In this document: positions 1-64,000 of the stretch, one piece after another
Layout of the letters: each line of letters begins with the position of its first letter
How positions within the stretch are numbered: the first letter of the stretch is position 1
NCBI GenBank assembly: GCA_964491265.1
Contig: CAZBFP010000002.1
Location: 134,288 to 198,287, forward strand
Origin: an uncultured Leptospirales bacterium
GTDB taxonomy: Bacteria; Spirochaetota; UBA4802; UBA5550
Direction of reading: 5' to 3'
Length of the DNA stretch: 64,000 bases
Made by a program: the position numbers and the translations under genes
Notes under the pieces: model-generated
What the model was told of the DNA's origin: nothing
Seen by the model: only the letters and a program-made list of their open reading frames with translations
Databases searched by the model: none

Positions 1-69
1 ACGCACATCGAGATTTTCAAGGGCGCTCATTTTTATTGTTTCAAGTATTTCCGATACATCAAAGTTCAT
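1..69 (-). CDS. Partial CDS (N-terminal 23 aa only; rest lies off-window): UPF0210/DUF711 family protein
   Basis: Minus-strand translation begins MNFDVSEILETIKMSALENLDVR, typical of the UPF0210 N-terminus. This family is usually paired with an upstream ACT-domain UPF0237 gene, as here. Confidence 0.5.
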   Translation of the reverse strand, partial: MNFDVSEILETIKMSALENLDVR

Positions 70-85
70 TATTCCATACCTGTCC

Positions 86-580
86 TTAAATCCTGTTCAT
101 GGTTTTGAATATGTTTTCATGCTGAATATATATTTTCAGATTTTTCTTTTCAGCTACCTGATCCATTTCCACCTGCAGATCATCAATGGATATATTCATC
201 CCTGCCACATTTATTGTAAGTATAAGTGCAAAGTAGCCGCTTACGATTGCCTGGCTCATTCCCTCTATGTTGGCACTGTTCTCAGCAAGGATTCTTGTAA
301 CATCAGCCACAATTCCGACTGAGTCCTCTCCTATTACTGAAACTACAGCCATTTCACTGGCGATCTGCTCCTTTGCTTTCAGGTTAAGGAGAACCAGCTC
401 ATCAGGCTTAACAACATGGGAGAGTTTATCTGTTATCTTGTCAATAATAGAGCTGAGCCTGTCAGGGTGGATACTTGCTGCAAGCTCTTCATTTATTACG
501 GCTTTTACACTGTTTTCGATTTTGTTTTTAATATCCATAATCTGCTTCCTGAAGTATATTTTTTCAGTAATTATTCCCAT
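86..580 (-). CDS. ACT domain-containing protein (UPF0237-like)
   Basis: The C-terminal half carries an ACT fold signature, GIVADVTRILAENSANIEGMSQAIVSGYFALILTINV. It sits immediately upstream of the UPF0210-like gene. The true start may be the internal MDIKNK at 538. Confidence 0.5.
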   Translation of the reverse strand: MGIITEKIYFRKQIMDIKNKIENSVKAVINEELAASIHPDRLSSIIDKITDKLSHVVKPDELVLLNLKAKEQIASEMAVVSVIGEDSVGIVADVTRILAENSANIEGMSQAIVSGYFALILTINVAGMNISIDDLQVEMDQVAEKKNLKIYIQHENIFKTMNRI

Positions 581-611
581 AGATATTTCTTAGTGCAATA
601 ATGATGTTTTT

Positions 612-645
612 AATATCCCCGCTGCCTGCGGCGGCGGGGATATTA
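612..645. repeat. GC-rich mini-hairpin AATATCCCCGCTGCC-TGC-GGCGGCGGGGATATT (REP-like family)
   Basis: Near-perfect 14-bp stem, seen directly. The same hairpin recurs at 56447-56477 and, split by an insertion, at 63609-63716. Confidence 0.6.
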
Positions 646-930
646 GAGCATTTTATTCCAGATAAAAGTTAAGGAATTAACACTGATATTTTTTAAATTT
701 TTGTCACCGGGGGTAAGGACGTCTATAATTAATTGATAATAATAATAAAAAAAACCGGGTATTCATCACTTATTATTAATAGATCCGGTTTGAAGTTTTG
801 AAATTCCCCGTATGAAATTAAAGTTCTTGAAATATTCACAGAAAAAAATATTAAGTTAAATTGATGTTAGTTCAATATAATGTATTTAAGTTAAGGTAAA
901 AGATCAGGCTCATTGTGGAATGTCTGGGAA

Positions 931-1126
931 GCCCCCTTGTCTCCCAGAGGGGGCATGTAAAATGAGCTATTGAGTAAGTTGATAAATCTGCAGAGTATTG
1001 GAATTCAAATATTGCGGATAAAAGATTAAGATGTATTAAAAAAAATTGGAATAGTTAAGTAAATAAAAAAATACAATTATCAGAGTGATAATAGATAACT
1101 CGTGCCCCCTTTGGGGGACAGGGTGC
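931..1126. mobile_element. MITE-like element, family 1 (about 196 bp), opposite orientation to the 56622-56819 copy
   Basis: Terminal inverted repeats GCCCCCTTGTCTCCCAGAGGGGGCATG (931-957) and CGTGCCCCCTTTGGGGGACAGGGTGC (1101-1126), each itself a CCCCC...GGGGG hairpin. The AT-rich 144-bp core is similar to the cores at 54509-54656 and 56649-56793. Confidence 0.65.
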
Positions 1127-1221
1127 AAAGAGAATAAGTATTATAAAAAAGTTTATGAATTAAAACTGAAGTGAATTGAGAAACAGACTGAGAAATAAAT
1201 GATAAAGCGTGAAGGGAAATT

Positions 1222-2616
1222 ATGGCACATAATGACAGAATAAATAATCTTCTCAGGGCTATACCCCAGGTGGAGAAGCTGGCCCGGGATAGTGAAATAT
1301 CATCTTTTATTGAAGATATTGGGAGGAATCAGGTAACCAGGGCTATACGTTCCGGGATTGATGAATTCAGGGAATCGATCCTTAATGGAGGTGAGGCGGA
1401 CCTGGTTTTATTGAAAGATAAAATAATTAGAAGGTGTATATATAAGAGATCGGAGAAACTTCAGAGAGTGATTAATTGCACAGGTGTGATTATTCACACT
1501 AACCTGGGGAGATCACCCCTGGGGGGTGATATTCTGGAGAGCCTTAAAGAGAACCTTGCAGGTTACTGTAATCTGGAATACCATATCCCTACTATGAAAA
1601 GGGGGAAGAGGGGGGGCTTTGCTGAAGAGCTTATCTGTGAGCTAACCGGAGGGGAGGATGCCCTTATTGTTAACAACAATGCTTCCAGTGTATTTCTTAT
1701 ACTAAATGAATTTGCAAAAGGGAAAGAGGCTGTTGTATCAAGAGGTGAGCTTATCCAGATCGGCGGCGGTTTTAGAATCCCCGATATTATGGATCAGAGC
1801 GGGGCCAGGCTGGTTGAAGTTGGTACTACAAATATTACAACACTTGATGATTATAAATCTGCAATTAATGAAAAGACCTCAATGATTTTTTCGGCCCATA
1901 CTTCAAATTACAGAATCCAGGGCTTTACTGAATCCCCTTCACTTAAAGAACTGGCTTCAATAGCAAAGCCTCCGGTAATTTTTGTGCGCGATCTGGGGAG
2001 CGGAAATTTTATCAATGATGAAAGGACAGGGAGCGGATTTGAGCAGACAGTATTTCAGGAGCTGTCCCAGGGCCCTGACCTGTTATGTTTCAGCGGAGAT
2101 AAGCTTGCAGGAGCCTGCCAGGCTGGAATTATTACAGGGCGTAAAGACCTCATTGCAGCTCTAAGAAAAAATCCCCTCATGAGAATGCTCCGTGTTGATA
2201 AGGTAACATACTATCTGCTGCAGGAAACCCTGCTTAAGTATGTGAATGAGAAAGGGAGCAATGTTGAACTGTGGAAGACTATACTCCAGAGTGGTGATAA
2301 GGTTTCATCTAAAGTTTCGAGGCTTTTAAGAATGGCTGATGCTGAAAAGAGGAAAAAATTTCTTAAAAAAGTTTCTGTAACTGCAACTTATGGCGGGGGG
2401 ACCATGCCCATGTCTGAGGTGAAAAGTTCCGGTATTGAATTTGATATCCCCGGAATGGAACCTGAAAAAATATATGAATATTTTATCTCCTGCTCCCCCC
2501 CCATCGCTGGTGCGGTGAAGAATGATAAATATGTTTTAGACCTGTACACTGTTTTTGAAAAGGATTTCAAAAGTCTTGCTGCTTCAATAAATGAGCTGCT
2601 GAGTAATAGGGGGTAG
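1222..2616 (+). CDS. selA: L-seryl-tRNA(Sec) selenium transferase
   Basis: Full-length 464 aa with typical SelA sequence around NCTGVIIHTNLGRSPL. Followed 5 bp later by selB. Confidence 0.85.
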   Translation: MAHNDRINNLLRAIPQVEKLARDSEISSFIEDIGRNQVTRAIRSGIDEFRESILNGGEADLVLLKDKIIRRCIYKRSEKLQRVINCTGVIIHTNLGRSPLGGDILESLKENLAGYCNLEYHIPTMKRGKRGGFAEELICELTGGEDALIVNNNASSVFLILNEFAKGKEAVVSRGELIQIGGGFRIPDIMDQSGARLVEVGTTNITTLDDYKSAINEKTSMIFSAHTSNYRIQGFTESPSLKELASIAKPPVIFVRDLGSGNFINDERTGSGFEQTVFQELSQGPDLLCFSGDKLAGACQAGIITGRKDLIAALRKNPLMRMLRVDKVTYYLLQETLLKYVNEKGSNVELWKTILQSGDKVSSKVSRLLRMADAEKRKKFLKKVSVTATYGGGTMPMSEVKSSGIEFDIPGMEPEKIYEYFISCSPPIAGAVKNDKYVLDLYTVFEKDFKSLAASINELLSNRG

Positions 2617-2620
2617 AGCC

Positions 2621-4450
2621 ATGTATATTGTTGGTACATCGGGACATATTGATCATGGGAAAACCTCCCTTATAAGGGCCCTCTCAGGGGTGGACTGCGA
2701 CAGGCTCCCTGAGGAGAAGGAGAGGGAGATGACAATCGATATCGGCTTTGCCAGTATTGAGTATCCCAGATTTGGAACTGTGAGTATAGTTGATGTTCCG
2801 GGGCATGAGCGCTTTATCCGTAATATGGTTGCCGGCGCCTGGGGGATAGATATTGCGCTCCTTGTAGTTGCTGTTGATGACGGGTGGATGCCTCAGACAG
2901 AGGATCATTTCCGTGTACTTGAACTTCTCGGTATTGAGAGAATTATTATTGTACTTAATAAAATTGATCTTGCAGATGAAGAGATGATAGAGATGGTGCA
3001 GGAGGAAATTAAAGAGAGGCTTGAGCATACCCCATACAGCGGATCAGAGATGGTTAAGGTGTCGTCAAAAACAGGTGCAGGGATTGATGAGCTGAAAGAG
3101 GTTATTGTTGCTAATCTGCGTAAGCTGGCAAAGGCATCTGATACTGACAGGCCTTACCTGTATATAGACAGGGTTTTTTCACCCAGGGGTGTGGGGAGTG
3201 TAATTACAGGTACTCTGAAAAACGGGGCCTTTGTCGAAAATGAAACATTAAAAATTCTCCCCTCCGGGAAGGATGTAAAAATAAAGAAGATCGAAAGCCA
3301 TCACAGGGAGATTCATGAAGGTACCCCCTCTCAGAGAACAGCCCTTAATCTTTCAGGTATTAATGCTGAGGAGGTGGAGAGGGGGCACATACTATGCAGG
3401 TCGGTATTTTTTACTGAAAGTGATGATATTATAGCGAGGCTTAAGATTGTTCATAAGAATAAGAAGCTGAGGAATAATTCCTTTATTGAAATTCTTGCAG
3501 GTACCTACTCTGTTAAGGGTAAGCTTATACTTCTCAATGACAGTGAAGATGAGGAGGAGAGCGGTTACAGAATTGTACGGATACGCCTTGAGAGGAAATG
3601 GTTTTTCTATCCGGGTCAGGCTTTTGTTATAACAAACCCCGGGGGGTATAGAATTCTCGGAGGGGGGAAGGTTCTTATCGCGGACTTTGACGCTTCTATT
3701 CACAGAAAGGCTTTACGGAAGGAGGCTAAGTCTGTTCAGGATTTTTCTCTGGTAAATATTATTGAATTTAATATTGCGGTTACAGGGATTATAAAGAGAG
3801 CGGAAATAATGGCCTCCCTCCCTATGAGTAAAAAGGGGATTGAAAGACTTATAGAGGAAATTTTATCCAGGGGATCGGTAATCTCTATGGAGGAATACCT
3901 GGTATCTGTATCGTTCAGGGAGAGGGGATTTGGTGAAGTAAGAAAAGCGGTAGAGAATAATGTGGGTCTTAACCTTAAAGAGATATCGGATATTTCAAAA
4001 ACTGAATTAGATATATGCAGAATTATTGTGAAGACCCTTCTTGATGAGGGGGAGGTTTTTGAAAAAGAGGGGAGATATTTTTCCGGCAGCTCTGTTACTG
4101 AGGAGAATCTTTCCGACTCCAAGAGGAAGCTCCTTGATCAGGTAAAGGGTAATGGCGCAAACGGAATTGAACTTGATAAGGTTACAGAGGAGAGGGTTAA
4201 GAGGGATATTAAAGATCTAATTAAACTTGGATTTCTTGTAAGCCTTGATGGTAATATTATTTATCATCTTCAGGTTTACGAAAATTTAAAGAAAAGTATT
4301 ATGGAGCTTTTCCTTACACACGACAAAATTACAGTTCCTGAGGCAAAGGATGCTGCTGACCTTTCAAGGAAGTATATACTCCCTCTTCTTAACAGGATAG
4401 AAAATGAAGGGCTTATTAAAAGGCTGGGCGATTTCAGAATAAAGGTATAA
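2621..4450 (+). CDS. selB: Selenocysteine-specific translation elongation factor
   Basis: N-terminal GTPase with GHIDHGKTSL P-loop and DVPGHERF motif. The long C-terminal winged-helix extension is typical of SelB. Operonic with selA. Confidence 0.85.
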   Translation: MYIVGTSGHIDHGKTSLIRALSGVDCDRLPEEKEREMTIDIGFASIEYPRFGTVSIVDVPGHERFIRNMVAGAWGIDIALLVVAVDDGWMPQTEDHFRVLELLGIERIIIVLNKIDLADEEMIEMVQEEIKERLEHTPYSGSEMVKVSSKTGAGIDELKEVIVANLRKLAKASDTDRPYLYIDRVFSPRGVGSVITGTLKNGAFVENETLKILPSGKDVKIKKIESHHREIHEGTPSQRTALNLSGINAEEVERGHILCRSVFFTESDDIIARLKIVHKNKKLRNNSFIEILAGTYSVKGKLILLNDSEDEEESGYRIVRIRLERKWFFYPGQAFVITNPGGYRILGGGKVLIADFDASIHRKALRKEAKSVQDFSLVNIIEFNIAVTGIIKRAEIMASLPMSKKGIERLIEEILSRGSVISMEEYLVSVSFRERGFGEVRKAVENNVGLNLKEISDISKTELDICRIIVKTLLDEGEVFEKEGRYFSGSSVTEENLSDSKRKLLDQVKGNGANGIELDKVTEERVKRDIKDLIKLGFLVSLDGNIIYHLQVYENLKKSIMELFLTHDKITVPEAKDAADLSRKYILPLLNRIENEGLIKRLGDFRIKV

Positions 4451-4456
4451 AAAAAT

Positions 4457-5233
4457 ATGTTCCTGGGGATAGATGTGGGAAATACCAGCACAATGCTCGG
4501 TATTTATAAAATTGATTCTGTAGTTCCTGAAAAAATTTTCAGATACCGCACTGTGAAGAATGCTGACTTTTCAATGCTGGGTAATGAGATCGATTTATGC
4601 ATCGCGGATTTCCCGGGCTATGAGAAGGGGGCACTTAAGGGGCTTGCATTTTCAAGTGTTGTTCCGGAAATCAACTGCGCATATCATGAGGCAGCTGAGG
4701 TGCTTTATAACCTGAAAGCCCTTGAAATAAATCACAGTTCACTCTTTTCGATAAAGATAGATTACAGGGATATAAGTCAGCTTGGTATAGACAGAATTGT
4801 TGATTCTGAGGCTGCTTTTAACGAGTATGGCAGCGGGTGTATTGTAATTGATATAGGCACAGCAGCTACCTATGATGTTCTTGACAGGGATGGGGTTTTC
4901 CGCGGCGGCCTTATAGGTCCTGGAATAGGAACCACAATAAAGGCCCTTGCTGCTGCAGCATCGAATCTTCCGGAGATAGTCTTTGAAGAACCTGATATGC
5001 TTGTTGCAAAGGATACTGTTAATGCTATTAAGTCGGGTTTCTACTTCGGATGGATATCTATGATTGAAGGGCTTATTGAGAGAATTCAGGAATCCTGCGG
5101 CGGGGGATTTAAGGTAATTATTACTGGGGGCTTTGCGGAAAACATTGCAGGGAGCCTGAAAGCGGATGCCATATTTGACCCTTACTTGACAATGAAGGGG
5201 ATTAAATATATTTTTGACATTAACAGGGGTTGA
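4457..5233 (+). CDS. coaX: Type III pantothenate kinase
   Basis: MFLGIDVGNTSTMLGIY N-terminus, ASKHA fold, 258 aa typical of CoaX. Confidence 0.8.
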   Translation: MFLGIDVGNTSTMLGIYKIDSVVPEKIFRYRTVKNADFSMLGNEIDLCIADFPGYEKGALKGLAFSSVVPEINCAYHEAAEVLYNLKALEINHSSLFSIKIDYRDISQLGIDRIVDSEAAFNEYGSGCIVIDIGTAATYDVLDRDGVFRGGLIGPGIGTTIKALAAAASNLPEIVFEEPDMLVAKDTVNAIKSGFYFGWISMIEGLIERIQESCGGGFKVIITGGFAENIAGSLKADAIFDPYLTMKGIKYIFDINRG

Positions 5234-5270
5234 GGTTTCACCAATATATAGATGAACAGGCGGGACTGAT

Positions 5271-5666
5271 ATGGAAAAACCATATATAGACTTCAGGTTT
5301 CTCGGGGTTAATTCTTTTTTTAAAATTCTGGAGAACTCAAAGAGCGAGTATCGGGTTTTTGAGGATGATTATTCATCTATCTTCAATGATTTCAGCGATA
5401 TCCTTAATCTTGAGGATTCCATTACTTCAGGGATAATTATCCAGGATGGACAGCATCTTTTTTTTACAGAGATAGGGCTTAAAATTACAGCAACCTACAG
5501 GTCGCACTTTGTATTTATTTTTAATCATCATCCTCTCCCAGCAGATATTGAATTTATACTGCGGAAGCTTGAGGATATAATAAACAGCACCCTTGAGGGT
5601 GTGGATATTTCCGCCATAGCTGAATCTATCAAAAATAAAAAAGCAAATGAGCCTACAATTAATTAG
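5271..5666 (+). CDS. Hypothetical protein (131 aa)
   Basis: Intact ORF in operonic position after coaX. No recognisable domain. Confidence 0.35.
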   Translation: MEKPYIDFRFLGVNSFFKILENSKSEYRVFEDDYSSIFNDFSDILNLEDSITSGIIIQDGQHLFFTEIGLKITATYRSHFVFIFNHHPLPADIEFILRKLEDIINSTLEGVDISAIAESIKNKKANEPTIN

Positions 5667-7158
5667 TCCCCTTACTGCAGCGGGCAATGATTGACTCCAC
5701 AAGCCCCTCTACAGTGAATTCCTCTGCTTCGATATGAGGGGTATGCCCCAGGCCTCTGAGGGTTTCACTTGTTACAGGGCCTATGCTGGCAAGCTCTGCA
5801 TCCGTGCTTTCAATAATGGAAAAGAAGTTTTTTGCTGTTGATGAACTTGTAAATGTTATTATATCAGCATTTTTTACCTCATCTATTGTTCCCTGATCAG
5901 CAGATTCGGGGGGCAGAGCAGTATATATGTGAATTCTTTCAACATCTGCCCCGGAATCTTTGAGCCCCTGTGTCAGCACATGCCTTGCATCAGCAGCGCA
6001 TGGGAGAAGAATTTTTGAGCCTTTAAGGTCCTGTTTCTGCATTTCTTTAAGGAGAGATTCAGCAACAAATTCGGGAGGCACAAGGTCTGCTCTTAAGCCG
6101 TATTTATGGAGCTCATCTGCCGTGGCTCTTCCGATAGCAGCGATTTTTATATCACCCAGTGACCGGGCATCCCTCCCTGTCAAAAAAAGTTCTTCAAAGA
6201 ATATGGATATGGCATTCTGTGATGTAAAAACAAGCCAGCTGTATCGGGAAATATTTTTTAAAGCTTCATGAAGGGGAGACATGTCGCTGCTTTTCTTTAT
6301 ACTGATTACAGGGAGTTCAATTGTTCTTGCTCCAAGAATTGTGAGCATTTTTGAAAGCCTTGATGCCTGTTCTCTGGTGCGGGTGACTACAATTTTTTTC
6401 CCGAAGAGGGGTTGGTTGTCGAACCAGCGGAGCTTATCCCTCAGTGTAACAACCCCGCCCATGATTATTATTGCAGGGGGCTTCATTTTAGCCTTTTCCA
6501 CTTCATCTGCAATTTGTGAAAGTGGCGCAGTGATCACTCTCTGCTCCGGTCTGGTGCCCCAGGATATTATTCCGACAGGGGTTTGGGGATCGAAGTTTTT
6601 ATCTTCAATAAGTTTTCTGCTTATATACTTCAGGTTTTTCATCCCCATGAGAAAGACAAATGTTTTTTCAGGATTGTATTCGGGGAAATTCACATCATCA
6701 TCTTCATCCGCGTCAGCTCTCCGGTGTCCGCTTACAACTTCAAATGCATTGGCAAAATTCCTGTGTGTAAGAGGTATACCTGCGTATGCAGGGGCTGAAT
6801 AAAATGATGAAACTCCGGGAATAATTACAAAAGGGATTCCACGGGCTTCAAGCTCTTCAGCCTCCTCCCCCCCTCTGCCGAAAATAAAAGGGTCACCACC
6901 TTTCAGTCTTACAACAGTTTTCCCCTCCAGGGCTTTTTGAACAATGAGAGTATTTATTTCATCCTGGGTAAGGGTATGGCTGCTCCCCTCTTTCCCCACG
7001 TAAATAATTTCACAATCACGCCCCTGGACAAAGCTTTTATCCGCCAGGTAGTCGTATATAATGCAGTGAGCTTCTTCAAGTGCACGCAAGGCTTTTAAAG
7101 ATATAAGTTCCGGATCGCCCGGGCCTGCTCCAACAAGATAAACCAGTCCTTTTTTCAT
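5659..7158 (-). CDS. cobA: Uroporphyrinogen-III C-methyltransferase / uroporphyrinogen-III synthase fusion (CobA/HemD)
   Basis: N-terminus VYLVGAGPGDPELISLKA is the SUMT tetrapyrrole methylase signature. The C-terminal roughly 250 aa are HemD-like. Overlaps hemC by 4 bp. Confidence 0.8.
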   Translation of the reverse strand: MKKGLVYLVGAGPGDPELISLKALRALEEAHCIIYDYLADKSFVQGRDCEIIYVGKEGSSHTLTQDEINTLIVQKALEGKTVVRLKGGDPFIFGRGGEEAEELEARGIPFVIIPGVSSFYSAPAYAGIPLTHRNFANAFEVVSGHRRADADEDDDVNFPEYNPEKTFVFLMGMKNLKYISRKLIEDKNFDPQTPVGIISWGTRPEQRVITAPLSQIADEVEKAKMKPPAIIIMGGVVTLRDKLRWFDNQPLFGKKIVVTRTREQASRLSKMLTILGARTIELPVISIKKSSDMSPLHEALKNISRYSWLVFTSQNAISIFFEELFLTGRDARSLGDIKIAAIGRATADELHKYGLRADLVPPEFVAESLLKEMQKQDLKGSKILLPCAADARHVLTQGLKDSGADVERIHIYTALPPESADQGTIDEVKNADIITFTSSSTAKNFFSIIESTDAELASIGPVTSETLRGLGHTPHIEAEEFTVEGLVESIIARCSKGTN

Positions 7159-8063
7159 AGGTATTTATCCGCTCCATCTTTTTTCATCATTTCAGCCAGA
7201 TTTTCCCCTATTGTTTCAGGGTCAGAGCCTGTAATTTTTTTTCTTATGAGTCCATCCCCCGCAGGGGAGGCTACTACCCCCTCAAGCGTAATGGAATCAC
7301 CTTCATAAAAAGCAAGTGCTCCAATAGGGACATGGCACCCTCCGCCGAAGTGCTTAAGAAATGTCCTTTCCGCCTTAACCATTTCTGCGGTGGGTGCGTG
7401 AGTAAGCTTATTTACAATATCAAATAATTCAGTGTCATCTGACCTTACCTGAAGACCGAGAGCGCCCTGTGCAGGTGCAGGAATAAAAATATTCTCTGTG
7501 AGAATCTGTGTTTTATATTTACTCAGGTCAAGGTTAACCCTTTCTGCGCCTGCTTTAGCCATTACAATTGCATCGAACTGTTTCTCCTCAAGTTTGCGGA
7601 GCCTGGTATTAACATTGCCGCGGAGAGGTTCGATTGTAAGTGATGAGTCCAGATTTCTAATCTGCGCCATGCGTCTCATTGAACTTGTGCCGATTATAGA
7701 ACCCGTTCTTACATTGAGTCCGTCTTTCTCTTCAAAGGCATGAGGGTGGATTATGAGCATGTCATAGAAGCTTCCCCGCTCAGGGACTGCTGCAATTGTG
7801 AGGCCCGGTACATCTTCAGTGGGGAGGTCTTTCAGTGAATGAACTGCAAGGTCGATTTCATTTCCAAGAAGGGCTTCTTCAATCTCCTTGGTGAAAAATC
7901 CCTTCCCTTCCATCTTGTCAAAGGAGACATTCTGTATTTTATCACCCTGGGTTTTTATTATTATTATTTCAGTATTCTCTTTTCCAAGGAGATCCGCCAC
8001 ATGATTGGCCTGCCAGAGTGCCAGGTCGCTCCCCCTTGTTCCGATACGGATTTTTTTAATCAT
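7155..8063 (-). CDS. hemC: Hydroxymethylbilane synthase (porphobilinogen deaminase)
   Basis: IRIGTRGSDLALWQANHV N-terminus, 302 aa, classic HemC. Confidence 0.85.
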   Translation of the reverse strand: MIKKIRIGTRGSDLALWQANHVADLLGKENTEIIIIKTQGDKIQNVSFDKMEGKGFFTKEIEEALLGNEIDLAVHSLKDLPTEDVPGLTIAAVPERGSFYDMLIIHPHAFEEKDGLNVRTGSIIGTSSMRRMAQIRNLDSSLTIEPLRGNVNTRLRKLEEKQFDAIVMAKAGAERVNLDLSKYKTQILTENIFIPAPAQGALGLQVRSDDTELFDIVNKLTHAPTAEMVKAERTFLKHFGGGCHVPIGALAFYEGDSITLEGVVASPAGDGLIRKKITGSDPETIGENLAEMMKKDGADKYL

Positions 8064-8255
8064 TAAGACCCCATTTTAATCAATTTTTCAGTTGCTCTGT
8101 TAAAGATATGAATAGAGGAAATGCTGTCAATTTATTATTCATTTGACAGTGACCTCCTGTATTTACAAATAAGAAACTCAGCAGAGAAATAAAATTTTTA
8201 TTCCGGAATTATTAGTTTTAATGCTTTTATTCAGAGGAATATAGAGGGGGATATA

Positions 8256-8573
8256 ATGTACTGGACAAGCCTTATTATTGCCGGAGTTTTTGAAATCGGA
8301 TGGCCCCTGGGGCTTAAATTATCACAGACTATGTCTTCGAAATTATTCGGGATTCTTCTTGCTGTTGTGTCAATGAGCCTGAGCGGTTTCTTTTTATGGA
8401 TAGCCCAGAAAGCGATCCCTATCGGCACAGCCTATGCTGTATGGACAGGTATTGGTGCTGTTGGTACTCTTTTTGTCGGTGTAATATTTTTCGGCGATTC
8501 GGCAGGATTCTGGAGAATGGCTTCTGCATCATTAATTGTTATTGGTATTGTAGGATTAAAGATTGCAGGGTGA
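8256..8573 (+). CDS. sugE: SMR-family guanidinium/quaternary ammonium exporter (SugE/Gdx)
   Basis: 105 aa, 4 TM, with GTAYAVWTGIGAVGT motif and the conserved Glu in TM1 (FEIGWPLGLK). Confidence 0.8.
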   Translation: MYWTSLIIAGVFEIGWPLGLKLSQTMSSKLFGILLAVVSMSLSGFFLWIAQKAIPIGTAYAVWTGIGAVGTLFVGVIFFGDSAGFWRMASASLIVIGIVGLKIAG

Positions 8574-8693
8574 GATTTGAATTTATTGCTGAATCAGGCC
8601 AGTTCTCTGTAGAATATCATTATATTCCTCACTGGTATGTTCTGAAAAAACTGATAGATTGATTCATTAACAGTATAATGAATGAAGAGAAAG

Positions 8694-9347
8694 TCAATTA
8701 ATATTAACCCGCTGTATATTCTGCATAGTGTCCGATTCAATTATATGAACACCCTCTATTTCCTTTAAGCTGTATTTATACATGGCCATTGCAACCTTTT
8801 CAGCATCAATTGCCCGGTATTTCAGAGGGATGAATATTTTGAAAATCCGCATTATGATATTTGCAAATGTTTCACCCGGGCGGGTTTCTTCGCGGTTCCC
8901 TTTTAAAAGGGAGGGGCGGAAAATAAAAACTGTTTTAAAGGGAATCTGCTTTACCACGTTTTCGGTTTCACCCTTTACCCTGTTGTAGAATACCCTGGAA
9001 TTTTTATCAGCACCCATTGCTGAAACAAGCAGAAATTTTGATGCATCTTTTTCAAATCCGCTCTGTGCAAGGCCTGTTATGTACTTATAATCTACTTCTC
9101 TAAAAGCATCAGCAGAGCCTGCCTTTTTTATCGTGGTGCCGAGACAGCAGAAAATATGATCTGCCCGTATCTTTGACTCATCCGGATTTCTGTAGTCATA
9201 GATTACCTGTTCAAGCTTATGGGATGTTATTTCAAGGGGTCTGCGCACGAGGATTATTACTTTTCCATATTCACTGCTTTTTATAAGGATTTCTGTAAGA
9301 TGCCTCCCTACAAGGCCAGAAGCTCCGGTTACTAATGCTGTTTTCAT
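8694..9347 (-). CDS. NAD(P)H-binding oxidoreductase (atypical SDR / YwnB-like)
   Basis: MKTALVTGASGLVGRHL Rossmann motif, 217 aa. Confidence 0.65.
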   Translation of the reverse strand: MKTALVTGASGLVGRHLTEILIKSSEYGKVIILVRRPLEITSHKLEQVIYDYRNPDESKIRADHIFCCLGTTIKKAGSADAFREVDYKYITGLAQSGFEKDASKFLLVSAMGADKNSRVFYNRVKGETENVVKQIPFKTVFIFRPSLLKGNREETRPGETFANIIMRIFKIFIPLKYRAIDAEKVAMAMYKYSLKEIEGVHIIESDTMQNIQRVNIN

Positions 9348-9619
9348 ATTATCACCTTTTTATGGAAATGAGAACCTGTTTACGGATTCCTGTAAATTAA
9401 AATTTAAATTATCGGTTAATTATCAGGGGGAAATTATTTACTTCCATGCCGGATGTGTTTCAATTACCCCTTATTGAAAAATATTCCCGGATTACATCTT
9501 TTTTAGTTACCGGAATTATTTCACCAGAAGGCCTCCCGCTATCCGATGTAAAAACGAAGCAGTAAATATTTGACTTTCACGGGAAAATCATTACCATTAA
9601 TAAAAAAAAGAGGGTTATA

Positions 9620-11071
9620 ATGAATAAAAGAAATATAATGGCTGTAATTTTCGCAGTATTGACTACAGGTGCCTGTTCAGGCAGTAATTACAATATTCCA
9701 ATATTAAATGCACAGGACTCAGCATTTAAAAATAAACTGCCTATCCCGCCTGTTCTTAAGCCGGTTGAAGAAAAAAATATATCCAGATACACTCTCCAGG
9801 TACAACAGGGGAACTATGAATTTATCAAAGGGGAAATGGTATACACCTATGGCTACAATGGCCCGATACTGGGGCCGACAATAAAAGTAAAGAGAGGCCA
9901 GAAGGTAAGTATTGAGGTTCAAAATTTATTGAGAGAATTCACAACAGTTCACTGGCATGGCATGCTTGTTCCGGGAGATATGGATGGAGGGCCGCATCAG
10001 GTAATAAGTCCAGGAAAAAAATGGACAGCGTCTTTTACTGTAAATCAACCAGCTGCTACTGCATGGTATCATCCCCATGGCCTTGGAACAACAGCCCGGC
10101 AGGTGTACATGGGTCTGGCTGGTTTGTTTATTGTTGAGGATGAAATTTCTGATAAACTGAATATTCCCCGGGAGTATGGAGTAAATGATATACCATTAAT
10201 TGTGCAGGATAAAAGACTGTCGGAGGAAGGAGTGCCGCTCTACTTAACCGGCATGAGAGATATAATGGTTGGGATGCTCGGCAATACAATACTGGTAAAT
10301 GGAGTGATTACACCGCACCTTACTGTTACAAAAAATAAATACAGGCTGAGAATTCTCAATGGATCAAATGCACGGGTGTATAATTTTTCATTTAATGACA
10401 ATAGTCCCTTTTTTATAATTGCAACGGACGGTGGTTTTCTTGAAAAACCTGTTAAAAGAAAGAATATAATTCTTTCTCCGGGTGAACGTATTGAAATAAT
10501 AGCAGATTTCAGTAAATACAGTGACGGGAGAAATGTTAAACTGGTTTCAGGGAATATTGATATTATGGAATTCAGAGTTAATGGCATAGAAAAGGAAACA
10601 GCAATAATTCCTGAAAGACTTGCGAACATTAATGGATATGATCCATCTTCATCAAAAAGGGCCAGACTTTTTCAGCTTGAGGGGATGGGGCATATGGTTG
10701 CTATAAACGGCAGGAAGATGAATATTAACCGCATTGACGAATATATGAATTATAATGATACTGAAATCTGGACAATTACAAGTTCTACAGCTATGCACGG
10801 CAGAGGCATGATGGGCGGAGGTATGATGGGCAGAATGGGTCCGGATGTTTTACATAATTTTCATGCTCACGGAGTTCACTTTTTAATACTCAGTCGTAAC
10901 GGAATCCCTCCCGGAGACCATGAAAAGGGGTGGAAAGATACAGTTCTTCTAAATGAAAATGAAGAGGTAAAAGTTATAACCAGATTTCTTTACAGGGGGA
11001 TTTTCATGTATCATTGCCATATTCTTGAACATGAAGATAATGGCATGATGGGGCAGTTCAAAGTAAAGTAA
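9620..11071 (+). CDS. Multicopper oxidase, CueO-like lipoprotein with Met-rich insert
   Basis: Lipobox LTTGAC. HWHG, HPHG and HCHILEHEDNGMMG copper-ligand motifs. Met-rich stretch MHGRGMMGGGMMGRMG. Confidence 0.8.
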   Translation: MNKRNIMAVIFAVLTTGACSGSNYNIPILNAQDSAFKNKLPIPPVLKPVEEKNISRYTLQVQQGNYEFIKGEMVYTYGYNGPILGPTIKVKRGQKVSIEVQNLLREFTTVHWHGMLVPGDMDGGPHQVISPGKKWTASFTVNQPAATAWYHPHGLGTTARQVYMGLAGLFIVEDEISDKLNIPREYGVNDIPLIVQDKRLSEEGVPLYLTGMRDIMVGMLGNTILVNGVITPHLTVTKNKYRLRILNGSNARVYNFSFNDNSPFFIIATDGGFLEKPVKRKNIILSPGERIEIIADFSKYSDGRNVKLVSGNIDIMEFRVNGIEKETAIIPERLANINGYDPSSSKRARLFQLEGMGHMVAINGRKMNINRIDEYMNYNDTEIWTITSSTAMHGRGMMGGGMMGRMGPDVLHNFHAHGVHFLILSRNGIPPGDHEKGWKDTVLLNENEEVKVITRFLYRGIFMYHCHILEHEDNGMMGQFKVK

Positions 11072-11357
11072 GACATGGTAAAATCTTAATCACGTGAAGT
11101 CGTTATGAGCTTGATAAAATCAGAAAACAGATTCAGGAAAGAAATTCATGAAGTTAAATCTTTACAGAGTAATGATATCACTCTGATATTAAACGCAAGG
11201 ATCCCATTGTGACCTATCCGCAGCTGATCCTGATTCACCTGGCAATAGTTCTGCCGGTTTTTCTGAAATTTAATTTAAACGGGTCGTATTGAATACTTTT
11301 TGCCCGGGCCGTTCAGGATTGCTGCCGCTATTCCAGGATACCCCAGCTAAACATCTT

Positions 11358-11387
11358 CGGATTTTTGTAGTCATAGATTACCTGTTC
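11358..11387 (-). pseudogene. Short relic duplicate of an internal segment of the 8694-9347 oxidoreductase gene
   Basis: 29 of 30 nt identical to 9183-9212. It would encode EQVIYDYKNP, against EQVIYDYRNP in the intact gene, with no surrounding ORF. Confidence 0.4.
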
Positions 11388-11455
11388 CTGAATAAATAAA
11401 TATTGACTTTAATATTTATTTATTCAAATTAATTCATTTTGAGGTTAAAGGAATA

Positions 11456-12154
11456 ATGAATATAAAAATTCTACATCTATTGGAAGGTGCAAAAGAATCT
11501 AAAGGACTGGCTGTGGTAATAGATGTATTCAGAGCATTTACTGTTCAGTGCTACTTATTCGCAGGCGGGGCAAAGGAGATAATTGCTGTCAGTGATATTG
11601 ACACTGCTTACGATATCAGAAAAAAAAACAGCAGCTATATACTGATTGGTGAACGGGAGGAAAGAGTACCGGAAGGGTTCGATTTTGGAAACTCTCCTAC
11701 ACATATTGAAAATATAAATTTTCAGAATAAAACAATAATACATACCACAAGTGCAGGTACGCAGGGCCTGGTAAATGCTGTCAATGCTGAAGAGCGTATT
11801 ACAGGGAGCTTTGTAAATGCCGATGCTATTGTGCGGTATATAAAACAGAAAAATCCGGCAGAAGTATCGCTTGTGTGTATGGGATATTCCATGAAGCATC
11901 CGTCTGAAGAAGATACATTGTGTGCGGAATATATCAAACAATCGCTTGAAGGGAGAAAACCGGATTTCGAAAAAATGAAAGGGATAATAAAAAGCACAAG
12001 TGCTCAGCGGCTTTTTGACCCGCAGAATCAGGATTTTTCTCCCTATACCGATTTCGAAAAGTGTATGAAGCCGGGAATATTCGATTTTGTAATTCAATGC
12101 AGAATCTACGACAAATATCGGGACAGCCTCCTTTGCAGAAAATATGACATCTGA
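11456..12154 (+). CDS. 2-phosphosulfolactate phosphatase (ComB) family protein
   Basis: 232 aa. The N-terminal VVIDVFRAFT motif resembles the ComB family. This assignment is from memory of the family signature only. Confidence 0.45.
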   Translation: MNIKILHLLEGAKESKGLAVVIDVFRAFTVQCYLFAGGAKEIIAVSDIDTAYDIRKKNSSYILIGEREERVPEGFDFGNSPTHIENINFQNKTIIHTTSAGTQGLVNAVNAEERITGSFVNADAIVRYIKQKNPAEVSLVCMGYSMKHPSEEDTLCAEYIKQSLEGRKPDFEKMKGIIKSTSAQRLFDPQNQDFSPYTDFEKCMKPGIFDFVIQCRIYDKYRDSLLCRKYDI

Positions 12155-12381
12155 ACAGAATGCTCCAGAGTAATTTCGGCTAATAAAATTTAAGTTCAAT
12201 GAACGGCGGGTTCATGGTGAAGCAGTTTCGACTCAATCATTATGCTGGAAGGTCATAATCTTCCCCTTGCTTTACCGGTTTAAACCTTGACTGTCCGGGG
12301 AAACAGGCATTTTATTGTAAACAATTGCAGGTAATTTGAATTAGACTGTTAACAATAAAAAAATTAATATAAACGGGGTTT

Positions 12382-14100
12382 GTGCTGGTGAAGACCATCT
12401 TTCATCTTCTGATGATATCGTCTATTCTCTGTTCTGCTCCTGGTTTTTCATCAGAACAGAGAACAATACTTGTCGGCGGGAACGGTAACTATCCCCCCTA
12501 CGAATTTATAGATGAAGAGGGTGAACCAAACGGATATAACGTGGAGCTGACAAGGGCAATTGCCAGGGTGATGGGGATAGATGTTCGTTTTGAACTTGGC
12601 GATTGGAGAGTAGTCAGGAGGGGCCTTGAGGATGGAACTGTTGATGTTCTCCAGGGGATGTCATATTCGGAGGGAAGGGCAAAGGTTGTTGATTTTTCCG
12701 TGCCGCATACTATTGTAAATCATTCAATTTATACCAGAACAGGGGTAGAAACTATAACAACCCTCCAGGGGCTTGCGGGAAAGGAAGTTGCGTTCCATGC
12801 CATGGGCTTTACGCATAATTATCTCTCTGAAAAAAAGATAGCTGTAATCCCGGTTTTAACCGGTACGCCGGCCGGTGCAATCAGCCTTATCGCAGCGGGA
12901 AAACCGGACTATGCGGTTGTGGCAAGCCTTCCCGCGGCTTATATTATTAAGGAGATGGATATAAAAAATGTTGTGCCCGCGGCAAACAGTGTTATTTCAG
13001 TCAAGTATTGCTATGCCGTAAAAAGGGGTAACGCGGATCTTCTTGCGAAATTAAATGAAGGCCTTGCCATTCTGAAACAGACAGGGCAGTACCAGATCAT
13101 ATATGACAAATGGCTGGGTGTTCTTGAACCTAAAGGAGCCCCATGGGAAAATATTATTAAATACGGATCAATTATTTTAATTCTGTTTTTAATTGCCCTA
13201 TCCGGTTCACTACTATGGTCCTGGACCCTTAGAAAACAGGTGGCACTTCGGACTGCAGCGCTTCAGCAGGAGGTCCTGGAACGGAAGCGAACAATGAACG
13301 AACTCAAACTTAAGCAGAGACAGCTTATTCAGGCTGACAAAATGGCTTCTTTAGGCATCCTTGTATCCGGGGTTGCCCATGAAATAAATAATCCCAACGG
13401 GCTTATATTACTTAATATGCCGCTCATTCTGGATTATTTTAACGACACCCGGCATATAATTGAAGATTACTATGTCAATAATGGAGATTTCCACGTCGCA
13501 GGCCTTAAATATTCCAGGCTCAAGACAAAAATAGAGCCCAAACTCGTAGATATTCAGGACAGCGCAAAGAGAATTAAAAGGATAGTTGAGGATCTTAAGG
13601 ATTTTGCCCGCATGGATGAATCTGATATCGAACAGGTTATTGACATTAACCAGATTGCAGCAGCTGCGGTCAGGCTCCTCGAAAACAGAATTCAGAAGTC
13701 GACTAATTTTTTTAGTACTGATTACACTGCGGAGATTACATACATTAAAGGCAATCCTCAGCGAATTGAGCAGGTAATTGTTAATCTTTTACTTAATGCT
13801 TTTCAGGCTCTTCGGAATAGTGATGAAGGTGTTTGTCTTATGACTAAATATTCAAAAGAGAAAAATGAGATCATACTGGAGATACATGATGAAGGGGAGG
13901 GGGTCCTTCCGGAAAACATTCCGTATCTTACTGATCCTTTCTTTACCACAAAACGGCATACAGGAGGCACTGGACTTGGACTTTCCGTGTCAGCCGGTAT
14001 AATTAAAGATCATCATGGCTCGATGGAATTTACTTCAATACCGGGGCAAGGGACTACTGTCACAATATTTTTCCCGGCTTACGGAGGGATAATAGTATGA
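12382..14100 (+). CDS. Sensor histidine kinase with periplasmic solute-binding (SBP_bac_3-like) domain
   Basis: GTG start. Signal peptide, roughly 230-aa periplasmic binding-protein-like domain, TM, HisKA (GVAHEINNP) and HATPase_c (GGTGLGLS). Confidence 0.75.
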   Translation: MLVKTIFHLLMISSILCSAPGFSSEQRTILVGGNGNYPPYEFIDEEGEPNGYNVELTRAIARVMGIDVRFELGDWRVVRRGLEDGTVDVLQGMSYSEGRAKVVDFSVPHTIVNHSIYTRTGVETITTLQGLAGKEVAFHAMGFTHNYLSEKKIAVIPVLTGTPAGAISLIAAGKPDYAVVASLPAAYIIKEMDIKNVVPAANSVISVKYCYAVKRGNADLLAKLNEGLAILKQTGQYQIIYDKWLGVLEPKGAPWENIIKYGSIILILFLIALSGSLLWSWTLRKQVALRTAALQQEVLERKRTMNELKLKQRQLIQADKMASLGILVSGVAHEINNPNGLILLNMPLILDYFNDTRHIIEDYYVNNGDFHVAGLKYSRLKTKIEPKLVDIQDSAKRIKRIVEDLKDFARMDESDIEQVIDINQIAAAAVRLLENRIQKSTNFFSTDYTAEITYIKGNPQRIEQVIVNLLLNAFQALRNSDEGVCLMTKYSKEKNEIILEIHDEGEGVLPENIPYLTDPFFTTKRHTGGTGLGLSVSAGIIKDHHGSMEFTSIPGQGTTVTIFFPAYGGIIV

Positions 14101-15524
14101 AAACACATTCGTCGCTTTCATTCAGAGTTTTACTGGTAGATGATGAACCGGCATGGCTCGATTCACTAAGCCTTTCCCTGGAAAGAACAACCGGAATAAC
14201 AAATATGATTCTTTGTGACGACAGCCGGAAGGTTAAAGATATTCTTTCAGCAGAAAATGTAGGGCTTGTAATCCTTGATCTTACTATGCCGCATGTATCC
14301 GGTCTTGAGCTTCTTGAATATATCTCTGAACACTACCCTACAATAAAAGTAATAATCCTTACCGGCCTTAACCAGATTGAGACTGCCGTAAGCTGCATGA
14401 AGCTTGGAGCTTTCGACTATTTCGTGAAAACTGAAGAAGAACAACGGCTGGCAAGAGGCGTACTATCCGCAATCCGCATGATTGAACTTCAGATGGAGAA
14501 TAGTGAAATCAGCACCAGGCTGCTGAGCGATTCATTGCATAATCTTTCAGCCTTTTCAGGAATAGTCTCTATTTGTAAAAAAATGCGTTCAATTTTTCAA
14601 TATATTGAATCTGTAGCCGGCAGCAGCCAGCCGATTTTAATTACAGGTGAAAGCGGAGTCGGTAAAGAGCTTGCAGCCCAGGCAATCCATGCGCTCAGCG
14701 GAAGAAACAGGCCCATGATATCCGTTAATGTGGCCGGACTTGATGACCATATGTTCACCGACACACTATTCGGCCACACAAAGGGAGCGTATACCGGCGC
14801 TTCGGGTTTAAGAAACGGGCTTATCGAGGAAGCAGCGGATGGAACCCTGTTTCTTGATGAGATCGGGGATTTAAGCATTTCATCCCAGGTTAAACTGCTC
14901 CGAGTCCTTAACAATGGGGATTATTTCCCGCTGGGGAGTGACAGACCAAAATTTTCCAGAGCAAGAATCATTGTAGCAACGAATCAGGATCTTAACAGAA
15001 AGATCGAGTCAGATGTTTTCAGAAAAGATCTTTATTTCAGACTTAGAACTCACAGGGTCCACCTCCCCCCGCTAAGGGAAAGGCATGTGGATCTGCCACT
15101 TCTTCTTGATCATTTCATCGAAGAAGCCGCAAAAGAATTTGAAAAGGAAAAACCGGCTGTATCAGGAGATCTGCTTCGCCTTCTTAAGTCGTACCATTTC
15201 CCCGGAAATGTCCGGGAACTCAGATCCATGGTTTATGACGCGGTTGCAAGGCACCAGCGCGGGCTTCTTCAGGTCTCATCATTTCTTGACGCCATGGGAA
15301 TGCCGGAATTTTCTCCAGTTGCATCATCAGATGTATCAACGCTTAAATCCTGTGGGAATATTTACTCAACCCTCAGCCAGCTTCCGTTTATTGATGAAGC
15401 GATCGAACTTCTCGTAGATGAAGCGATGAACCGTACAGGAAACAATCAGTCCATGACAGCCCGTCTTCTCGGGATAAGCCAGTCAGCATTAAACAAGAGG
15501 CTTAAAAGAACCGGGAAGAGATAA
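14097..15524 (+). CDS. Sigma-54-dependent response regulator (NtrC/DctD-like)
   Basis: REC domain, AAA+ sigma-54 activator domain (GESGVGKELAAQAIH with a GAYTGA motif), C-terminal Fis-type HTH. ATGA overlap with the kinase gene. Confidence 0.85.
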   Translation: MKTHSSLSFRVLLVDDEPAWLDSLSLSLERTTGITNMILCDDSRKVKDILSAENVGLVILDLTMPHVSGLELLEYISEHYPTIKVIILTGLNQIETAVSCMKLGAFDYFVKTEEEQRLARGVLSAIRMIELQMENSEISTRLLSDSLHNLSAFSGIVSICKKMRSIFQYIESVAGSSQPILITGESGVGKELAAQAIHALSGRNRPMISVNVAGLDDHMFTDTLFGHTKGAYTGASGLRNGLIEEAADGTLFLDEIGDLSISSQVKLLRVLNNGDYFPLGSDRPKFSRARIIVATNQDLNRKIESDVFRKDLYFRLRTHRVHLPPLRERHVDLPLLLDHFIEEAAKEFEKEKPAVSGDLLRLLKSYHFPGNVRELRSMVYDAVARHQRGLLQVSSFLDAMGMPEFSPVASSDVSTLKSCGNIYSTLSQLPFIDEAIELLVDEAMNRTGNNQSMTARLLGISQSALNKRLKRTGKR

Positions 15525-15773
15525 CAGCAGTTTAAATCTATGAAAAAATTCATAGTTATGCCTCAGGGAATATCTTTCGTGATTATTTTGCTTTTTTATT
15601 TAATCTTATCAGAATTCGTAAAACTTCTCTGAAATCCATATTATACCAGCTTTATCTCTCAATATAAAACTTTTGCCACTGATTCAATACAAAAATACCT
15701 GAACTGTTCATAATTATTAAGCTGTATATAACAAAAAAAAGAGTTTTTAAAGAGAAATTAAAGAAAAAATTTT

Positions 15774-15789
15774 TGGCATGGAAATTGCA
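15774..15789 (+). promoter_or_regulatory. Sigma-54 (-24/-12) promoter TGGCAT-N5-TTGCA upstream of dctP
   Basis: TGGCATggaaaTTGCA reproduces the GG-N10-GC spacing exactly. It lies about 85 bp upstream of dctP and directly downstream of a sigma-54 activator gene. Confidence 0.7.
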
Positions 15790-15790
15790 T

Positions 15791-15836
15791 ATTATAATCA
15801 GTGAGCCGGATTAAATGCCAGCTCACTGATTATAAT
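15791..15836. promoter_or_regulatory. Perfect 16-bp inverted repeat ATTATAATCAGTGAGC-N14-GCTCACTGATTATAAT abutting the sigma-54 promoter
   Basis: Seen directly. It starts 2 nt after the -12 element, so it is either an operator or a 5' UTR stem-loop. Confidence 0.6.
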
Positions 15837-15875
15837 CAAAACTAAAATAAGCTAAAATAATAAGGAGAAGAGACG

Positions 15876-16862
15876 ATGAAAAAGTTTTCAGTCATACTTA
15901 GTATCGTGGTTTTATCATTGGCTATTTTTATCCAGGCCTGTTCAAAAAGCGATAAGGTTGTTATAAAGCTGGGCCATATTGCTGAAGCAACAAATCCATA
16001 TGGGCAGGGCGCGGATTATTTCGCGAAACTTGTTGCAGAAAAATCGGGCGGTAAAATTGAAGTAAAGGTATTCCCTTCTTCACAGCTTGGAGCTCAAAAG
16101 GAACTTATTGAGGGGCTCATCTATGGAACAGTGGATATGACTCTTACAGGTACAGCGGAACTCGGAACATTCCAGCCTCAGATGGCTCTTTTCGACCTGC
16201 CTTTCCTTTTTAAAGACAGGGATCACGCATACAGGGCACTCGACAGTGTCGGTATGGATCTTGGTAAAGCACTTGAGCCTAAAGGGATCAAACTTCTTGG
16301 ATACATGGAAAATGGTATCAGACACCTGACTAACAATAAACGTCCGGTAAAATCTCCAGCTGATATGAAGGGCCTTAAAATCCGTGTTATGAATAATAAA
16401 GTGTATATAGAAATGATAAAAGCGCTCGGCGGATCACCTACTCCTATGGCATTTGCTGAACTCTATTCTGCAATGCAGCAGGGAACTGTTGACGGCCAGG
16501 AAAATCCAAGCGCGCACATTTTCACAAAACGTTTTTTTGAAGTTCAGAAATACGCTTCTTTAACAGGCCACGCGTATGCTCCGGAACCTGTACTTATTTC
16601 AATGAAAACATGGAATAAGCTTACAGACGAGCAGAAAAAGATAATTCAGGATGCGGCAAATGAAGCAGTTGCATGGCAGAGAAAGCTTTCAGAAGCAAAG
16701 GATGAAGAATTCTGGACAAAAATAAAAGCTACAAATAAAATATCCGTAATAAATGTTGATCGTGTACCTTTTATTAACGCGACAAAAAGTGTATATAAGG
16801 AAATGGAGAATACAGTCGGTAAGGATAATATAGAGAAAGTCCAGAAAATGGAAAAAAAATAG
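15876..16862 (+). CDS. dctP: TRAP transporter substrate-binding protein
   Basis: Lipoprotein signal, 328 aa, DctP family architecture. Confidence 0.8.
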   Translation: MKKFSVILSIVVLSLAIFIQACSKSDKVVIKLGHIAEATNPYGQGADYFAKLVAEKSGGKIEVKVFPSSQLGAQKELIEGLIYGTVDMTLTGTAELGTFQPQMALFDLPFLFKDRDHAYRALDSVGMDLGKALEPKGIKLLGYMENGIRHLTNNKRPVKSPADMKGLKIRVMNNKVYIEMIKALGGSPTPMAFAELYSAMQQGTVDGQENPSAHIFTKRFFEVQKYASLTGHAYAPEPVLISMKTWNKLTDEQKKIIQDAANEAVAWQRKLSEAKDEEFWTKIKATNKISVINVDRVPFINATKSVYKEMENTVGKDNIEKVQKMEKK

Positions 16863-16883
16863 CAGCAGTCTGAAAAATCAGCT

Positions 16884-16952
16884 CCTCCCCCGATCGGGAG
16901 GGCTCAGGGGTAGAGTGAAATAATTGATGTAACAAAACAAAAATTATTTCAC
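16884..16952 (+). other. Two intercistronic stem-loops between dctP and dctQ
   Basis: The first is an imperfect CCCGATCGGG-centred hairpin at 16884-16902. The second is an 11-bp stem GTGAAATAATT...AATTATTTCAC at 16915-16952. Such hairpins typically give differential expression of the binding protein versus the permease. Confidence 0.5.
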
Positions 16953-17025
16953 TCCTGACCCTTAACTTACAGGAAAGATTTTCCTTGCTCAGGAAAACTT
17001 TGCTTTAGAGGAGGAGAAATCAATT

Positions 17026-17529
17026 ATGGTTATGTATGAAAAATTATTAAAAGCTGTACGGTCCGTTTTATATGTTTTTTCAGTAACAGCAATGTCTATA
17101 ATGCTGATTACAATTTTCTGTCAGGTAATTACCAGATACTGGTTCAACTACACTCCGGAATGGTCTGAAGAACTTGCCAGATTTTTATTTGTATGGGTGG
17201 TTTTCCTGGGATCAGCCCTGATCATGGGAGACGCCGGTCATCTTGCAGTTCAATTTATACCGGATATGCTTAAAGGAACAAAAGCGGGTAAGGTTGTAGC
17301 TATTATTATTAATATCGCCAGCTATGTTTTCATAGGCATACTTTTTTTAAAAGGATTGGAAATGACAAGCATTATGACATTCCAGCTTTCTCCCGGAATG
17401 AATATTCCCATGAGCTATATCTACTTTGTGATTCCATTCAGCAGCATACTGATGCTCTTATATCTAATTAAAAGCAGTATAGAAATAATCCGCGGTTCTT
17501 CAGATCATGAAGAAAAGCTGATAGATTAG
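17026..17529 (+). CDS. dctQ: TRAP transporter small permease
   Basis: 167 aa, 4 TM, positioned between dctP and dctM. Confidence 0.75.
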   Translation: MVMYEKLLKAVRSVLYVFSVTAMSIMLITIFCQVITRYWFNYTPEWSEELARFLFVWVVFLGSALIMGDAGHLAVQFIPDMLKGTKAGKVVAIIINIASYVFIGILFLKGLEMTSIMTFQLSPGMNIPMSYIYFVIPFSSILMLLYLIKSSIEIIRGSSDHEEKLID

Positions 17530-17539
17530 GGGGCGGAAT

Positions 17540-18814
17540 ATGGGACTTATATTATTAGGAATATTTTTATTACTTACTGCAGTCGGCGTGCCGGTGGCCT
17601 TTGGACTCTGCCTTTCTGTTTCAGTTATTCTTTTTTTCTTTATGGATATGCCTCTGGTTATGGTTACACAAATCATGTATTCAGGCATTGACTCCTTTTC
17701 ATTTATGGCAGTACCGTTTTTTATGCTTGCAGGGGCTTTCATGTCAGCAGGGGGTGTAACAGCACGGCTTGTGTCATTTTCACAATCACTTGTAGGATCG
17801 TTTAGAGGGGGGCTGGCACAGACAGTTTCTGTTTCCGGATGTTTTTTCGCGGCCATCTCCGGATCTTCAGCAGCCACAACAGCCGCCCTTGGATCCACCA
17901 TGATCGGCGAACTTGAAAAGAAAAATTATAGCCGTGAATGGGCAACCGGTATTGTCGCTTCAAGCGGAGTTGTTGGAATAGTTATTCCGCCGTCAATTAC
18001 ATTGGTTGTATATGGTGTAATTGCTGACACATCCATAGGCGATCTATTTGTCGGAGGACTTATTCCCGGAATTATGATGGGCCTTGCCATGATGCTGGTA
18101 AGCTGGTACCTGGCAAAAAAGAATGGAATTGAAGCAGAAGGAAGCTTTTCAATTAAAGCTGCCCTTGTCTCCTTTAAGGATTCTTTTTTCGCACTGATGA
18201 CACCGGTTATTATTATTGGCGGTATATACGGAGGTATTTTTACGCCTACTGAAGCTGCTGCAGTTGCCGCAGTTTATGGAATTTTTGTAGGATTTTTTAT
18301 ATATAAGGAACTTAAATTCAAGGATTTTCCGAAAATTATTTTCCAGGCTGTAACTGGAACTACACTTATTATGTTTCTTGTTGGAGCTGCAAATGTATTC
18401 GGATGGGTGATTACCAACCTGCAGATCCCTCAGCAGGTAGCAGCATTCGTTGTATCAATAACATCATCACCGATAGTTTTTCTTCTGGCGATGAATGTAC
18501 TGCTTCTTTTTATAGGTACCCTGGTTAATGCCTCCGCGGCAGTGGTTATTCTTACACCGATATTTCTGCCTGTGGCAATAACTCTTGGTATTGACCCTCT
18601 TTTCTTTGGTGTACTGATGGTTGTCAACCTTGCGATCGGATGTATTACCCCTCCAGTGGGACTTGATCTTTTTGTAGCAAGTGCAATCGCCAAGGTTCCG
18701 ATTGAGCGGGTTATAAAGGCGACTCTTCCCTACCTGTATGCTCTGCTTGTCGTTCTTATGATTCTGACAATATTTCCATGGTTTATAACTGTATTGCCGT
18801 CACTTTTACAATAA
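17540..18814 (+). CDS. dctM: TRAP transporter large permease
   Basis: 424 aa polytopic membrane protein of the DctM family. Confidence 0.8.
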   Translation: MGLILLGIFLLLTAVGVPVAFGLCLSVSVILFFFMDMPLVMVTQIMYSGIDSFSFMAVPFFMLAGAFMSAGGVTARLVSFSQSLVGSFRGGLAQTVSVSGCFFAAISGSSAATTAALGSTMIGELEKKNYSREWATGIVASSGVVGIVIPPSITLVVYGVIADTSIGDLFVGGLIPGIMMGLAMMLVSWYLAKKNGIEAEGSFSIKAALVSFKDSFFALMTPVIIIGGIYGGIFTPTEAAAVAAVYGIFVGFFIYKELKFKDFPKIIFQAVTGTTLIMFLVGAANVFGWVITNLQIPQQVAAFVVSITSSPIVFLLAMNVLLLFIGTLVNASAAVVILTPIFLPVAITLGIDPLFFGVLMVVNLAIGCITPPVGLDLFVASAIAKVPIERVIKATLPYLYALLVVLMILTIFPWFITVLPSLLQ

Positions 18815-18912
18815 TAAAGATCCATTCCCCGTCATTCTCTGACCCCTTGTGGGGATATGGCAGAGGATTGCGGGGGATTAAGATGTAATTATAATCAAAA
18901 AAACGGAGGTCC

Positions 18913-20368
18913 CGTGAAAAAGATAGACATCACATTGAAAGATCTGAATGATCTTTTCCCCGAAAATTTTACCCAGGAGCAGTTAGCAAAAGCAAAAACC
19001 GCTTTTTTGAAAGAGATGTCGTACCATGCTCACAAATTTTACGGCGGGAAAATGCAGACTATACCAAAGGCCGGGATTTACGGCTTTAACTGGTTCAACA
19101 TCTGGTACACTCCCGGAGTTTCAAAAATATCAACAACGATCAGGGATGACCATTACTCATCATTTGAACTTTCAAACCGCGGGAACCTGGTAGCGGTTAT
19201 ATCGGATTCAACCAGGGTGCTGGGGGACGGTGACTGTACACCGGCAGGCGGCTTGGGCGTTATGGAGGGGAAAGCGATGCTGATGAAATATCTCGGCGGC
19301 GTTGACGCGGTTGCCCTCTGTATAGACAGCTATAACAAAAAAGGCGAACATGATCCCGACAAGATTATTGATTTTGTAAAGATGCTTCAGCCGAGTTTCG
19401 GGGCAGTAAACCTTGAGGATATATCCCAGCCTAACTGCTACAAAGTTCTGGATACATTGCGAGAGGATTGCGATATCCCGGTCTGGCATGATGATGCGCA
19501 GGGAACAGGATCAGTAACACTTGCGGGCCTGATAAACGCGCTTAAGATCGTAGATAAAAAAATCGGCGAAGCGAAGATTGTTTTTTACGGGGCAGGCGCA
19601 GCGAACTCCACAATCGCTCGACTTATAATAAAAACCGGCGGAGATCCCGAGAAAATGATTATGTTTGACATTAATGGTGCGCTTCATACAGGGAGAGAGG
19701 ATATTAAATCCGACCCCGGTTTTTATAACCAGTGGAATTTATGTAAAAAGACCAATCCAAAAAAAATCGATAACATTGAAGAAGCTATAAAAAATGCTGA
19801 TGCAATAATATCGCTCAGCATGCCGGGCCCGGATGTAATCAAGCCTGCGTGGATAAAAAGCATGGCGCAGAAACCGATCGTTTTTGCATGCGCCAATCCG
19901 GTACCGGAAATTTATCCATATGCGGCTAAAGAGGCTGGGGCCTATGTCGTTGCTACCGGACGCGGGGATTTCCCTAACCAGGTAAACAACTCAATCGGAT
20001 TCCCGGGGATTCTTAAAGGAGCTCTCCTTGTTCGTGCCCGTAAAATCACTGATGAGATGGCTATTGCCGCTTCATATTCCGTTGCTTCATTTGCTGAGAA
20101 AAAAGGGATAAATCCTGACCATATTATGCCGCTGATGGATGAAACAGAAGTTTTTGCCCATGTCGCTGCGGATGTTGCCATGGAAGCGATTAAGAATGGA
20201 GTTGCGCGTATAGAGCTTAACAAAGAGCAGGTTTACAACCAGACAATGCATGATATTCTGGAATCACGCAAACATTTGGATCTGTTAATGGAAAATAACC
20301 TGATTAAAAAACCGGATACTTCCATGATAGAAGCTGCTCTTGCAAAAGCGATTGCTGAAGTGAAGTAA
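18913..20368 (+). CDS. NAD(P)-dependent malic enzyme (no PTA domain)
   Basis: Malic enzyme motifs including GTGSVTLAGLINA and VFYGAGAANS. The likely start is the GTG at 18913, preceded by GGAGG. The ORF-track start at 18857 lacks an RBS. Confidence 0.8.
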
Positions 20369-20484
20369 TCCCGGATCGAACTGAGAAGAGAGTAAGGATA
20401 TGAATAGTGATATTCTATGGAAGATTTATGAAAAAATCTGATATCAGCGCCGTATTGTGATTAATGATTGATATGTAAGTTTTC

Positions 20485-20520
20485 ATAACCCCGCTTGTTA
20501 GTGGGGTTATTTTATTATTT
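20485..20520 (+). terminator. Rho-independent terminator after the malic enzyme gene
   Basis: Stem AACCCC...GGGGTT followed by TTTATTATTT. Confidence 0.6.
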
Positions 20521-20813
20521 TATCAGCAGTTATTATTCTTGTTGTGTAAGAATTTATTGTTATTTGAATTTTTCTTTTTAAATTACGGATGTAATAATTT
20601 TTACCGGTCTTTTCAAAATCTTCTAACTGTGTTTCTTTTATTGTCTGAAAGATATATTTCTCAATCTCTTCATTACTCATCTGAATAGAAAGTTTTTTTC
20701 TTATCCCAATACCATAAACCATCAAGGGAGCCCTTTTGCAGGAAATCAAATATCTCTTCATTGTTTGATACGAGGTTGTATAGTTCTTCCTTCAGGTAAT
20801 GCGATTCATCCAT
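20507..20813 (-). pseudogene. Degraded PAS-domain gene remnant
   Basis: Good RBS (AAGGAG) and ATG at 20813. The 47 codons MDESHYLKEELYNLVSNNEEIFDFLQKGSLDGLWYWDKKKTFYSDE match the PAS N-terminal consensus, then a TAA stop. A +1 frame continues for 60 low-complexity codons past an A7 run. Confidence 0.45.
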
Positions 20814-20897
20814 TGGCTGCTCCTTTTATGAAGAATGATTCTTGTGGAATAGAGATATTAATTTTCAACAAGTATTTAAATGGAATTGCCGGATTTT

Positions 20898-21827
20898 CTA
20901 AAAACCTAATCTGGAGCCCCGTTCGTGTATGAGACTTATGTATTTTTCTTTCATTTTTTCAGAGAGGAAACTGATCTGAATTATATCCTCCCAGGATTTC
21001 CATGAATTAAATAGGATTTCCAGTTCCCGTGAAATAATGGCTTCATTCAGATTGAGTCTTTCCTTTGCGAAATATTCGGTAAAAATTTTACCGCTTAAAT
21101 TATTTTTTTTACCCATAATTGGAAGGGCGATTTCCTCTTTCGCGTTCTTAAGGGCTATGGTTGTATTGAGCAGGTCATAGGCGGGTGACAGTTCTGTTTT
21201 TTCATCTCTGGTTATGAGTGAAAAATTTTTCAGATGCATATCCTCGTTCCCTGTAAGAAAATTGAAAAGGGTAAGCCGGAAGAGCTTGATTTTTTCAATA
21301 GCCGGGAAGGTGCAGAATCTGCTGATTATATCTGCCAGCTTCTCCATGGTATAATCATATTTAGTATCACGGCTCTCCCCGGCAAGCTGGGCAAAGTCCT
21401 CCAGGGAGTATTTTTTGTTTCTCCCGTATCTGTCGAAGCGTTTAATAAAATATGTAAATCGTCCATCCTTTGAATAGACCATGCCATTGAAGGGAACCTC
21501 TATTCCGGAAAGTGAAGCAAGCTTCATAGTCAGTGATTCATTTGCCGGGAGCTCAGGGTAAAGAGTATTTTCAGGTTTTAATATATATGTGCCCCCCTGG
21601 TCTGCCAGTTCAAACACTTTAGCGGCTCTGTTGAACCGGGCGCTCAGCTTGGGCTGTACCCCCTGGATCGACATTTTATCAGCTCTCATGGCTGCTTCAT
21701 GAACCTGCTCCTCCTGGGTGAAGGGGAGGTCGTTAAGTGTGTCCAGATTTTTTGAGAGCAGGTTAAGCCCTCCTTTTGAGTATTTCTCCTCGCCGCAGTT
21801 CTGGTATGTTATGGGGCAGATATTCAT
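20898..21827 (-). CDS. HipA-like Ser/Thr kinase toxin lacking the N-subdomain (HipT-like)
   Basis: SIQGVQPKLS nucleotide-binding loop and NEDMHLKNFSL catalytic motif (DxHxKNxS) of HipA_C. 309 aa. 4-bp overlap with the upstream HipS-like ORF. Confidence 0.8.
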   Translation of the reverse strand: MNICPITYQNCGEEKYSKGGLNLLSKNLDTLNDLPFTQEEQVHEAAMRADKMSIQGVQPKLSARFNRAAKVFELADQGGTYILKPENTLYPELPANESLTMKLASLSGIEVPFNGMVYSKDGRFTYFIKRFDRYGRNKKYSLEDFAQLAGESRDTKYDYTMEKLADIISRFCTFPAIEKIKLFRLTLFNFLTGNEDMHLKNFSLITRDEKTELSPAYDLLNTTIALKNAKEEIALPIMGKKNNLSGKIFTEYFAKERLNLNEAIISRELEILFNSWKSWEDIIQISFLSEKMKEKYISLIHERGSRLGF

Positions 21828-22138
21828 TCAGCACCCCTTATTGTAACAGAACCGACAAGGTCGCTCCCTGTGAGAAGAAGTATTGAAAAATAGTCATTGC
21901 GGTCAATTTTGGATTTACGCAGAAGAGCCTCAAGCTGAACACCTTCAGGGAGGAGCCCTTCAAAAAAGGGGGGGAACCTGTCAAATTCGTATTCCTTCCG
22001 GGAAAGGGGGAGGGTAAGTGAAACCGGGGGGCCTGTATATTCATCTGCATAATTAAATGAGTATTTTTTCCCCTGCTCATATTCAATAAGATCGCCGGCA
22101 TAGATAGCAAAGTTAAAAACCTCAGCTTTACGCATCAT
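21824..22138 (-). CDS. HipA N-terminal subdomain protein (HipS-like)
   Basis: 104 aa matching the HipA_N coupling domain, with PVSLTLPL and PFFEGLLPEG motifs. Encoded as a separate ORF between the HTH gene and the kinase gene, as in HipBST. Confidence 0.75.
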   Translation of the reverse strand: MMRKAEVFNFAIYAGDLIEYEQGKKYSFNYADEYTGPPVSLTLPLSRKEYEFDRFPPFFEGLLPEGVQLEALLRKSKIDRNDYFSILLLTGSDLVGSVTIRGAE

Positions 22139-22358
22139 TATTCTCCATGAGCTTTATTAAAGGGTTCTTAAGCTCAACTTTTATGTTTAAAACTGATAAT
22201 ATTTTAAGAATGGAATTAATCTGAACCGTCTCTTTCCCTTTTTCTACGTCAAAGACAACAGTTTTCCCCACACCGGCCATGAGAGCTAATTCCTTTTGAG
22301 TGAGGCCGCTCTTTTTTCTGTGAAAGCGTACTGTTTCTCCAATTTCTGATGGTGTCAT
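22128..22358 (-). CDS. XRE-family HTH protein (HipB-like)
   Basis: 76 aa with helix-turn-helix LTQKELALMAGVGKTVVFDVEKG. First gene of the three-gene operon. Confidence 0.75.
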   Translation of the reverse strand: MTPSEIGETVRFHRKKSGLTQKELALMAGVGKTVVFDVEKGKETVQINSILKILSVLNIKVELKNPLIKLMENNDA

Positions 22359-22430
22359 ATTTCCTGCTGTAACAGTAAAAATTAATGATTTTATATATAA
22401 TGCATCATCAGGAGTATAAAGTCAATTAAA

Positions 22431-22522
22431 TTTACTGCTTTGGCAGTAAATTTTGTGTAAAAAGAATCAATTTTAACATATTTCAGATGAATTCAGTCTA
22501 TTTTACTGCTATAGCGGTAAAA
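22431..22522. promoter_or_regulatory. Two operator-like palindromes upstream of the hipB-like gene
   Basis: Seen directly. TTTACTGCTTTGGCAGTAAA at 22431-22450 is perfect. TTTTACTGCTATAGCGGTAAAA at 22501-22522 has one mismatch. Their centres are 71 bp apart. Confidence 0.55.
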
Positions 22523-22653
22523 TATTTAGTTTTTAATTATTCTTTTGGATTACTGAAGGTAATTAATCTGGCTATTCAAAATCAGCAGCAGTTGAGATTT
22601 GAACTAATTATTCTTGACTATAGAAATAGAAATAATTATATTAATTATATGAG

Positions 22654-22884
22654 GTGGAACTTATGGAATATGTGTTCAAGGTCATTGTTGAAGAATGCGA
22701 AGAGGGCGGCTTTTATGCAGAATGTCCAACCTTCCAGGGATGCCACGCTGAGGCAGATTCTTATGAAGAAGTAATGTCGGAAATAAAGGCATTGGTTGCC
22801 GGTTTTGTAGATGAATATAAAAAAAATAATGAACCACTCCCTGTTGACAACTATTCGGTAGCAACAGTTAGAATTGCAGTATGA
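22654..22884 (+). CDS. HicB-like antitoxin family protein (UPF0150), solo
   Basis: 76 aa, YVFKVIVEECEEGGFYAECPTFQGCHAEADSYEEVMSEIKALV matches the HicB/UPF0150 N-domain. No adjacent HicA ORF. Confidence 0.65.
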   Translation: MELMEYVFKVIVEECEEGGFYAECPTFQGCHAEADSYEEVMSEIKALVAGFVDEYKKNNEPLPVDNYSVATVRIAV

Positions 22885-22933
22885 CATCCCAGTTTCCTGA
22901 TTTAAATTCGAAACAGCTTTCAAAATTAATAAA

Positions 22934-23602
22934 ATGATAACCCTAATTAATAAAGCATCGAACCTATACCGATACAATTATATTTTTTACCCTCTTTTGA
23001 AAAAAATAAGATCTATTATTTATTTATTCAGTCTAATAACTGAGAGCAGATTCTCCGGGGATGATGAATCCCTGATTGCTCTGTTTTTAGGCGGCGACAG
23101 GCGAGCCTTTGATGCACTTGTAATGAGGCATATGGATATGGTTTTTAATCTCTGTTATAATATTACAGGCGATTATGATGAGGCGAATGACTCTGCCCAG
23201 GATGTTTTTATTAGTGTTTATAAGAATCTGGGTAAATTCGAAGGGAGGTCGGCTTTTTCCACCTGGCTTTATAGAATCGCGGTTAATACATGCAGAAACA
23301 GGCTTTCATCTGCATATAAAAAACGGACAGTCAATATTGGCGATAATGAAGGATTTCTGCAGGCAGGTTCCGGAGGTAATCCGGCTGATATTTTTGAGAT
23401 GGAGGAGGGTGAGAGAGCTGTAAGGGACGGGATTGCCCTGCTGCCGGAGGAGGAGAGGATTCTGATTATTCTCCGGGATATTGAGGGGCGGAGTTACCAA
23501 GAGATTGCGGGGATTACAGATTTGAAAGAGGGGACTGTAAAGTCCAGAATATCCAGAGGGCGGCACAGGCTCAGGGAATACCTGAAGGGGGTGATGTTAT
23601 GA
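22934..23602 (+). CDS. ECF-type RNA polymerase sigma factor
   Basis: Sigma-70 region 2 (DSAQDVFISVYKNLGKFEGRSAFSTWLYRIAVN) and region 4 (ILRDIEGRSYQEIAG). The true start is probably downstream of 22934. Confidence 0.75.
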   Translation: MITLINKASNLYRYNYIFYPLLKKIRSIIYLFSLITESRFSGDDESLIALFLGGDRRAFDALVMRHMDMVFNLCYNITGDYDEANDSAQDVFISVYKNLGKFEGRSAFSTWLYRIAVNTCRNRLSSAYKKRTVNIGDNEGFLQAGSGGNPADIFEMEEGERAVRDGIALLPEEERILIILRDIEGRSYQEIAGITDLKEGTVKSRISRGRHRLREYLKGVML

Positions 23603-24522
23603 ATTGCAAAGATTCGCGGGAAATGATTGAAGCATATATTGATAACGGCATAGACCCTCTTGAGGATAAGGTTCTTGCTGAGCATATCAGCTCCTGTGAA
23701 GAATGCCGCGGCGAGCTTGAGATTTTTTTGAAATACAGTGATTCAATTAAGTCGCTTAAGCCGGTTAAAGCGCCTGATAATTTTATCCTTAATCTTAACA
23801 GAAGAATAGAGAGTGAAACCGGCGGCCTCTCAATCGTGGAACGGGGGATCGATTTTATTCTTATGATTCCCAGGATGCGCTTTTCAATGGAAGCTGCGGG
23901 AATGGCTGCTCTTGTTCTTATATTGCTTATTGTTTACAAGCCTTTCACTGTTGTGGAGAAAAAATATTCTGAACTTGAGGTTTCTGTTTCCACTTCTGAG
24001 GCTCAGAAAGAGGGGATGAAGCAGGATCAGCCGGCTCAGTTTAAACCGGATGAAAGGGGACCGGGAGTATCTGCTAAAAAGAGTGAAAAGTATATTCTAT
24101 CTTCTTCAGATCAGGAAAAGGACACAGGCGGGCCAGCAGGCGCTGCAAAGGTAGAGGAGCAGATAGATGAGCAGAGGAGTGAGGCGGATACCTTACAGCA
24201 GAGAGGTGAGGAGAGGTTGAGTATCTCCGGCGCTTCTGATACGGCGAAAATGGAAAGGTCTGAATCTGCAGTGAACAGGTCTAAAAGCGTTTATGCGGAT
24301 ATACGTCAGGATAGCCCTGAGGATCTTTTCGCCAAACACAAAGCTGCGGTGATTAAAAAGGAGAGGCTGGAGGATGATAAAACCGGATATATTTTGCGGA
24401 TTTCATCTGACAGGTATCCCCTTCTTTTAAAAGAACTGGAAGTTAATTATGATGTTGAAGAGATTAGTATTTCCCGTGAAAATGGCGTGACTACTGCTGA
24501 ACTGCTGATTGGAAAAAAATAA
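23599..24522 (+). CDS. Anti-sigma factor, zf-HC2 type, single-pass membrane
   Basis: ATGA overlap with the sigma factor gene. HISSCEECRGEL zinc motif, one TM (AAGMAALVLILLIVY), charged extracytoplasmic tail. Confidence 0.7.
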   Translation: MNCKDSREMIEAYIDNGIDPLEDKVLAEHISSCEECRGELEIFLKYSDSIKSLKPVKAPDNFILNLNRRIESETGGLSIVERGIDFILMIPRMRFSMEAAGMAALVLILLIVYKPFTVVEKKYSELEVSVSTSEAQKEGMKQDQPAQFKPDERGPGVSAKKSEKYILSSSDQEKDTGGPAGAAKVEEQIDEQRSEADTLQQRGEERLSISGASDTAKMERSESAVNRSKSVYADIRQDSPEDLFAKHKAAVIKKERLEDDKTGYILRISSDRYPLLLKELEVNYDVEEISISRENGVTTAELLIGKK

Positions 24523-24590
24523 ATTCTGCAAAAAAAATGAGAACTTAAATCCTTCTGTTTCTGTCAAAAGAGAAAAACAGGAGGATCCCT

Positions 24591-25712
24591 ATGAAAAAGA
24601 AAATTTCAGTAATTGTTTTATCCTTTTTACTTGCAGGAACTGTTTCAGCTTATTCAAACCGGTCCCGGGTAATGGTTCCGAAAATTCAGCTGGCCATACT
24701 TCTTGATACAAGCAGCAGCATGGACGGTCTTATTAATCAGGCAAAGTCGCAGCTCTGGAAGATTGTGAATGAAATGGCCCTTGCCAAAAAAGGGGGGTTA
24801 AGGCCAGAGCTTGAGGTTGCCATCTATGAATATGGGAACAATAATATCCCCGCAGGGGAAGGTTATATACGCATGGTGCTCCCCTTTACCGGAGATCTGG
24901 ACAGTATATCATCAGCGCTTTTTAATCTTACCACTAACGGGGGGGACGAATACTGCGGTCTGGTTATAGGTTCAGCGGTGCGCAACCTCACCTGGGACGG
25001 GTATGAGGATAACCTCAAAATTATTTTTATTGCCGGGAATGAGCCCTTTAATCAGGGTGAGGCAGGTTATGTCAATGCTGTGAAACAGGCTGTTTCCAGG
25101 GGTATTATTGTCAACACAATATATTGCGGTGATAGAAGAACCGGGATTAATACCTTCTGGAAGCATGGCGCTGATCTTGCCGGCGGGAGATATATGAATA
25201 TTGATCAGGATATAATCCCTGTAACAATAATGGCTCCCCAGGATGCAGAGATAGCCCGGCTTGGCCATGAGCTGAATAAAACCTATCTTGCCTACGGGAA
25301 AAGCGGGGCTGCTAAAAGAAAAGAGCAGGAGAAGCAGGACAGTAATGCCATGGCAATGTCTGAAGAGGTGGCAGTGGAGAGGTCTGTTTCAAAGGCTTCG
25401 GGGCATTACAGCAATTCAGGGTGGGATCTTGTTGACGCTGTTTCCGACGGAGCTGTTAAGATTGGCGAGCTTGAGGATGAAGAACTCCCCGGGGAAATGA
25501 AAAAGATGAGTAAAGCTGAACGTGAGAAGTATATAAAAGATATGACCAGGAAGAGAGAGGAGATAAAGGAGAAAATAAACAGGCTCAATGTTGAGAGAAG
25601 AGTTTATGTTGAAAAGAAAATTAAAGAAGCCGGGTCGGAGAATACCCTCGATGCTGCAGTTATCGGGGCTGTAAGGGAATCGGCAAAGAAGAAGGGTTTT
25701 ACCTTTAAGTAG
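24591..25712 (+). CDS. Secreted von Willebrand factor type A (VWA) domain protein
   Basis: Signal peptide, MIDAS motif LLDTSSSMDG, C-terminal charged coiled region. Confidence 0.7.
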   Translation: MKKKISVIVLSFLLAGTVSAYSNRSRVMVPKIQLAILLDTSSSMDGLINQAKSQLWKIVNEMALAKKGGLRPELEVAIYEYGNNNIPAGEGYIRMVLPFTGDLDSISSALFNLTTNGGDEYCGLVIGSAVRNLTWDGYEDNLKIIFIAGNEPFNQGEAGYVNAVKQAVSRGIIVNTIYCGDRRTGINTFWKHGADLAGGRYMNIDQDIIPVTIMAPQDAEIARLGHELNKTYLAYGKSGAAKRKEQEKQDSNAMAMSEEVAVERSVSKASGHYSNSGWDLVDAVSDGAVKIGELEDEELPGEMKKMSKAEREKYIKDMTRKREEIKEKINRLNVERRVYVEKKIKEAGSENTLDAAVIGAVRESAKKKGFTFK

Positions 25713-25733
25713 AGTTAATCTTAAGTTTTTCAG

Positions 25734-25766
25734 AAGGTGCCTGATTAAACAGCCAGGCACCTTTTC
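25734..25766 (+). terminator. Rho-independent terminator after the VWA gene
   Basis: GGTGCCTG-attaaacagc-CAGGCACC followed by TTTT. Confidence 0.65.
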
Positions 25767-25806
25767 TGCAGATTGTGAATTATTCCATGGTCTTGAAATT
25801 GAAAAA

Positions 25807-26196
25807 CTATATCCCCCTGGCAATAGCGCGGAAGAATTCAATACTTTCAAGCTCCATTTCACTGCCGTCTGCATTGTAGTCAGGGTAGGTTGATGTTTTA
25901 ACTATAACAATATTGTACCGCGGATATATATAAATGGCCTGCCCGTAAATCCCTATTCCCATAAATTCCCCGTCCGGGTTTTCCGGTATCCACCACTGGA
26001 ATCCGTATCCCAGCACCCATCCCGATGCAGGGTTTTTTCCCGGCATAAGGTGTGGAGCATCGGGTGTTATTGAATCCTTCACCCATTTTTCCGGTACTAT
26101 CTGTTTATTCCCCCATCTCCCCTTGTTGAGGTATAGCCGACCGAACCTGGCATAGTCGCGGAGCACTGCATTGAATCCTCCAAAGGCTGTTTCCAT
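25807..26196 (-). pseudogene. Serine hydrolase / beta-lactamase-family gene remnant (C-terminal about 130 aa only)
   Basis: Matches only the C-terminal third of class-C beta-lactamase-like proteins (ARFGRLYLNKGRW, GYGFQWW, GQAIYIYP). The 5' part is absent, and the next upstream gene is unrelated. Confidence 0.55.
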
Positions 26197-26222
26197 CCCT
26201 GAGACTATCAGGGTCTCCTGAA

Positions 26223-26690
26223 TTATTCAGGAGTTCCTGTTTCACTGCTTATAAGAATCATACCCAGGCCAATGACTGTGCCTGCCAGTCCCAGAAGGAA
26301 TATAATTACCGCCCATGTGAGGGAATTTCTTTTAAGGTAGGCCTCAACCGGGTTTGCCGGATTGTAATATGCAGGCATCACACCTGCCAGGTTCTCCATA
26401 AACTTTTCCGCTGAGGATTTATTCAGAACCTCTGTAACAGGCCATATTTTTTCTCCGGTATACTCTTTCCCTCTTACACTGTATGTGTAGATCACTTTAA
26501 CTTCCCAGCGGGCGCTTGGCGTAGGCCCCACAGGGATTTTTGTTTTAACCACACTTTTTTCCTGGATAAGGGCAGTTGTCTGGGGCCATCTTAATAAACG
26601 CAGATTCTTTATCCCCATTGACATACTGAAAAATAAAGCGAAGAGGGATATTATCAGGATAAAAGCACCGGTAATCATAATTTTAGTCAC
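26223..26690 (-). CDS. DUF3592-family membrane protein
   Basis: N- and C-terminal TM segments flanking a VKVIYTYSVRGKEYTG and YYNPANP pattern typical of DUF3592. Confidence 0.55.
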   Translation of the reverse strand: MTKIMITGAFILIISLFALFFSMSMGIKNLRLLRWPQTTALIQEKSVVKTKIPVGPTPSARWEVKVIYTYSVRGKEYTGEKIWPVTEVLNKSSAEKFMENLAGVMPAYYNPANPVEAYLKRNSLTWAVIIFLLGLAGTVIGLGMILISSETGTPE

Positions 26691-26714
26691 TCCTCGCTTA
26701 TTCTCCGATTATTT

Positions 26715-27953
26715 TTATTCCGGATTATTTTTTACCGCCCTGGCCATTTCCTCCCCTATTTTCAGAAGCACGGAAAACTCTGTCTCCTTAGGGGAACAGG
26801 TGGCTTCAACAGAGGGACCGATTTTTTCCCATTTGACCCTTTCAGCAAATGCATTAAGATTATTCACACCGCCGCCGCTCCATGACTTACACCCGAAAAT
26901 GCTGAGGAATCTGTTTTTAAGACCGCTGTGCTCAATCTTGTTAATTACAGATTCCATTGGGGGGAAGAGGTGAGTATTGTAGGCGCAGGAACCAAGTATT
27001 ACACCTTTGAAGCGCCAGATATCGCTGATTATATATGAAAGGTGAGTCTTTGATGCGTCATAGACCCTGATATTTTTAATTCCGTTTTGGGAGATTACAC
27101 GTGCAAGGTAGTCAGCCATTTTTGCGGTATTCCCATACATTGTTCCGTAGACAATTACCACCCCTTCTTCAGCTTCGTACCTGCTCCACCTGTCGTAATA
27201 ATCGATAATGATCTGAGGATTGCTTCGCCAGATTGGACCATGGGTACTCAGTATAGTTTTAATTTCTATGTCAGAGAGACGTTTCAGGGCTTTCTGAACT
27301 ATGACAGAATAGTTCGAGACTATATTGGAATAGTATCTTCTGATTTCATCTTCATATACTTCTATATTTACTTCATCATCAAAGATGCCGCCGTCAAGTG
27401 AACCGAAGCCTCCAAAGGCATCCATGGAGAAGAGCATTTTATCGGTTTTATCGTAGGTCATCATTGTTTCAGGCCAGTGGATCATGGGGGTAATGAAGAA
27501 TGTGAGCTTATGATAACCCAGGTCAAGTTCATCCCCCTCTTTGATTTCGTACCAGTTCTCTGTTATGCCGTAAAAGTTATTTATAAACTCAAAGGTTTTT
27601 TTGTTCCCTACAATTTTAATGTCAGGGTAGGCTGCTATGACAGCATGCATGGAGCCTGAATGGTCCGGTTCCATATGATTTACAACAAGGTAGTCTATTT
27701 TTTTATCACCGATTATCTCTCTTATTTTTGAAAGGAACTGATCTGTTTTGTTGAATTTAACAGTGTCTATAAGGGCGATTTTTTCATCATTGATAAGATA
27801 TGAGTTATAGGCTACACCTTTATCCAGGGGCCAGAAGTTCTCGAAAAGCGTGGTCTCTCTGTCATTAACTCCAATCCAGTGAACTCTATCTGTAACAGGT
27901 ACTCTGCAGTCCATAATTTTCCTCTCAATTATTTTTAAGTATATTAAAGTCAA
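26715..27953 (-). CDS. FprA-family flavodiiron protein (O2/NO reductase)
   Basis: Metallo-beta-lactamase-like domain with HMEPDHSG di-iron motif plus a C-terminal flavodoxin domain. 412 aa. Confidence 0.85.
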   Translation of the reverse strand: MTLIYLKIIERKIMDCRVPVTDRVHWIGVNDRETTLFENFWPLDKGVAYNSYLINDEKIALIDTVKFNKTDQFLSKIREIIGDKKIDYLVVNHMEPDHSGSMHAVIAAYPDIKIVGNKKTFEFINNFYGITENWYEIKEGDELDLGYHKLTFFITPMIHWPETMMTYDKTDKMLFSMDAFGGFGSLDGGIFDDEVNIEVYEDEIRRYYSNIVSNYSVIVQKALKRLSDIEIKTILSTHGPIWRSNPQIIIDYYDRWSRYEAEEGVVIVYGTMYGNTAKMADYLARVISQNGIKNIRVYDASKTHLSYIISDIWRFKGVILGSCAYNTHLFPPMESVINKIEHSGLKNRFLSIFGCKSWSGGGVNNLNAFAERVKWEKIGPSVEATCSPKETEFSVLLKIGEEMARAVKNNPE

Positions 27954-28090
27954 TTATAAGGATTCAGCGGAGCGATTTCAACAATAAAAAGGGGTCGGTA
28001 TAAATTAAGTAATAACAGAAAAAAATACGCGGGCAGCTTTTGCAGCAGCCCGCGCTTTTAATTGGGGGAAACTATCTGAGGAATAGCCGA

Positions 28091-29057
28091 TTATTTTTCC
28101 TCAGGATATAATGAATCGATAATGTTATTGTAATTCTGATTAATTACTTTTCTTTTCAGCTTGGAAGTAGGTGTTAGCTCACCCGACTCCTGGGTAAGTT
28201 CAACAGGAAGAAGTTTGAAGCTCTTTACTTTTTCCACCTGCCCCAGATCTTTTGTAGCCGCGTCAATCCTGTCCCTGTAAAAGCTGATTATTTCAGGATG
28301 ATTAACCAGGTCCTCTCTGCTGTTGTATGATATCCCTTTCTCTGCAGCGTACTGCATGAGAAGCTCAAATGAGGGCACAATCAGCGCGGAAATATATTTT
28401 TTACCATCTCCAATAGCAACAGCCTGGTCAACATAGATGTCTTCTTTAATGCTGGTTTCTATGAGGAGCGGGGAGATGTTTTTCCCCCCTGCTGTAATTA
28501 TCAGTTCCTTGATCCTGTCAGTTATTTTTATGTAGCCTTCAGGTGTAATTTCGCCAATGTCGCCCGACTTAATCCATCCGTCAGATGTAAACATAGCCTT
28601 AGTGGCTTCCTCTTTTTTCCAGTAACCGGGCATCTGTGCCGGGCTTGTCATCTGCAGTTCCCCTTCCTCAGAAACACGAACCTTCATCAATGGTACAGGC
28701 CTTCCGCTTGTACCGAATCCGATATCTTCCGGTGTACATACGCACACAACAAATATTTCTGTCATTCCATATCCCAGACCCATGTTAAGGCCCGCATTGT
28801 AGAAAAAGCGGTTGATCTCCGAATTAAATGGCGCCCCTCCAACATGGAAAAATCTGCATCTTCCACCCACAGCACCCTGTACTTTGTTGAGTACCAGTTT
28901 TTTCGCCAGGGCATGTTTGATTTTTAGACCTACGGGGATAGGCTTTTTTTTATGATAAAGGGGGTAGTATTTTGATCCTATATTAAGCGCCCAGCCGAAA
29001 AGCTTCTGCTTTGCAGGGGGGGCGGATTCTTCTCCAGGTATTCCTGATACTCTCTTT
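28091..29057 (-). pseudogene. Long-chain acyl-CoA synthetase remnant (C-terminal half only)
   Basis: The reading frame extends upstream of the annotated GTG through FGWALNIGSKYY to an in-frame TGA at about 29058. The content matches residues about 330 to the end of AMP-dependent synthetases (GYGMTE, ITDRIKELIITAGGKNISP). The adenylation N-domain is absent. Confidence 0.6.
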
Positions 29058-29236
29058 CATAGTTTACCGACATGTCTGCCTCCAGAGTTCTATATATTTA
29101 ATTATATCATTTATATATCATAAATATATATGCATGTCTACAGAGCTTATAAATCGGTGATTTTTCTAATTGACGGATTTATAAATCAGTAGTTTTTTAC
29201 ATGTACGGGAAAATTAAATAAATCAGGGAGCGTGGA

Positions 29237-30367
29237 ATGGCAGATGCATCTGTAAACTTTTTTGTATTCAGTTCATTTCTTGTGGCGGCATTTATTGCCC
29301 TTGGTGAGCTTGTGCAGAGAGATAAACGGTTTATGGATTATGTTTTCCTTTCATCCTTTATGGGACTTTCCTGCTGGTATCTACAGCTTTCATTATTTGC
29401 AACAGGGTTTCAGAACGGGGATGTCGCAGGTTTTTATATAATCTCCGGCATGATTCCAGTTGCTTTTGCGGTTCCCCCTCTTATGTCCAACCGCTATAGG
29501 TGGATTATTGCGGACAGGCATTCAATCAGGAAAAAATATCTTTTTCTGTTTATACCATCAATTATTTCATTAGTGATTGTTATCCTCCCTCTATTTTTTC
29601 CGGCATTAAGGTTTACAGAAAATGTTTATCTTAATGATACTGTTTTAAGCTCAAAGTTCAGCGATCTCCCTCTATATTTCAAGCTTATATATTTTATGAT
29701 ACCGCTGGAGAGTTTTTATCTTATATTTATGATGATTCCGGTCCTCACAGGACTTTACAATATTGTAAGGGACAACACCGGTACCAGTATGGGGAATGTT
29801 TCAAAACTCGGTTATCTTTTTGCTTCACTCATAACACTTTCAAATGTAATGGCAGTGCTGGGCCTTATCTTCTCTCTTGCACTTCTTAAGTTTGCCATAC
29901 TTTTTTCAACAGTCACTATGACCGGGCTCTATCTGGTAACCCGCAGAAACCCTGACTATAACAGGCTCCTCAGCAGTATGACAAGGAAGCATAATTATGA
30001 AAAGTCCCAGATTAAGGGGCTAAATGTGGAAGCGGTTACCCGGAGGCTTATTGAACTGATGGATGATGAGAAGATTTTTGCAGATGAGGATCTTAATCTT
30101 CCATCTCTAGCTGATGAACTTGGCATAAGCTCCCACCAGCTGTCGGAGATACTTAACAGGGAGATTGGTAAAAATTTCAATACCTTTGTAAATGAGTATC
30201 GGGTGAAGGAAGCTAAACAGTATCTACTGGAAGAACCGGATCGTTCGATTCTGTCAATTGGCGTTGCAGTCGGTTTTAATTCAGCTACAACATTTAATGC
30301 GGTATTCGGCAGGATGGCAGGGATGACCCCCGGTAAATACAGGAAGAGTATATCCGCAAAAAATTAG
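29237..30367 (+). CDS. Membrane-anchored AraC-family transcriptional regulator
   Basis: About 7 predicted TM segments followed by a C-terminal AraC-type HTH (SIGVAVGFNSATTFNAVFGRMAGMTPGKYR). Confidence 0.7.
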   Translation: MADASVNFFVFSSFLVAAFIALGELVQRDKRFMDYVFLSSFMGLSCWYLQLSLFATGFQNGDVAGFYIISGMIPVAFAVPPLMSNRYRWIIADRHSIRKKYLFLFIPSIISLVIVILPLFFPALRFTENVYLNDTVLSSKFSDLPLYFKLIYFMIPLESFYLIFMMIPVLTGLYNIVRDNTGTSMGNVSKLGYLFASLITLSNVMAVLGLIFSLALLKFAILFSTVTMTGLYLVTRRNPDYNRLLSSMTRKHNYEKSQIKGLNVEAVTRRLIELMDDEKIFADEDLNLPSLADELGISSHQLSEILNREIGKNFNTFVNEYRVKEAKQYLLEEPDRSILSIGVAVGFNSATTFNAVFGRMAGMTPGKYRKSISAKN

Positions 30368-30369
30368 TA

Positions 30370-31092
30370 TTGCAGAGGGGTATTATGAAAGATATTGTCA
30401 GCAGAATCCGCAAAGAACTTAAAGAAAACTCAGATGAAAAAACAAGGGAATCGGGTAAAAGATTCTTTAAGGAAGAAATTAAGGCTTACGGCGTAAAAAC
30501 ATCACTGGTGAGGGGTATTGGGAAAAAATATTTCAGAGAAATCAAGAATTTTAATAAAAATGAAATATTCGAATTGTGTGAAAAATTATGGCAATCTGGA
30601 TATATGGAGGAGTCTTTTATCGCTTGTTACTGGTCATATAATCTGAGAAAAAAATATGAACCTGGTGATTTTGATGTTTTCGAAAGATGGGTTTTCACAT
30701 ATGTGAGCAACTGGGCTTCCTGTGATACACTCTGTAATCATACAATCGGCGAATTTGTAGAAAAATATCCTGAGTATATTTCAAATTTAAAAAAATGGGC
30801 TTTATCAGAGAACCGCTGGGCCCGCCGCGCTTCTGCTGTAACACTGATTATACCTGCGCGCAAGGGGCTGTTTCTTGAGGAGATATTTAAAATTGCGGAT
30901 CTGCTCTATTCGGATGAAGATGATCTTGTGCAGAAAGGGTATGGATGGATGCTCAAGGCAGCAAGTGATGCCCATGAGCAGGATGTTTTTGACTATGTAA
31001 TGAAGAATAAAAATACAATGCCAAGAACAGCATTGAGGTATGCCATTGAAAAAATGCCGGCAGATATGAAGAAGAAAGCAATGGAGAAATAG
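30370..31092 (+). CDS. DNA alkylation repair enzyme family protein (AlkD-like HEAT repeats)
   Basis: 240 aa. N-terminal IVSRIRKELKENSDEKTRESGKRFFKEEIKAYGV is typical of the DNA_alkylation family. Confidence 0.6.
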   Translation: MQRGIMKDIVSRIRKELKENSDEKTRESGKRFFKEEIKAYGVKTSLVRGIGKKYFREIKNFNKNEIFELCEKLWQSGYMEESFIACYWSYNLRKKYEPGDFDVFERWVFTYVSNWASCDTLCNHTIGEFVEKYPEYISNLKKWALSENRWARRASAVTLIIPARKGLFLEEIFKIADLLYSDEDDLVQKGYGWMLKAASDAHEQDVFDYVMKNKNTMPRTALRYAIEKMPADMKKKAMEK

Positions 31093-31104
31093 GCTTAAGC
31101 GCAA

Positions 31105-32670
31105 TTATTCTGCAGCAGAGGCCTCCATCTGCTTTTTCAGATCTTCCGCAAGCTCACGCACATGCTTAGCGTGGAGAAAAAGTTTTTCCGCACCCTCTGA
31201 GTTGGACTGTGTAAGCTCATTAACATTGGCGATTGAACGTGAGATTTCTGTAACCGCTGTTTTCTGCTCCTCTGTTGCCATCTTCATCTCATCAGATCTG
31301 GCAATGGCCCCTTCAGCTTCTGCGTTTACCTGGGAATTAAGGTTCTGCTGCCGCTCCATCTGCCCTGAAACTTCATCTATCATAATATTTATTGAGCTCA
31401 CACCTGAAATAATTTTGCTGATAGTAGAGACTGTTTCTTTAACAGTGCTGCTCCCTCTGATTATCTCACTATTGTTGAGCCTTATGTGAGACTCAATCTC
31501 CTTAATGCTGGAAGATGTCTGGTCAGCAAGCTTTGATATTTCATCCGCAACAACAGCGAATCCCCGGCCCGCGTCACCTGCCCTGGCAGCCTCAATAGCT
31601 GCATTAAGCGAGAGCAGATTAATCCTGTCAGAAATGTCATTGATAATTCCTACGATATTTGTCATCTCATCGGAGCTTGTATTGATTTTCTGCATACTTT
31701 CATTCATTGACTGGAGAGATGTTTCCCCTTCCCTGGCATAGCCGGTAATATCTTTTGTAGTACCAAGGGTTTTCTTGATTGTTGTTCCCATCTCCAAGAT
31801 GGTATCTGAAAGAACCTTTATTCTTTCCAGAAGGCCCTTCATCCGTTCATACTGCTCCTTTGACCCTGCAGCTACATTGTCAACACCTGCGGATACTTCT
31901 TCAATTGTAGCCATTATCTCCTCAGCAGATGCTGCCTGACTCTGTGTGTTCTCGGAAAAAGATAGCGCTGTGGTTGAGAGATCTTCAGATGATGAAGCGA
32001 GATTTGATGATGCTTCATTTAATGATTTTAAAAGATTTTCTATCTGCTTCAGGCTCTCTTCGCTTTTATCCGTTTCAGCCTCAGAGCGCTCTATTGCCTG
32101 GTTAACAATACTCACCAGTGAGAGTCCTGCAACAAGTACAAATATGAGGCCGAAGCTGCTGTCAATAACCCCCACTGTGGCAGCCTTAAGGCTGATGTGG
32201 TCTAGTATATCTTTGACAAGTATAAAGAATGATATGTCTGCAATGAGAAATACGGCTGTAATAAAAAGTACAAACGAACGCTTGCAGAAGAGCATAGCCT
32301 GAACCTGTATGGCCATCATAAAATAAATAAAAGTTGTATAGCCTGCATATGCATCGCGGTTAACTTTGACCATGAGACCTGCTGTAACAGCAAGTGCAAG
32401 AAGGCCGATAATAAAATTAGCAGCACCGTTAAAGTATCCCGCCTTAAGTATAAAAAGTGTTATAATGCTTATAATAAACACAGCAACTATAACAATCCCT
32501 GCCTGGAAAAGAATCGCCCGGTTAAAAAAAAGAAAAACCAGAAAAATCAGAGTCATAAGTGATGCCACAATAAGGCAGAAGTATAAAAGAGCCTGGGCTT
32601 TTTTCTGTATCAGGAATGTTTCATTATGGAATCTGCTGAGGAATGTTTTTTCCAGTAATCTTTTTATCAT
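31105..32670 (-). CDS. Methyl-accepting chemotaxis protein with polytopic N-terminal membrane domain
   Basis: C-terminal MCP signalling domain ([26 protein letters not shown]) preceded by about 6 TM helices. Confidence 0.8.
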
Positions 32671-32951
32671 AAATCTTCTCCATCAGGATTGAGACAATTC
32701 CGGTTTAGTAAAAAAATATTATCTGATAAGTGGTAATCTATCCGACTGTACACTGACAGCAGAGCTTTGTCATTAATAAAATTAAAGAAGCATAAAATTT
32801 TTTATAATTTTCTCTGTCCGTATATTTTAAATTATAAAAAATTATACTTGTGCTTCATTTTGTCTGTAAAATTATTATTGTTAATAAGAATTTAATGGTG
32901 CGGCTTAATAAGGGGTGCTAAAGCGTTTCTAGTATTTTTAAAAACTTTGTT

Positions 32952-33155
32952 TTAACTGGAGGATGCTTCAATTTTCTTAACTCTCCCCACTTCACCCGAG
33001 ATAAGCTCCACCTTTATTCCGTGGGGGTGATTTGCCGATTTTGTCAGTAATCTCTTTACTATCCCTTCTGTAAGTTTTCCTGTGCGCTGATCTTTTTTAA
33101 GCACCACTGATACTTCCATCCCCGGTTTAATATTATCTCTTTTTGTGCCGTCCAT
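32952..33155 (-). CDS. YwbE-family small protein (DUF2196)
   Basis: 67 aa. VVLKKDQRTGKLTEGIVKRLLTKSANHPHGIKVEL matches YwbE. Confidence 0.6.
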   Translation of the reverse strand: MDGTKRDNIKPGMEVSVVLKKDQRTGKLTEGIVKRLLTKSANHPHGIKVELISGEVGRVKKIEASSS

Positions 33156-33165
33156 GATATCCCTT

Positions 33166-33648
33166 CTATTTTTTTATTTTACTAATAAATCTGTCCAGCT
33201 GGTTGGCAAAGGCTTGCGTGTCCCTGGGGGTAAAGGGGGGTGGGCCCCCTGTGTCAACACCGCAGTTTCTCAGCTCCTCCTTCAGGTTCCGCATTGTGAG
33301 TTTTTCACTGATGTTGTCTTTCGAAATTAAATTCCCCCTTGGATCAATAACTACTGCACCTTTCTCTATTGCCCGATCCGCAAGGGGAATATCTGCTGTT
33401 ATTATCAGGTCACCAGGCTCTGCCAGTGCTGCTATTTTATCATCAGCTTCATCCGGGCCTGCCGGAACAACAATCCCGGAAATAAATGAGGATTTGGGGA
33501 ATTTCAGCGGGATATTGGCAACAAGGATAAGGGGGATCTTCGCTCTTTCCGCTGCACGAAAGAGTATCTCCCGGATAGAAACAGGTATTGCGTCAGCATC
33601 TGCCAGTATCTGCATAAAGCGGCATCCATAAAAAATTTTTATCTGCAT
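33166..33648 (-). CDS. YaiI/UPF0178 family protein
   Basis: DADAIPVSIREILFRAAER, GDLIITADIPLADRAIEKGAVVIDPRG, TGGPPPFTPRDTQAFAN. Collinear with E. coli YaiI. Confidence 0.7.
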   Translation of the reverse strand: MQIKIFYGCRFMQILADADAIPVSIREILFRAAERAKIPLILVANIPLKFPKSSFISGIVVPAGPDEADDKIAALAEPGDLIITADIPLADRAIEKGAVVIDPRGNLISKDNISEKLTMRNLKEELRNCGVDTGGPPPFTPRDTQAFANQLDRFISKIKK

Positions 33649-33792
33649 TATTTCTATGATTATAAAATAAGTTCAGATTTAAGTCAGTAAATGTTATGAA
33701 TTGTTTTGTCAAGCAAGAGGAGAAATATCTGAATATCCTTCAAGTCCCCTGAAAATGGACTTGAAGGGGTAGCTGTATAATTTTTTGGGTGT

Positions 33793-33879
33793 TGTCATTC
33801 CCGCGTAGGCGGGAATCTCATAACTTCTGATTTTAACAGGAGATTCCCGCACTACGTTGTCACTTCGGCTGGAATGACA
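33793..33879. mobile_element. Miniature 87-bp palindromic element (family 2), copy 1
   Basis: TGTCATTCCCGCGTAGGCGGGAATCTCATAA...GAGATTCCCGCACTACG...GGAATGACA. Terminal 9-bp inverted repeat TGTCATTCC/GGAATGACA plus internal hairpins. About 85% identical to 63351-63437. Confidence 0.7.
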
Positions 33880-33927
33880 GGCTTTCTTTAAAAAATTTTA
33901 CTGTTATTCTCGAAGGGCGTTATGTAA

Positions 33928-35379
33928 TTATAGAATTTTATTTGACCTGGTCCAGATTTTATTCTCCTGGGCCTGCTTGATCAGTTCCTCTCTGAAATCG
34001 GGGTGTGCTATTGAAATAAGCTTCTCCGCTCTCATCCATAGTGGAGATAATTTAAGATTAACACATCCGAATTCTGTAGCTACAAACTGTACTGACTGTC
34101 TCGGTACTGTTACAGCTGTACCCGGTTTAAATGAGGGCACTACCCTGGAAATCATTTTCCCGTCAGGGAGAGTGTAGGTGGAGGGAATGCATATAAAGCT
34201 TTTCCCCCCTTTTGACCAGAAAGACCCCAGAACAAAATCGAGCATTCCGCCGTTACCCGATATCTGCTGGAACCCGTTACTCTCTGCATTAACCTGCCCC
34301 ATGATGTCTATTTCAATAGCAGAATTTATTGAAGTGAAATCGTTTATAGATTTAATAACATCAAAATTATTCACATAACCTACATTATATGAAGCAAGAG
34401 AGGGGTTATTGTGTATCCAGTCATAGAATTTTTTGCTCCCCAGGGCAAAGGTGTAAACAGTTTTCCATCTGTCTATATCCTTTTTCGAATTATTAAGCTT
34501 TCCGGAAAGTTCCATTTCCATGAAAGCGTCAACAAGCATCTCTGTATGTCCGCTGAGGTTTTTTAAATCACTCTCTGCAATCATGTGCCCCAGTGTATTT
34601 GGCATACCGCCAATACCAAGCTGGATGCAGCACCCGTCATGGAGGTATTTAAATACATGCTCAGCAATTCTTTTCTCCACATCTGTTGCTTCTATATTGG
34701 GGAGTTCGAACATGGGTTCATTCTCACCCTCTACTATATAATCAACCTGGGAAACATGAATAGACTCTCTTGCCCCGCCCAGGGCTACAGGTATATTCTG
34801 ATTTACCTCTACTATCACTTTGTGAGCTTTGCACCATCCATGCATACATGCGTTGTTTATGCCGAAGTTGAAGTAGCCGTTTGAATCCATGGGGGCCGTG
34901 CGCATAATATGAACATCCTGAAGCCTTATCCCTGTTTTATCAGGGTCGTATTCATAGAGATCTCCCTTAAGGTGTTCTGTCTGCCAGTCGGTTTCTCCAA
35001 AGTGAAGCGGCGCATATGAAACCCTGTCCGGGTACTGCATCTTCATTAAGCGTGTGAGGAGTGAAAAATGGAAATCGTTGTATGTAAAAGCTTTCCCTTC
35101 CGGGTCATTGGTGAGAACAGCCGGAACCGGCGGTATTGTAACTGCGCCGTATACATGAACATCCTTCAGTTCATCTTTTCTGTTCGACAGGGCAGTATCG
35201 CATGCTACCGGTTTCCCGTTAAAAAAACCGTAGGTAATCCAGTCCCCTGATTTAACGCATTTAAGAGCTTCTTCCGCAGTGCAGAGTTTTTCCCTGTACT
35301 GCTGCATTACATCCTTTCTGATCTGGTAATTCATAAAATCCCCCTTCCTCTTTATGTTTATTTGTGAGGAGATGACCAT
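33928..35379 (-). CDS. Acetyl-CoA hydrolase/transferase family protein (4-hydroxybutyrate CoA-transferase-like)
   Basis: Size and two-domain layout match the family. The true start is probably MNYQIRKD at about 35334. Confidence 0.6.
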   Translation of the reverse strand: MVISSQINIKRKGDFMNYQIRKDVMQQYREKLCTAEEALKCVKSGDWITYGFFNGKPVACDTALSNRKDELKDVHVYGAVTIPPVPAVLTNDPEGKAFTYNDFHFSLLTRLMKMQYPDRVSYAPLHFGETDWQTEHLKGDLYEYDPDKTGIRLQDVHIMRTAPMDSNGYFNFGINNACMHGWCKAHKVIVEVNQNIPVALGGARESIHVSQVDYIVEGENEPMFELPNIEATDVEKRIAEHVFKYLHDGCCIQLGIGGMPNTLGHMIAESDLKNLSGHTEMLVDAFMEMELSGKLNNSKKDIDRWKTVYTFALGSKKFYDWIHNNPSLASYNVGYVNNFDVIKSINDFTSINSAIEIDIMGQVNAESNGFQQISGNGGMLDFVLGSFWSKGGKSFICIPSTYTLPDGKMISRVVPSFKPGTAVTVPRQSVQFVATEFGCVNLKLSPLWMRAEKLISIAHPDFREELIKQAQENKIWTRSNKIL

Positions 35380-35442
35380 GTATCTGCGGAATTATTCCCC
35401 TTTGCAGGGCTAAAATTCCATGTGCGGTCTCATCTATCCTCT

Positions 35443-36099
35443 TTATTTTAAAACAAGGGCTTTCGTAAAAAGGTTTTCAGCATATTTAAGAACCGGCTTC
35501 AGATCTTTGCTGATCCCCTCTTTCCCCCATTTATTCTGTTCAACCTGGACTATGCCGCAGAAGGAGCCCCAGACAAAATTTGTTGTGTGCTTTATCTCAT
35601 TGTCTGCAAAAAACCCTTTATCAACTGCAAGTTTTACAATCCGGTTACCTTCTCCGAAACATTTTTTACCCCATCCTTTTATGATCGATGCCGCCTCACT
35701 GCTTATTTTCTGAACAATCCCTACCTGCAGAAAAATGCTGAAAAGTCTGAAAAGATCCGGATCTTTTTCAAATGTGTCGTAGTAGACATTGAAAATATCG
35801 GCTACTATTTCGCTCCCCGATTTATATTCATTATTCTCAAGAGCCGTACGGATAGACTCAAGTTTTTCTGAAAGGGATGTTATAATAGGTTCAATCATCT
35901 GGATAAAGAGCTCATCCTTTGTTTTGAAATACTGGTATATTGTGGGTTTGGTAATGCCTGCTTCACAGGCAATGTCGTCCATTGTTGCGCCGGTAAAATT
36001 TTTATTAAGAATTACTCTTCTGGCAGCATCGAGGATCTCTTCGATTCTGCGTTCCTTTTCCCTTTTGAGACGCATTTCTACAGATGGATTTCTGGCCAT
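35443..36099 (-). CDS. TetR/AcrR family transcriptional regulator
   Basis: N-terminal HTH ATMDDIACEAGITKPTIYQYFKTKDELF. Confidence 0.8.
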   Translation of the reverse strand: MARNPSVEMRLKREKERRIEEILDAARRVILNKNFTGATMDDIACEAGITKPTIYQYFKTKDELFIQMIEPIITSLSEKLESIRTALENNEYKSGSEIVADIFNVYYDTFEKDPDLFRLFSIFLQVGIVQKISSEAASIIKGWGKKCFGEGNRIVKLAVDKGFFADNEIKHTTNFVWGSFCGIVQVEQNKWGKEGISKDLKPVLKYAENLFTKALVLK

Positions 36100-36184
36100 T
36101 CCCTTTTTTTTATCCTTTTAGATTGCATGTATTTAATATTTATCGCTGTTTATACAGTATACGGGCAGGGGAGTCAACTATTTA

Positions 36185-36201
36185 TTTAACTATAAGTTAA
36201 A
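36185..36201. promoter_or_regulatory. Palindrome TTTAACT-ATA-AGTTAAA in the TetR gene promoter region (candidate operator)
   Basis: Seen directly, about 85 bp upstream of the TetR start codon. Confidence 0.4.
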
Positions 36202-36361
36202 TTATTATACTTTAAGTTTAAAAAATGTCAGTGCTCGGTGTATTGGCCCCCTAAATCTACCCGGGAGTACTTCTTCGCTTTGCTCAGGGCGCCCCGGAGT
36301 GGGACTTTGAGATGCGGGTAATGGTTAGCTATCTTTTAGGTGGACGTAGGGGAATACATAA

Positions 36362-38110
36362 TCAATTCTTCAGGCTGTACCTGCCTGAATAGAGCCCCTG
36401 GAAAAAACTCAGGGCATTTGTTCCCAGCACTCTGCTGTCGTAACCCCCCTCCTGGACAACAAGAGTCCTTTTCTTAAGTGATCCTGCAATAAATCCGTTG
36501 TTGAAAAAATCATCTTTAAGGAGACTCCATTTCCCTGACGGGTCCCCTTTTGCAGTATCAAGCCCAAGGGCAATTATCAGAAATTCCGGCTTAAATTTTT
36601 CAATTTGTTTTACAGCTTTATTCAAAACCCGGCAGTAATTTTTTCCCTCTACCTGCTGCTGCAGCGGGAAATTGATGTTAAAGCCGTATCCACTATCCTC
36701 CCCTTTTTCAGATTTAAATCCGCTGAAATAGGGGTATTCAAAATCAGGATCAGCATGAATCGAAATAGTAAGTACATCATCCCTGTTGTAGAAAATGTCC
36801 TGCTGCCCATTGCCATGATGATAGTCAAGATCAAGGATTGCTACTTTCCCCCAGGTACTCAGGTAGTTGGCCGCAATTGCTGCGGAATTTAAATAGCAGA
36901 ATCCTCCAAAACAGCTTCTCTCTGCATGATGACCTGGAGGTCGCACCAGGGCGTAAACAAGCTGCGCATCTGACAACAGTAGATCTGCTCCTGTGAGGGC
37001 GCAGTTAACAGCGCTTCTTGCTGCAAGGTAGGAATTTTTATTTACCGGGCTGTATATATCTATGCAGTAATAGCCTGCCCTGGAAAGAAGTCTTTTAGGG
37101 GGTTTTGCCTTTCTCCTTATGGGGAAGGTGTCAGGGTAGACCGACACCCCGGGTGGTACTGATGCTGAGGCTTTTTTAAAATACTCAACAAATGCTTTTT
37201 CATGAACAGCTGTTATGTGGCGCTCCGGGTATTTCTTTATTTTATGCTTTAAAAAAAGATCACTCCTGTCAATTTTTTTTAAAATAGATTTTATCCGAAC
37301 AGGGCTTTCCACATACCCTTTTTCATGTATATGATGAATTTCATGACCCTGATTATAAAGAAGGAGAATCTTTCTGTCATCAGGTACAACGGGCATTTCC
37401 CTTTTAACATCAGCTTTTCTGTATTTATAATCTCTTATAATCAGGGGATCCTCTTTTAGTGAGGATAAAACCTTTGTTATATTTTTATTCTCATGAGAGA
37501 CAATATGCTTTCTCTCAATAATGGAGCGGATTATCTTTTTCCCCTGTTTCAAAGGAATCGGTCTTTCTTCATTCAGGCTGTCGTATACCAGGAAATAGGG
37601 GTTGCCGTATATCTTTTCTGTATGATTCGCGTATTCCTTACTGATAAGCGGTCTTGCCCCAAAGCCTTCATAAAATTTAAGCCTCCCCCTGTTCCGCTTA
37701 AGAAAGGAGGTATCTGTGAAGCTCTCAGGTGAATCGGATAGACACTCCACAAAAAGACCGGAGGAGTTAAGATGTATAGCCTCATCCCTCACCCTTTTGT
37801 ATATAGCGCCTCCAACCCCGCCGAATGATTTCCCCGGATTGCTGGCAAGGAGATCAAGAAAGCTGTACTTTAAATCCAGGGCAAATGACATCTGGGCAAA
37901 TCCCAGTATCTCACCTCTGTTATTTTCAGCAATGAAAAAGTAGTAGCGCATTCTGTTTATTACCGGATTGGCAAAGAGTTCCTTTGTTTTTTGCAGGCTT
38001 TCAGGTGTCATGTCAGGTATAAGCTGCTTTGTGAGAGAAAGTATACGTTCAATTGCTCTCCGGTTAACCGGGAGAAAGTCATCATGTACACTTCTTATTT
38101 TGAATGACAT
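36362..38110 (-). CDS. GNAT acetyltransferase-like domain fused to histone-deacetylase-family (HDAC / acetylpolyamine amidohydrolase) domain
   Basis: N-terminal GNAT motifs A (NPGKSFGGVGGAIYKRV) and B (RLKFYEGFGARPL). C-terminal RPPGHHAE and LDLDYHHGNGQQ zinc-deacetylase motifs. 582 aa. Confidence 0.75.
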   Translation of the reverse strand: MSFKIRSVHDDFLPVNRRAIERILSLTKQLIPDMTPESLQKTKELFANPVINRMRYYFFIAENNRGEILGFAQMSFALDLKYSFLDLLASNPGKSFGGVGGAIYKRVRDEAIHLNSSGLFVECLSDSPESFTDTSFLKRNRGRLKFYEGFGARPLISKEYANHTEKIYGNPYFLVYDSLNEERPIPLKQGKKIIRSIIERKHIVSHENKNITKVLSSLKEDPLIIRDYKYRKADVKREMPVVPDDRKILLLYNQGHEIHHIHEKGYVESPVRIKSILKKIDRSDLFLKHKIKKYPERHITAVHEKAFVEYFKKASASVPPGVSVYPDTFPIRRKAKPPKRLLSRAGYYCIDIYSPVNKNSYLAARSAVNCALTGADLLLSDAQLVYALVRPPGHHAERSCFGGFCYLNSAAIAANYLSTWGKVAILDLDYHHGNGQQDIFYNRDDVLTISIHADPDFEYPYFSGFKSEKGEDSGYGFNINFPLQQQVEGKNYCRVLNKAVKQIEKFKPEFLIIALGLDTAKGDPSGKWSLLKDDFFNNGFIAGSLKKRTLVVQEGGYDSRVLGTNALSFFQGLYSGRYSLKN

Positions 38111-38178
38111 ATGGTCTCCTTAATAGCCGGGGCCTCGGGGGCAGTATATCTATAAATCAGGGAGTAATGATTTCAATC

Positions 38179-38430
38179 TCATATCCCGTATTTTTCTTTA
38201 ATAAAGGACTCTATAGCCTGTGCGCTTCTTTTTGAAAAACTTACTGCCTCAACTACAGTCTTTGCTCCGGTTACAACATCACCTGATGCAAAAACACCCT
38301 CTCTGGTAGTCCGGCCAGTATCATCTGTCACAACCAGACCAAACCTGTCAATTTCAATTCCGCCGGTTGTTGAAACAATATTTCCTGTATATCGGTAAAT
38401 CTTCGGTTTCCAGTGATTAAATGCTTTCAT
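38179..38430 (-). pseudogene. C-terminal remnant of an FAD/NAD(P)-dependent oxidoreductase (GltD-like)
   Basis: 83 aa. EGVFASGDVVTGAKTVVEAVSFSKRSAQAIESFIKE matches the C-terminal FAD-binding end of pyridine-nucleotide-disulfide oxidoreductases. An in-frame TAA lies just upstream. Confidence 0.55.
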
Positions 38431-38479
38431 TTTATACCGGTTTTTTTAATCTCTTACCTTAGAGGAAACCGGAGGTATT

Positions 38480-39277
38480 ATGCTTATTGTAGTAAAAATT
38501 GTAATCTCCATATCAGTGGTGCTGATTCTTGCAGAAATCGCAAAAAGAGTAAATCCTGCTTTAAGCGGAATTGTTTCCGGTCTCCCCCTCGGTACGGGCC
38601 TGTCTGTATATTTTATAGCATTGCAGGAGGGGATCCCTTTTATGACAGGGGGAATACCATGGGGGGTAGCGGGCCTTGCGTCATCTGTCTCTTTCTGCCT
38701 TACCTATTTTATAATAGGGAAGCTTACAGCAGGTAAAGGGAAGTTTTACTGCATTGTATCAGCGTCAGCTTTCTCAGTCGCTGTTTTTGCTTTTACAGGG
38801 TACTGCATTCAGCTTTACACCTTCACTCTTATGACCTCTATAATTTTCTTTGCTCTGGTTTTTTTTATTAACCTGTATATTGTTTACAGGATCAGGATTA
38901 TCCCCGAAAAAGTTTCTGTAAAAAAAGGGGGTCCATTCAGAGACCTGATCAGGGGAATAATTGTGGCCCTGATAATATTAATCATAACCGGCCTCCCCGG
39001 AATACTCGGCGGCAGGTGGGCAGGGATTCTCAGCTCATTCCCTTCAACTCTTTTCCCTCTCATACTGATTCTTCACTACGAGTATGATGACAGCCTCTAC
39101 CCGTCAGTGATAAAAGGCTTTTCATTGGGAATAACCACTCTTGCTGTTTTCTATTCAGGGTGTTTTTATATTCTCCCCCTATTCGGTTTAAACACCGGGA
39201 TGGTGATTGTGTATTTGATCTCTATTATTTACCTGAGCACGCTGAATATAATAAAGGACAGGATTGAAAAAGTCTGA
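38480..39277 (+). CDS. Polytopic membrane protein, unknown function
   Basis: 265 aa with about 8 hydrophobic segments. No recognisable motif. Confidence 0.45.
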   Translation: MLIVVKIVISISVVLILAEIAKRVNPALSGIVSGLPLGTGLSVYFIALQEGIPFMTGGIPWGVAGLASSVSFCLTYFIIGKLTAGKGKFYCIVSASAFSVAVFAFTGYCIQLYTFTLMTSIIFFALVFFINLYIVYRIRIIPEKVSVKKGGPFRDLIRGIIVALIILIITGLPGILGGRWAGILSSFPSTLFPLILILHYEYDDSLYPSVIKGFSLGITTLAVFYSGCFYILPLFGLNTGMVIVYLISIIYLSTLNIIKDRIEKV

Positions 39278-39332
39278 TCACCCGGTTTTACCCGGGTGAA
39301 TAATGTGATTTAATAGAGAGCTAAGGTATTTT

Positions 39333-41186
39333 TCAGAACAGTTCCTCCCGCATTCTTACCGGCGAGATGTCCCCTGTTTTAATGGAGTCCCTGATTGCCA
39401 GGGCCTGGGGGAGCACGTGGTTCATGAAAAATGAGGCTGTGGTTATTTTACTATCATAAAATGCAGCCTCTCTGTCTGAGTCTAAGAGATTTTTATATTC
39501 ATTACCCTTTCTTTGAGTAATCCCCTTATTTTTCAGAATTGATTCCATTTCCAGATCCGCAACCCCGGCCTGCCAGTAAAGAAGCCATGCTGCCATAACA
39601 TTCCCAGTAAGGTTAAGAAAGGGGTATGTGTTCACAACCGGGACCATAAATTTCTTATCTTTCATACATGAAGCGAAATAATCCGCTGTTTCTATGAGAG
39701 TATTTATCCCTTTTTCAAAAAGGGTGCTCAATTTTTCCAGATTGCCGCAGGGGGAGAACTTCACAAGAGTATTCTTCATTTCTATTATAAGATTATTGAA
39801 GTCTCTGCCGTTATTTTTATTCAGCTTTCTCAGTACAAGATCCATGGACTGAATGCCGTTTGTCCCTTCATAGATTGAGCCAATTTTCATATCTCTGAGA
39901 AGCTGTTCAACAGGATAATCTTTGCAGTATCCGTAGCCGCCGTATATCTGCATTGCTGTTTCTGTTATACGGAAACCTGTGTCTGTCCCGTATGCTTTAA
40001 GCACCGGAACCATAAATTCCATTATCCCCTGCCACTTTTCCGACTCTTCACCGGGGAGTGCTTTGCTATTGTCTATTGCATAGGCGCAAATATATACCAG
40101 GCCCCTGAGAGCATCCAGATGCGACTTCATCCAGAGGAGCATTCTTCTCACATCAGGATGATTGATAATGGCGACAGGTTTGGCATCGGGATTCATCATG
40201 TCCATGAGAGATTTCCCCTGGATTCTTTCCTTCGCGTATGCCAGTGCATGATGATAGGCAGCAGATCCGGTACTGAGACCCTGGATCCCCATGTTTATTC
40301 TCTCCTCTATCATCATTTTAAACATGATTTTCATTCCCTGCCGCTCCTCGCCAAGTAGTTCAGCGTAGCAGTCATCATTGTCTCCAAAACTTATGGAGCA
40401 TGTGGCATTACCCATAAGCCCCAGTTTATGCTCGATTCCTGTGATAGTGTAGTCATTCCGCTTTCCTAAAGTGCCGTCATCATTAAGAATAAATTTAGGA
40501 ACAAGAAAAATTGAAATACCTGAAGTTCCTTCAGGGTCCCCTTCAATTCTTGCAAGGATAGGATGAACAATATTTTCAAACATGTCGCAGTCGCCGCCTG
40601 AAATGAAAATCTTCTGTCCCTTGATTTTAAAGGTGCCATCCGGCTGCCTGTATGCCTTTGTTTTCAGCGCTCCCACGTCCGATCCGGCGTCCGGTTCAGT
40701 GAGCGCCATTGTGCCGCCGTAAGTCCCCTCGAGCATTTTATACATATACTTATTCTTCTGCTCTTCTGTACCGTAGTCATGAATCAGGTGAGATGCCCCC
40801 ACAGCCCCCCCTGAGTACATAAAGTATGCCATATGGAAAAGAAAGTTCTCCTGTGCAGCTGCTTCAATAACATAGGGCATCCCCTGGCCGCCGCAATCTT
40901 CAGGCGCGGAAATGGTAAACCAGCCTGCCTCTGCTACAATTTTCTGCAGATCGTGATAGCACTTCGGAACTTTCACCTCGCCATTTACAAGAGAGGCCCC
41001 CTCTCTGTCAGCTTCCGCCAGCCTGGGGAGAAGCTCCTTCTCTCCGATTTTCTGAGCCATGTCCAGGGTCATGTCAAAGGCATCCCTGGAACAGTGGGCA
41101 AATAAATCTTTATTAAGCAGGGAGTCGATTGCCAGAATTTCATATAAAATAAAATCCTGCTCCCGTCTGTTTGATATTAGTGACAT
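39333..41186 (-). CDS. Acyl-CoA dehydrogenase, long form with C-terminal extension
   Basis: ACAD N/M/C domains (GYGYCKDYPVEQLLRDMKIGSIYEGTNGIQ) plus an extra C-terminal region of about 150 aa. 617 aa. Confidence 0.8.
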   Translation of the reverse strand: MSLISNRREQDFILYEILAIDSLLNKDLFAHCSRDAFDMTLDMAQKIGEKELLPRLAEADREGASLVNGEVKVPKCYHDLQKIVAEAGWFTISAPEDCGGQGMPYVIEAAAQENFLFHMAYFMYSGGAVGASHLIHDYGTEEQKNKYMYKMLEGTYGGTMALTEPDAGSDVGALKTKAYRQPDGTFKIKGQKIFISGGDCDMFENIVHPILARIEGDPEGTSGISIFLVPKFILNDDGTLGKRNDYTITGIEHKLGLMGNATCSISFGDNDDCYAELLGEERQGMKIMFKMMIEERINMGIQGLSTGSAAYHHALAYAKERIQGKSLMDMMNPDAKPVAIINHPDVRRMLLWMKSHLDALRGLVYICAYAIDNSKALPGEESEKWQGIMEFMVPVLKAYGTDTGFRITETAMQIYGGYGYCKDYPVEQLLRDMKIGSIYEGTNGIQSMDLVLRKLNKNNGRDFNNLIIEMKNTLVKFSPCGNLEKLSTLFEKGINTLIETADYFASCMKDKKFMVPVVNTYPFLNLTGNVMAAWLLYWQAGVADLEMESILKNKGITQRKGNEYKNLLDSDREAAFYDSKITTASFFMNHVLPQALAIRDSIKTGDISPVRMREELF

Positions 41187-41210
41187 TGTATTACCCCCCC
41201 TAAATTTTTT

Positions 41211-42458
41211 CTATTCGTAAACCTTCTCTTCAGTTTCGTGTGCATTGACCGCGTCAAGCTCCACATCCCTTGTTTTACCGGCTTCAATGTTTTTCCCGTT
41301 TTCCTTGTACCATTCGGTCTGAATAATATGCTGCATTATTTCGTTGGTTCCAACCCATATCATGGAGAGCCTTATATCGCGGACAATTCTTTCAATAGGG
41401 AATACATTGGTGTAGCCAATACCCCCCATTACCTGCATACAGTCATTCGCCACTTCCCATGCTGTTTCAGTAATAAATTTTTTGCTCTGGGAAACCATTC
41501 TCCTTATTCGACCCGCAGAAACTTTCCCTGAATCTAATGCCAGAGCTGTTGTGTATGCCATTGACCTCATAGCGTCCATTTTCATGGAGCAGTCTGCAAT
41601 TTTAAATCCCACAGCCTGGAAATTCATTATAGGCTGGCCGAATGCTTTTCTCCTCGATGTGTATGATGTTGCTATCTCAAGTGCGGGCCTTACTGAACCT
41701 ATTGTCATTGCAGCGGTTCCAAATCTTTCAGGGACCATGTTTGTCATGAACACCTCAAAGCCGTTATGTATGCCGTTAAGGGCGTATCTTTCAGGAACTC
41801 TTACATTATCAAGAAGCAGCCGTCCCGCACCACCCCCCCGTACACCCATTAGTCCGTAAATATACTTTGACTCAACGCCTTTAACCCTCGGTATCATAAA
41901 ACATGTCATACGTTTATGAGGGGGGGCATCGGGCGCGGTAACAGCATATACCATAAACCAGTCAGCCCCTTCAGCTCCAACAATAAATCTTTTCTGGCCG
42001 CTGATAATCCAGTCATCGCCATCTTTCCTTGCAACAGTTGTTGCTCCGAAAAAATCTGAACCACCTCTCGGCTCAGTGAGGCACTCTGCAGCAAAGACCT
42101 CACCTTTGAGCAGTGGCACAACAATTTCCTGCTTAAGTTCCTCGCTTCCGTATTTGACAATGGCCTCACAGACAATATCAGCTCCCACACCCCAGAGGCA
42201 TGCCAGGGAGTAGCTTGCAACACCGATCTCCTCAGCCACAATAGCATCATCAACCCATCCCAGGCCGCGCCCCCCATATTCTGTGGGGAGTCTTATCCCC
42301 AGGAGATTCCTTCTGCCGCACTCCTGCAGGTACTCTTTTGGAAACTGAATCTCCTCAGCATCCATTGCCAGGATCATCTCCTTGGGTACCCATTTAGTAA
42401 ATTCCCTGGCCTCATCGCGCAGTTTAATCTGCGCATCTGTCATGTTAAAATCAAACAT
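41211..42458 (-). CDS. Acyl-CoA dehydrogenase
   Basis: 415 aa. ACAD fold with catalytic-region motifs (GGIGYTNVFPIERIVRDIRLSMIWVGTNEI). Confidence 0.8.
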   Translation of the reverse strand: MFDFNMTDAQIKLRDEAREFTKWVPKEMILAMDAEEIQFPKEYLQECGRRNLLGIRLPTEYGGRGLGWVDDAIVAEEIGVASYSLACLWGVGADIVCEAIVKYGSEELKQEIVVPLLKGEVFAAECLTEPRGGSDFFGATTVARKDGDDWIISGQKRFIVGAEGADWFMVYAVTAPDAPPHKRMTCFMIPRVKGVESKYIYGLMGVRGGGAGRLLLDNVRVPERYALNGIHNGFEVFMTNMVPERFGTAAMTIGSVRPALEIATSYTSRRKAFGQPIMNFQAVGFKIADCSMKMDAMRSMAYTTALALDSGKVSAGRIRRMVSQSKKFITETAWEVANDCMQVMGGIGYTNVFPIERIVRDIRLSMIWVGTNEIMQHIIQTEWYKENGKNIEAGKTRDVELDAVNAHETEEKVYE

Positions 42459-42459
42459 T

Positions 42460-42861
42460 TCATTTCCCCCCTTTATTGTTATTGTTAATTTCCGACTTTC
42501 TTTTCAGAAGTTTATTTTTAAGTGCAAGCAGATCCTTCTCGAATATTTCCATCTCTCTTATGTGGGTTTCCACCTCTATCTGCTTTTTCTCCAGATAATA
42601 GAGACTTTTATCTATCTGATTAAGCTCATTAATATCAGTGTCAGCAAAGCCTATCATTTCCGAAATCTCCTGAAGTGTGGCTCCGAACCGCTTCCCCCTC
42701 AGAATAAGCTTAAGTCTTATCCTGTCTTTTTTGGTGTAGACCCTCTGGTTGCCTGATGTTCTTTCCGGAGAAATAAGCCCCTTCTCCTCGTAGAACCGAA
42801 TTGTGGAGGTGCTGATATCAAGTTCTGAAGCGAGCTCAGAAATTGTGAATTTATCTTTCAT
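42460..42861 (-). CDS. MerR-family transcriptional regulator
   Basis: FTISELASELDISTSTIRFYEEKGLISPERTSGNQRVY HTH with a coiled-coil tail. Heads the operon with the two ACAD genes. Confidence 0.8.
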   Translation of the reverse strand: MKDKFTISELASELDISTSTIRFYEEKGLISPERTSGNQRVYTKKDRIRLKLILRGKRFGATLQEISEMIGFADTDINELNQIDKSLYYLEKKQIEVETHIREMEIFEKDLLALKNKLLKRKSEINNNNKGGK

Positions 42862-43055
42862 CAGGTATGGTATCCCTTTTAGTTAAAGTTAAAGTGAGCT
42901 TTAACTATTTACTGTAATTTGTCAATGGTTTTTTATATCATTAAGGAGTAATAGAGATAAGCCTTAAAAAAAGCCTGCAGAGAATCTGCAGGCAGAAGAG
43001 TAGTTGAAATAGTGAGCGGTATTTGGGTATAGAGAATTTAGAAATGCAGTCAGTA

Positions 43056-43997
43056 CTATTTATTTACATTGCCGCATTGAATTTTAAACATATCACCTGC
43101 ACCGTCATATTTAAGGGGCCGGTATTTCCCGCCGGTATAGTCCTCCTGAAATGTTATCTGCGGGTAGACCCAGCATTCACCCTTGCTGTCCTTTACTGCA
43201 GCAGCAGCACGGATATAGCGGTGGAGAATGGCATTGGTAACATTGTGACGGCGTACCATCCATTCTGAGTCGATAATTACCAGTCGGATTATATCTTTAT
43301 TAGCCTTAATGCGTCCGGTTTTCCAGTCATTTGAGTTTTTAATAGCCTTTATCATATCAGCTTCGGTCTTTTTATTCTTCATTTTCGCCTGAGGCATGCG
43401 CGCCTTATCAGCAGCACCTGAGTCTGCACCGCTTATCATTGCAGTCATCATTGTACCGTAGGCAGCGTAGTTGTTCCCTTCAATAGTGAAGTCCCCTTTT
43501 GCAACTTCCTGATAATTGAATTTTACCGATACTGTAATGCTGTAAGTACCTCCAGGGAGTGTGCGGAAAAGATCAGCAATTTTAATGGGGCCTTCACATG
43601 CGGCAGGGTTTGGGTATTTTTTATAAATAACATCATCTTTAACATAGGCGCTCATCTTCTGCGGGTCGGGGAGAATATCAAAAGCAAAATGTTTTCTACC
43701 CAGTGCAGCCTCACCGGCTGTTCCGTTTGTGTAGATTGTATCATTGTCTTCAACATCAACAACGATTTCTACTGTTCCTTTCTTCATTGAGGGGTTCCCA
43801 GCAAGCCCTTTAAATGTGTCAGGTAGAGATGCCAGACCGTAAATGGTATCTCCCGATTTAAAGCTCCCTGTAAGATTTGCCGGTTTTGCCGGGTCAATTG
43901 GAGATTTGGAAAATACAATTTTACCGGTACTTTGTGCCTGTAAATTAATTGCGGATGTGATAATAAGTATGCATAAAAAAATTAGAAATTTTCTCAT
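43056..43997 (-). CDS. Secreted hypothetical protein
   Basis: Signal peptide MRKFLIFLCILIITSAINLQA with AGGAGA RBS. The ORF-track start at 44138 is an unsupported extension. No known domain. Confidence 0.5.
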   Translation of the reverse strand: MRKFLIFLCILIITSAINLQAQSTGKIVFSKSPIDPAKPANLTGSFKSGDTIYGLASLPDTFKGLAGNPSMKKGTVEIVVDVEDNDTIYTNGTAGEAALGRKHFAFDILPDPQKMSAYVKDDVIYKKYPNPAACEGPIKIADLFRTLPGGTYSITVSVKFNYQEVAKGDFTIEGNNYAAYGTMMTAMISGADSGAADKARMPQAKMKNKKTEADMIKAIKNSNDWKTGRIKANKDIIRLVIIDSEWMVRRHNVTNAILHRYIRAAAAVKDSKGECWVYPQITFQEDYTGGKYRPLKYDGAGDMFKIQCGNVNK

Positions 43998-44380
43998 AAC
44001 AGCTATCTCCTGTAATATAATATTTACCAGTCCGGCTTCACTCTGAATATATGGCCCGAATCTGGTGTGTTTGCTGTCCGGGAATCTCCTCTGAGATAGT
44101 AGTGTGTAATATGTATAATGGCACTTTAAAAATGTCAAGGCTTAAACCCCCTGAATCATCGTTGAAGGAGTTTTAATGCTGTAAAAAATTGTCCGCAGAT
44201 AATGCACTTTATAATGTATTATTTTTTGTTTAGAAGTACTAATTCAGGTGAAAAACCTGATTAATTACCGGTTTTTTGTGAATAACTTTGGCAATTAATA
44301 TTGACGTCTATGCTATAATGTTTAATTATTTGAAATATGGATTAATCTTTTTTTTTACAAAGGTGATAGTCCTATTCACT

Positions 44381-45223
44381 ATGAGGTCTGGTGGAAAAAA
44401 GGGTAGAATGAGAATAATTAAACTTATATTTTTTATGATTCTGGTTATGCCATTAATGCTCCTTCTTTCAGGGTGCTTTGATGATTCTATTCTTGATGCT
44501 ATGATCTCTGAGGGAGATTTTGTTGCGCCCTTTGATGTTGTGGTTACTCTTGATAAAACCCGGCGATCAGTATATTTCCCGATTGCTGATACCGGAAGAT
44601 TGGATATTGTCAAACCTGGAGATGATGCCACTTATACTGATGTACCAGATGCTCCCGATTTTGAAATACAATTAGATGTTACTTTGCCGGATGATACTTT
44701 TTCAGATAATGACATAGTAATTGATAAAGTTACAGGACTGGTATGGACAAGATGTTCAATTTCAGGGATAAATACGGTTAATAGTCATAATGACTGTGTC
44801 GGAGTGAATGCTGCAATTGAATGGGCTAATGCGGTTACTTCCTGTGAAGCATTGAATGATGTGAATGATGGTCAGGGTTATGCAGGGTATAAAAACTGGC
44901 GTTTACCCCGCCTCCCTGAATTGCTGTCAATTGTTGATTATGAAGAAATTAATCCTGCTGTAGATGAAAGTCTTTTCCCAAATATTGAGCATGCTACAGA
45001 CGAAGGATATTGGACATATACTTCTCAACTTTTCATTGATGATGATAACAATACTACTGATAATGGCTGGATTGTATTTTTTAATTCAGAAGTTCCTCAG
45101 ACAGGATTATATGATGGGGCAGTTTTTGAAATTCCTAATATTACTGTATTTAAACGAAAGTTGAAATCTGATCTAACATTCGAAAAGCAGTTTGCCCGGT
45201 GTGTAACAGGGGGGGCAGATTGA
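44381..45223 (+). CDS. DUF1566 (Lcl C-terminal domain) lipoprotein
   Basis: Lipobox LLLSGC. VTGLVWTRC...WRLPRLPELLSIVDYEE is the DUF1566 signature. Start chosen at MRSGG (44381) after AGGTGA. Confidence 0.65.
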   Translation: MRSGGKKGRMRIIKLIFFMILVMPLMLLLSGCFDDSILDAMISEGDFVAPFDVVVTLDKTRRSVYFPIADTGRLDIVKPGDDATYTDVPDAPDFEIQLDVTLPDDTFSDNDIVIDKVTGLVWTRCSISGINTVNSHNDCVGVNAAIEWANAVTSCEALNDVNDGQGYAGYKNWRLPRLPELLSIVDYEEINPAVDESLFPNIEHATDEGYWTYTSQLFIDDDNNTTDNGWIVFFNSEVPQTGLYDGAVFEIPNITVFKRKLKSDLTFEKQFARCVTGGAD

Positions 45224-45771
45224 AAAAAATTTCTTTTTTATTGTTAATAATTTCATTTGCTGCTTCTGCATACAGTTTTAAGTCTTATTCAGTCTTAACA
45301 CGAGGCATGATAAAAGATAATTCAACCGGACTGTTCTGGACCAGGTGTCCGCTTGCTGCGAATAATAAACCGGTTTATGATTTTAATTGTAATTCGGAGT
45401 TTAAAGCTTTTACATGGACTGAGGCAATAGATGCATGTAACAATCTTGTTTATGAAGGGAGATCTAACTGGCGCTTGCCAAATATTAAGGAACTTTCCAG
45501 TATATTGCAGCACAGGCATTATTCAGAATTTGAAAACTGTTCACAAATTAATGATGATGTTTTTCCAGGGATTATTAAAGAAGGGGATTGTTTTAATTTC
45601 TTTTCCGAAATACATTACTGGTCATCAACACCTCATAAAAATTATACAGTTGATGATAAAAACTGGTGGTTCATCGATTTCAAGTTCGGAACTATAGGGT
45701 TCAGTTCTGAAATTCATGGTTTTTTTGGTTTCCCGATAAAAAAATTCGTCCGCTGTGTCGCAGGCCCATAA
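45221..45771 (+). CDS. DUF1566 (Lcl C-terminal domain) secreted protein, paralog of the upstream gene
   Basis: STGLFWTRC...SNWRLPNIKELSSIL. Probable TTG start (LKKISFLLLIISFAASAYS signal). The ORF-track ATG at 45199 overlaps the upstream gene. Confidence 0.6.
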
Positions 45772-45790
45772 AGTATAAAGGAACCCTCCA

Positions 45791-46873
45791 TTGCATTTCA
45801 GAAAATTAATCTATCTTCTTCTACTCACTTCATTCCTCACCCTCCTGTCATGTTCGCAGAATCCCGAAGTAATTGAACACGGCATATTCGCCCCCAACAG
45901 ACTCGAATCTGTAATCGGTCAGGATGGCGTATGCTCCATAGACTTTGATGATAAAATCACCCTCTGGACATTTGCTGATACAATACTTGGTGAATGGAAG
46001 AGCGAAGATAAAATCTTAAGCGGCCTGATTAAAGATGACGCTGTATTCATGAAGATGATCCCCAACTCTCTTGCATGGACTGCTAAAACTGATAAAAAAA
46101 ATATCCATAATCCGGAATTTAACTTTATCCTTGAAAATGGAATAGTCACCCCCTTTATAAAAAACCGGAAAGATGAAGATCTCATGAAACATCGTCTCTG
46201 GGCTGTTGACGGGATAAGAATTGATGATGCCGTATACGTTTATTATCTGCATATTTATGTCCCTGACCCTGAAAAGCTTCTGGAGTTTGAAACACTCTAT
46301 GCAGGGCTTGCAAAGTGGGAAATACCGGAAGGGTGGTCACCTGGAGACCCGGTAGATTTTAAAAGGGTGGGAAAAATATTTAAAAACAATCCCCCTGCAT
46401 TCGGTTCTACTGTTGTAAAAAAAGATGGTTATATTTACACAGCCGGGCATTATAAGGGTGAAGGTTTAAGCTTCCCCATAAAAATAGCACGGGTTGAAAC
46501 CGGAAAAATAGAAAATAGTGATGATTACACTTTTCTTAAAAGTGACGGTACCTGGACAGGTGATATAAAGAAATCAGATTCATTTCTCGGTGATGTGTCA
46601 GGGGAGTGCTCTTTAAACTGGAATGAATATCTTAAGGAATATGTTATTATCTACGTAAGAGTATTCACAGGTGAGATAGTTCTTGTAAGATTCAAAGATT
46701 TTAAAGACCTGTCAGATGCAGAAAAAAAAGTTGTCTATAAAATCCCGGGAGAAGTAAAAGGGGCCATGTGGCATTACTCAGGGAAGGAGATTTATTCATC
46801 AGGGAGGAGCATATTTATGATCTATATCAACCCCGATACATACCAGCCCATGTTAGTAGAAATAAAGCTATAG
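45791..46873 (+). CDS. Hypothetical lipoprotein
   Basis: Lipobox LLSCS. 360 aa, no recognised domain. Confidence 0.5.
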   Translation: MHFRKLIYLLLLTSFLTLLSCSQNPEVIEHGIFAPNRLESVIGQDGVCSIDFDDKITLWTFADTILGEWKSEDKILSGLIKDDAVFMKMIPNSLAWTAKTDKKNIHNPEFNFILENGIVTPFIKNRKDEDLMKHRLWAVDGIRIDDAVYVYYLHIYVPDPEKLLEFETLYAGLAKWEIPEGWSPGDPVDFKRVGKIFKNNPPAFGSTVVKKDGYIYTAGHYKGEGLSFPIKIARVETGKIENSDDYTFLKSDGTWTGDIKKSDSFLGDVSGECSLNWNEYLKEYVIIYVRVFTGEIVLVRFKDFKDLSDAEKKVVYKIPGEVKGAMWHYSGKEIYSSGRSIFMIYINPDTYQPMLVEIKL

Positions 46874-46911
46874 GGTTTCTTTCAAGGAATGAGAAAATTT
46901 TCTTTTTTTAA

Positions 46912-47260
46912 ACCCTCTCCCGACTCGGCGGGCTTACTACTACCCACTTCTTAAACAGTACCCGGCTGATCCATTGTGCCCTCACCCCCGGCCCCTCTCC
47001 CATGAATAAACTTTAATGATAATTCATGTATTGATGCCGGGGAGAGGGGTGACCGTATAAAAAATGAACATTTGTTTGTTTTTATCCGAATTCTCCCCCT
47101 TCTCCCTCGGAAAAATAAGTACAAGGTATTATTTTTTATTATGGGAGAAGGGGGCCGGGGGGATGAGGGCATAAAAAAGTTCATAATATCGGTTTATTCA
47201 AAAGAGATTATTTATTTAAACTGACTTGTGGGTAGTAGTAAGCTCGGCGGGAGAGGGTGC
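46912..47260. repeat. Large nested palindromic element (about 350 bp) between convergent genes
   Basis: Outer IR CCCTCTCCCGACTCGGCGGGCTTACTACTACCCAC / GTGGGTAGTAGTAAGCTCGGCGGGAGAGGGTG. Inner IR GCCCTCACCCCCGGCCCCTCTCCCAT / ATGGGAGAAGGGGGCCGGGGGGATGAGGGC. Innermost partial IR around 47036-47109. Confidence 0.65.
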
Positions 47261-47293
47261 ACAAGCGATAGCGATGTGCGGGTGAGGGCAGCT

Positions 47294-50050
47294 TTAAAGA
47301 ATATCCACAACAATCATTGTGGCATCATCCTCAAAACCTTCAGTATTATAACTCCCTGACCATGAGTAAATATCCATAAAGCATTCATCAATAACCCTGG
47401 CCGGAGGGAGATCCCGAAGCTTAAGTAAGAGAGATTCTAATTTCTCCTCTCCATATATTTCACCGGAATTATCCCGCTCCTCAATAAGCCCGTCTGTAAA
47501 GAAGACAAGCCTGTCGCCATTCTCAATAGGGATGGTCACATTGCTGTATCCAGTGTCTTCCATGAGGCCTATAAGGCGCCCCTTTATTTTAAGGTGCACC
47601 AGCTCACCATTTTTTTTCAGCAGGTACATGGGCCAGTGAGCAGCATTAGAGAATGTGATTGTCATTTCATCAAGATCAATGTATGTATAAAATGCAGTAA
47701 TATATCTTCCGGAGAGATTGTGAAAAAGTGCTCTGTTAATCCCCTCAAGGAGCGCCGCGGGATCTTTCAGTCTTCCAGTGGAAGTGGTGAAGGCGATTTT
47801 AATCATAGTGCTTATAAGTGCAGCAGGAACTCCATGTCCGGTTACATCAGCAATAAAAACTCCGATTCTTTTTTCATCAAACTGGTGGAAATCATAAAAG
47901 TCCCCCCCTATCTCCGACATCGGTTCATATTTTGCCTTAATAGACAATCCTTCCAGTTCAGGAAGAGTTTCCGGGAGTATGGAGAGCTGAATATTCCGTG
48001 CAATGTCCAGCTCCTGACGAATTGCAATAAGGGCATTCTGCTCTTCAATCGCTTTTTTAAGCGACACATAATTCCGTACCCTGGCCAGGAGCTGATCTTT
48101 GTCAAAGGGCTTGGTTATATAATCATTGGCGCCCAGGCTCAGCCCTGTAATCATATCCTCGCTGGTGTTCTTGGCTGTAAGAAGAATTATGGGGAGCTGA
48201 TAAAAGCTTATTTTCTCTCTCACCCTTTTGCACACTTCAAAGCCCGACATCTCAGGCATCATCACATCAAGAAGAATAAGGTCAACATCGATTCCCGATT
48301 CAATGAGCTTAAGAGCCTCCATGCCGCTGGATGCGGACTCAACATTATAACCGTCAACTGAAAGGTGATTGATGAGTACCTGCAGATTGATAGGATCATC
48401 ATCAACAATGAGTACCGATCTCGCACCGCTGTTCCCCCGGTTTCTGAAGTTTTCTGTTATGCGGTTTTCATCTTTCACCGGAATAGATGATGACCTGATC
48501 TCCGAGTAACAGCTTTTTGCGGCTCCCCCTGCTGCCGGGAGAGTGAAGAAGAAGCTTGACCCTTTTCCCGGTTCAGATTTCACCCATATTGTTCCGCCAT
48601 GGAGTTCAATAAGATTTTTCGTTATTGATAGTCCCAGACCTGTGCCGCCGTATTTTCTTGAAGCTGAACCGTCGCTCTGTACAAAAGAATCGAATATGAT
48701 CTGCTGCTTTTCCGGGGTAATCCCCTCTCCGGTGTCGCTTATCTCTATAGTATAGTTGTTGCCGCTGATAGAGGAATTAATCCGTACTTCACCTGCGGGG
48801 GTAAACTTTACAGCATTGCCGATAAGATTCAGAAGGATCTGCTGAAGCCTGTTCTCATCAGCATTTACAAAATGTATCCCCGGCTCTATATTGTTGATTA
48901 AACTCAGATTTTTCTGATTAAGGGAACCGGAGATAATGGTAAAGACCATCTCAGTCATTGATCCCAGGTCTACACTTTTTTTATCAAGAATAATATCGCT
49001 GTTTCTTAGTAATGAGTAATCAAGTATATCATCAACAAGGGTTGCGAGCCTTCTGCTGCTTTTAAGTATCATTGAAAGGAGGTGTTTAATGTTGTCATTA
49101 AGCTCACCGCTGATCCCGTCCATTAGTGACTGGGTAAGTCCGATTATTCCATGTATGGGGGTTTTAAGTTCATGTGTGGTGTTTGCAAGGAATTCATCTT
49201 TAAGGCGGTCCATTTTCAGTAAGTCAATATTTGCTTGTTCGAGCTCACTTATTTTCTGATGAATCATAGCTGACATTTTATTGAATGTCGATGCAAGGTG
49301 ACCAATCTCGTCTTTGTTCTTTATTGTAACAGTATGGAGGTAATTCCCCTGCTCAATCTGACTGGCCCCTTCAGTGAGTTTTACTATCGGTCTTGAAAGG
49401 TATACTCCGAAAATTACAGCCATAAAAATAACAGTAATTAGTAAAACAACTGAAGCAATATTTACATATTTTTTGATCTCATAAATTGTAGAGAGTGCCA
49501 CCTTCTTTTCCATAATTGTTCGTGTCATGCATATGGGGGAATTATTCTGCATTGTGCCTATTGAGATAAATTCAATATAATCAGTATCAGTAAAAAACTC
49601 CCTGTATCCGCCGGCAAAGGATTTAATTTTTTCAATTTCATCAGGGGGGATCCTGTCATTGAATCTTGTAAACCCTGATATTTTATTATCGCTTATTATA
49701 GAAGCAAGAATAGTTCCGTTTAATGAAGGGCGTGATGAAAGGAGTACAGCGTCAGCATATACAAGTCCCTTCTTCTGAAGCGGCTCAAGCATATTTATCA
49801 TATCCTTAACATCAACCATCGATGCCCGCACATTGCCGCCATTCATAAAGAGAATGTTAACAACTGACTTGGAGAAGACGCTGGTATTTATACTGTTCTG
49901 GGCGATTATATAATCAAGCGCCTCTTTCTCCATTTTATTGATAACAAGTGTAGAGAATGGTACAACAAGAAGAGATGTGAGGATGATAAACATTATAATA
50001 ATTTTATTTTTTATGCTCATAATATTAACTCTATCTCTGCAGCGCTTCAA
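47294..50050 (-). CDS. Hybrid sensor: membrane sensor domain, HisKA, HATPase_c, REC, PP2C (SpoIIE-type) phosphatase
   Basis: HisKA (FLANTTHELKTPIHGIIGL), HATPase (GGTGLGLSITKNLIELHGG), REC (VLIVDDDPINL...LLDVMMPEMSGFE), PP2C (GGDFYDF...IADVTGHGVPAAL). The start is possibly MSIKNK at 50020. Confidence 0.8.
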   Translation of the reverse strand: MKRCRDRVNIMSIKNKIIIMFIILTSLLVVPFSTLVINKMEKEALDYIIAQNSINTSVFSKSVVNILFMNGGNVRASMVDVKDMINMLEPLQKKGLVYADAVLLSSRPSLNGTILASIISDNKISGFTRFNDRIPPDEIEKIKSFAGGYREFFTDTDYIEFISIGTMQNNSPICMTRTIMEKKVALSTIYEIKKYVNIASVVLLITVIFMAVIFGVYLSRPIVKLTEGASQIEQGNYLHTVTIKNKDEIGHLASTFNKMSAMIHQKISELEQANIDLLKMDRLKDEFLANTTHELKTPIHGIIGLTQSLMDGISGELNDNIKHLLSMILKSSRRLATLVDDILDYSLLRNSDIILDKKSVDLGSMTEMVFTIISGSLNQKNLSLINNIEPGIHFVNADENRLQQILLNLIGNAVKFTPAGEVRINSSISGNNYTIEISDTGEGITPEKQQIIFDSFVQSDGSASRKYGGTGLGLSITKNLIELHGGTIWVKSEPGKGSSFFFTLPAAGGAAKSCYSEIRSSSIPVKDENRITENFRNRGNSGARSVLIVDDDPINLQVLINHLSVDGYNVESASSGMEALKLIESGIDVDLILLDVMMPEMSGFEVCKRVREKISFYQLPIILLTAKNTSEDMITGLSLGANDYITKPFDKDQLLARVRNYVSLKKAIEEQNALIAIRQELDIARNIQLSILPETLPELEGLSIKAKYEPMSEIGGDFYDFHQFDEKRIGVFIADVTGHGVPAALISTMIKIAFTTSTGRLKDPAALLEGINRALFHNLSGRYITAFYTYIDLDEMTITFSNAAHWPMYLLKKNGELVHLKIKGRLIGLMEDTGYSNVTIPIENGDRLVFFTDGLIEERDNSGEIYGEEKLESLLLKLRDLPPARVIDECFMDIYSWSGSYNTEGFEDDATMIVVDIL

Positions 50051-51089
50051 TGGCCTGCTGGCGCCTTATTGCCCTTGGGAGATATATATTAGCTGTTCTA
50101 TTCCCCGGGTCAACCAGTAAAATTCTTTCCATTGTGTTTATACACTCCCTGTAACGGGCAGCTTCATAGTGCCTTATGCCGTCTCTCTCCCATGCTCCAA
50201 TACCTGCAGCCAGTTCCCTTCTGTACTTTCTAAGGTTATTTTCGCATTCTGCAATATATGGTGCGCAGAACTGGAGGTGAGGGATTGCGCGGATATAATT
50301 TTTCAGGCTGATAAAATTATCAGCCTGCTTTTTGTCAGATTCAATTTCTCTGATCCTTTGAAGATTATAGTCCAGGCCCGGATATTCGCTGTCCATCATA
50401 TGAACTTCATTAAAAAGCTTTTTAGCCTCTTCAAAATTTCTGCTTCTGAATGCAGTCTGTGCTTTCTGGTAAAGCTGGAATTTTACTTCAGCTTCAGATT
50501 CCCTGTTAAGATCTCTTGTTGAATCATTATTGTTGAATGTCAAACCCGCACTGATTGTAATCGGCTTGAATAATTCACCTGAAATATCTGTGATCCTGTA
50601 ATCGATGAGGAACAGAAGCCCTACGCCGCTCCCCAGATAGGCCATGTTCCCCAGGTTAATAGATAATCCTGGCTTTAGAGCACTCCCTGTTTCTCCGGTA
50701 TTTGCTGTATTTATGCGTGAATAGAGACCATGCAGATCAATCCCGATAAAGGGGAGGAGCAGCGGGTGCATTCTATATGTTGTAAAGATGCCCCCGGTAA
50801 TATCGTATTGATGCAGGTATGATCCACCTGTTTTAAGCTCATAGTTTGAGTAGGAGATCCCGCCCTTGTAGTATAGCGGGAGAGAGAAGCGATTCTCCCT
50901 GTAGAAAGTGTTGAAAGTTAAACGGGGACCATCTTCCAGATAACCGTTGTAAAATCCGGTGGGTATTGACATACCACCGGTTACTGAATAGGTAAAGCCG
51001 TTGTAGCGGCTGTATTCATTCGAATATGCTGATACTGATGCAATTATCAGCAAAACAGTTATTGACAGGACTATTCCAGTATGATTCAT
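50031..51089 (-). CDS. Secreted protein with N-terminal beta-rich (outer-membrane-like) region and C-terminal helical repeats
   Basis: Signal peptide. Alternating aromatic/Gly beta-strand pattern in the first 200 aa. TPR-like C-terminus. Operonic with the hybrid sensor. Confidence 0.45.
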   Translation of the reverse strand: MNHTGIVLSITVLLIIASVSAYSNEYSRYNGFTYSVTGGMSIPTGFYNGYLEDGPRLTFNTFYRENRFSLPLYYKGGISYSNYELKTGGSYLHQYDITGGIFTTYRMHPLLLPFIGIDLHGLYSRINTANTGETGSALKPGLSINLGNMAYLGSGVGLLFLIDYRITDISGELFKPITISAGLTFNNNDSTRDLNRESEAEVKFQLYQKAQTAFRSRNFEEAKKLFNEVHMMDSEYPGLDYNLQRIREIESDKKQADNFISLKNYIRAIPHLQFCAPYIAECENNLRKYRRELAAGIGAWERDGIRHYEAARYRECINTMERILLVDPGNRTANIYLPRAIRRQQAIEALQR

Positions 51090-51262
51090 CGTATATTCAT
51101 GATTCTCTTTATTTAAACCAGGTATATTTTTACCAGGTTTTTTTTAATGCTGTTAATATACCATTTTGTATCATTTATATATTATCCTTACATAAAGTAA
51201 TTTTTATACTTATTTTTCAATTAAAAAAAGCCTTTCCATATTATTAATTTGCATTTTAATTT

Positions 51263-51355
51263 AATGCTAATTCCTTAACTTTTATTTGAAAAAAATTGCT
51301 TTAATATTGAAAACAGCATTACTGCACTAAAAGATATGTTCGGGAATAATTACTT
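51263..51355 (+). repeat. Promoter-like repeat family 3, copy A (basal form, no hairpin insert)
   Basis: TTAATTCCTTAACTTTT...TTGAAAACAGCATTACTGCACTAAAAGATATG...GGAATAATTACT, 48 bp upstream of the 51403 start codon. It contains a TTGAAA-N17-AAAGAT promoter-like pair. Confidence 0.55.
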
Positions 51356-51402
51356 ATAAAATTAAAGATTATATCAATAAAAATATTGTTGATTGTGAAA
51401 CT

Positions 51403-52857
51403 ATGAATAAAAGACCTTTTCAATCTATTATTATCAGAGCATTCATTATCTGTATACTCTTAAATGCTTTACCTGCAGCAGCAGGGACAGCTGCTGTTTA
51501 CCCGGCCTATACGGGTAATCCGGTATTGGACCATATTCTCAGTTCTGCTGAGTATAAATTAAATGAAATGTTCCATAAATCGGGGCGATATTATCCTGCA
51601 GATTATCACAGTAAAAAAGCCTCCCTTGAAAAAGCCGCTGGTGAAAACAGTGAAATCTTTTATAAAAATGCCGCGCGATTAATTCATGCTGATCTTGCTG
51701 TAATGCTGAGTATCGATTCTCAAAGGGGTGTTTTTGCATTAAAAATGACCTGCATTGCTTTTACATCTGCCGGAGAAAAAACCTTGTTCGATTCACTTAT
51801 TACTTCATCAATACCTGACAATATCCCCCTTAAGGGTGTGCTCCGGTTTTCTCATTTTTTTAATGACCTTAAACTGGAAGCAGAGGTGATCCGCATAGAT
51901 GATACCGGGGGGAGGGTGATTGATGCGGGGCAGTGGAACAGCCTTGAAGCAGGGGAGTATAAAACCTCGGCTGGAATCGTAAATGTAACAGAGCTTTCCA
52001 GGTATAATTCTCTACTTGAAGGATCAGATTTATCTGAAGGGGAGAGTATTATTTTTGATATTTATCCCGATTTGACAGATTATTTCAGGGAAACAGAGAG
52101 GGTGATTAAGCGGAATATTGTAAGGAAATATGGAACAGATGAAGTTCTAAACAGTAAGGAGGGTGCGGCAAAGGAGATGGTATATGGAACCTGCATTATA
52201 AATCCGGGGGCCAACCTTTTTCTCCCCGGATACGGTTCTTTCCTCTCTGTTGAATATATGGGGATAGAAAAAAGTACCCCGGATCGTACAGGGATGATCA
52301 TTGCCACAGCTATTATTGCAGGACACTTTATGCTCCCCGGCATGTTGACCGGTTTTAAAACAAATTTTTTCCCCTGGGTTAAAGACAGCGATAAAACTTC
52401 AGAAATGCAGAGGCTTCATATTTTTCTCTGGGCATCACTCCCTCTTACCTACTCGGCATCATTCTACAATCAGCTTGCATGGCAGTATCACAGCAAAGAT
52501 CTCCTCCCACCGCTTTTTATTGATAGTGATAATACAGCAGCTGTGATATCACTTTTTGTTCCAGGGGGCGGGCTTTTTTATAAAGGGCAGAGAGGGGCGG
52601 GTTTTGCTTTCTATGCTGCGGAAATGTCACTCCTCGGTTACGGGATATATACCGGTGAGAGTGAAAAACGCAGGGCTGCTTTTATCGGATTGGCAGCAGT
52701 AAAGGTTATTGATATTGCTGCCGCATATTTTGTTCCACCAGGTTACAGGGTCTTCAGGGATGAAATTTCCGGTTCCGCGCCATCATTCTCCATGGGGATA
52801 CTCCCCGGAATTGAAGGTGACGGGGAATTTACATTTTCAGTTACACAATCTTTCTAA
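51403..52857 (+). CDS. Hypothetical secreted/membrane protein
   Basis: Signal peptide and C-terminal hydrophobic segments. 484 aa, no known domain. Confidence 0.45.
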   Translation: MNKRPFQSIIIRAFIICILLNALPAAAGTAAVYPAYTGNPVLDHILSSAEYKLNEMFHKSGRYYPADYHSKKASLEKAAGENSEIFYKNAARLIHADLAVMLSIDSQRGVFALKMTCIAFTSAGEKTLFDSLITSSIPDNIPLKGVLRFSHFFNDLKLEAEVIRIDDTGGRVIDAGQWNSLEAGEYKTSAGIVNVTELSRYNSLLEGSDLSEGESIIFDIYPDLTDYFRETERVIKRNIVRKYGTDEVLNSKEGAAKEMVYGTCIINPGANLFLPGYGSFLSVEYMGIEKSTPDRTGMIIATAIIAGHFMLPGMLTGFKTNFFPWVKDSDKTSEMQRLHIFLWASLPLTYSASFYNQLAWQYHSKDLLPPLFIDSDNTAAVISLFVPGGGLFYKGQRGAGFAFYAAEMSLLGYGIYTGESEKRRAAFIGLAAVKVIDIAAAYFVPPGYRVFRDEISGSAPSFSMGILPGIEGDGEFTFSVTQSF

Positions 52858-52935
52858 CTTTTTTTTTATTAATACAGGAATGGCGGGGAAAATGATAATA
52901 TAAATTCTTCGTCACCCGACATTATCATCATATAT

Positions 52936-53321
52936 TGTCATTCCTGCGAATGCAGGAATCTTATACTATAGTTTTATATAAATCATCCCATTCAGGATTC
53001 ATTTCATTTATCACATTGTCTTTGAAGTCCCTTTTCCATTTTTTCATCTGCTTTTCTTTTATAATTGCACTTTCAATATTTTGAGTTTCAATAAACCAGA
53101 CAAGTTTACTGCAATTATATTTTGAACTAAAACCCTCAATTAGCTTATTTTTATGTTCATATACACGTCTTAAAAGATTATTGGTTATACCAATGTAAAG
53201 CACTGTGTTATACTTATTTGTCATTATATAAACATAGTATTTATTCATTAGATAATATCAATTCCATAGAATTTGATTTATGAGATTCCGGCACTTCGTA
53301 TTCACTTCGGCCGGAATGACA
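52936..53321. mobile_element. Family-2 palindromic element carrying a GIY-YIG nuclease gene in its loop (putative autonomous copy)
   Basis: The 5' end TGTCATTCCTGCGAATGCAGGAATCTTATAC and 3' end ATGAGATTCCGGCACTTCGTATTCACTTCGGCCGGAATGACA are collinear with the 87-bp copies at 33793 and 63351. The 288-bp ORF replaces the central loop. Confidence 0.7.
52961..53248 (-). CDS. Small GIY-YIG nuclease family protein (UPF0213/YhbQ-like)
   Basis: 95 aa. YYVYIMTNKYNTVLYIGITNNLLRRVYEH is the GIY-YIG motif block. Confidence 0.75.
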   Translation of the reverse strand: MNKYYVYIMTNKYNTVLYIGITNNLLRRVYEHKNKLIEGFSSKYNCSKLVWFIETQNIESAIIKEKQMKKWKRDFKDNVINEMNPEWDDLYKTIV

Positions 53322-53326
53322 GGACA

Positions 53327-54430
53327 TTACACAATCTTTTTAACTTTTTTTCTTGAGAAAAAGAAGAAGGCTAAAAATAAAACATAAGAGGCGATTGCCG
53401 GTATTACTGCAGCAGGGTAGAATTTCGCAATTGGCGCAAGAAGGAGTATAACAAACCAGTGATAGTAGATCGCCTTACCTGTGTTAAGTGCAATAGGGAA
53501 ATCGTTCCATCTTATTATCACCATCATACCTGTAAGATTCCAGCCGTATAACGAATAAAAGGCGTGCATCCTTAATATTACCTTCCCGTAGTATTCATAA
53601 AAAGCGAATTTAGTAAGTACAATATATATTATTCCAGTGACCGCTGAGATTAAAAGAAAGTACATCCCTGATACAAGGAAATGCTTCTGCTGTATACGTG
53701 TGCCGAATCTGAAAAAAAAGAAGAATATAAGTAATACAGTGATGAAGAGGAGTGCGGATATTATGACTTCGCCGATAAAAACTTGAAAAATAATAAAAAG
53801 AAAGAATACTATAACACCTCCGCATATGAGCCAGAAAAAGATATGCTCTGCAATATATATAAGGGAGGATTTCTTCTCTTCAATTATTCCGAAAATTATA
53901 GACATGGTGATGAGTGATACAGGGAACGAAAAACCGAGAAAAAAGACATTTAACGTAAGTTTTTCGAAATGGAAAAGGTTAAAGTGTACTTCGTTTAATA
54001 TAACAAAGGATGATAGGAGCAGGGCGATTGAGAGACAGAGGAGCGAGGCCTGATGAAATTTTTCTGAAGCGCTCCATTTTGCCCTGAAAAAACTGTAAGG
54101 GAAAAATGGAAATTTTTTAATACGGTACGATTCCACAATAAATGCAAGCACTACAGCAATAGCTGCTGCAGGGTAGTAAATTTCAAAAAATGCCAGCATG
54201 GCGTATATAATGCTCAGGAAAAAGAATATTAATGTTTTAAACGACGGTACGCTTCTCCCCTCAGTAAGATAAAGGATTGTAAATCCGCCGCTTGTAAGGT
54301 TGAAAAGGAATATATGGAGCCTTTCAAAGTTTTTATCCATATATATGTCCAGGTATCCAAACATGAATGCCAGGGACATTGTGGTAAAAAGCAGGTATCT
54401 TGAAAGGTATCTTATATTCATTGTAAATAT
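53327..54430 (-). CDS. Polytopic membrane protein, unknown function
   Basis: About 10 TM segments. The ORF-track start at 54505 (MPPLGDRGK) is a read-through of the MITE inverted repeat. The likely start is MIFTMNIRY at about 54430. Confidence 0.5.
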   Translation of the reverse strand: MFTMNIRYLSRYLLFTTMSLAFMFGYLDIYMDKNFERLHIFLFNLTSGGFTILYLTEGRSVPSFKTLIFFFLSIIYAMLAFFEIYYPAAAIAVVLAFIVESYRIKKFPFFPYSFFRAKWSASEKFHQASLLCLSIALLLSSFVILNEVHFNLFHFEKLTLNVFFLGFSFPVSLITMSIIFGIIEEKKSSLIYIAEHIFFWLICGGVIVFFLFIIFQVFIGEVIISALLFITVLLIFFFFFRFGTRIQQKHFLVSGMYFLLISAVTGIIYIVLTKFAFYEYYGKVILRMHAFYSLYGWNLTGMMVIIRWNDFPIALNTGKAIYYHWFVILLLAPIAKFYPAAVIPAIASYVLFLAFFFFSRKKVKKIV

Positions 54431-54480
54431 CATTCTTTCCGGATTATCGGGGGATAAAAGCAGATCTTTACAAATCCTTT

Positions 54481-54683
54481 TCCCCCTGTCCCCCAAAGGG
54501 GGCACGAGTTAATATATTTTTACTCTGATAATTTAATTTTTTATCATTCCTATAACAACTTCAATATTGTTTAATACATCTTCATCTTTAATATGTAATA
54601 TTTGGATTCTAATACTTTGAGAAAATTCATCTACTTACACAAGTATTCTTTTTACCTGCCCCCTTTGGGGGACAGGGGGCAGA
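54481..54683. mobile_element. MITE-like element, family 1 (about 203 bp)
   Basis: TIRs TCCCCCTGTCCCCCAAAGGGGGCACGAG (left) and CTGCCCCCTTTGGGGGACAGGGGGCAG (right). The core is similar to the 56622-56819 copy. Confidence 0.65.
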
Positions 54684-54703
54684 CTCCGGAAAATTCAGGA
54701 GCA

Positions 54704-54915
54704 ATTAATGGCGTTCCTGCAAAAAGTAACTTATTTTGCCACAGAGGCTCAGAGACACAGAGAAAGATGAACTAATTATACAGATATATGAAATCGTACA
54801 TAAATATATTTACAATTTTTTGCAAATATGTATTATTGATTACTAATTTCTATAAAATTCCGTACCTCTGTGACTCTGTGTCTCTGTGGCAGACTTTTTG
54901 CAGTAGCGCCATTAA
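54704..54915. mobile_element. IR-flanked AT-rich element (about 210 bp), distinct family
   Basis: Left arm ATTAATGGCGTTCCTGCAAAAAGT...CCACAGAGGCTCAGAGACACAGAG and right arm CCTCTGTGACTCTGTGTCTCTGTGGCAGACTTTTTGCAGTAGCGCCATTAAT are imperfect inverted repeats of about 50 bp around a 100-bp AT-rich core. Confidence 0.5.
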
Positions 54916-54955
54916 TATCAATATATCCTCAAACATTCATTGAAAATCCATTATA

Positions 54956-56368
54956 TTATTCTTTAAGAAAAGCCCGGTACAGCAGATATGAGGCGTAAAT
55001 ATCCGCTTTGGAAGTCACTTCACATATTGAGTGCATGCCGAGAAGCGAGGGTCCCGCATCCACACAGTCCATGCCGTATCTTGAAAGGAGCATGGCAATT
55101 GTTCCTCCACCCCCTATATCAATCTTACCCATCTCCCCTGTCTGCCAGGGAATGCTGTTTCTGTCAGCCAGATTTCTCATGTACTGCATGTATTCAGCAT
55201 GGGCGTCATTTGTTGAATACTTTCCTCCGCCGCCGCCGTATTTTTCTATGGAAACCCCTTTACCCAGATAGGAAACATTCTGGGGATCATTGACTGATGA
55301 AAAAGTAGGATCCATGGCCCCTGTAACATCAGCTGAAATTGATTTCGATTTCTCCAGAATTTCCCAGGGGGACTGTTTCAGTGAAGCCAGGTTTCTGTAT
55401 TTATCCGTAAAGTTCATTAAGGCAAAGCTGTCTGCTCCTGTGTCTCCGTATGAGCCGGTCTCCTCTTTATCTGTGAAAAAAACCGTTGCAGTGTGAGCCG
55501 GATTTTTTATCTCTATTATTGCCATAAGCGATGCAAAGGCGCATACCCTGTCATCCTGCCCATAGGCGCCCACAAGCCCCCTGTCAAAACCGATGTCAAC
55601 CGGCTTCTGTGCAGGAACAAACTCAATTTCAGCACAGATGAAATCCTCTTCAATGAGTGAGTATTTTTCATTAAGATATTTCATCACATTAAGCTTCACC
55701 CGGTCTTTAATCTCCTTATCTTTAACAGGTATGTGGCCGCATATAATATTCAGGTCTTCACCCTCAATGATTTTCCCCGCCTCTTTTTTCATTTGTTCTT
55801 TGGCAAGATGGGGGAGCAGGTCAGGTATAATAAACTTCGGGTCATCATCTTTGTCACCGATATGTATTTCCAGGTATTCACCCTTTTTTGTGAATGCCAC
55901 ACCATGCATTTCAAGCGGGGTGTTTACCCAGTGGAATTTTTTAATGCCGCCATAGTAGTGAGACTGGAACAGGGCCACCTCAGCATTCTGGTAAAGAGGG
56001 CCCGGTTTAAGGTCAAGCCTTGGGGAGTCCACATGAGAGCCTACAAGGCGGAATACTTCAGGATTATTCCCCATAACTGATGCGATTATGTTTTTCCCTT
56101 TAAAGTTTTTAAAAACCCTGTCCCCTTTTTTTAATGATTTTACATCTTCAATATTTTTAAAACCCTCTTTCTCAAGAATTTCCTGAATATTTTTTATACA
56201 GAGCCTTTCGGTTTTAGATTTTGCCATGAACTCCTTATATTTTTCACCAAAGTCCATAATTGCTTTGAATTCTTTATCTTCAAGATCGAGCCACATGCTC
56301 TCTTTTTTATAGAAGAGCTTCTCTTCCAGCTTCTTATTTTTTGATTTTTTTTCTGTCTTTTTAACCAC
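54956..56368 (-). CDS. M18-family aminopeptidase
   Basis: 470 aa. GSHVDSPRLDLKPGP motif, size and layout of the M18 family. Confidence 0.7.
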   Translation of the reverse strand: MVKKTEKKSKNKKLEEKLFYKKESMWLDLEDKEFKAIMDFGEKYKEFMAKSKTERLCIKNIQEILEKEGFKNIEDVKSLKKGDRVFKNFKGKNIIASVMGNNPEVFRLVGSHVDSPRLDLKPGPLYQNAEVALFQSHYYGGIKKFHWVNTPLEMHGVAFTKKGEYLEIHIGDKDDDPKFIIPDLLPHLAKEQMKKEAGKIIEGEDLNIICGHIPVKDKEIKDRVKLNVMKYLNEKYSLIEEDFICAEIEFVPAQKPVDIGFDRGLVGAYGQDDRVCAFASLMAIIEIKNPAHTATVFFTDKEETGSYGDTGADSFALMNFTDKYRNLASLKQSPWEILEKSKSISADVTGAMDPTFSSVNDPQNVSYLGKGVSIEKYGGGGGKYSTNDAHAEYMQYMRNLADRNSIPWQTGEMGKIDIGGGGTIAMLLSRYGMDCVDAGPSLLGMHSICEVTSKADIYASYLLYRAFLKE

Positions 56369-56402
56369 GTTAATGCCCCTTGAAATCTTTTATTGAGTAA
56401 AA

Positions 56403-56524
56403 GCAGTGTTAATTCCTTAACTTTTTTTTGAAATAAAATGCTCACATATCCCCGCCGCCGAAGGCGGCGGGGATATGGAAAACATCATTATTGCACTAAA
56501 AAATATCTTTAGGAATAATTACTG
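56403..56524 (+). repeat. Promoter-like repeat family 3, copy B, with GC mini-hairpin insertion
   Basis: Same ends as copy A (GTGTTAATTCCTTAACTTTT...AGGAATAATTACTG), with ATATCCCCGCCGCCGAAGGCGGCGGGGATAT (56447-56477) inserted. Confidence 0.55.
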
Positions 56525-56621
56525 GAGTAAAAGTATAATTCATTGCCGGTGAAGGCAATCAAATTTTTTTGAGCCATGAACCTTATTGCAGCATCTACCC
56601 CGGGGTTAATTTCTTCGCTTT

Positions 56622-56819
56622 TCCCCCTGTCTACCAAAGGGGGCACGATTTATCTATTATCACTCTGAAAATATAATTGTTACTTCTTCGATAACTATTC
56701 CTTTTATATTGTTCCGCCAATCTTTTACAAACTCAACAATATAAAGGATTTTTTAATACTTTGATTCATCAACTTGCTCAAGTTTTTATTTTACGTGCCC
56801 CCTTTGGGGGACAGGGGGC
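56622..56819. mobile_element. MITE-like element, family 1 (about 198 bp)
   Basis: TIRs TCCCCCTGTCTACCAAAGGGGGCACGA (left) and CGTGCCCCCTTTGGGGGACAGGGGGC (right). Core similar to the other two copies. Confidence 0.65.
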
Positions 56820-57085
56820 CAATACACCGATTACAGAAAGTTACTAAATTATTTTTTACGAAATATCAACTATCGTATTGGATGATTTTGCCTTTTAGAT
56901 AGAAATGAGTGGGGGCATACTAATCATTATTGCATCCCCCCCATAATATTATGCTTCAGAAAGGGTATGGTTCAGGCCGATTTGTAATCAATAGACCTTT
57001 TCTATATTTATATATATTGCAGCAGAGCGTTAGAATTTAAGTGAGATCCGATTTTCTTATCTGTGCTGCCATGGGTGATTGAAGA

Positions 57086-57961
57086 ATGAGGCTTACAGTT
57101 CCGGATATGTTCCGCGATCCCTACACATTTGAAGGGATAATATCAAAATATGAAGAGATTCTTCATGATGTCTCCGAAATTGATATGTCCAGGGTAAGCT
57201 TTATTGAACCTTATTCCATGGTTTCATTTCTCCTTATGGGGAGAAGCTGTTTCAGAAAGCGGGGCGAGAAGATAAAGCTTATTAATCTCCCCATACACAT
57301 ACATCAGTATCTGGCAAGGATGGATTTTTTTAAAACAGAGGTTTTTTCTGTGCCCGGTATTCTTGATGAGGGCCTTGTTTTAAAGAGGAGCAGTGAAAGC
57401 AGCAGGCTTATAGAGATAACCGAAATTCCTAATAAGGAGAGACAGGGCGCGAATGTTATTTCCTCTGTTATTGCCCGGTTCAGGAAAAGAGGATCTATGA
57501 TCCTTAAATACTGGATGGACGATACTGTTACCGATTACTTTGTTACAGTTATATCTGAGCTGTGTCAGAATATATTTGAACATAGTCTTGATACAGGGTT
57601 TGTTTCCATGCAGACTTACCGAAGCGGTAAGGAGAATGTTGTGAGGCTGGTAATTTCCGATTCAGGTGTGGGGATCCATGGCAGTTTTGAAGCAGGGAGA
57701 GGGATTGATTATAAGTCGCCGGCGGATCTTATTGAAAAGGCCCTTACCCTGCCGGTTTCCAGTAAAAGGGATTTCGGTTACGGATTATGTCAGGTTAATT
57801 CAATTGTAGAAAAGCTTAAAGGGACAATTCTTCTAAGGTCCAATGACGCGTCAGTTGCAGCCCTTTATAATAAAAAGGGGGGCTCATCAAAGCATATGTT
57901 TCAGAGAGATGGACTCCCCCCTTTTCAAGGGACACAGATTACTATTTCATTAACAGCATAG
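57086..57961 (+). CDS. STAS-like N-domain fused to GHKL (histidine-kinase-like / RsbW-type) ATPase
   Basis: The N-terminus IDMSRVSFIEPYSMVSFLL...KIKLINLPIHIHQYLARMDFF follows the SpoIIAA/STAS pattern. The C-terminus has the N-box ELCQNIFEH, G1 box DSGVG and G2 box GYGL. Confidence 0.6.
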   Translation: MRLTVPDMFRDPYTFEGIISKYEEILHDVSEIDMSRVSFIEPYSMVSFLLMGRSCFRKRGEKIKLINLPIHIHQYLARMDFFKTEVFSVPGILDEGLVLKRSSESSRLIEITEIPNKERQGANVISSVIARFRKRGSMILKYWMDDTVTDYFVTVISELCQNIFEHSLDTGFVSMQTYRSGKENVVRLVISDSGVGIHGSFEAGRGIDYKSPADLIEKALTLPVSSKRDFGYGLCQVNSIVEKLKGTILLRSNDASVAALYNKKGGSSKHMFQRDGLPPFQGTQITISLTA

Positions 57962-57970
57962 GGCATAATT

Positions 57971-58513
57971 ATGGTTATAAATGTTTTTAAATCTGCAAAG
58001 GATGCAAAGGTAAAAGTGCCCGATCTCATAACAAGACCTGTGGGGCGCCTGATGTTTACCAGGGCTATTGAGAAGCTGGGAGATATTTCTGAAGAGGAGA
58101 TTCTTCTTATCGATTTTGCCGGAATTAAGGTAACAGATTCATCCTTTATTGATGAATTTATTGTTAAGCTTATTAAGCATTCAGCAGAAAAGAATTATTA
58201 TGTTAAATTGACTAATATATCTGATATTTCTGAAATTAATATTGACTCAGTCTTTAATTCATATTCTAATTATAATGATTCAAGAATTGCTGTAAGCAGG
58301 GCTGAGCTGGGTAGAAATAACAGGTATTATATCGGTCCTCTCAATGAGCATGAGAGTGATATTATTGATTACTTCAGGATAAACCGTTCAGCCAGCTTTG
58401 AGGATATTTCCAGATTTACAGGGCTGGATATACCTGTAGTAAAAACAATAATGGAAGAGCTTCTCAAATTAAGACTTGTTAGAAAGAATAAAGATGACTT
58501 TACATCGGTATAA
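57971..58513 (+). CDS. DUF4325 (STAS-like) domain protein with C-terminal winged-helix
   Basis: LLIDFAGIKVTDSSFIDEFIVKLI matches the DUF4325 core. The C-terminal IIDYFRINRSASFEDISRFTGLDIPVVKTIMEELLKLRLV is wHTH-like. Confidence 0.5.
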   Translation: MVINVFKSAKDAKVKVPDLITRPVGRLMFTRAIEKLGDISEEEILLIDFAGIKVTDSSFIDEFIVKLIKHSAEKNYYVKLTNISDISEINIDSVFNSYSNYNDSRIAVSRAELGRNNRYYIGPLNEHESDIIDYFRINRSASFEDISRFTGLDIPVVKTIMEELLKLRLVRKNKDDFTSV

Positions 58514-58534
58514 TAAAAAATTATAAGAGCTGAT

Positions 58535-59005
58535 ATGCCTCCAAGAAAAAAGAAAGAGTATGTAAAAAAGGATGATAGTCTCTTTGGTCTTCTTGTTTCA
58601 TATAAGGCTAATAATACCTATATAAAGGTTATGTCAGATGAGGAGAGCCAGACAGCGGCTGTTGTGATCAGCAGAAGCCCTGTTAACTGGTCAAAATTTG
58701 AGGATGCTGAGTATGGGGCCTATCGGCCCATGAGAAGACTCGATCTCGGGGTGGAGAGGCTTTTTGTCAAGTACCTGCTTCCGGAGCAGCTGATAAAAAT
58801 TCTCGGCCCGGCAATAGGTATTTCTCTCCCTGCCAACAGGATCGAAATTGATGACAGGCTTAATGACAGAGGGTACTATGTGATTAAGACCGGGAGCCGC
58901 TATCTTGTGAGAGTAATAAGCGGTGTAAAAAAAATTATAAATCTTACGCCTCAAAAGAAGTATGAGATTCTGGAAAAATGCATTGCTGAAGAACAGGAAA
59001 ATTAG
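58535..59005 (+). CDS. Hypothetical protein (156 aa)
   Basis: Intact ORF, 21-bp gap from the preceding gene. No recognisable domain. Confidence 0.4.
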   Translation: MPPRKKKEYVKKDDSLFGLLVSYKANNTYIKVMSDEESQTAAVVISRSPVNWSKFEDAEYGAYRPMRRLDLGVERLFVKYLLPEQLIKILGPAIGISLPANRIEIDDRLNDRGYYVIKTGSRYLVRVISGVKKIINLTPQKKYEILEKCIAEEQEN

Positions 59006-60082
59006 ATGAGTAAACAGTATGAAGCAATAGGCGAAAAAGCCAGAAAAATTGAAACTGCCCTTAAGTTTACTGACGGGGACATGGAGAAGGCCAAGCTTAT
59101 GGCTTCGGGCAAGCTTCATGACGTTGTTGTTATTAAGGGTAAATTTGTTGATCCTCAGAAGAATATTTCCGGAATTTTTCTCGCTTTTGTAAATATTGTA
59201 AATGAATATATTTCCGCCATAAAAACAGTGGAATCCAGTACAACCGGGGTTTTTACTATTATCAGGGTTTTTGACGACTGGAAACATCTCTACAACAGTC
59301 TTATGGCATATGAAAGCGGCCCTGATGCAGTAGATTCATCTAAGCTGAATGCAGATCTGCTCGATGCATTTATAAGAACAGATATATTCCCCGATGTCCA
59401 GAGTATGAATCTCGATTATCTTGCTGTGTCAATACAGGATATGGTTAAAACAAGCCTGGAATCGGAAAAGATCAAATGTCAGATTGAACTTGAAAAGACC
59501 AGCTCCATGGATGTGGAGCTTGCCGGAATAGATGTGATGGTCCCTTCATCTGAAGAGGATGAGGAAGAGGAGCAGAAATATGGGGAGAAGCCCCCTGAAA
59601 AGAAAGGCCCTCAGAGTGAATTTGAAAAGAAACTTGATGAAATCGAATCAAAGGCTTCATTTATAGTTGAAGGGAAATGTGTTCTTTCCCCTGTAAAAGG
59701 GAGATATATAAATGAAATTGCTGACGGGGAGAAGATGTTTGTGATTCTTCCAGGTAAGGATGAACTTTCCGAAAAAATAATTGATGCTTATAAGGCAAGG
59801 GATCATGAAGGGCGCCCTCTCCCTGTTGCAGGACGGGTAATTGAAAAAGTCCATATTGACGGCGGCGGACTGATATTATATGTTCTTGTTGCAAAGGGGA
59901 TTTATGCAAAAATCGTTGAAGAGGAAAATGTTAAAGTACAGACCGATTTAACTAAGAAAAAGGGGAGTGAAAGAAAAACTGAATCAGAAGAGAAAGATGC
60001 ACGCCCCATGATGAATATTTTTGTGTATATTATTTTTATCCTTATGATTATAGGCCTTATTGTCATTATAACAATGATGTAA
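59006..60082 (+). CDS. Hypothetical tail-anchored membrane protein with UBA-like N-terminus and acidic linker
   Basis: Start abuts the previous stop. N-terminal ALKFTDGDMEKAKLMAS resembles the UBA-like helix of EF-Ts/NAC. EEDEEEEQ acidic stretch. C-terminal TM IFVYIIFILMIIGLIVIITMM. Confidence 0.45.
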   Translation: MSKQYEAIGEKARKIETALKFTDGDMEKAKLMASGKLHDVVVIKGKFVDPQKNISGIFLAFVNIVNEYISAIKTVESSTTGVFTIIRVFDDWKHLYNSLMAYESGPDAVDSSKLNADLLDAFIRTDIFPDVQSMNLDYLAVSIQDMVKTSLESEKIKCQIELEKTSSMDVELAGIDVMVPSSEEDEEEEQKYGEKPPEKKGPQSEFEKKLDEIESKASFIVEGKCVLSPVKGRYINEIADGEKMFVILPGKDELSEKIIDAYKARDHEGRPLPVAGRVIEKVHIDGGGLILYVLVAKGIYAKIVEEENVKVQTDLTKKKGSERKTESEEKDARPMMNIFVYIIFILMIIGLIVIITMM

Positions 60083-60100
60083 TCAGGCGGTTCTGCTGAT

Positions 60101-60979
60101 ATGTTATCCGGCCGCTTAACCCTCCTTTTATTCATAATTCTCACTGCCTTACCCTTTACCTCCCTATTCCCCCAGATGCCTGACTGGACCTTCTTTAAGG
60201 ATAGAGAGGGGAATCAATACTATTATGACCGTGCCTTTAAAATAAGAATTACGGATGAACCTGATTTTAATTACCCCCCTGTTTCCGGAAAGGGGATAGA
60301 GTATTATTATAACTCAGGCCTTGAATACCTGGACAGGAGAGAGGTTGTTAAGGGTTTATACTTTTTTAAATCAATACTTGCGCTAAAGCAGCAGGATAAC
60401 CGTTTAAGGAAAATTCAGATAAATACAGTGGATCAGATCAGTTCACTGGAAAAGAGACATGGAACAAGGATGGAGGCTTTTGACAGGGAGAGTACCCTTC
60501 TGATACTGAAGGAGGGGGGATCTTTCAGGCTTATCAATGAAAAGCTCTTCTATGCTTTGACCCTTCCTGTTCCTGCGCGTCCATGGATCATCAGAAAGGG
60601 GTGGAAGTATTCAGATAAGGGTTACGGTCTGCAGTTTGGAGTTAACATGGACGGGAGTGGGAAGAAGGGCTACGATTTTGTGGCAGGGGTGGAAACACGG
60701 ATTCTCCCATTTGCAGCTGATACAGCAGATCAGGCTGAAGAGATATGGGTTAGAGATCTGGGGTCTGATGCATTTTCAAGAGAGCTTATAGAGAAGGGTG
60801 CAGAAAAAAAGATATATTTATACAAATATCCGGGTGACTCACCCTTCAGGGGGTATGAAGGGATTTATGTAAACAGGAATACGATTCATCTTGTACGGAT
60901 AATGTATCATGAAAATATGCATTCCTCAGTTGAGCAGATGGTTCAGGATATGATGAGCAGTTTTACTCTTGTAAGATGA
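60101..60979 (+). CDS. Secreted hypothetical protein (292 aa)
   Basis: Signal peptide LLLFIILTALPFTSLF. No recognisable domain. Last gene of the 5-gene plus-strand cluster. Confidence 0.45.
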   Translation: MLSGRLTLLLFIILTALPFTSLFPQMPDWTFFKDREGNQYYYDRAFKIRITDEPDFNYPPVSGKGIEYYYNSGLEYLDRREVVKGLYFFKSILALKQQDNRLRKIQINTVDQISSLEKRHGTRMEAFDRESTLLILKEGGSFRLINEKLFYALTLPVPARPWIIRKGWKYSDKGYGLQFGVNMDGSGKKGYDFVAGVETRILPFAADTADQAEEIWVRDLGSDAFSRELIEKGAEKKIYLYKYPGDSPFRGYEGIYVNRNTIHLVRIMYHENMHSSVEQMVQDMMSSFTLVR

Positions 60980-60980
60980 A

Positions 60981-61439
60981 TCAGTCTTTATATACAAGAG
61001 CGGTTTCGCTGCAGTTTTCTCTATCTTTGCATTTGGCACAGTCTTTCCATATTTTTTCCGGGAACTCCTCCCGTGATACTTCAAAAAAACCGTAATGCTT
61101 AAAAAAATCGGGTCTGTAGGTTAAAACGAATATTCTTGCTGAGGATTTTTCTCTTATACGATTGATAATAGCCTTGAGGAGCCTGCCGCCGATTCCCATA
61201 CTTCTGAATTCATTATGAACAGCAAGTGATCTTATCTCTTTAAGGTTCCCGTCGTAGTCATAAAATGTGGCAACACCTTTAAGTTCACCAGATATTTCTG
61301 CAACTATAAATGTGCCGAGATTTGAGCGTATATCCTCCCTCTCCCTTTCAAGGATTACACCAAGGAGGGCATAGTGTTTCAGAAGGGAGAAAATATCTTC
61401 AATATCCTTCTCTTCAGCTTCCCTTATTTTTACTTCCAT
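60981..61439 (-). CDS. GNAT-family N-acetyltransferase
   Basis: 152 aa. HNEFRSMGIGGRLLKAI (motif A) and a C-terminal FKHYGFFEV-type motif B. Confidence 0.7.
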   Translation of the reverse strand: MEVKIREAEEKDIEDIFSLLKHYALLGVILEREREDIRSNLGTFIVAEISGELKGVATFYDYDGNLKEIRSLAVHNEFRSMGIGGRLLKAIINRIREKSSARIFVLTYRPDFFKHYGFFEVSREEFPEKIWKDCAKCKDRENCSETALVYKD

Positions 61440-61453
61440 GACTCCTGCCGGAA

Positions 61454-62116
61454 TTAATTTCGTTTAATTATCTGGGCATTAGCCGGAAAGGGTTCCTCTT
61501 TGTAAAGAGAAATTTCTGTGAGAGCTTTGCGTGCATCACTTTCAGTTTTATAGGGGCCTGTGAATAGTCTGTAATTACCTTCATTTTTTGAAACAATAAC
61601 AGTGTGTCCTTTGGTGCTTAAATACCGGGCAACAGGTTTGAACTCAGATTCGTTAAAATCCTTTCCCACCAGGATTACAAATGGGAATTCATTTTTAGGG
61701 TATACTGCGTCAGCCGGTTTTGCTGTGCCGGTGCCTGCCTCCTTAACAATATCGCTTAGCCTGGTGCTTATATTTGTGACAGCATTGTAGGTGTTTTCAT
61801 CAACGATTTGTCTTTCAGCCCCGCCGGCGAACTTAATCCCTATAACCATGCCTGTGGTGAAAGAAATTATTATAAGGGCTGTTATGAAAGACAAAAGACG
61901 AACGGCTTTTTTCCGTGTACGTTCCTGCTCAATTTCATGAACTTTCGAGGTTTTAGAGAAAAATTCCGTGTCAACCTTTTCATATTGAGGAGCCATACAG
62001 CGTATGTTGCGGCCTTCGTAAAAATCCATGTTTTGCATATCAAACCCGTTATAATTAAAGAATAGAATATTAGAATGCGGGCAAACCCTGCATTTATATA
62101 TTCTATTTCGGCACAT
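61454..62116 (-). CDS. SPOR-domain membrane protein
   Basis: One TM (LLSFITALIIISF) and a C-terminal SPOR-like fold (FVILVGKDFNESEFKPVARYLSTKGHTVIVSKNEGNYRLFTGPYKTESDARKAL). The start is probably internal. Confidence 0.6.
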   Translation of the reverse strand: MCRNRIYKCRVCPHSNILFFNYNGFDMQNMDFYEGRNIRCMAPQYEKVDTEFFSKTSKVHEIEQERTRKKAVRLLSFITALIIISFTTGMVIGIKFAGGAERQIVDENTYNAVTNISTRLSDIVKEAGTGTAKPADAVYPKNEFPFVILVGKDFNESEFKPVARYLSTKGHTVIVSKNEGNYRLFTGPYKTESDARKALTEISLYKEEPFPANAQIIKRN

Positions 62117-62216
62117 GGAATTCTCTTGTTTAGTAAAAGATTTTTCTGAAGAGGTATGATTGAAGGAAAAAAATTATGTATAGTGAAATCGGCAGGTAAT
62201 TGTGGTTTTATCCGCC

Positions 62217-63299
62217 TCAAGGGCGGTTTATTTCAAATTTTTTCATAAAATCTATTAAGGCCTCTACACCTTTAACCGGCATGGCATTATAGATGCTGGC
62301 CCGTATGCCGCCGGCATTTTTATGCCCCTGCAGGTTTACAAGACCCTCTTTTTCCGCTTCCTTCACAAAAAGGGTATCCATATCCTTTGATCCTGTTGAA
62401 AAAGTAACATTCATCATGGAGCGGAAATTTTTGTCTATGTTCCCCTTAAATAATGAAGAGTTATCAATAAAATCGTATAGGAGTGCTCCCTTTTCTCTGT
62501 TAATCTGCTCAATGGCATTGATACCGCCAAGTTTTTTAAGCCACTTAAAAACAAGCCCTGCCAGATAGATAGAATAGGTCGGGGGTGTGTTGAAAAGGGA
62601 CCTGGCAGCTGAGTGTACTTTAAAATTGAGCATGGACGGCAGATTTTCAGGTATCCTTTCATAGAGAGCTTTGTCTATTATTACAATAGTGACACCTGCA
62701 GGCCCGATATTTTTCTGGGCGCCTGCAAAAATAATACCGAATTTCGATACATCATAATTTTCTGAAAGAATGGATGATGACATATCCGCTATCAGGGGGA
62801 GTTTACCTGTATCAGGAATTTCCTTATAGCAGGTGCCGTATATGGTGTTGTTCCAGCATATGTGAACATAATCAGTATCTTTGCTGAAATTAAACTTCGA
62901 CTTATCAGGTATTCGTGAAAAATTTATCCCTTCAGAAGAGGCTGCAATATGGACTTTGCCAATTTTCTCAGCTTCTGTTATGGCTTTTTGAGTCCATATA
63001 CCTGTGTTTATAATGTCGCATTTTTTATTCACTGTCATAATATTCATTGGGATCATTGTAAACTGCAGTGATGCGCCCCCCTGGAGAAAAAGCACATCAT
63101 AATTATCAGGGATATTCATCAGCTCCCTTAATAGAGATTCAGCCTCGTTTATAATATTTTCGTAAACCGCAGATCTGTGACTCATCTCCATAACAGACAT
63201 TCCGCTGCTGCCGAATTCCAGCATCTCATTTGATGCCTGAATAAGCACCTCTTCCGGAAGAACTGCGGGACCTGCTGAAAAATTATAAACTCTTGCCAT
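62217..63299 (-). CDS. serC: Phosphoserine aminotransferase
   Basis: YNFSAGPAVLPEEVL N-terminus, 360 aa, class V aminotransferase layout typical of SerC. Confidence 0.85.
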   Translation of the reverse strand: MARVYNFSAGPAVLPEEVLIQASNEMLEFGSSGMSVMEMSHRSAVYENIINEAESLLRELMNIPDNYDVLFLQGGASLQFTMIPMNIMTVNKKCDIINTGIWTQKAITEAEKIGKVHIAASSEGINFSRIPDKSKFNFSKDTDYVHICWNNTIYGTCYKEIPDTGKLPLIADMSSSILSENYDVSKFGIIFAGAQKNIGPAGVTIVIIDKALYERIPENLPSMLNFKVHSAARSLFNTPPTYSIYLAGLVFKWLKKLGGINAIEQINREKGALLYDFIDNSSLFKGNIDKNFRSMMNVTFSTGSKDMDTLFVKEAEKEGLVNLQGHKNAGGIRASIYNAMPVKGVEALIDFMKKFEINRP

Positions 63300-63350
63300 T
63301 ACATTTACCTGAAAGTTATTTTTTTAATATCAGTATAAATTTGTGGGTGG

Positions 63351-63437
63351 TGTCATTCCCGCGCATGCGGGAATCTCATAATTTCTGATTTTTTCATGAG
63401 ATTCCCGCATTCCGTTTTCGCTCCAGCCGGAATGACA
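63351..63437. mobile_element. Miniature 87-bp palindromic element (family 2), copy 2
   Basis: TGTCATTCCCGCGCATGCGGGAATCTCATAA...CATGAGATTCCCGCATTCCG...CAGCCGGAATGACA. Same length and about 85% identical to 33793-33879. Confidence 0.7.
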
Positions 63438-63565
63438 ATAAATGTGTATACAACCCGAAAATAAACTGTTACTATCTTTTAGAATATCATTAATAAGTTT
63501 TTTATTCTTGAAAATGACAACTATTTTTTTAAATATGTCATTTTACGTGATATTATCAAAAAAAA

Positions 63566-63763
63566 CAGTGTTAATTCCTTAATTATTTTGTAGAATTAAA
63601 TGCTGAGATACCCCCACCGCCGAAGGGGGGCTTCAAGGCTGTGTTATTAAACTTTAAAAGAGTTTAAAAGTCCCCCTCCGGGGGCTTAACTTAATGACAT
63701 TGAGGCGGCGGGGTATTGAAAACAGCATTATTACACAATAAAGTATCTTCAGGAATAATTACT
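63566..63763 (+). repeat. Promoter-like repeat family 3, copy C, with split GC hairpin carrying a nested 77-bp insertion
   Basis: Ends GTGTTAATTCCTTAATTATTTTG...AGGAATAATTACTG. The GC hairpin halves at 63609-63625 and 63703-63716 are separated by an insert with its own CCCCCTCCGGGGG palindrome and GGGGGCTT direct repeats. 34 bp upstream of the 63797 ATG. Confidence 0.5.
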
Positions 63764-63796
63764 GAAATAAAAAACAATTATATTAAGAGGAATTTT

Positions 63797-64000
63797 ATGG
63801 CTAAAATAAGGGCTTTCAGGGGATTAAGACCAGGGGATAATCTGGCAGATAAGATAGCGGCACTCCCCTATGATGTAGTCTCCTTTGAGGAGGCGGCAGA
63901 AATCGCGGGTGATAATCCCTACTGCTTTTTTCACATATCAAGGGCAGAAATAGATCTCCCCCCCGATACAGACCCCTATTCACGGACAGTTTATGAGAAG
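63797..64000 (+). CDS. Partial CDS (runs off-window): DUF1015 family protein
   Basis: MAKIRAFRGLRPGDNLADKIAALPYDV resembles the DUF1015 N-terminus. This family is frequently linked to serC/serA. Confidence 0.5.
   Translation, partial: MAKIRAFRGLRPGDNLADKIAALPYDVVSFEEAAEIAGDNPYCFFHISRAEIDLPPDTDPYSRTVYEK

Follow-up and report, generated by a model that had tools for sequence, protein, structure and literature searches.

Results

The hipBST operon and its surroundings

The window, by which we mean the whole 64-kb stretch of DNA that was analysed, comes from a Spirochaetota bacterium and carries on its minus strand three co-oriented, overlapping genes in the order that defines HipBST systems. 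hipB (22128..22358) encodes a predicted Xre-type HTH repressor of 76 aa that belongs to the Legionella subclade of HipB proteins. hipS (21824..22138) encodes a protein of 103 or 104 aa corresponding to N-subdomain 1 of HipA, the putative antitoxin, and hipT (20898..21827) a HipA-core Ser/Thr kinase of 309 aa, the putative toxin. The overlap is 11 bp between hipB and hipS and 4 bp (ATGA) between hipS and hipT. It is probable that hipS starts at the second ATG (22135), giving 103 aa and a first overlap of 8 bp, because both the metagenome gene calls (103 aa) and the alignment with Legionella HipS favour this codon. An earlier note on this DNA had described a tripartite HipB/HipS/HipT operon with these reading frames and overlaps, and Pfam domains found in all three proteins bear this out: HTH_3 in HipB (5.3e-10), Couple_hipA in HipS (8.7e-23, residues 12-100, i.e. 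N-subdomain 1 alone) and HipA_C in HipT (2.4e-44), where N-subdomain 1 is missing. In NCBIfam, HipB scores just over the cutoff of TIGR03070 couple_hipB (74.3 bits, cutoff 71.65).

The kinase core of HipT is intact, as the earlier note had stated, with catalytic, Mg-binding and P-loop Ser residues conserved on alignment to HipT of Legionella pneumophila (Lp). The motifs MSIQGVQPK and GNEDMHLKN begin at residues 52 and 193, respectively, and S53, Q55, D76, Q77, R130, R133, D144, R153, D196, H198, K200, N201 and D218 align with functional Lp residues. More specifically, S53 corresponds to the autophosphorylated Lp S54, and D196 and D218 to Lp D197 and D219, which contact ATP and Mg2+ and were mutated in the Lp work. 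Lp Q56, the HipS-interface residues D77, Q78 and R154, and R131 and R134, which contact the phosphoserine, all have identical residues at the corresponding positions of the window protein. In HipB the segment GVGKT..D.EKGK is kept in an alignment of seven sequences, with G29, G31, K32, T33, D37, E39 and K42 invariant; such a conserved segment fits the conserved operator described below.

The location is chromosomal. SelB, whose named relatives are all Spirochaetota MAGs, is encoded nearby, as are a TRAP transporter with malic enzyme, chemotaxis proteins and an ECF sigma/anti-sigma pair. In a comparison made for an empty site, 13/13 contigs with an identical malic enzyme showed the same gene order, and the gene remnants and accessory patch of the earlier note thus found no support. 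GC dips occur in the AT-rich flanks only. The divergent gene that had been called HicB-like gave only sub-threshold matches. The HicB-like and DUF3781 ORFs had no match in NCBIfam, the 46-aa ORF and the 95-aa intergenic ORF had none in Pfam even at E up to 10, and PADLOC gave generic HTH and weak candidate-family matches only. Carriage by a mobile element was considered and rejected: tblastn against the phage collection gave no match and against plasmids just five records, the sole close one (57% identity) being a 451-kb replicon of Legionella adelaidensis.

Three palindromes upstream of hipB

Three palindromes on the minus strand form a regular array in front of hipB. The distance from the end of O1 (22361..22378; coding strand TTACTGTTACAGCAGGAA) to the hipB ATG is 2 nt, and a Shine-Dalgarno-like AGGA is present in the right half of this site. 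O2 (22432..22449; TTACTGCCAAAGCAGTAA), a perfect palindrome, follows 71 bp farther upstream, and O3 (22503..22520; TTACCGCTATAGCAGTAA) is found 71 bp upstream of O2. Taken as 20-nt palindromes on the plus strand, 22431-22450 is perfect, 22502-22521 has 1 mismatch and 22360-22379 has 2. The start-to-start spacing is exactly 71 and 71 bp, consisting of an 18-nt core and a 53-bp gap. Chance would produce 0.24-0.26 matches in the whole 64-kb window, where 3 were found, and the observed count was reached in 0/100 shuffles. At no more than one mismatch the motif occurs nowhere else in the 64-kb window; a looser 20-nt pattern gave 4 matches, including a site with 3 mismatches at 43192. The earlier note had seen two palindromes with centres 71 bp apart. 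Both are real, and the third copy, the one adjoining the hipB ATG (22360-22379), had been missed. The palindromes had also rightly been taken for operator candidates unlike the operator of E. coli hipBA, TATCC-N8-GGATA, a sequence that was not found near the locus.

Tandem duplication of a 71-bp unit was rejected as an account of the array: Tandem Repeats Finder reported no 71-bp array, and four consecutive 71-nt units, when aligned, had no convincing similarity outside the palindromes. An RNA hairpin at O1 that would mask the ribosome-binding site was rejected as well, the fold (-4.1 kcal/mol, z -0.22) being not significant.

The best candidate for the hipBST promoter in the window is located on the minus strand in the gap between O2 and O1 (22397..22425), with TTGACT at 22425-22420, 17 nt, and CATTAT at 22402-22397. 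The promoter consensus scan was weak, with 11 found against 9 expected, and is not significant alone. In the window, as in its closest relatives, the loci L103, L146, L057 and L001, O2 is followed at a distance of 5-6 nt by a -35-like TTGACx or TTGCTT.

Comparison with the published Legionella operators

Lin et al. 2023 (mBio; PMC10653801) reported three copies of TTACYG-N6-CRGTAA with 53-bp gaps upstream of Legionella hipBST, to which HipB binds in EMSA; the sites are kept in 28 Legionella species and missing from the E. coli hipBST promoter. We used the EMSA oligonucleotides from the table of that paper (O1 TTACTGCTATAACAGTAA, O2 TTACCGCCATAACAGTAA, O3 TTACCGTGATAACAGTAA) for comparison. O1-O3 of the window match Lp O1-O3, with 71/71 spacing in both, and position 5 of window O3 is C, as in Legionella O2 and O3. 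The Legionella-type array was also confirmed on L. adelaidensis DNA. The proposal of a new operator type has to be withdrawn, since the same 18-nt motif, the same copy number and the same 71-bp period had already been published and tested by EMSA for Legionella hipBST (PMC10653801).

The two arrays differ in their distance from hipB. In Legionella the first bases of the sites are at -42, -113 and -184, which is 22 bp farther from hipB than in all the non-Legionella loci (about -20, -91 and -162). In Legionella, 24 nt separate O1 from the hipB start, and the site overlaps the promoter predicted there, whereas window O1, being 22 bp nearer, abuts the start codon, so the geometry of promoter and operators is not identical in the two. 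The right half of O1 differs too, with the Shine-Dalgarno-like CAGGAA in the window and CAGTAA in Legionella.

Affiliation of the proteins

All three proteins are closest to HipBST of L. pneumophila (lpg2368-lpg2370; PDB 7VKB, 7VKC, 7WCF, 8EZR, 8EZS, 8EZT; Zhen et al. 2022, Lin et al. 2023). HipT matches HipT(Lp) best (8ezr/7vkb, E 2.5e-111, 57% identity, full length), HipS matches HipS(Lp) (7vkb_B, E 2e-34, 63% identity), and the best PDB match of HipB is HipB(Lp) (8ezt, E 3.7e-22, 50% identity). The HipS chains of Lp, H. influenzae and E. coli (Ec) are among the matches to window HipS. The chains of HipBST from E. coli O127 (7ab3-5) score far less, with 1.1e-22 for HipT, 1.1e-11 for HipS and 7e-3 for HipB. 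The earlier statement that HipA is split exactly as in E. coli O127 therefore holds for the tripartite architecture and not for the affiliation, for which the L. pneumophila subclade is the closest.

The likeness to the L. pneumophila system extends to gene order and sizes (76, 102-104 and about 310 aa), to a single P-loop serine in an S-(I/V)-Q context, to HipS without the plug tryptophan, and to three TTACYG-N6-CRGTAA operators with a 71-bp period; the host, here a Spirochaetota bacterium, differs. At the plug position window HipS reads PEGVQLE (V66/Q67) and Lp HipS PEGIMLE (I65/M66), so the HipS interface differs in detail. HipS without the plug tryptophan, a single P-loop serine and a target other than TrpS or GltX have been described as features of the Lp subclade (PMC10653801).

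With E. coli O127:H6 HipBST (PDB 7AB3-7AB5; Vang Nielsen et al. 2019, Baerentsen et al. 2023) the locus shares the division of HipA into HipS and HipT; there HipS is the antitoxin and HipB the repressor. That system has features of its own: two P-loop serines, named Ser57 and Ser59 in the eLife paper on E. coli HipBST, a HipS W65 plug, a HipB of 107 aa and TrpS as target, without Lp-type operators. The P-loop of the window kinase is MSIQG, and no Trp is found in HipS at the aligned W65 position. As to the P-loop serines, whose conservation the earlier note had proposed to check, the single serine S53 is kept, and there are not two serines as in E. coli O127. E. coli K-12 HipBA has the kinase fold and the catalytic residues in common with the window, and there also an Xre-type HipB acts as autorepressor on multiple palindromic operators. 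It differs in its one-piece HipA (440 aa) neutralised by HipB, in its TATCC-N8-GGATA operators and in its GltX target; neither a one-chain HipA of ~440 aa nor this operator is found at the window locus. We are confident in assigning the locus to the Legionella type (HipBST-Lp subclade) as a chromosomal type II three-component toxin-antitoxin module.

Conservation across loci

The same hipB-hipS-hipT arrangement was found in 19 intact loci of the genome collection from several phyla, in records labelled Ignavibacteria, many Flavobacterium, a Cyanobacteriota MAG and an uncultured bacterium. The split is present also in 64 loci among the metagenome matches listed and in L. adelaidensis. Nineteen contigs, each assembled independently, carry an identical HipT protein among the same neighbouring genes.

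Three recognisable sites are present in 17/19 of the intact genome loci and two sites in the other 2/19, spaced 70-72 bp apart, and O1 has the same position in all 19. The gap sequences between the sites are unrelated among these loci. The right half of O1 is CAGGAA, CGGGAA or AAGGAA, i.e. Shine-Dalgarno-like, in the window and two relatives, and CGGTAA in Flavobacterium. Lineages with the array include loci labelled Ignavibacteria, Flavobacterium and Cyanobacteriota, the Spirochaetota host of the window, and Legionella. A metagenome scan for two sites at the 71-bp-type spacing gave at least 120 loci. Among the 120 matches listed, 82 have a HipB homologue (E < 1e-10), directly adjacent in 81 of these, and 55 have a third site.

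Discussion

Our results place a HipBST module of the Legionella type in a Spirochaetota chromosome. By analogy with the Legionella orthologues, HipT would be a growth-arresting Ser/Thr kinase, and HipS, not HipB, would neutralise it by taking the place of HipA N-subdomain 1 near the active site and ejecting the P-loop. HipB dimers on O1-O3 would repress the operon, and HipT or the HipS-HipT pair may join HipB on the DNA. This step of HipB-HipT contact is uncertain, because the two Legionella papers disagree on it, as they do on toxicity in E. coli (PMC10653801, PMC9325769). Autophosphorylation at the single P-loop serine would, by the same analogy, not switch the toxin off. The kinase substrate is probably neither TrpS nor GltX, since Legionella is not saved from HipT(Lp) by either. 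For toxicity, neutralisation and DNA binding alike, the argument is carried over from orthologues that are 50-63% identical.

If the promoter lies in the O2-O1 gap, O2 would flank the -35 element and O1 would take up the short 5' leader, along with the DNA from which the ribosome-binding site is transcribed. With the promoter between the two sites, bound HipB could repress by occlusion at O2 or as a roadblock at O1. A higher-order complex of HipB, HipT, HipS and DNA may underlie the strict 71-72 bp period.

Other explanations of the locus have to be weighed against this one. One of them, which the earlier note had named among the findings that would overturn it, is that a frameshift or sequencing error cut an ordinary hipA in two and so gave hipS and hipT. 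This could be read from their 4-bp ATGA overlap and from the joint resemblance of the two ORFs to HipA, with weak matches to full-length HipA. It is nearly inconceivable given the comparative data, for the split is seen in the genome loci, in the metagenome loci and in Legionella, the two proteins are separate chains in crystal structures, and the independently assembled contigs carry one and the same HipT. Since the split recurs in ~100 related loci, comparison of their sequences leads us to regard it as ancestral and not as a frameshift. The palindromes, for their part, could be intrinsic terminators or generic repeats and not HipB operators. A scan marks O2 and O3 as resembling terminators, each a hairpin with a T-run after it, their RNA folds reach -11.7 and -11.2 kcal/mol (z -6.4 and -4.0), and similar palindromes without hipB are seen on viral contigs. 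However, in every related locus the sites hold a fixed position relative to the hipB start and a 71-72 bp spacing with unrelated gaps between them, and direct adjacency to hipB in most of the metagenome matches listed (81 of 120) also argues against a generic repeat. A terminator at O1, inside the operon leader, would abolish expression, and the O1 fold itself is indistinct (z -0.22). As the published EMSA on the Legionella sites speaks against it as well, we hold this explanation to be extremely improbable, and the three palindromes are best described as HipB operators.

Function like that of E. coli O127 HipBST, with HipT phosphorylating TrpS, a tryptophan plug in HipS and two tuning serines, would agree with the shared three-gene architecture and Pfam domains and with the detectable homology of HipT and HipS to 7ab3-5. 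Yet all three proteins match their Lp counterparts far better than those of Ec; the P-loop reads S-I-Q, while the 7ab3 and 7ab4 chains between them carry serine at both positions; V66/Q67 stand where W65 would be, and HipB has 76 aa, not 107. The Ec promoter has no operators of the Lp type, and in Legionella TrpS gives no rescue from HipT(Lp) (PMC10653801). Such a mode of action is very unlikely here. Domestication or decay of the module, in which the genes are intact and HipT is no longer a toxin, e.g. a regulatory kinase, seems a little-favoured explanation. The Legionella system is unusually well conserved across the genus, and one group saw no toxicity in E. coli; remnants of hipT also exist, as seen in the Flavobacterium loci L020 and L021. 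Against this stand the intact catalytic residues, operators and overlapping-gene organisation of the window locus and the kinase-dependent growth inhibition in Legionella found in both studies (PMC10653801, PMC9325769). A toxin-antitoxin module of the Legionella type accounts for the locus better than any of these.

Pairs of similar palindromes occur also apart from hipBST. About 38 of the 120 metagenome matches listed have no hipB, and at least 12 of these hipB-less loci are inside dense tRNA gene arrays on AT-rich contigs, flanked in nearly every case by duplicated tRNA-Asp and tRNA-Glu genes. In IMG/VR, 17 viral contigs were found to have paired palindromes, in ~9 of them at the same tRNA-array position, and hipBST was found on none (0/17). 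One of the viral contigs, IMGVR_UViG_3300029288_000055, is 362,763 bp long, a length equal to that of the metagenome contig behind locus L034. The viral palindromes have the 71-72 bp spacing of the hipBST operators and resemble them also at positions where this is not forced, with a central YTATAR and a 3' A-run, and each is followed by AAAGTGCCATATATGATACT. In four loci an ORF of ~200 aa comes after the palindromes; its C-terminal Xre HTH is 32% identical to window HipB over 56 residues, and its N-terminus looks GIY-YIG-like by eye, for which Pfam gave no confirmation. Of two further stand-alone arrays, one is found upstream of a hicA-hicB pair and the other upstream of a phd-parE pair. The tRNA-array loci may all descend from one phage family and were therefore counted as one event.

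Operator pairs of the HipB(Lp) type might accordingly not be confined to hipBST promoters, and phages and HipBST might be coupled at the DNA level; we consider this a long shot. If it were true, with the sites bound by host HipB or by a phage HipB-like protein, it would imply titration of the repressor or HipB-controlled expression of phage tRNAs, and possibly a lead on the target of the HipT(Lp) clade, with the window locus an ordinary example of the cellular side. Of all the leads from this analysis, the site pairs in viral tRNA arrays alone have the potential to become something new, and they are separate from the window locus.

What the window carries is a further example of a subclade that is already known and characterised in structure, with operators of the published type. 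By analogy with the characterised system, its genes can be named hipB, hipS and hipT and the three palindromes labelled as HipB operators. Two points go beyond the 2023 paper, in which the operators were described only in Legionella. One is that outside Legionella the shifted array puts O1 over the DNA of the 5' leader and the ribosome-binding site. The other is that operator sequence, copy number and the 71-72 bp period are kept across phyla. Operators and period that are kept while the gaps between them vary freely suggest that a structural constraint governs how HipB complexes sit on the promoter.

Chromosomal surroundings of the hipBST locus

The surroundings of the hipBST locus in the window are an ordinary chromosomal context. 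After a small divergent HicB-like gene, the plus strand encodes a 222-aa ECF sigma factor, a 307-aa zf-HC2 anti-sigma protein and a further protein of 373 aa (22934–25712). On the opposite side of the locus lies a TRAP transporter (DctPQM) with an NAD-malic enzyme; genes for a sensor kinase and a sigma-54 activator come before these.

The HicB-like gene (22654–22884, plus strand, called as 73 aa from 22663) gives only sub-threshold matches to UPF0150 and HicB_lk_antitox, scoring about 20 bits where the cutoffs are 27, and it resembles TTHA1756 weakly (2yzt, E 5.7e-4). It has neither a hicA partner nor a DNA-binding domain. A promoter-like TTGACT-17-TATATT is present at 22614–22642. Between operator O3 and the gene, an exact 11-nt direct repeat, TAATTATTCTT, occurs at 22534–22544 and 22605–22615, 71 bp apart; this may be chance in AT-rich DNA.

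A 46-aa ORF (20813–20673) and a DUF3781 gene (20761/20722–20507) overlap on the minus strand within window positions 20507–20813. The Pfam match of the latter covers profile positions 17–72, and the 46-aa ORF matches no family at E values up to 10. They may be two small genes or a remnant broken by a frameshift. The arrangement is identical on every contig with the locus.

Variation among relatives and other operator-like arrays

Two Flavobacterium genomes carry only hipT fragments, corresponding to query residues 41–261 (L020, 4034–4687) and 102–307 (L021, 3972–4621). No intact hipB or hipS was found upstream of either, and they are apparently decayed copies of the HipBST system. In another relative, whose HipT is close to that of the window (L120, E 2e-132), four operator-like sites lie upstream of hipB (about 9350–9600, minus strand), as compared to three in the window.

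Stand-alone operator-like arrays were also seen upstream of a hicA/hicB pair (L144, array 221–381, genes 483–1087) and of a phd/parE-family pair (L069, array 9755–9844, genes 9979–10534). hipB is absent from the examined stretches of both. The window array likewise has its HicB-like gene, on the array's far side.

Palindromes in tRNA gene arrays

On some viral or AT-rich contigs, two or three TTACYG-N6-CRGTAA palindromes spaced 70–72 bp apart occur within conserved arrays of tRNA genes, nearly always flanked by duplicated tRNA-Asp and tRNA-Glu genes. Such loci occur among the metagenome matches listed (L034, L036, L040, L041, L053, L060, L090, L095, L106, L116, L117 and L142) and in IMG/VR (L152, L156, L161–L165, L167 and L168); L162 comes from a viral contig of 362,763 bp. 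None of these metagenome and IMG/VR loci has hipBST near the palindromes, and AAAGTGCCATATATGATACT follows each palindrome.

At four loci on viral contigs an ORF of about 200 aa directly follows the paired palindromes (L162, 2688–3290; L034, 8170–8772; L152, 3869–4465, all plus strand; L168, 5573–6169, minus strand). Inspection by eye shows a GIY-YIG-like motif, IYGL...YKYVGKS, at the N-terminus of this ORF; Pfam does not recognize it. An Xre HTH domain (HTH_3, 4e-9) forms the C-terminus and shares 32% identity over 56 residues with the window HipB.

Follow-up and report, generated by a model that had tools for sequence, protein, structure and literature searches.

The window, i.e., the whole 64-kb stretch of DNA analysed here, carries two copies of an 87-nt palindromic repeat, both on the + strand, at positions 33793–33879 (copy A) and 63351–63437 (copy B). 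A preliminary sequence-only reading had given these coordinates correctly, as well as the identity of about 85%: the cores agree at 74 of 87 positions, leaving 13 differences, and their 9-nt ends TGTCATTCC/GGAATGACA, described there as an intact terminal inverted repeat, are indeed unbroken in both copies. Copy A is located 120 nt upstream of the start of yaiI (33166–33648, − strand), and its end lies 20 nt downstream of the stop codon of an acetyl-CoA hydrolase/transferase gene (33928–35379, − strand). Copy B is located upstream of serC, between the likely serC promoter region and the ribosome-binding site of this gene. Of the two placements proposed earlier, that of copy B upstream of serC stands, while that of copy A “after yaiI” has to be reversed, since yaiI is on the − strand and the copy lies upstream of its start. 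An ORF scan revealed no frame of 50 aa or more starting in copy A and none of 40 aa or more in copy B. The same hairpins occur at the ends of a 387-bp unit around a small ssnA-like gene, 19 kb away.

The 87-mers are merely the cores of longer elements. Similarity between the copies begins 25 nt to the left of the 87-mer and runs about 30 nt past its right end, and the full elements measure 141 nt (A) and 151 nt (B); the 87 bp previously taken as the element boundaries have to be extended accordingly. The features are as follows:

33768–33908, + strand: full element of copy A, 141 nt, composed of left terminal repeat, 87-nt core and right terminal repeat (family alignment, covariance model)
33768–33792, + strand: left terminal inverted repeat of copy A, GGTAGCTGTATAATTTTTTGGGTGT (family consensus GGTAGCAGTTTAATTTTGTGGGTAA)
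33880–33908, + strand: right terminal inverted repeat of copy A, degenerate
33794–33817, + strand: left SRM/NTS-like hairpin of copy A, GTCATTCCCGC-GTAG-GCGGGAATC (family pattern, pairing count, NTS 24/28)
33842–33878, − strand: right SRM-like hairpin of copy A with a 17-nt loop, variable stem position mismatched (C·T)
33760–33767, no strand: left target-site duplication of copy A, CTTGAAGG, equal to CTCGAAGG at 7/8 positions
33909–33916, no strand: right target-site duplication of copy A, CTCGAAGG
63326–63476, + strand: full element of copy B, 151 nt, with 14 extra nt (63438–63451) between the right hairpin and the right terminal repeat
63352–63375, + strand: left SRM/NTS-like hairpin of copy B
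63400–63436, − strand: right SRM-like hairpin of copy B with a long loop, variable stem position mismatched (C·C)
52936–53322, − strand: SRM-ssnA-SRM unit, 387 bp, with the same two end hairpins and without clear outer terminal repeats
52961–53248, − strand: ssnA-like gene, 95 aa, single GIY-YIG domain
52937–52960, + strand: short-loop SRM hairpin downstream of ssnA (hairpin pattern)
53284–53320, − strand: long-loop SRM hairpin upstream of ssnA (hairpin pattern), with 88% identity to copy A's right arm

A covariance model based on the family described below detects copy A with 147.9 bits (E = 5e-26, model positions 1–141) and copy B with 127.4 bits (E = 4e-22), and its only other matches in the whole 64-kb window are the two ends of the 387-bp ssnA unit. 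Single-strand folding of the 87-mers, as DNA or RNA and on either strand, is far above that of shuffled sequences (z from −6.4 to −8.4). Both results indicate that the 87-nt repeat does not arise by chance. The window copies are old copies of the element, copy B having decayed flanks.

The surroundings of both copies have features of their own. Between DUF1015 and serC there is an inverted repeat ATGACA-N16-TGTCAT (window 63514–63541), which is kept in the window and in the related contigs L144, L142 and L061 and is likely an operator or promoter element. Since copy B lies between this repeat and the serC ribosome-binding site, the whole element is probably in the serC leader. The insertion point of copy A is the 5′ foot of a hairpin CCTTCAAGTCC-N9-GGACTTGAAGG (window 33739–33769) at the 3′ side of the CoA-transferase gene; the target duplication restored its stem, so this hairpin is intact beside copy A.

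To characterise the family in related genomes, metagenomes were scanned for the left extension followed by the start of the hairpin, which yielded 33 stretches, about 25 of them family members. Most of these come from the same JGI sample series (3300033169–3300033178, ENA ERZ272522xx) as the window organism, and one 340-kb contig of this series carries the window’s ssnA protein, the copy-B orthologue and at least one family member. Among the matches listed from a scan of representative genomes for hairpin pairs (see below), the closest relatives of the window copies belong to Leptospirales metagenome-assembled genomes and have the left extension in common. A family element consists of GGTAGCAGTTTAATTTTGTGGGTAA on the left, the 87-nt core, and AACTTTTCCCCCTAAAATTCTACCACTACC on the right, the latter being the inverted complement of the left end. 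The terminal inverted repeats are 25–30 nt long (25 nt on the left, GGTAGCAGTTTAATTTTGTGGGTAA; about 30 nt on the right, with the complement GGTAGTGGTAGAATTTTAGGGGG...) and 141 nt apart; the element ends may also be given as GGTAGCAGTTTAATTTT... and GGTAGCAGTTTAATTTTGTGGG, with the termini GGTAG...CTACC. There are two family lengths, about 141 nt and a 197-nt form with 56 additional nt in the right loop. The right hairpin's loop either contains or lacks the 56-nt segment GTGCAGYCAYGATGRCTGCCTGCAAGCAYGAAACAKGATGTTTCWATAATGCTTGC (L164:1039–1179 versus L177; also L155, L156, L157, L166 and L176:11743–11939), and L164 and L177 represent one locus in two samples, which shows both loop states.

Besides the window copies, at least 16 distinct insertion loci were found in related Spirochaetota metagenome contigs. 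The octamers flanking the element match at 7 or more of 8 positions in 12 of the 16 loci, perfectly in eight, and several loci reach 9/9, while permuted flank pairings gave a mean of 0.37 loci and a maximum of three. Copy A retains such a duplication with one mismatch (CTTGAAGG/CTCGAAGG). The 8–9-bp target duplications have no common consensus sequence, and consensus-type copies at different loci are 90–97% identical to each other. Two other interpretations of the flanks were rejected. The 23–25-nt left extension is not a pre-existing target site because it is found with the element at unrelated loci, is flipped at serC and has an inverted partner on the right. A target duplication of about 30 nt at L061 was dismissed because, as L109 shows, the similarity on the right-hand side belongs to the element itself; the true duplication is 8 bp. 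The family is a MITE in every feature except a parent element: it is short (less than about 300 bp) and non-coding, and it has terminal inverted repeats, target duplications of fixed length and empty sites.

The empty sites were found at both window loci; presence or absence of the copies in close relatives had been proposed as a check by the sequence-only reading. The contig L205 (CoA-transferase 92% identical) has the gene order of the window and an exact empty site for copy A, with one copy of the target, no element and a spacer of 162 nt versus 279 nt in the window. At the serC locus, the DUF1015–serC spacer of L144 (SerC 89% identical) is 131 nt long and is free of any repeat, and in L142 (SerC 93%) copy B is absent and another palindromic repeat occupies its spot. 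L061 (SerC 79%) has a family member in the opposite orientation, across the conserved inverted repeat from the position of copy B; it is flanked by ATATCGCA/ATATCACA, and the octamer is single in L144, which lacks the element. The site of this L061 insertion is empty in L142 as well. The empty sites and the placement of the L061 copy exclude a conserved leader of the adjacent genes, which the sequence-only reading had named as the outcome that would speak against a mobile repeat, and imply independent insertions. Its suggestion of a mobile repeat is borne out by the target duplications, the empty sites and the copy that, at an orthologous serC locus, has another position and the opposite orientation. 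The outer terminal repeats, the duplications and the tie to the GIY-YIG nuclease had escaped that reading.

Two other repeat families were noticed in the same DNA. One (window 613–643, 51257–51387, 56399–56556 and 63561–63796; L142:~480–600) combines a GC-rich hairpin ATATCCCCGCCGCCGAAGGCGGCGGGGATAT with a conserved tail AAAACAGCATTAYTGCAC...GGAATAATTACTG; in the window's serC spacer, the part next to DUF1015 is taken up by one of its copies, another is serC-proximal in L142, and L144 has neither. The other is palindromic (window 928–1126, 54477–54916 and 56618–56819), its CCCCCTGTCCCCCAAAGGGGGCACG arms being 23–25 nt long, 92–100% complementary and about 150 nt apart, with nested inverted repeats at 54704–54916.

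The structural argument of the sequence-only reading, that most differences between the two copies are paired and that this covariation indicates a functional structure, is not confirmed. None of the 13 differences is compensatory: the loop of the left hairpin has two, that of the right hairpin six and the central spacer four, and the remaining one affects a stem base of the right 3′ arm that has no pairing partner in either copy (C·T and C·C). The change CGCGTAGGCGGG versus CGCGCATGCGGG, quoted as stem-keeping, affects only loop bases, and the supposedly retained TCTCAT/ATGAGA pairing is one-sided, being TCTCAT/AGGAGA versus TCTCAT/ATGAGA, with an A·G mismatch left in copy A. The differences do avoid the stems: of the 40 positions in stems or tails, 1 is affected, versus 12 of the 47 in loops or spacer (Fisher p = 0.0024).

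Pairing was also counted over 18 copies of the family, and the conserved fold proved to be that of each arm alone, in line with what Ssn sites would lead one to expect. The two local hairpins, each formed by an arm on itself, are 98.3% paired, and 14 of their 16 pairs are invariant. One pair covaries: at the variable N on the left, 12 copies have U-A and five, both window copies among them, have C-G. This is real but thin support, and one or two events are probably behind it. At the matching position of the right hairpin, 14 copies have G-C and four, again with the two window copies among them, are unpaired. The central cross-arm hairpin GCGGGAATCTCAT/ATGAGATTCCCGC was rejected as a functional structure: it has an A·G mismatch in 14 of the 18 family members and is thus not conserved. 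The proposal to look for covariation in further copies has, over these 18, been answered with one covarying position, and the central stem singled out by the sequence-only reading is not the conserved one. In addition, the inner arm of the right hairpin reads CCCGC in both window copies (33843–33850 and 63401–63408) versus CCGGC in the family, a change that breaks the right hairpin and perfects pairing with the 3′ arm of the left one; it may stem from conversion of one arm by the other or from common ancestry in a subfamily.

The nature of the arms is suggested by the ssnA unit. Chenal 2025 (Nat Commun, PMC11893778) described Ssn, single-domain GIY-YIG proteins of about 94 aa, which bind the hairpin CGTCATTCCCGCGMAVGCGGGAATCYRG (NTS, generalised as SRM) only as single-stranded DNA and in one orientation, and cut a few nucleotides 5′ of it. 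Such hairpins occur near 71% of ssnA homologues and on both sides of 42% of them, and the hairpin loop of NTS is dispensable (PMC11893778). The protein encoded in the window has 95 aa, a GIY-YIG domain (Pfam PF01541, residues 3–76, E = 1.6e-15) and no further domain, in agreement with this description, and SRM hairpins are present within 500 bp on both sides of its gene. In N. meningitidis SsnA, the catalytic residues Y6, Y17 and E64 (PMC11893778) are spaced like Y7, Y18 and E65 of this protein. We found 1127 homologues of this protein, no sequence relative among solved structures, and only four distant partial matches in viral contigs.

Each arm of the element forms a hairpin GTCATTCCNGC-loop-GCNGGAATC that matches the NTS/SRM motif, the two arms facing each other. 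The shared-hairpin pattern GTCATTCCNSS-loop-SSNGGAATC has exactly six matches in the 64-kb window, which form three inverted pairs: copy A, copy B and the ends of the 387-bp unit (52936–53322). The right arm of the copies is 79–88% identical to the right end of the ssnA unit, including the 17-nt loop, which would be accommodated if the loop is dispensable here as well. The left hairpins of both copies agree with the published NTS consensus in 24 of its 28 bases and keep the GTC before the palindrome and the C after it, both critical to binding and cutting according to Chenal 2025. The published SRM pattern HGTCWYN(0-2)YYVSBRHN(0-5)WNVSBRGN(0-2)RNCYNB has no match in the window because the final base is A where the pattern needs C, G or T (B); without its last two letters, it matches both left hairpins, and the long-loop arms exceed its N(0-5) loop. 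By sequence and gene association, the element arms are putative sites of the Ssn/SRM type, the two old window copies being possibly poor Ssn substrates owing to the mismatch at the variable position of their right hairpin. Since the core matches both ends of the ssnA unit, the 87-mers are an SRM-ssnA-SRM unit with the gene deleted, and the earlier description of them as miniature copies of a larger palindromic element is upheld.

Gene-less hairpin pairs are common. Scanning of representative genomes for a hairpin, a short spacer and an inverted hairpin gave at least 115 stretches in many phyla; among the matches listed, only 2 of 115 loci have ssnA within 8 kb, from which we conclude that pairs without the gene are frequent. 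In other phyla, outer inverted repeats were present at 4 of 77 hairpin pairs, with no duplication signal.

The ssnA locus of the window is the same in relatives at 87% and 91% identity and is conserved in three relatives, so the window gene looks inherited rather than recently moved. At another locus, the P0020 homologue (69% identity) has GGTAGCAGTTTAAATTTGTGGGCAA and a hairpin immediately 5′ of ssnA, and the P0027 and window loci have diverged forms of the same outer extension in this place. The outer repeat or its diverged form is found directly 5′ of the ssnA-adjacent hairpin at three independent ssnA loci, so that it may be a component of the Ssn system and not of some unrelated insertion sequence. 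Among the loci examined, none had an ssnA copy that combined both terminal repeats with a target duplication.

Several rearrangements were observed around ssnA. A 25-nt direct repeat TTACACAATCTTTYTAACTTTTTTT brackets the ssnA unit of the window (52841–52865 and 53327–53351); its first copy overlaps the 3′ end of a 484-aa ORF (51403–52857) and follows an apparently decayed right hairpin GGGGAATTTACA. In relatives (L191, L192, L200), the same sequence, which is partly like the MITE terminal repeat, is the linker between tandem hairpin-gene-hairpin units. Tandem arrays beside ssnA (L191:1261–1400, L192:1826–1960, L210:1548–1622) have units in which ssnA is deleted to its last 15 or so codons between long-loop and short-loop hairpins, or in which the extension plus hairpin is repeated after the gene; such arrays point to local events, duplications or deletions between hairpins, in addition to transposition. 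In some samples, an IS110-family transposase gene (PF01548 + PF02371, 327 aa; L192:1963–2946 and L193:976–1959) is inserted exactly at the end of an SRM hairpin by ssnA (GCAGGAATGT|ACTG), and in L191 this insertion is absent.

Taken together, these data make it probable that the window copies represent a MITE whose arms are a pair of Ssn-type hairpin sites and whose core is a gene-deleted ssnA unit. The role of the arms as Ssn sites and the activity of the protein are putative, being deduced from sequence. When DNA becomes single-stranded, at the replication fork or during the entry of transforming or conjugating DNA, each arm would fold on itself, and the folded arm would be bound and its strand cut by the SsnA encoded at 52961–53248; the MITE would in this way have scattered Ssn target sites around the chromosome. 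The weakest step of this scheme is movement, which we ascribe to a transposase acting in trans, since the fixed 8–9-bp duplications, the long terminal repeats and the lack of a target consensus point to staggered cuts. Such a transposase is ranked first, with Ssn-dependent movement kept as a live minority view. A transposase gene with these terminal repeats (GGTAGCAGTTTAATTTT... ends) was found neither in the window nor in about 300 kb of related contigs, nor in viral and plasmid collections, where the scan of viral contigs for the terminal repeats gave only chance matches in coding regions and plasmid BLAST gave no match. An inverted-repeat scan of the window and a terminal-repeat search of the relatives’ loci found no parent element.

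Would the element be moved by the Ssn nuclease itself? Its ancestor would then be an autonomous terminal repeat-hairpin-ssnA-hairpin-terminal repeat unit encoding nothing but the 95-aa GIY-YIG protein, with the MITEs as deletion derivatives, and cuts made 5′ of the extended hairpins, together with host repair or replication, would lead to excision and insertion. The authors of the Ssn study likened NTS-ssnA-NTS to an insertion sequence (PMC11893778). In our data, ssnA is the sole gene seen between or beside these repeats, GGTAGCAGTTTAAATTTGTGGGCAA with a hairpin stands just 5′ of the P0020 homologue (with the diverged extension at P0027 and in the window), no other transposase was encountered in the searched sequences, and the hairpins are oriented such that the known cut, 5′ of the motif, would be made in the top strand for the left hairpin and in the bottom strand for the right one. 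However, this explanation is unlikely, given that an ssnA copy with both terminal repeats and a target duplication was not found, that the window ssnA looks inherited at its locus conserved in three relatives, and that hairpin pairs of other phyla mostly lack outer inverted repeats (present at 4/77) and give no duplication signal. Moreover, the known SsnA cuts only single-stranded DNA, a few nt from the hairpin and not 25–30 nt off at the element ends; to our knowledge, GIY-YIG enzymes do not join strands, and a duplication fixed at 8–9 bp is the mark of a transposase complex (DDE transposition). It is likewise doubtful that the terminal repeat and the hairpin constitute one extended recognition site, with the 95-aa GIY-YIG nuclease as the sole element protein moving both ssnA units and MITEs; if true, this would define a new class of bacterial transposon leaving 8–9-bp target duplications. 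A different mover, of the RAYT (HUH Y1) type spreading REP/BIME repeats, or an IS200/IS605-like single-strand element, is suggested by the inverted hairpin pairs, their intergenic position, their tie to a small nuclease gene with the same flanking hairpins and the termini GGTAG...CTACC, and the same analogy was drawn for Ssn (PMC11893778). This interpretation is extremely improbable because the associated protein is GIY-YIG and not HUH. HUH-mediated movement makes no target duplication, as opposed to the 8–9-bp duplications of the family.

The element could also act as an RNA, be it a small RNA, a terminator or a structured leader, its conservation being that of RNA structure. The RNA fold is strong, the end of copy A is only 20 nt past a stop codon and copy B lies between the likely promoter region and the ribosome-binding site of serC. 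The Rfam scan of the whole window gave no family at gathering score, the match to FtrB (RF02748), a 115-nt Francisella sRNA, at 33773–33835 being below the threshold (25.9 bits, E = 0.023, versus a gathering score of 66). The Northern probe for FtrB contains the identical hairpin GTCATTCCCGCGTAGGCGGGAATCTC (PMC3091763), and since it is the hairpin of copy A, FtrB itself appears to include an SRM-type repeat; the probe indicates that such units can be transcribed, which does not make the element an RNA gene. Nevertheless, we give the RNA explanation very little chance: the copies occur in either orientation and at differing positions by orthologous genes and are absent in close relatives, the target duplications mark insertion events, and covariation is confined to one pair. 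SsnA does not bind RNA of the NTS motif (PMC11893778), and the deletion of FtrB has no growth, stress or virulence phenotype (PMC3091763). A promoter or terminator role was rejected, since the respective scans gave nothing at the copies, and any RNA effect would be a by-product of insertion.

Ssn nucleases with their hairpin repeats have been known only since 2025, and that study did not settle by what means the repeats reach hundreds of copies or whether the gene-plus-hairpin unit is, or once was, mobile; in our literature search, no paper was found in which SRM hairpins form part of a unit that has terminal repeats and target duplications. The family is direct sequence evidence that an Ssn-type hairpin pair travels as a discrete unit: its ends are defined, its targets are duplicated, empty sites exist, and many loci have near-identical copies. 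The family also ties the outer ends of this unit to ssnA genes in related genomes. It makes the mover testable, be it Ssn or a transposase, and offers a natural set of extended sites (long-loop arm, mismatched variable base) for probing Ssn specificity. In annotation, strongly folding intergenic palindromes of this kind should be regarded as putative nuclease-site MITEs rather than as regulatory RNAs.

Among the known systems, the window family is akin to Ssn/SRM (PMC11893778) in having hairpins GTCATTCCNGC-loop-GCNGGAATC on either side of a gene for a single-domain GIY-YIG protein of about 94 aa, the GTC before and C after the palindrome, and many gene-less hairpins elsewhere, mostly intergenic. 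It differs in that its gene-less hairpins are paired inside a unit with 25–30-nt terminal repeats and 8–9-bp duplications, one arm has a 17-nt loop, and the published pattern is missed by one terminal base; mobility of the Ssn units was proposed in Chenal 2025, not demonstrated (PMC11893778).

The left hairpins of both window copies fit exactly the Neisseria dRS3 sequence (ATTCCC-N8-GGGAAT, flanking RS units), whereas the family consensus is CCTGC/GCAGG and not CCC/GGG. The tandem hairpin-spacer-hairpin arrays by ssnA in relatives (L191, L192, L210) are similar to dRS3 mosaic elements, and the IS110-family insertion in the L192 hairpin recalls that dRS3 is the target of a Piv/IS110-type phage recombinase. 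We know of no target duplications described for dRS3 units.

With Correia elements and MITEAba12, the family shares a size of 141–197 bp, terminal repeats, target duplication, the lack of coding capacity, dispersal and presence/absence in relatives; it differs in that no parent insertion sequence with the same ends was found and that its interior consists of what are, by their sequence, two hairpin sites for a nuclease whose gene is in the same genome. FtrB (RF02748) has the identical 26-nt hairpin and a weak model match over 33773–33835, but the score is far below the family threshold and the remaining sequence is unrelated. Finally, the REP/BIME-RAYT and IS200/IS605 systems offer an analogy, as they would share with the window family a small nuclease gene flanked by hairpins that are recognised as single-stranded DNA, the differences being the GIY-YIG versus the HUH fold and the target duplication, which HUH systems do not make.

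Follow-up and report, generated by a model that had tools for sequence, protein, structure and literature searches.

We found that a 386-bp segment at 52936-53321 of the window, by which we mean the whole 64,000-nucleotide stretch of DNA analyzed here, belongs to the published Ssn/SRM system, of which it is a new member from a spirochaete and in which a gene for a single-domain GIY-YIG nuclease (ssn) is flanked by hairpins of the Ssn-related motif (SRM). Beyond what the 2025 paper on this system described, the locus carries evidence that the gene-bearing unit was inserted at its present site, and gene-less copies of the hairpin pair travel inside a longer miniature transposon. The explanation that we favor, and regard as quite probable, is that an Ssn/SRM module was inserted between two genes, while gene-less SRM pairs have been dispersed as the cores of MITEs. 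This evidence on mobility goes further than the earlier publication; any transposon mechanism is hypothetical.

Chenal et al. (2025; PMC11893778) described SsnA as a 94-aa single-domain GIY-YIG protein that binds the Neisseria hairpin repeat NTS, acts only on single-stranded DNA and only on one strand, and cuts 3 nt upstream of the motif. Three further Ssn homologs showed the same activity on their own motifs, and the characterized enzymes were inactive on RNA (PMC11893778). The Ssn family corresponds to the CDD model cd10448 (GIY-YIG_unchar_3). In the same study, an SRM was found near 71% of ssn homologs and on both sides of 42%, the arrangement NTS-ssnA-NTS was likened to an insertion sequence, transformation with DNA carrying NTS repeats was reduced by Neisseria SsnA, and Ssn was proposed to restrict incoming single-stranded DNA in Neisseria (PMC11893778). 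The hairpins had been described separately by Di Nocera et al. (2013; PMC3733652) as CGTC-tagged REPs, in which the tag reads CGTC or TGTC, the stem has 8 bp and begins with AT, the loop has 4 nt, and the tail is short. These repeats frequently form dimers and were also reported from Spirochaetes; they correspond to dRS3 of Neisseria and RPE-6 of Rickettsia, and the authors noted that they have no dedicated transposase (PMC3733652). The window hairpins are SRMs, of the same kind as Neisseria NTS/dRS3 and the CGTC-tagged REPs. The initial annotation of the window had called the element undescribed, which does not hold in view of these two publications, the first for the Ssn/SRM pairing and the second for the hairpins.

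The ssn gene (52961..53248, minus strand) encodes a 95-aa protein of the Ssn family with a Pfam GIY-YIG domain (E = 1.6e-15), and a 95-aa GIY-YIG gene enclosed by a palindromic pair was indeed what the initial annotation had reported. The domain spans residues 3-76 of the 95 aa, and the sole other Pfam match was the overlapping T5orf172 model; NCBIfam gave sub-threshold matches only, and a PDB sequence search returned no match at E <= 0.01. By BLASTP, the protein was 47% identical to the 94-aa N. gonorrhoeae SsnA ortholog over 90 of its 95 residues in a gapless alignment (93 bits), and tblastn matched it to an SsnA homolog at E 2e-21 in 7.3 Gb searched; these values lie within the published limits for SsnA homology (E < 1e-10, coverage >= 75%; PMC11893778). 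The reference for SsnA was the gonococcal ortholog (L155:589-873) and not the N. meningitidis entry CAX49033.1. It was taken from a chromosome filed as a plasmid in PLSDB, and it has 94 aa, Y6, Y17, and E64 at the published positions, and NTS repeats on its flanks. Y7, Y18, and E65 of the window protein align with these published catalytic residues, and across 23 homologs E65 was invariant and Y7 and Y18 were nearly so. When the L051 protein was used for a homolog search, no named Neisseria protein appeared among the best 120 of at least 8000 matches.

Several other assignments were considered and rejected. The label YhbQ-like in the initial annotation was imprecise, and membership in YhbQ/UPF0213 was rejected at 26.6 bits to E. 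coli YhbQ versus 93 bits to Neisseria SsnA; YhbQ is likewise a GIY-YIG protein, of about 100 aa, but is only 24% identical to the window protein and belongs to another subfamily. A GIY-YIG homing endonuclease was rejected because the 95 aa make up one domain with no separate DNA-binding domain, and its score to the group I intron endonuclease model was 17 bits, below the cut-off of 56. An IS200/IS605 or REP/RAYT element was rejected because there is no Y1 HUH transposase and the sole ORF is that of the GIY-YIG protein. Finally, no tRNA or tmRNA was found, which rules out a tRNA-linked island.

Both ends of the segment are tagged hairpins. The short-loop SRM (52936..52963, plus strand) has a TGTC tag, an 8-bp stem ATTCCTGC/GCAGGAAT, a 4-nt loop, and the tail CTTA; it lies immediately beyond the 3' end of ssn, whose stop codon (52961-52963) forms the final 3 nt of this 28-nt left motif. 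The long-loop SRM (53279..53321, minus strand), upstream of ssn, has a TGTC tag, the stem ATTCCGGC/GCCGGAAT, a 17-nt loop, and the tail CTCAT. It is followed by a leader (53249..53278, minus strand) that runs to the ssn start codon, 33 nt from the right arm, and the first ~17 nt of this leader share homology with the spacer found in the miniature copies described below. Both codon positions relative to the arms agreed with what had been noted before. An SRM hairpin is therefore present on each side of ssn, 0 and 33 nt from the ORF and well inside the published distance of 500 bp. A promoter and terminator scan around ssn gave nothing exceeding chance and no T-tract terminator.

The arm GTCATTCCNGCGNNNGCNGGAATC has three exact copies in the window, all on the plus strand, at 33794, 52937, and 63352, and none in shuffled sequences. 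The partner arm GAGATTCCNGCA...GGAATGACA occurs with zero mismatches at 33840, 53282, and 63398. These counts confirm that the hairpin halves are common to 52936-53321 and to the two gene-less segments at 33793-33879 and 63351-63437. On the minus strand, the partner arm reads as this tagged hairpin again, now with a loop of 17 nt. Every unit thus combines a short-loop with a long-loop hairpin in inverted orientation, and the TGTC tags point outward. Compared with the miniature copy at 33793, the gene-flanking arms match at 23/28 positions on the left and 35/40 on the right. The Neisseria NTS consensus CGTCATTCCCGCGMAVGCGGGAATCYRG (PMC11893778) matches the short-loop SRM beside ssn at 21/28 positions and the miniature copies at 24/28. 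The published degenerate search string for SRMs gave 0 matches in the window and failed at its last position; without the last two positions it recovered just the two miniature short arms, and the 17-nt loop of the long arm exceeds its limit. The sequence TGTC, ATTCCCGC, GTAG, GCGGGAAT, then CTC fits the definition of CGTC-REP family 1, with a tail unlike the CCA consensus. The compensatory change in the stem that had been noticed between copies proved to be real and general: among 38 distinct copies from the source metagenome, the position was C-G in 22, T-A in 16, and mismatched in 0. Because the C-G and T-A copies form two subfamilies, this change was possibly one single event.

The association of gene and hairpins extends far beyond the window. 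We examined 81 homologous genes at 80 loci in more than 15 phyla (49-64% identical) with a strict detector that called a forward tagged hairpin up to 130 nt upstream and a reverse one up to 90 nt downstream. Upstream forward hairpins were found at 42% of the genes, downstream reverse hairpins at 31%, and both at 27%, versus less than 1% for shuffled flanks. Among these loci the stem sequence varies widely, and the tag and the pairing are retained. The coincidence of gene and termini is thus not a one-off, and a chance juxtaposition is ruled out by the arm copy counts versus shuffles together with the counts at homolog loci.

The ssn unit lies between two convergent genes, where comparison of filled and empty sites identifies it as a derived insertion bounded by a 25-nt target duplication. 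The left copy of the duplication, TTACACAATCTTTCTAACTTTTTTT (52841..52865, plus strand), contains the stop codon of a 484-aa gene, and the right copy (53327..53351, plus strand) encodes on its minus strand the stop and last codons (KKIV*) of a 392-aa gene. The direct repeat TTACACAATCTTT[C/T]TAACTTTTTTT occurs in only two copies in the window, which are 24/25 identical, and the empty target sequence is GTTACACAATCTTTTTAACTTTTTT. Inside the insert, an AT-rich 70-nt spacer (52866..52935) separates the left duplication from the short-loop SRM. Its divergence from the orthologous contig L092 resembles that of the flanks, and no second copy of it was found in the 530 kb searched, the orthologous locus excepted. 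On the other side, a 5-nt junction, GGACA (53322..53326), connects the long-arm tag to the right duplication copy; relatives have GGAGA, GGAAA, or GGATA.

The initial annotation had pointed to empty and filled sites as a source of evidence on mobility, and both exist. The site in a relative, L096, is empty, with one target copy (L096:2591-2615), genes that overlap by 17 nt, no ssn, and no hairpin. The genes likewise overlap, and the insert is missing, in two outgroups (L098 and L099), whose neighbor protein shows 42-43% identity. Because both outgroups and L096 share this arrangement, the empty site is taken to be ancestral. Filled sites were found in the window, L091, L092, L097, L100, and L143, and L093 has kept the duplication and the long arm, with a different palindrome-bounded segment in place of ssn. 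In the window and its relatives, the distance from the long-arm tag to the target copy is always 5 nt, close to where Ssn has been reported to cut, 3 nt 5' of the tag, and the distance from the short-arm tag to the target copy is 3 nt in L091, L097, and L143. These last three contigs carry arrays at the site, in the order mini-full in L091 and L097 and mini-full-mini in L143, which could have arisen by repeated insertion or by unequal crossing-over.

As a footprint of transposition, 25 nt is unusually long. The duplication could have been favored by selection that kept both overlapping gene ends, or it could have been produced by recombination. Long direct repeats around ssn are common in other phyla, where they are mostly tandem SRM arrays; non-SRM long direct repeats were found only at L080 (31 nt) and L078 (80 nt).

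At synonymous sites, the ssn unit appears much younger than its neighbors, although several diverged lineages carry it at this same position. In comparisons of the window with L092 or with L091/L097, the fraction of differences at four-fold-degenerate positions was 0.15-0.24 in ssn versus 0.55-0.68 in the flanking genes (Fisher test, p = 0.002 and 6e-5, with only 20-21 ssn sites per comparison). A plateau of 82-95% nucleotide identity is confined to 52921-53360, the GC content of ssn is 25% versus 41% for the window, and homologs at 78%, 69%, and 68% identity are found in other Spirochaetota, at three loci unrelated to this one. The low synonymous divergence, the plateau, the GC content, and the homologs elsewhere together argue that the unit has moved or been exchanged and that it prefers this target.

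These observations bear directly on the possibility that Ssn and the dispersed SRMs are a domesticated host function, controlling restriction or recombination of single-stranded DNA as proposed for Neisseria transformation, with no present mobility and with the fixed position of ssn reflecting vertical inheritance. The same syntenic position in the window, L091, L092, and L097, the identical protein at one locus in all 23 contigs that encode it, and the lowering of Neisseria transformation with NTS-bearing DNA by SsnA are all consistent with this possibility. However, simple vertical descent does not fit the low ssn divergence, far below that of the neighbors, the deviant GC content, and the homologs at other loci, and, moreover, the L096 site is empty and ssn has been replaced in L093. 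We therefore consider domestication without mobility possible but clearly less probable than the insertion of an Ssn/SRM module. Domestication and past mobility are compatible and do not exclude each other.

The gene-less hairpin pairs turned out to be parts of longer elements. The initial annotation took the 87-bp segments as complete miniature elements; the hairpin pair was correctly recognized, but the segments are not complete, as the true ends are outer inverted repeats that bring the length to about 141 bp. Conservation runs beyond the 87-bp core for ~25 nt on the left and ~30 nt on the right, into these terminal inverted repeats. In 36 copies, the outer repeats (left GGTAGCAGTATAATTTTGTGGGTAA, right AAACTTTCCCCCTAAAATTCTACTACTACC) are 25-30 bp long in a whole of ~141 bp, and exact 7-9-bp direct repeats abut them in 19 of the 36, versus 0.3 in mismatched controls. 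One complete MITE of ~141 bp in the window (33768..33909, plus strand) consists of the left inverted repeat GGTAGCTGTATAATTTTTTGGGTGT, the SRM pair at 33793-33879, and the right inverted repeat; it aligns to positions 1-134 of the 140-position consensus, and its flanking duplication is imperfect (TTGAAGG/TCGAAGG). A second MITE (~63326..63476, plus strand; L117) contains the SRM pair at 63351-63437 within more diverged outer inverted repeats. With terminal inverted repeats, 8-9-bp target duplications, a length below 300 bp, and no ORF, the short copies are classical MITEs.

A 40-nt pattern of the long arm gave 55 matches in metagenome contigs, mostly from the source sample, of which 45 were 85-87-bp pairs, one was a 113-bp intermediate, and one was the full element. 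Distinct sites of short copies (dimers) numbered 38, again mostly in the source sample, and no copy of the long arm was found in viral contigs. The ssn leader and the 3' end of ssn both show homology to the spacer inside the MITE core, and deletion intermediates in which the final ssn codons survive occur in L091/L097/L118 and in L143. The spacer homology and these independent intermediates show the MITE cores to be, in sequence, derivatives from which ssn was deleted. The dispersal footprint of the MITEs belongs to the outer inverted repeats and not to the ssn copy of the window, where such repeats are absent; they are also absent at most ssn units among 22 loci from other phyla. No autonomous element bounded by inverted repeats of the GGTAGCAGT... 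type was found in the 530 kb searched.

The model of an autonomous element with MITE derivatives, as first suggested for this locus, is accordingly upheld for the short copies, which are ssn-deleted in sequence, but not for the ssn copy as their autonomous form, since it has no outer repeats and is flanked by a 25-nt duplication instead of an 8-9-bp one. In L163-L167, which represent two related lineages, a sequence resembling the left inverted repeat lies immediately before the SRM that is upstream of ssn, on that side only, and an ancestral gene-bearing form with the MITE repeats is possible on this ground. Such a form would shift the picture toward the model of the initial annotation.

In its full version, that model makes the gene-bearing unit an autonomous transposon with Ssn as its only mobility enzyme, which mobilizes the short copies in trans as MITEs. 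A single ssn copy stands beside at least 38 gene-less copies that have both arms and the spacer in common with it, and the deletion intermediates and the left-repeat-like sequence in L163-L167 also fit such a transposon. So do the insert junctions 3-5 nt 5' of the tags, at about the Ssn cut position (PMC11893778), the failure to find any other transposase with these inverted repeats in the 530 kb searched, and the want of a dedicated transposase for CGTC REPs (PMC3733652). Against this, the MITEs end in outer repeats with 8-9-bp duplications that lie 25-30 nt outside the predicted Ssn cuts, the footprint of the window ssn locus is different, an SRM pair provides just one Ssn nick per strand, and the search for a partner transposase was confined to 530 kb. 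In addition, GIY-YIG nucleases hydrolyze DNA, and to our knowledge none of them joins strands. Taken together, a transposon driven by Ssn alone seems unlikely to us.

The weakest alternative is that the palindrome is a structured RNA (a terminator, riboregulator, or mRNA-stabilizing REP) to which the nuclease gene is merely adjacent. The initial annotation did not specify whether RNA or DNA forms the structure and named RNA-seq as a way to detect a structured transcript. Although the 93-nt copies give good RNA folds (z-scores from -5.6 to -7.5 on both strands) and a hairpin adjoins the ssn stop codon, this reading is very improbable because both strands fold equally well, as a DNA palindrome would, a gathering-threshold Rfam scan of the whole window found no family, there is no T-tract terminator, and the tag and stem are conserved across phyla with a cognate protein whose characterized members use single-stranded DNA rather than RNA as their substrate (PMC11893778).

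Under the favored explanation, an Ssn/SRM module inserted between genes and gene-less pairs dispersed as MITE cores, an SRM exposed in single-stranded DNA would fold into a hairpin, and Ssn, by homology to the four tested enzymes, would bind it in a sequence- and strand-specific manner and nick a few nt 5' of the tag. The predicted nicks, extrapolated from the Neisseria and Wolbachia enzymes, would fall just outside either end of the module, one per strand. We infer that cutting by Ssn may define the ends of the unit and contribute to its spread, and that the module would be, now or until recently, a selfish and site-preferring mobile cassette whose nuclease also targets all other SRMs of the genome. 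The 87-bp copies would have originated by internal loss of ssn from an SRM pair, with later dispersal as the core of a ~141-bp MITE. The inverted repeats of the MITEs and their 8-9-bp duplications suggest a transposase that recognizes these repeats, or a form of the element that carried them. A bolder proposal treats SRM-ssn-SRM as an active mobile element whose mechanism would form a new class, in which nicks made in single-stranded DNA by its own GIY-YIG nuclease 3-5 nt outside the hairpins define the ends, insertion is site-preferring and leaves unusually long duplications (25 nt in the window, 31 nt in a Lacinutrix locus), and gene-less SRM-pair MITEs are spread in trans; we regard this proposal as doubtful.

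The module resembles several known systems in part. REP/RAYT units (REPtrons) and IS200/IS605 likewise have a small nuclease gene bracketed by inverted hairpins that are recognized as single-stranded DNA, and many scattered hairpin copies without the gene. However, their enzyme, a Y1 HUH transposase, works through a covalent intermediate and leaves no target duplication, whereas the window enzyme is a GIY-YIG hydrolase and the duplication is 25 nt. The free-standing GIY-YIG homing endonucleases (I-TevI, Seg proteins) share with the window unit a small nuclease gene that is present or absent at a conserved intergenic site and younger than its flanks. In contrast to Ssn, they bind DNA through a separate domain, their substrate is double-stranded DNA, and they are propagated by gene conversion, with neither hairpin termini nor duplications. 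Correia-type bacterial MITEs are similar to the short copies in their length of ~140 bp, terminal inverted repeats, target duplications, lack of an ORF, intergenic location, and tens of copies, but the window MITEs are built around an SRM pair akin to the ssn flanks, and their duplications are 8-9 bp and not TA.

The closest relative is the Ssn/SRM system of Neisseria (PMC11893778), which has in common with the window a single domain of ~94 aa, aligned catalytic residues, a near-identical tagged motif, a gene flanked by its own motifs, and many extra motif copies in the genome. The window member differs in its spirochaete host, its TGTC tag, its CTCA/CTTA tail, and the 17-nt loop of one arm, and its extra copies are inverted heterodimers packaged in MITEs with terminal inverted repeats. 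Beyond the study of Chenal et al., the present comparison documents both states of the site, filled and empty, together with a 25-nt duplication. The CGTC REPs, including dRS3 of Neisseria and RPE-6 and RPE-4 of Rickettsia (PMC3733652), share the tag, the 8-bp stem starting with AT, the 4-nt loop, the short tail, and the dimers. They were described with no dedicated enzyme, whereas the window hairpins have Ssn as a partner, and the tail in the window is CTC or CTT and not CCA.

The pairing of Ssn and SRM can be recognized from raw DNA sequence, from which it was independently rediscovered here. The filled and empty pair, the long duplication, the young gene, the deletion intermediates, and the MITE-borne SRM pairs all bear on whether ssn units move, a question left by the 2025 paper. 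If Ssn does not drive movement, the locus is one more Ssn/SRM module. If it does, this would explain the multiplication of CGTC-type repeats in Neisseria, Rickettsia, and Wolbachia and would add a nuclease class to the toolkits of transposition, and if the module is an active cassette, the CGTC-type REPs, dRS3, and the RPE repeats would gain their long-missing mobility enzyme.

The gene for the 95-aa GIY-YIG nuclease (ssn; 52961-53248, minus strand) has a GC content of 25% versus 41% for the whole window, and its neighbors are two convergent genes (51403-52857 and 53327-54505), neither of which was assigned to a Pfam family. The same gene pair is found in the relative L096 and the outgroups L098 and L099, and wherever the site is empty, namely in these three loci, the 3' ends of the two genes overlap by 15-29 nt. 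One neighboring ORF in the window was called at 392 aa, compared with 364-365 aa in the relatives; the difference of approximately 28 codons is probably due to an over-extended GTG start.

At the same target as the ssn unit of the window, L143 carries a tandem array (150-1000) in which an ssn-bearing unit is placed between two gene-less copies. A single internal deletion, which leaves the last ~18 codons of ssn, is common to both gene-less copies. In L163-L166 (about 1429-1453) and L167, a sequence resembling the left inverted repeat of the ~141-bp MITE was located directly 5' of the hairpin upstream of ssn; the lineages with this arrangement have an Ssn of 68-69% identity. In L167, the block lies on both sides of ssn as a direct repeat (1108-1180 and 1549-1622). 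The ssn units of two Flavobacteriaceae loci (L080 and L078) are flanked by long non-hairpin direct repeats of 31 nt and 80 nt, which are reminiscent of the 25-nt duplication around the window's unit; these loci belong to a different phylum. The 2.17-Mb record NZ_CP119140.1, filed in PLSDB as a 'plasmid', is a Neisseria gonorrhoeae chromosome, and its ssnA ortholog is without annotation there.

A palindromic repeat distinct from the ssn hairpins, GCCCCCTGTCCCCCAAAGGGGGC, was found at 54657-54684 and in the relative L093 (4520-4725), where an inverted pair of it bounds a ~200-nt segment in place of ssn and the short-arm hairpin. This repeat looks like a second family of small mobile elements.

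The loop of the long-loop hairpin holds a ~56-nt palindromic insert with the core GCAGCCACGATGGCTGC (L091:2900-2955, L097:5025-5080, L131 from 11743, and, in a shorter version, L153 from 3555). One lineage carries this insert within its ssn unit, and separate MITE copies have it as well. In another MITE copy (L133 from 7915), the short-arm loop is enlarged from 4 to about 27 nt. Furthermore, the TGTCAT tag is the exact insertion point of a ~88-nt segment in two places, one an ssn unit and the other a MITE (L097:5113-5205 and L153:3337-3430), with TGTCAT duplicated on each side. The hairpin tags appear to be hot spots for insertion.

Follow-up and report, generated by a model that had tools for sequence, protein, structure and literature searches.

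The closest described relatives of the system considered here are CapK and CapS, a 'controller of adjacent pathways' reported by Chambers, Rani, Min, Villa & Corbett (EMBO J 2026; PMC13373217). CapK is a serine kinase of (HTH-)STAS-GHKL architecture, and CapS is its STAS-wHTH substrate, which is phosphorylated on a conserved Ser. The capS gene invariably follows capK, the loci contain two CapS-regulated intergenic promoters, and the pair does not need a dedicated phosphatase. Published capKS loci are mobile, and 348 of 443 pairs sit ahead of known or predicted immune operons, although the cargo may be general stress-response genes. In the toxin-antitoxin-like vapKSC system, which gives protection against a phage, a phospho-switch in the STAS domain of VapS releases VapC. 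No spirochaete entries are found in the published capKS datasets (PMC13373217).

The locus described below lies in a 64,000-nucleotide stretch of DNA from an uncultured Leptospirales bacterium, termed the window. Five plus-strand ORFs occupy positions 57086-60979 with gaps of 9, 21, 0 and 18 bp, and rechecking the ORFs reproduced the positions given by a first-pass annotation exactly (Table 1). As judged by sequence, genes 1 and 2 are CapK and CapS homologues. Genes 1-5 form a true operon, with gaps that point to one transcript without internal promoters in the window. It is probable, if far from certain, that genes 1 and 2 constitute a CapK/CapS-type kinase-substrate switch which is fixed in the core chromosome of one Leptospirales-like lineage and controls a lineage-specific envelope module, genes 3-5. 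The kinase switch is thus of an already known kind, and the first-pass annotation's 'candidate novel system' applies to the cargo only.

Table 1. Features of the operon and its surroundings (window coordinates).
Feature	Position	Strand	Description
HK-REC-SpoIIE(PP2C) hybrid	47294-50050		7 kb upstream of operon
Upstream gap	56369-57085		717 bp, ahead of gene 1
Perfect hairpin	56445-56477		15-bp stem
Terminator-like hairpin	56542-56559
25-nt repeat, inverted copies	56622-56646; 56795-56819		Ends of MITE-like insert
MITE-like insert	56622-56819		Context, outside operon
Conserved non-coding block	56946-57000	+	5′ of gene 1; candidate promoter or operator
Gene 1	57086-57961	+	291 aa; CapK-like kinase
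Gene 2	57971-58513	+	180 aa; CapS-like protein
Gene 3	58535-59005	+	156 aa; cytosolic protein
Gene 4	59006-60082	+	358 aa; tail-anchored membrane protein
Gene 5	60101-60979	+	292 aa; exported or periplasmic protein
GNAT acetyltransferase	60981-61439	-	Convergent with operon; Pfam match
SPOR-domain protein	61454-62116	-	Convergent with operon; Pfam match

Among 80 species-level loci, essentially each one long enough to show it keeps the gene order g1-g2-g3-g4(-g5), a recurrence beyond chance; these loci come from about 80 species-level uncultured Spirochaetota/Leptospirales genomes. The median gaps across these relatives are 10, 44, 3 and 7 bp. Directly 3′ of the operon, the GNAT gene is found in 55 of 82 loci and the SPOR gene in 58 of 82, and the identity of these neighbours co-varies with that of gene 1 (Spearman rho 0.52 for GNAT and 0.73 for SPOR). 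The operon is inherited vertically and in synteny, adjoining the SPOR and GNAT genes. This inheritance at a core chromosomal position is new here, and the conserved order and co-divergence contradict the earlier suggestion of a rearrangement hotspot or defence island. The first-pass annotation had staked its proposal on the five genes being co-located in other genomes and on genes 3-5 not being housekeeping genes. Since the operon is syntenic in about 80 species, and genes 3-5 are outside housekeeping families, the proposal survives its own test.

The gap ahead of gene 1 is repeat-laden, as had been described, and measures 717 bp here, compared to 236-609 bp in related species that share the flanking M18 peptidase gene. 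It holds two hairpins and a 25-nt repeat in two inverted copies; the window has 5 copies of this repeat compared to 0 expected. In the conserved non-coding block, the AT palindrome ATAATATTAT precedes TCAGAAA-N-CCGAT; the block is kept among relatives whose gene 1 is ~85% identical. The bipartite motif is present 5′ of gene 1 in 8 of 82 loci from three sub-lineages (background 0.003 per 300 nt). A family-wide search found no conserved palindrome.

Gene 1 encodes an N-terminal STAS-like domain (~aa 1-115) and a C-terminal minimal GHKL domain (~aa 145-291) of the kinase type, which has no transducer domain. Pfam searches returned HATPase_c above the gathering score (E=4.9e-7) and STAS_2 weakly (E=0.08). 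The N box (E158/N162), G1 (D192xG194xG196) and G2 (G231xG233) are all invariant among orthologues, in agreement with the first-pass assignment, as is an FIEPYS motif (aa 39-44) in the STAS-like domain. Over residues 3-289, gene 1 shares 33% identity with a kinase encoded on Nostoc plasmid2 as one half of a Bub-associated pair; there the kinase gene precedes a CapS-like gene and then an E2-E1-JAB operon (Bub-type, ubiquitination-like). Where SpoIIAA has its phospho-serine, the STAS-like domain of gene 1 carries an invariant Pro, so this domain is not a classical second substrate. Two STAS-like partners had been proposed for the kinase; gene 2 keeps an invariant candidate Ser, and the gene 1 domain drops out as a classical substrate.

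Gene 2 combines an N-terminal STAS-like (DUF4325) domain with a C-terminal winged helix (~aa 120-176), which bears out its earlier description. The DUF4325 match falls just under the Pfam cut-off (E=2.8e-4) and the wHTH models are weak. Profile searches, however, matched the CapS crystal structures 9z72/9z73 (E=1.2e-4, residues 24-176) and 9z71 (E=4.6e-4), as well as the VapS structure 9z7o (E=6e-4). The motif D56-x-S58-F59-x-D61-E62 is invariant, and Ser58, at the phospho-acceptor position, is present in 35 of 35 sequences, including the Nostoc homologue, which has DVSF there. The wHTH fold is retained, as is its basic wing (R168, R/K171). In contrast, charge analysis shows that the recognition helix is acidic (mean net charge -1.9) and variable, and the conserved, basic and polar DNA-reading motif (Q/N)(N/S)AS.RLK(K/R)L, common to crystallised CapS and the Nostoc homologue, is absent from it. 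This makes the wHTH, first proposed as the output, doubtful as a DNA-binding one.

The cargo consists of cytosolic, tail-anchored and exported proteins and is membrane-associated, with topologies predicted from sequence and AlphaFold models. Domain searches found no family for genes 3 and 5, as had been noted, and a sub-threshold match for gene 4. Gene 3 has 102 homologue clusters, every one from the same lineage. Its AlphaFold model is confident (pLDDT 87, pTM 0.79), and neither profile searches of Pfam and the PDB nor Foldseek against the PDB gave a convincing match (top Foldseek E=0.09). Gene 3 is translationally coupled to gene 4, with a median spacing of 3 bp in 78 loci, and the two are lost jointly in one locus (L064).

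Gene 4, with 546 representative clusters in an exhaustive search, is modelled (pLDDT 87) as an N-domain (1-175), an acidic disordered linker (180-203), a beta-rich C-domain (205-312) and a TM helix (333-357). The model agrees with the tail anchor and acidic linker first reported; the N-terminus forms two helices, and the suggested UBA likeness was not confirmed. Foldseek against the PDB and BFVD found no match. Gene 4 matches NCBIfam LIC10486_fam over its full length (E=4.7e-16), and because the score is 58.8 bits compared to a cut-off of 500, it is a distant relative, within the LIC10486/DUF4899 superfamily, rather than a family member; DUF4899 is a borderline match in its homologues.

Gene 5 carries a hydrophobic N-terminal leader, consistent with the secretion proposed for it, and a WW-like motif (QMPDW..DREGN.YY, aa 25-55). 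The WW model scores E<0.1 in 7 of 33 orthologues, and a PDB profile search returned NEDD4 WW domains at E ~0.01. Gene 5 evolves fastest of the five (24-58% identity to orthologues). It is missing or displaced in some lineages and was not detected in L081-L089, and ~10 loci have inserts of 360-570 bp between genes 4 and 5. This cargo, with confident models of genes 3 and 4 that match nothing in the PDB, is new, as are the mode of inheritance described above and the acidic recognition helix of gene 2.

In the proposed mechanism, a stress signal inside the cell would activate the kinase of gene 1 by binding between its STAS-like and GHKL domains. The analogy to CapK and VapK suggests single-stranded DNA from DNA damage as this signal; a counterpart of the ssDNA-stacking W68 was sought and none was identifiable. 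Homology and residue conservation suggest that gene 1 then phosphorylates Ser58 in the second STAS helix of gene 2, altering its oligomeric state or partner binding. This change would turn on genes 3-5, by transcriptional de-repression or by release from direct inhibition. The most economical guess for the role of the cargo is an envelope or division-related stress response, because its products are placed at the membrane and periplasm and the operon keeps its place beside the SPOR-domain gene. The phosphorylation-controlled switch without a sigma factor proposed in the first-pass annotation appears essentially right, because genes 1 and 2 are homologous to CapK and CapS.

A second, tentative reading, to which we give clearly less weight, places the output on proteins, as in VapKSC. 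Unphosphorylated gene 2 would bind gene 3, the cytosolic parts of gene 4, or both, and keep them inactive, Ser58 phosphorylation would free them for membrane action, and the wHTH would be a protein-binding module. The acidic recognition helix and the lack of space for internal promoters both suggest such an output, and VapS provides a precedent. Moreover, in the Leptospira-like branch another small protein (235 aa), encoded upstream, is coupled to the gene 4 homologue, and this suggests that gene 4 proteins pair with a cytosolic partner. The retained fold and basic wing argue against this, as do the alignment of gene 2 to CapS over both domains and the g2-g3 distance, which is 44-484 bp in 41 of 79 relatives and leaves room for a promoter.

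It is unlikely that the operon serves anti-phage defence, with a CapK/CapS-like sensor of infection-derived ssDNA switching on genes 3-5 as a membrane-acting abortive-infection effector. Tail-anchored membrane proteins are a common effector design, which gene 4 fits. Gene 1 matches the N-terminus of the PADLOC DrmA model (E=2.5e-5) and, at full length, phrog_3364 (E=5e-20). Related kinase-STAS pairs occur in prophage accessory regions and conjugative plasmids (Marinitoga MPV1, Francisella KIRK, Pseudomonas pBYT1-1, Nostoc plasmid2), and the immune cargo of most capKS pairs and the phage protection by vapKSC point the same way. However, mobility and a patchy distribution are usual for defence systems, while this operon keeps one chromosomal site among co-diverging, housekeeping-type neighbours. 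PADLOC models match none of genes 2-5, no other defence genes occur in the operon's flanks, and domain, profile and Foldseek searches found nothing recognisable as an effector domain (nuclease, pore, NADase or protease). The stress-response cargo allowed for capKS also weakens this reading (PMC13373217).

A classical RsbW/RsbV-type partner switch on a sigma factor or other target encoded elsewhere, reset by the PP2C hybrid, is very improbable: the GHKL domain does align with SpoIIAB (hhalign E=7e-4, with a SpoIIAB sequence that may be approximate; HATPase_c_2 weak, E=0.03), both proteins have STAS-like domains, and the hybrid to which the first-pass annotation pointed is present, but its synteny is confined to the closest dozen or so relatives and is lost in more distant ones where the five genes remain together, no sigma factor is encoded within or near the operon, the kinase and substrate have the Pro and wHTH described above, and CapK/CapS and VapK/VapS, the closest characterised homologues, work without a sigma factor or dedicated phosphatase.

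Among known systems, the LIC10486 family (NCBIfam NF047678 / DUF4899, PF16240), named after a Leptospira interrogans protein that is seroreactive and uncharacterised, resembles gene 4 alone. Residues 11-354 of gene 4 align to 12-362 of the 363-residue model, both have two domains and a C-terminal TM, and the gene 4 profile matches the Leptospira-like protein P0346 (309 bits to NF047678) at E=1e-24. The Leptospira-like loci differ in having no gene 1, 2, 3 or 5 within 7 kb, as well as in the upstream partner noted above.

SpoIIAB/SpoIIAA and RsbW/RsbV share with genes 1 and 2 a minimal GHKL serine kinase, a STAS-fold substrate and a phospho-acceptor region where STAS helix 2 begins. They differ in that the operon here has no sigma factor or PP2C, and both of its switch proteins are fusions: the kinase with a non-phosphorylatable STAS-like domain of its own, the substrate with a wHTH. 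VapKSC is closer: its kinase is also STAS+GHKL only (PMC13373217), its STAS protein uses a conserved Ser or Thr as phospho-switch, it forms a tight single operon, and its output, as may be the case here, is at the protein level. However, the VapC PIN nuclease is missing here, and gene 2 has a full wHTH where VapS has a short C-terminal inhibitory helix.

CapK/CapS offers the same succession of a STAS+GHKL kinase gene, a STAS+wHTH gene and a cargo operon, and conservation extends to the N-box Asn and to the Ser in STAS helix 2. The N-terminal HTH found in CapK is missing from gene 1, gene 2 lacks the DNA-reading motif of CapS in its acidic recognition helix, and the 9-bp and 21-bp gaps are too short for CapS-regulated intergenic promoters. 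The cargo is three envelope proteins rather than Bub, CBASS, Thoeris or YegP, and the spirochaete operon is vertical and core-chromosomal, while the published loci are mobile.

The five same-strand ORFs at 57086-60979 form a real and vertically inherited operon. The coordinates of these genes and of associated features are collected in the table below; the ORFs, their spacing, the hairpins and the repeats were all recovered as the first-pass annotation had described them. Within the window the genes are separated by 9, 21, 0 and 18 bp, and GC skew is positive throughout the block. The gap upstream of gene 1 contains two hairpins and part of a 25-nt G/C-rich repeat family, GTGCCCCCTTTGGGGGACAGGGGGC, with five copies in the window where none are expected. 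Copies are arranged in inverted pairs, as in MITE termini, and the pair at 56622-56646 and 56795-56819 delimits a MITE-like unit of ~198 bp within the gap. In every one of the six contigs from the window's species the gap measures 717 bp, compared to 236-609 bp in relatives sharing the M18 neighbor; the repeats widened it and left gene order intact. An Rfam search of the gap returned noise only. For the ORF at 53327-54505 (-), which encodes a 392-aa polytopic membrane protein, the apparent start is provided by one copy of the repeat. This ORF and the one at 51403-52857 (+, 484 aa) have no Pfam match, and both lie beside the M18 peptidase gene in 11 related loci.

Coordinates of the operon, its upstream gap and related loci (window positions unless a locus or accession is named)
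Feature	Position	Strand	Length	Remark
Gene 1	57086-57961	+	291 aa	CapK-like
Gene 2	57971-58513	+	180 aa	CapS-like
Gene 3	58535-59005	+	156 aa	cargo
Gene 4	59006-60082	+	358 aa	cargo
Gene 5	60101-60979	+	292 aa	cargo
Hairpin, perfect 15-bp stem	56445-56477			in 717-bp gap upstream of gene 1
Terminator-like hairpin	56542-56559			in 717-bp gap upstream of gene 1
G/C-rich repeat GTGCCCCCTTTGGGGGACAGGGGGC	1102-1126, 54481-54505, 54656-54680, 56622-56646, 56795-56819		25 nt	
Conserved non-coding block	56946-57000			90-140 bp upstream of gene 1; kept in close relatives
Nostoc linckia NIES-25 plasmid2 (locus L090)	AP018224.1 88099-102929			CapK/CapS-like pair and downstream genes
235-aa protein and gene 4 homolog	L093-L106, e.g. 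L101:6288-6992 and 6992-8125; L095:6224-6961 and 7001-8080			Leptospira-like loci

A scan with the gene 1 alignment, covering one genome per GTDB species, yielded 80 loci (89 confirmed), all of them in Spirochaetota. When the window proteins were compared with these loci by tblastn, the order and strand of genes 1 to 4 were kept in essentially every sufficiently long locus, and gene 5 was found in 64. This conservation of genes 1 to 4 across ~80 species-level loci bears out the earlier proposal of a genuine five-gene unit. Median intergenic distances over the loci are ~10 (10.5 between genes 1 and 2, in 82 loci), 44, 3 and 7 bp, and the gap between genes 2 and 3 is at least 44 bp in about half of the relatives. 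Exact copies of gene 4 occur in 20 metagenomic contigs, where they are flanked by the same genes, and its 117 homolog clusters, like the 277 of gene 1, all derive from Spirochaetota or Leptospirales MAGs. One species (L064, 951-3217) retains genes 1, 2 and 5, the latter two ~45 bp apart, and is missing both genes 3 and 4; this joint loss suggests that genes 3 and 4 are one functional unit. In about ten loci an insert of 360-570 bp separates genes 4 and 5. The insert between these genes in L008 includes a small HTH_8 gene that runs in the opposite direction. Gene 5 was undetected by tblastn in L081-L089, the most divergent clade.

The flanks of the operon are of a housekeeping type, with an M18 aminopeptidase upstream and a GNAT acetyltransferase, a SPOR-domain protein and SerC downstream in convergent orientation. 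GNAT lies directly downstream in 55 of 82 loci and SPOR in 58 of 82; the upstream flank is common only to the closest 15 loci. The identity of gene 1 orthologs co-varies with that of gene 2 (rho 0.85), gene 4 (0.82), gene 5 (0.72), SPOR (0.73) and GNAT (0.52), which is what vertical descent predicts. It had been suggested that the operon occupies a rearrangement hotspot of the kind in which defense modules accumulate. This is unsupported, because gene order and the downstream flank are conserved, identities co-vary with those of the neighbors, and the upstream gap was enlarged without rearrangement.

The closest characterized counterparts of genes 1 and 2 were described by Chambers et al. (EMBO J 2026; PMC13373217), to whose study the structures 9z71, 9z72/9z73 and 9z7o belong. 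CapK is an HTH-STAS-GHKL kinase, and CapS is a STAS-wHTH repressor encoded directly after it, the pair being located upstream of Bub, CBASS, Thoeris, CarolAnn or YegP genes (PMC13373217). Single-stranded DNA turns on CapK, which phosphorylates a conserved serine (S54) in helix 2 of the CapS STAS domain; the CapS dimer then dissociates, and capS and the downstream operon are de-repressed (PMC13373217). A related pair, VapK/VapS, frees the VapC toxin by the same phospho-switch (PMC13373217). Kinase activity is ssDNA-dependent, the ssDNA being bound by a conserved aromatic residue (W68 in CapK, F54 in VapK) and a basic groove, and deletion of the CapK HTH has no effect (PMC13373217). The system was not described until 2026, and then solely in cultivated bacteria, where it is a mobile regulator of anti-phage operons (PMC13373217).

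Gene 1 consists of a STAS-like domain followed by a GHKL domain, as CapK does, with HATPase_c above its gathering score and a weak match to STAS_2. The N-terminal HTH of CapK is absent, the ORF starting at the STAS-like domain, and the N-box asparagine falls at residue 162 compared to 218 in E. roggenkampii CapK. This active-site asparagine is invariant in 16 orthologs and three distant mobile homologs. Other invariant residues are E158 and H166, D192xG194xG196 and G231xG233, along with a FIEPYS motif in the N-terminal domain. In a full-length alignment, the D33/S35/P42 STAS motif and the N, G1 and G2 boxes are common to gene 1 and its Nostoc, phage and plasmid homologs. P42 occupies the position equivalent to a phospho-acceptor and is invariant, also in the three distant mobile homologs; therefore the STAS-like domain of gene 1 has no SpoIIAA-type phospho-acceptor. 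The hhalign registers against SpoIIAA and SpoIIAB, which are weak matches, agree with this placement. Conserved aromatic residues (Y13, F15, F39 and Y43) and a basic FRKR patch (132-135) are candidate counterparts of the ssDNA contacts. The protein matches phrog_3364 at full length, and the PADLOC DrmA model (1750 positions) gives a local match at positions 33-244 (E=2.5e-5). The GHKL core runs to the C-terminus with no transducer domain after it. Such a layout is that of kinases, namely the histidine kinase CA domain and RsbW, and not that of MutL, MORC or Hsp90; a reading of gene 1 as an ATPase of the latter type is thereby ruled out.

Gene 2 combines an N-terminal STAS domain with a C-terminal wHTH, as in CapS. 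DUF4325 falls just below threshold, and wHTH models including HTH_24 match weakly; a literature search found no functional study of DUF4325 or "STAS-like" proteins. The profile of gene 2 orthologs aligns over residues 24-176 with 9z72/9z73 (E=1.2e-4), followed by 9z71 (E=4.6e-4) and by 9z7o, "Escherichia VapS" (E=6e-4). Nine residues (R22, G25, F49, D56, S58, F59, D61, E62 and G122) are invariant in 35 sequences including the Nostoc homolog. S58, in D56-x-S58-F59, is present in 35/35 and aligns with the DSSF of 9z71. Position 57 is variable (S/T/P/A/V), and the Nostoc homolog has DVSF at this site. The serine described as "absolutely conserved" in the family is therefore S58, which corresponds to the conserved helix-2 serine of CapS and is the putative phospho-acceptor.

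The wHTH of gene 2 differs from that of its relatives. Its putative recognition helix (aa 151-166) varies in sequence and is acidic (mean net charge over 82 orthologs, -1.9), and it lacks the motif (Q/N)(N/S)AS.RLK(K/R)L. Both crystallized CapS proteins and the Nostoc homolog carry this motif, with a charge of +2 or +3. In gene 2 only the wing is conserved and basic (R168, R/K171), and the wHTH seems to have lost its DNA-reading surface.

Outside spirochetes, gene 1 is matched best by a kinase gene of Nostoc linckia plasmid2 (33% identity over residues 3-289, E=2e-27), and a gene 2 homolog (E=4.6e-15) comes next to it. Downstream lie genes for a 377-aa unknown protein, a 752-aa Prok-E2_A, ThiF and Prok-JAB fusion, a 262-aa protein and an S1/P1 nuclease. 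These genes make up a Bub-type ubiquitination-like operon that includes a nuclease, and it was in neighborhoods like this one that capKS was discovered. The link of genes 1 and 2 to CapK/CapS therefore rests on more than a profile match. Weaker homologous pairs occur on Pseudomonas plasmid pBYT1-1 ("ATP-binding protein" and "STAS-like domain-containing protein"), in Marinitoga phage MPV1, between repressor/methylase and integrase, and, by annotation, in Francisella phage KIRK.

The first-pass annotation had also pointed to a PP2C phosphatase 7 kb away. The HAMP-HisKA-HATPase-REC-SpoIIE(PP2C) hybrid at 47294-50050 (-) does exist, but its synteny with the operon is limited to about a dozen of the closest relatives. 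In three loci that have no gene 5 (L081, L086 and L087), the gene directly after gene 4 is convergent and encodes a large membrane protein whose C-terminal domain is PP2C/SpoIIE-like (e.g. L086:10606-12591, -). PP2C-like genes also lie within 7 kb in several other loci, counted as raw occurrences.

The control region of the operon may lie in the conserved block upstream of gene 1, which contains an AT palindrome, ATAATATTAT, followed by TCAGAAA-N-CCGAT and is a candidate promoter or operator. Eight of 82 loci, belonging to three sub-lineages, have the bipartite motif T(C/T)AGAA(A/T)-N13-19-CCGA(T/A) upstream of gene 1; its background rate is 0.003 per 300 nt. The palindrome is a candidate upstream of gene 1 only. 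A census of exact 5-mer inverted repeats upstream of gene 1, between genes 1 and 2 and between genes 2 and 3 found no CapS-type palindrome in more than 9 of ~80 loci, and the window has no room for two intergenic CapS-regulated promoters.

In the proposed mechanism, gene 1 would phosphorylate S58 of gene 2, and this would toggle the state of gene 2 and thereby the activity or expression of genes 3 to 5. The activating ligand could, tentatively, be ssDNA. Within this model, a transcriptional output and a protein-level output of gene 2 are roughly equally likely. Output at the protein level would fit the acidic recognition helix and the junctions between genes 1 and 2 and genes 2 and 3, which lack a promoter; however, the wHTH has been retained, and gene 2 is homologous to CapS over both domains.

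The three cargo proteins are membrane- and periplasm-associated: gene 3 is cytosolic, gene 4 is cytosolic with a tail anchor in the inner membrane, and gene 5 lies outside the inner membrane. Gene 3 has 102 homolog clusters, all from the window's lineage, and no Pfam or PDB profile match; its AlphaFold model, which is of high confidence (pLDDT 87, pTM 0.79), has a best Foldseek PDB match of E=0.09 with TM <0.35. The model of gene 4, likewise of high confidence (pLDDT 87), has an N-domain (1-175) joined through a disordered acidic linker (180-203) to a beta-rich C-domain (205-312), with a TM helix (333-357) at the end of the chain; it has no match in PDB or BFVD. Profile searches of PDB and Pfam with genes 3 and 4 gave noise only. 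Gene 5 evolves faster than the other four genes; its product carries a hydrophobic leader, and PDB and Pfam profiles give a weak WW-like signal for it. An anti-phage defense role for these genes is possible but disfavored by the inheritance pattern of the operon. Only their topology and the conserved SPOR neighbor point to a possible envelope or division-linked stress response.

Gene 4 is part of a large superfamily, of which an exhaustive profile search recovered 546 representative clusters (299 with E below 1e-10). The superfamily takes in the Leptospira LIC10486 family and borders DUF4899 via the C-domain. LIC10486 itself has been described no further than as a seroreactive hypothetical protein (PMC3798601). 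Against the LIC10486 family model NF047678, with a cut-off of 500 bits, gene 4 scores 58.8, its L086 orthologs 41 and the Leptospira-like representative P0346 309, which places gene 4 outside the family proper. The Leptospira-like loci carry the gene 4 homolog alone, and genes 1, 2, 3 and 5 were not found within 7 kb of it; the same operon at the LIC10486 locus is thus ruled out, and the association with a kinase switch is specific to the window's lineage. In these loci, between thrC and leuS, a translationally coupled gene for a ~235-aa protein lies upstream of the gene 4 homolog. This protein has invariant "KELIVNSTKAAIKR" and "TEGAGMGIT" motifs resembling GHKL N and G2 boxes, and a sub-threshold HATPase_c match in one of two members. 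Its relationship as a GHKL domain to gene 1 or gene 3 is unsupported by hhalign and a PDB profile search.

By sequence comparison, genes 1 and 2 are homologous to a characterized kinase-substrate switch, with catalytic and putative acceptor residues conserved, and the phosphorylation switch that had been proposed for the operon was right in its core. Since a switch of this kind was published in 2026, it is not novel in itself, and the earlier claim of novelty holds for the cargo. What is new is the structurally unrecognized cargo, the fixation in the core genome of spirochetes and the signs of a changed wHTH role. A more specific reading, which we consider unlikely as a whole, is that a stress-sensing CapK/CapS-type switch was domesticated as a vertical core function of a spirochete order, where it would control a new envelope module with folds absent from PDB, its wHTH repurposed from DNA to protein binding. 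One possibility is a DNA-damage-triggered checkpoint on division or the envelope, which would fit the conserved SPOR-domain neighbor.

The CapK/CapS kinase-substrate pair is here a fixed part of the core genome in a large clade of uncultured spirochetes, wired to three proteins that lack a counterpart among known families and solved folds. Should the switch still respond to DNA damage, the operon would identify a new stress-response output at the spirochete envelope. It would also offer an initial functional entry point to the LIC10486/DUF4899 superfamily, one member of which is a seroreactive antigen of Leptospira interrogans. In addition, the locus lends itself to asking how modular the CapK/CapS and VapK/VapS switch is, and where immunity ends and general stress response begins.

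Compared to known systems, the operon differs from an RsbW/RsbV-type switch, whose module includes a sigma factor and PP2C, in that it encodes no sigma factor and its nearest PP2C is 7 kb away. VapKSC has as its third gene a VapC-like PIN nuclease, and no PIN domain was found in genes 3 to 5; VapS ends in a short C-terminal inhibitory helix, in place of which gene 2 carries a ~60-aa wHTH. CapK/CapS lies directly upstream of a known or predicted immune operon, whereas genes 3 to 5 have no PADLOC, Pfam or PHROG match (in PADLOC-DB 2.0, genes 2 to 5 match no model). CapS acts at two palindromic promoters, in the capK-capS gap and downstream of capS, compared to gaps of 9 and 21 bp in the window, and it reads DNA with a helix (N145 region) whose counterpart in gene 2 is acidic, variable and devoid of the motif. 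The gene order of CapK is kept: as capS directly follows capK, gene 2 directly follows gene 1, 9 bp downstream in the window.
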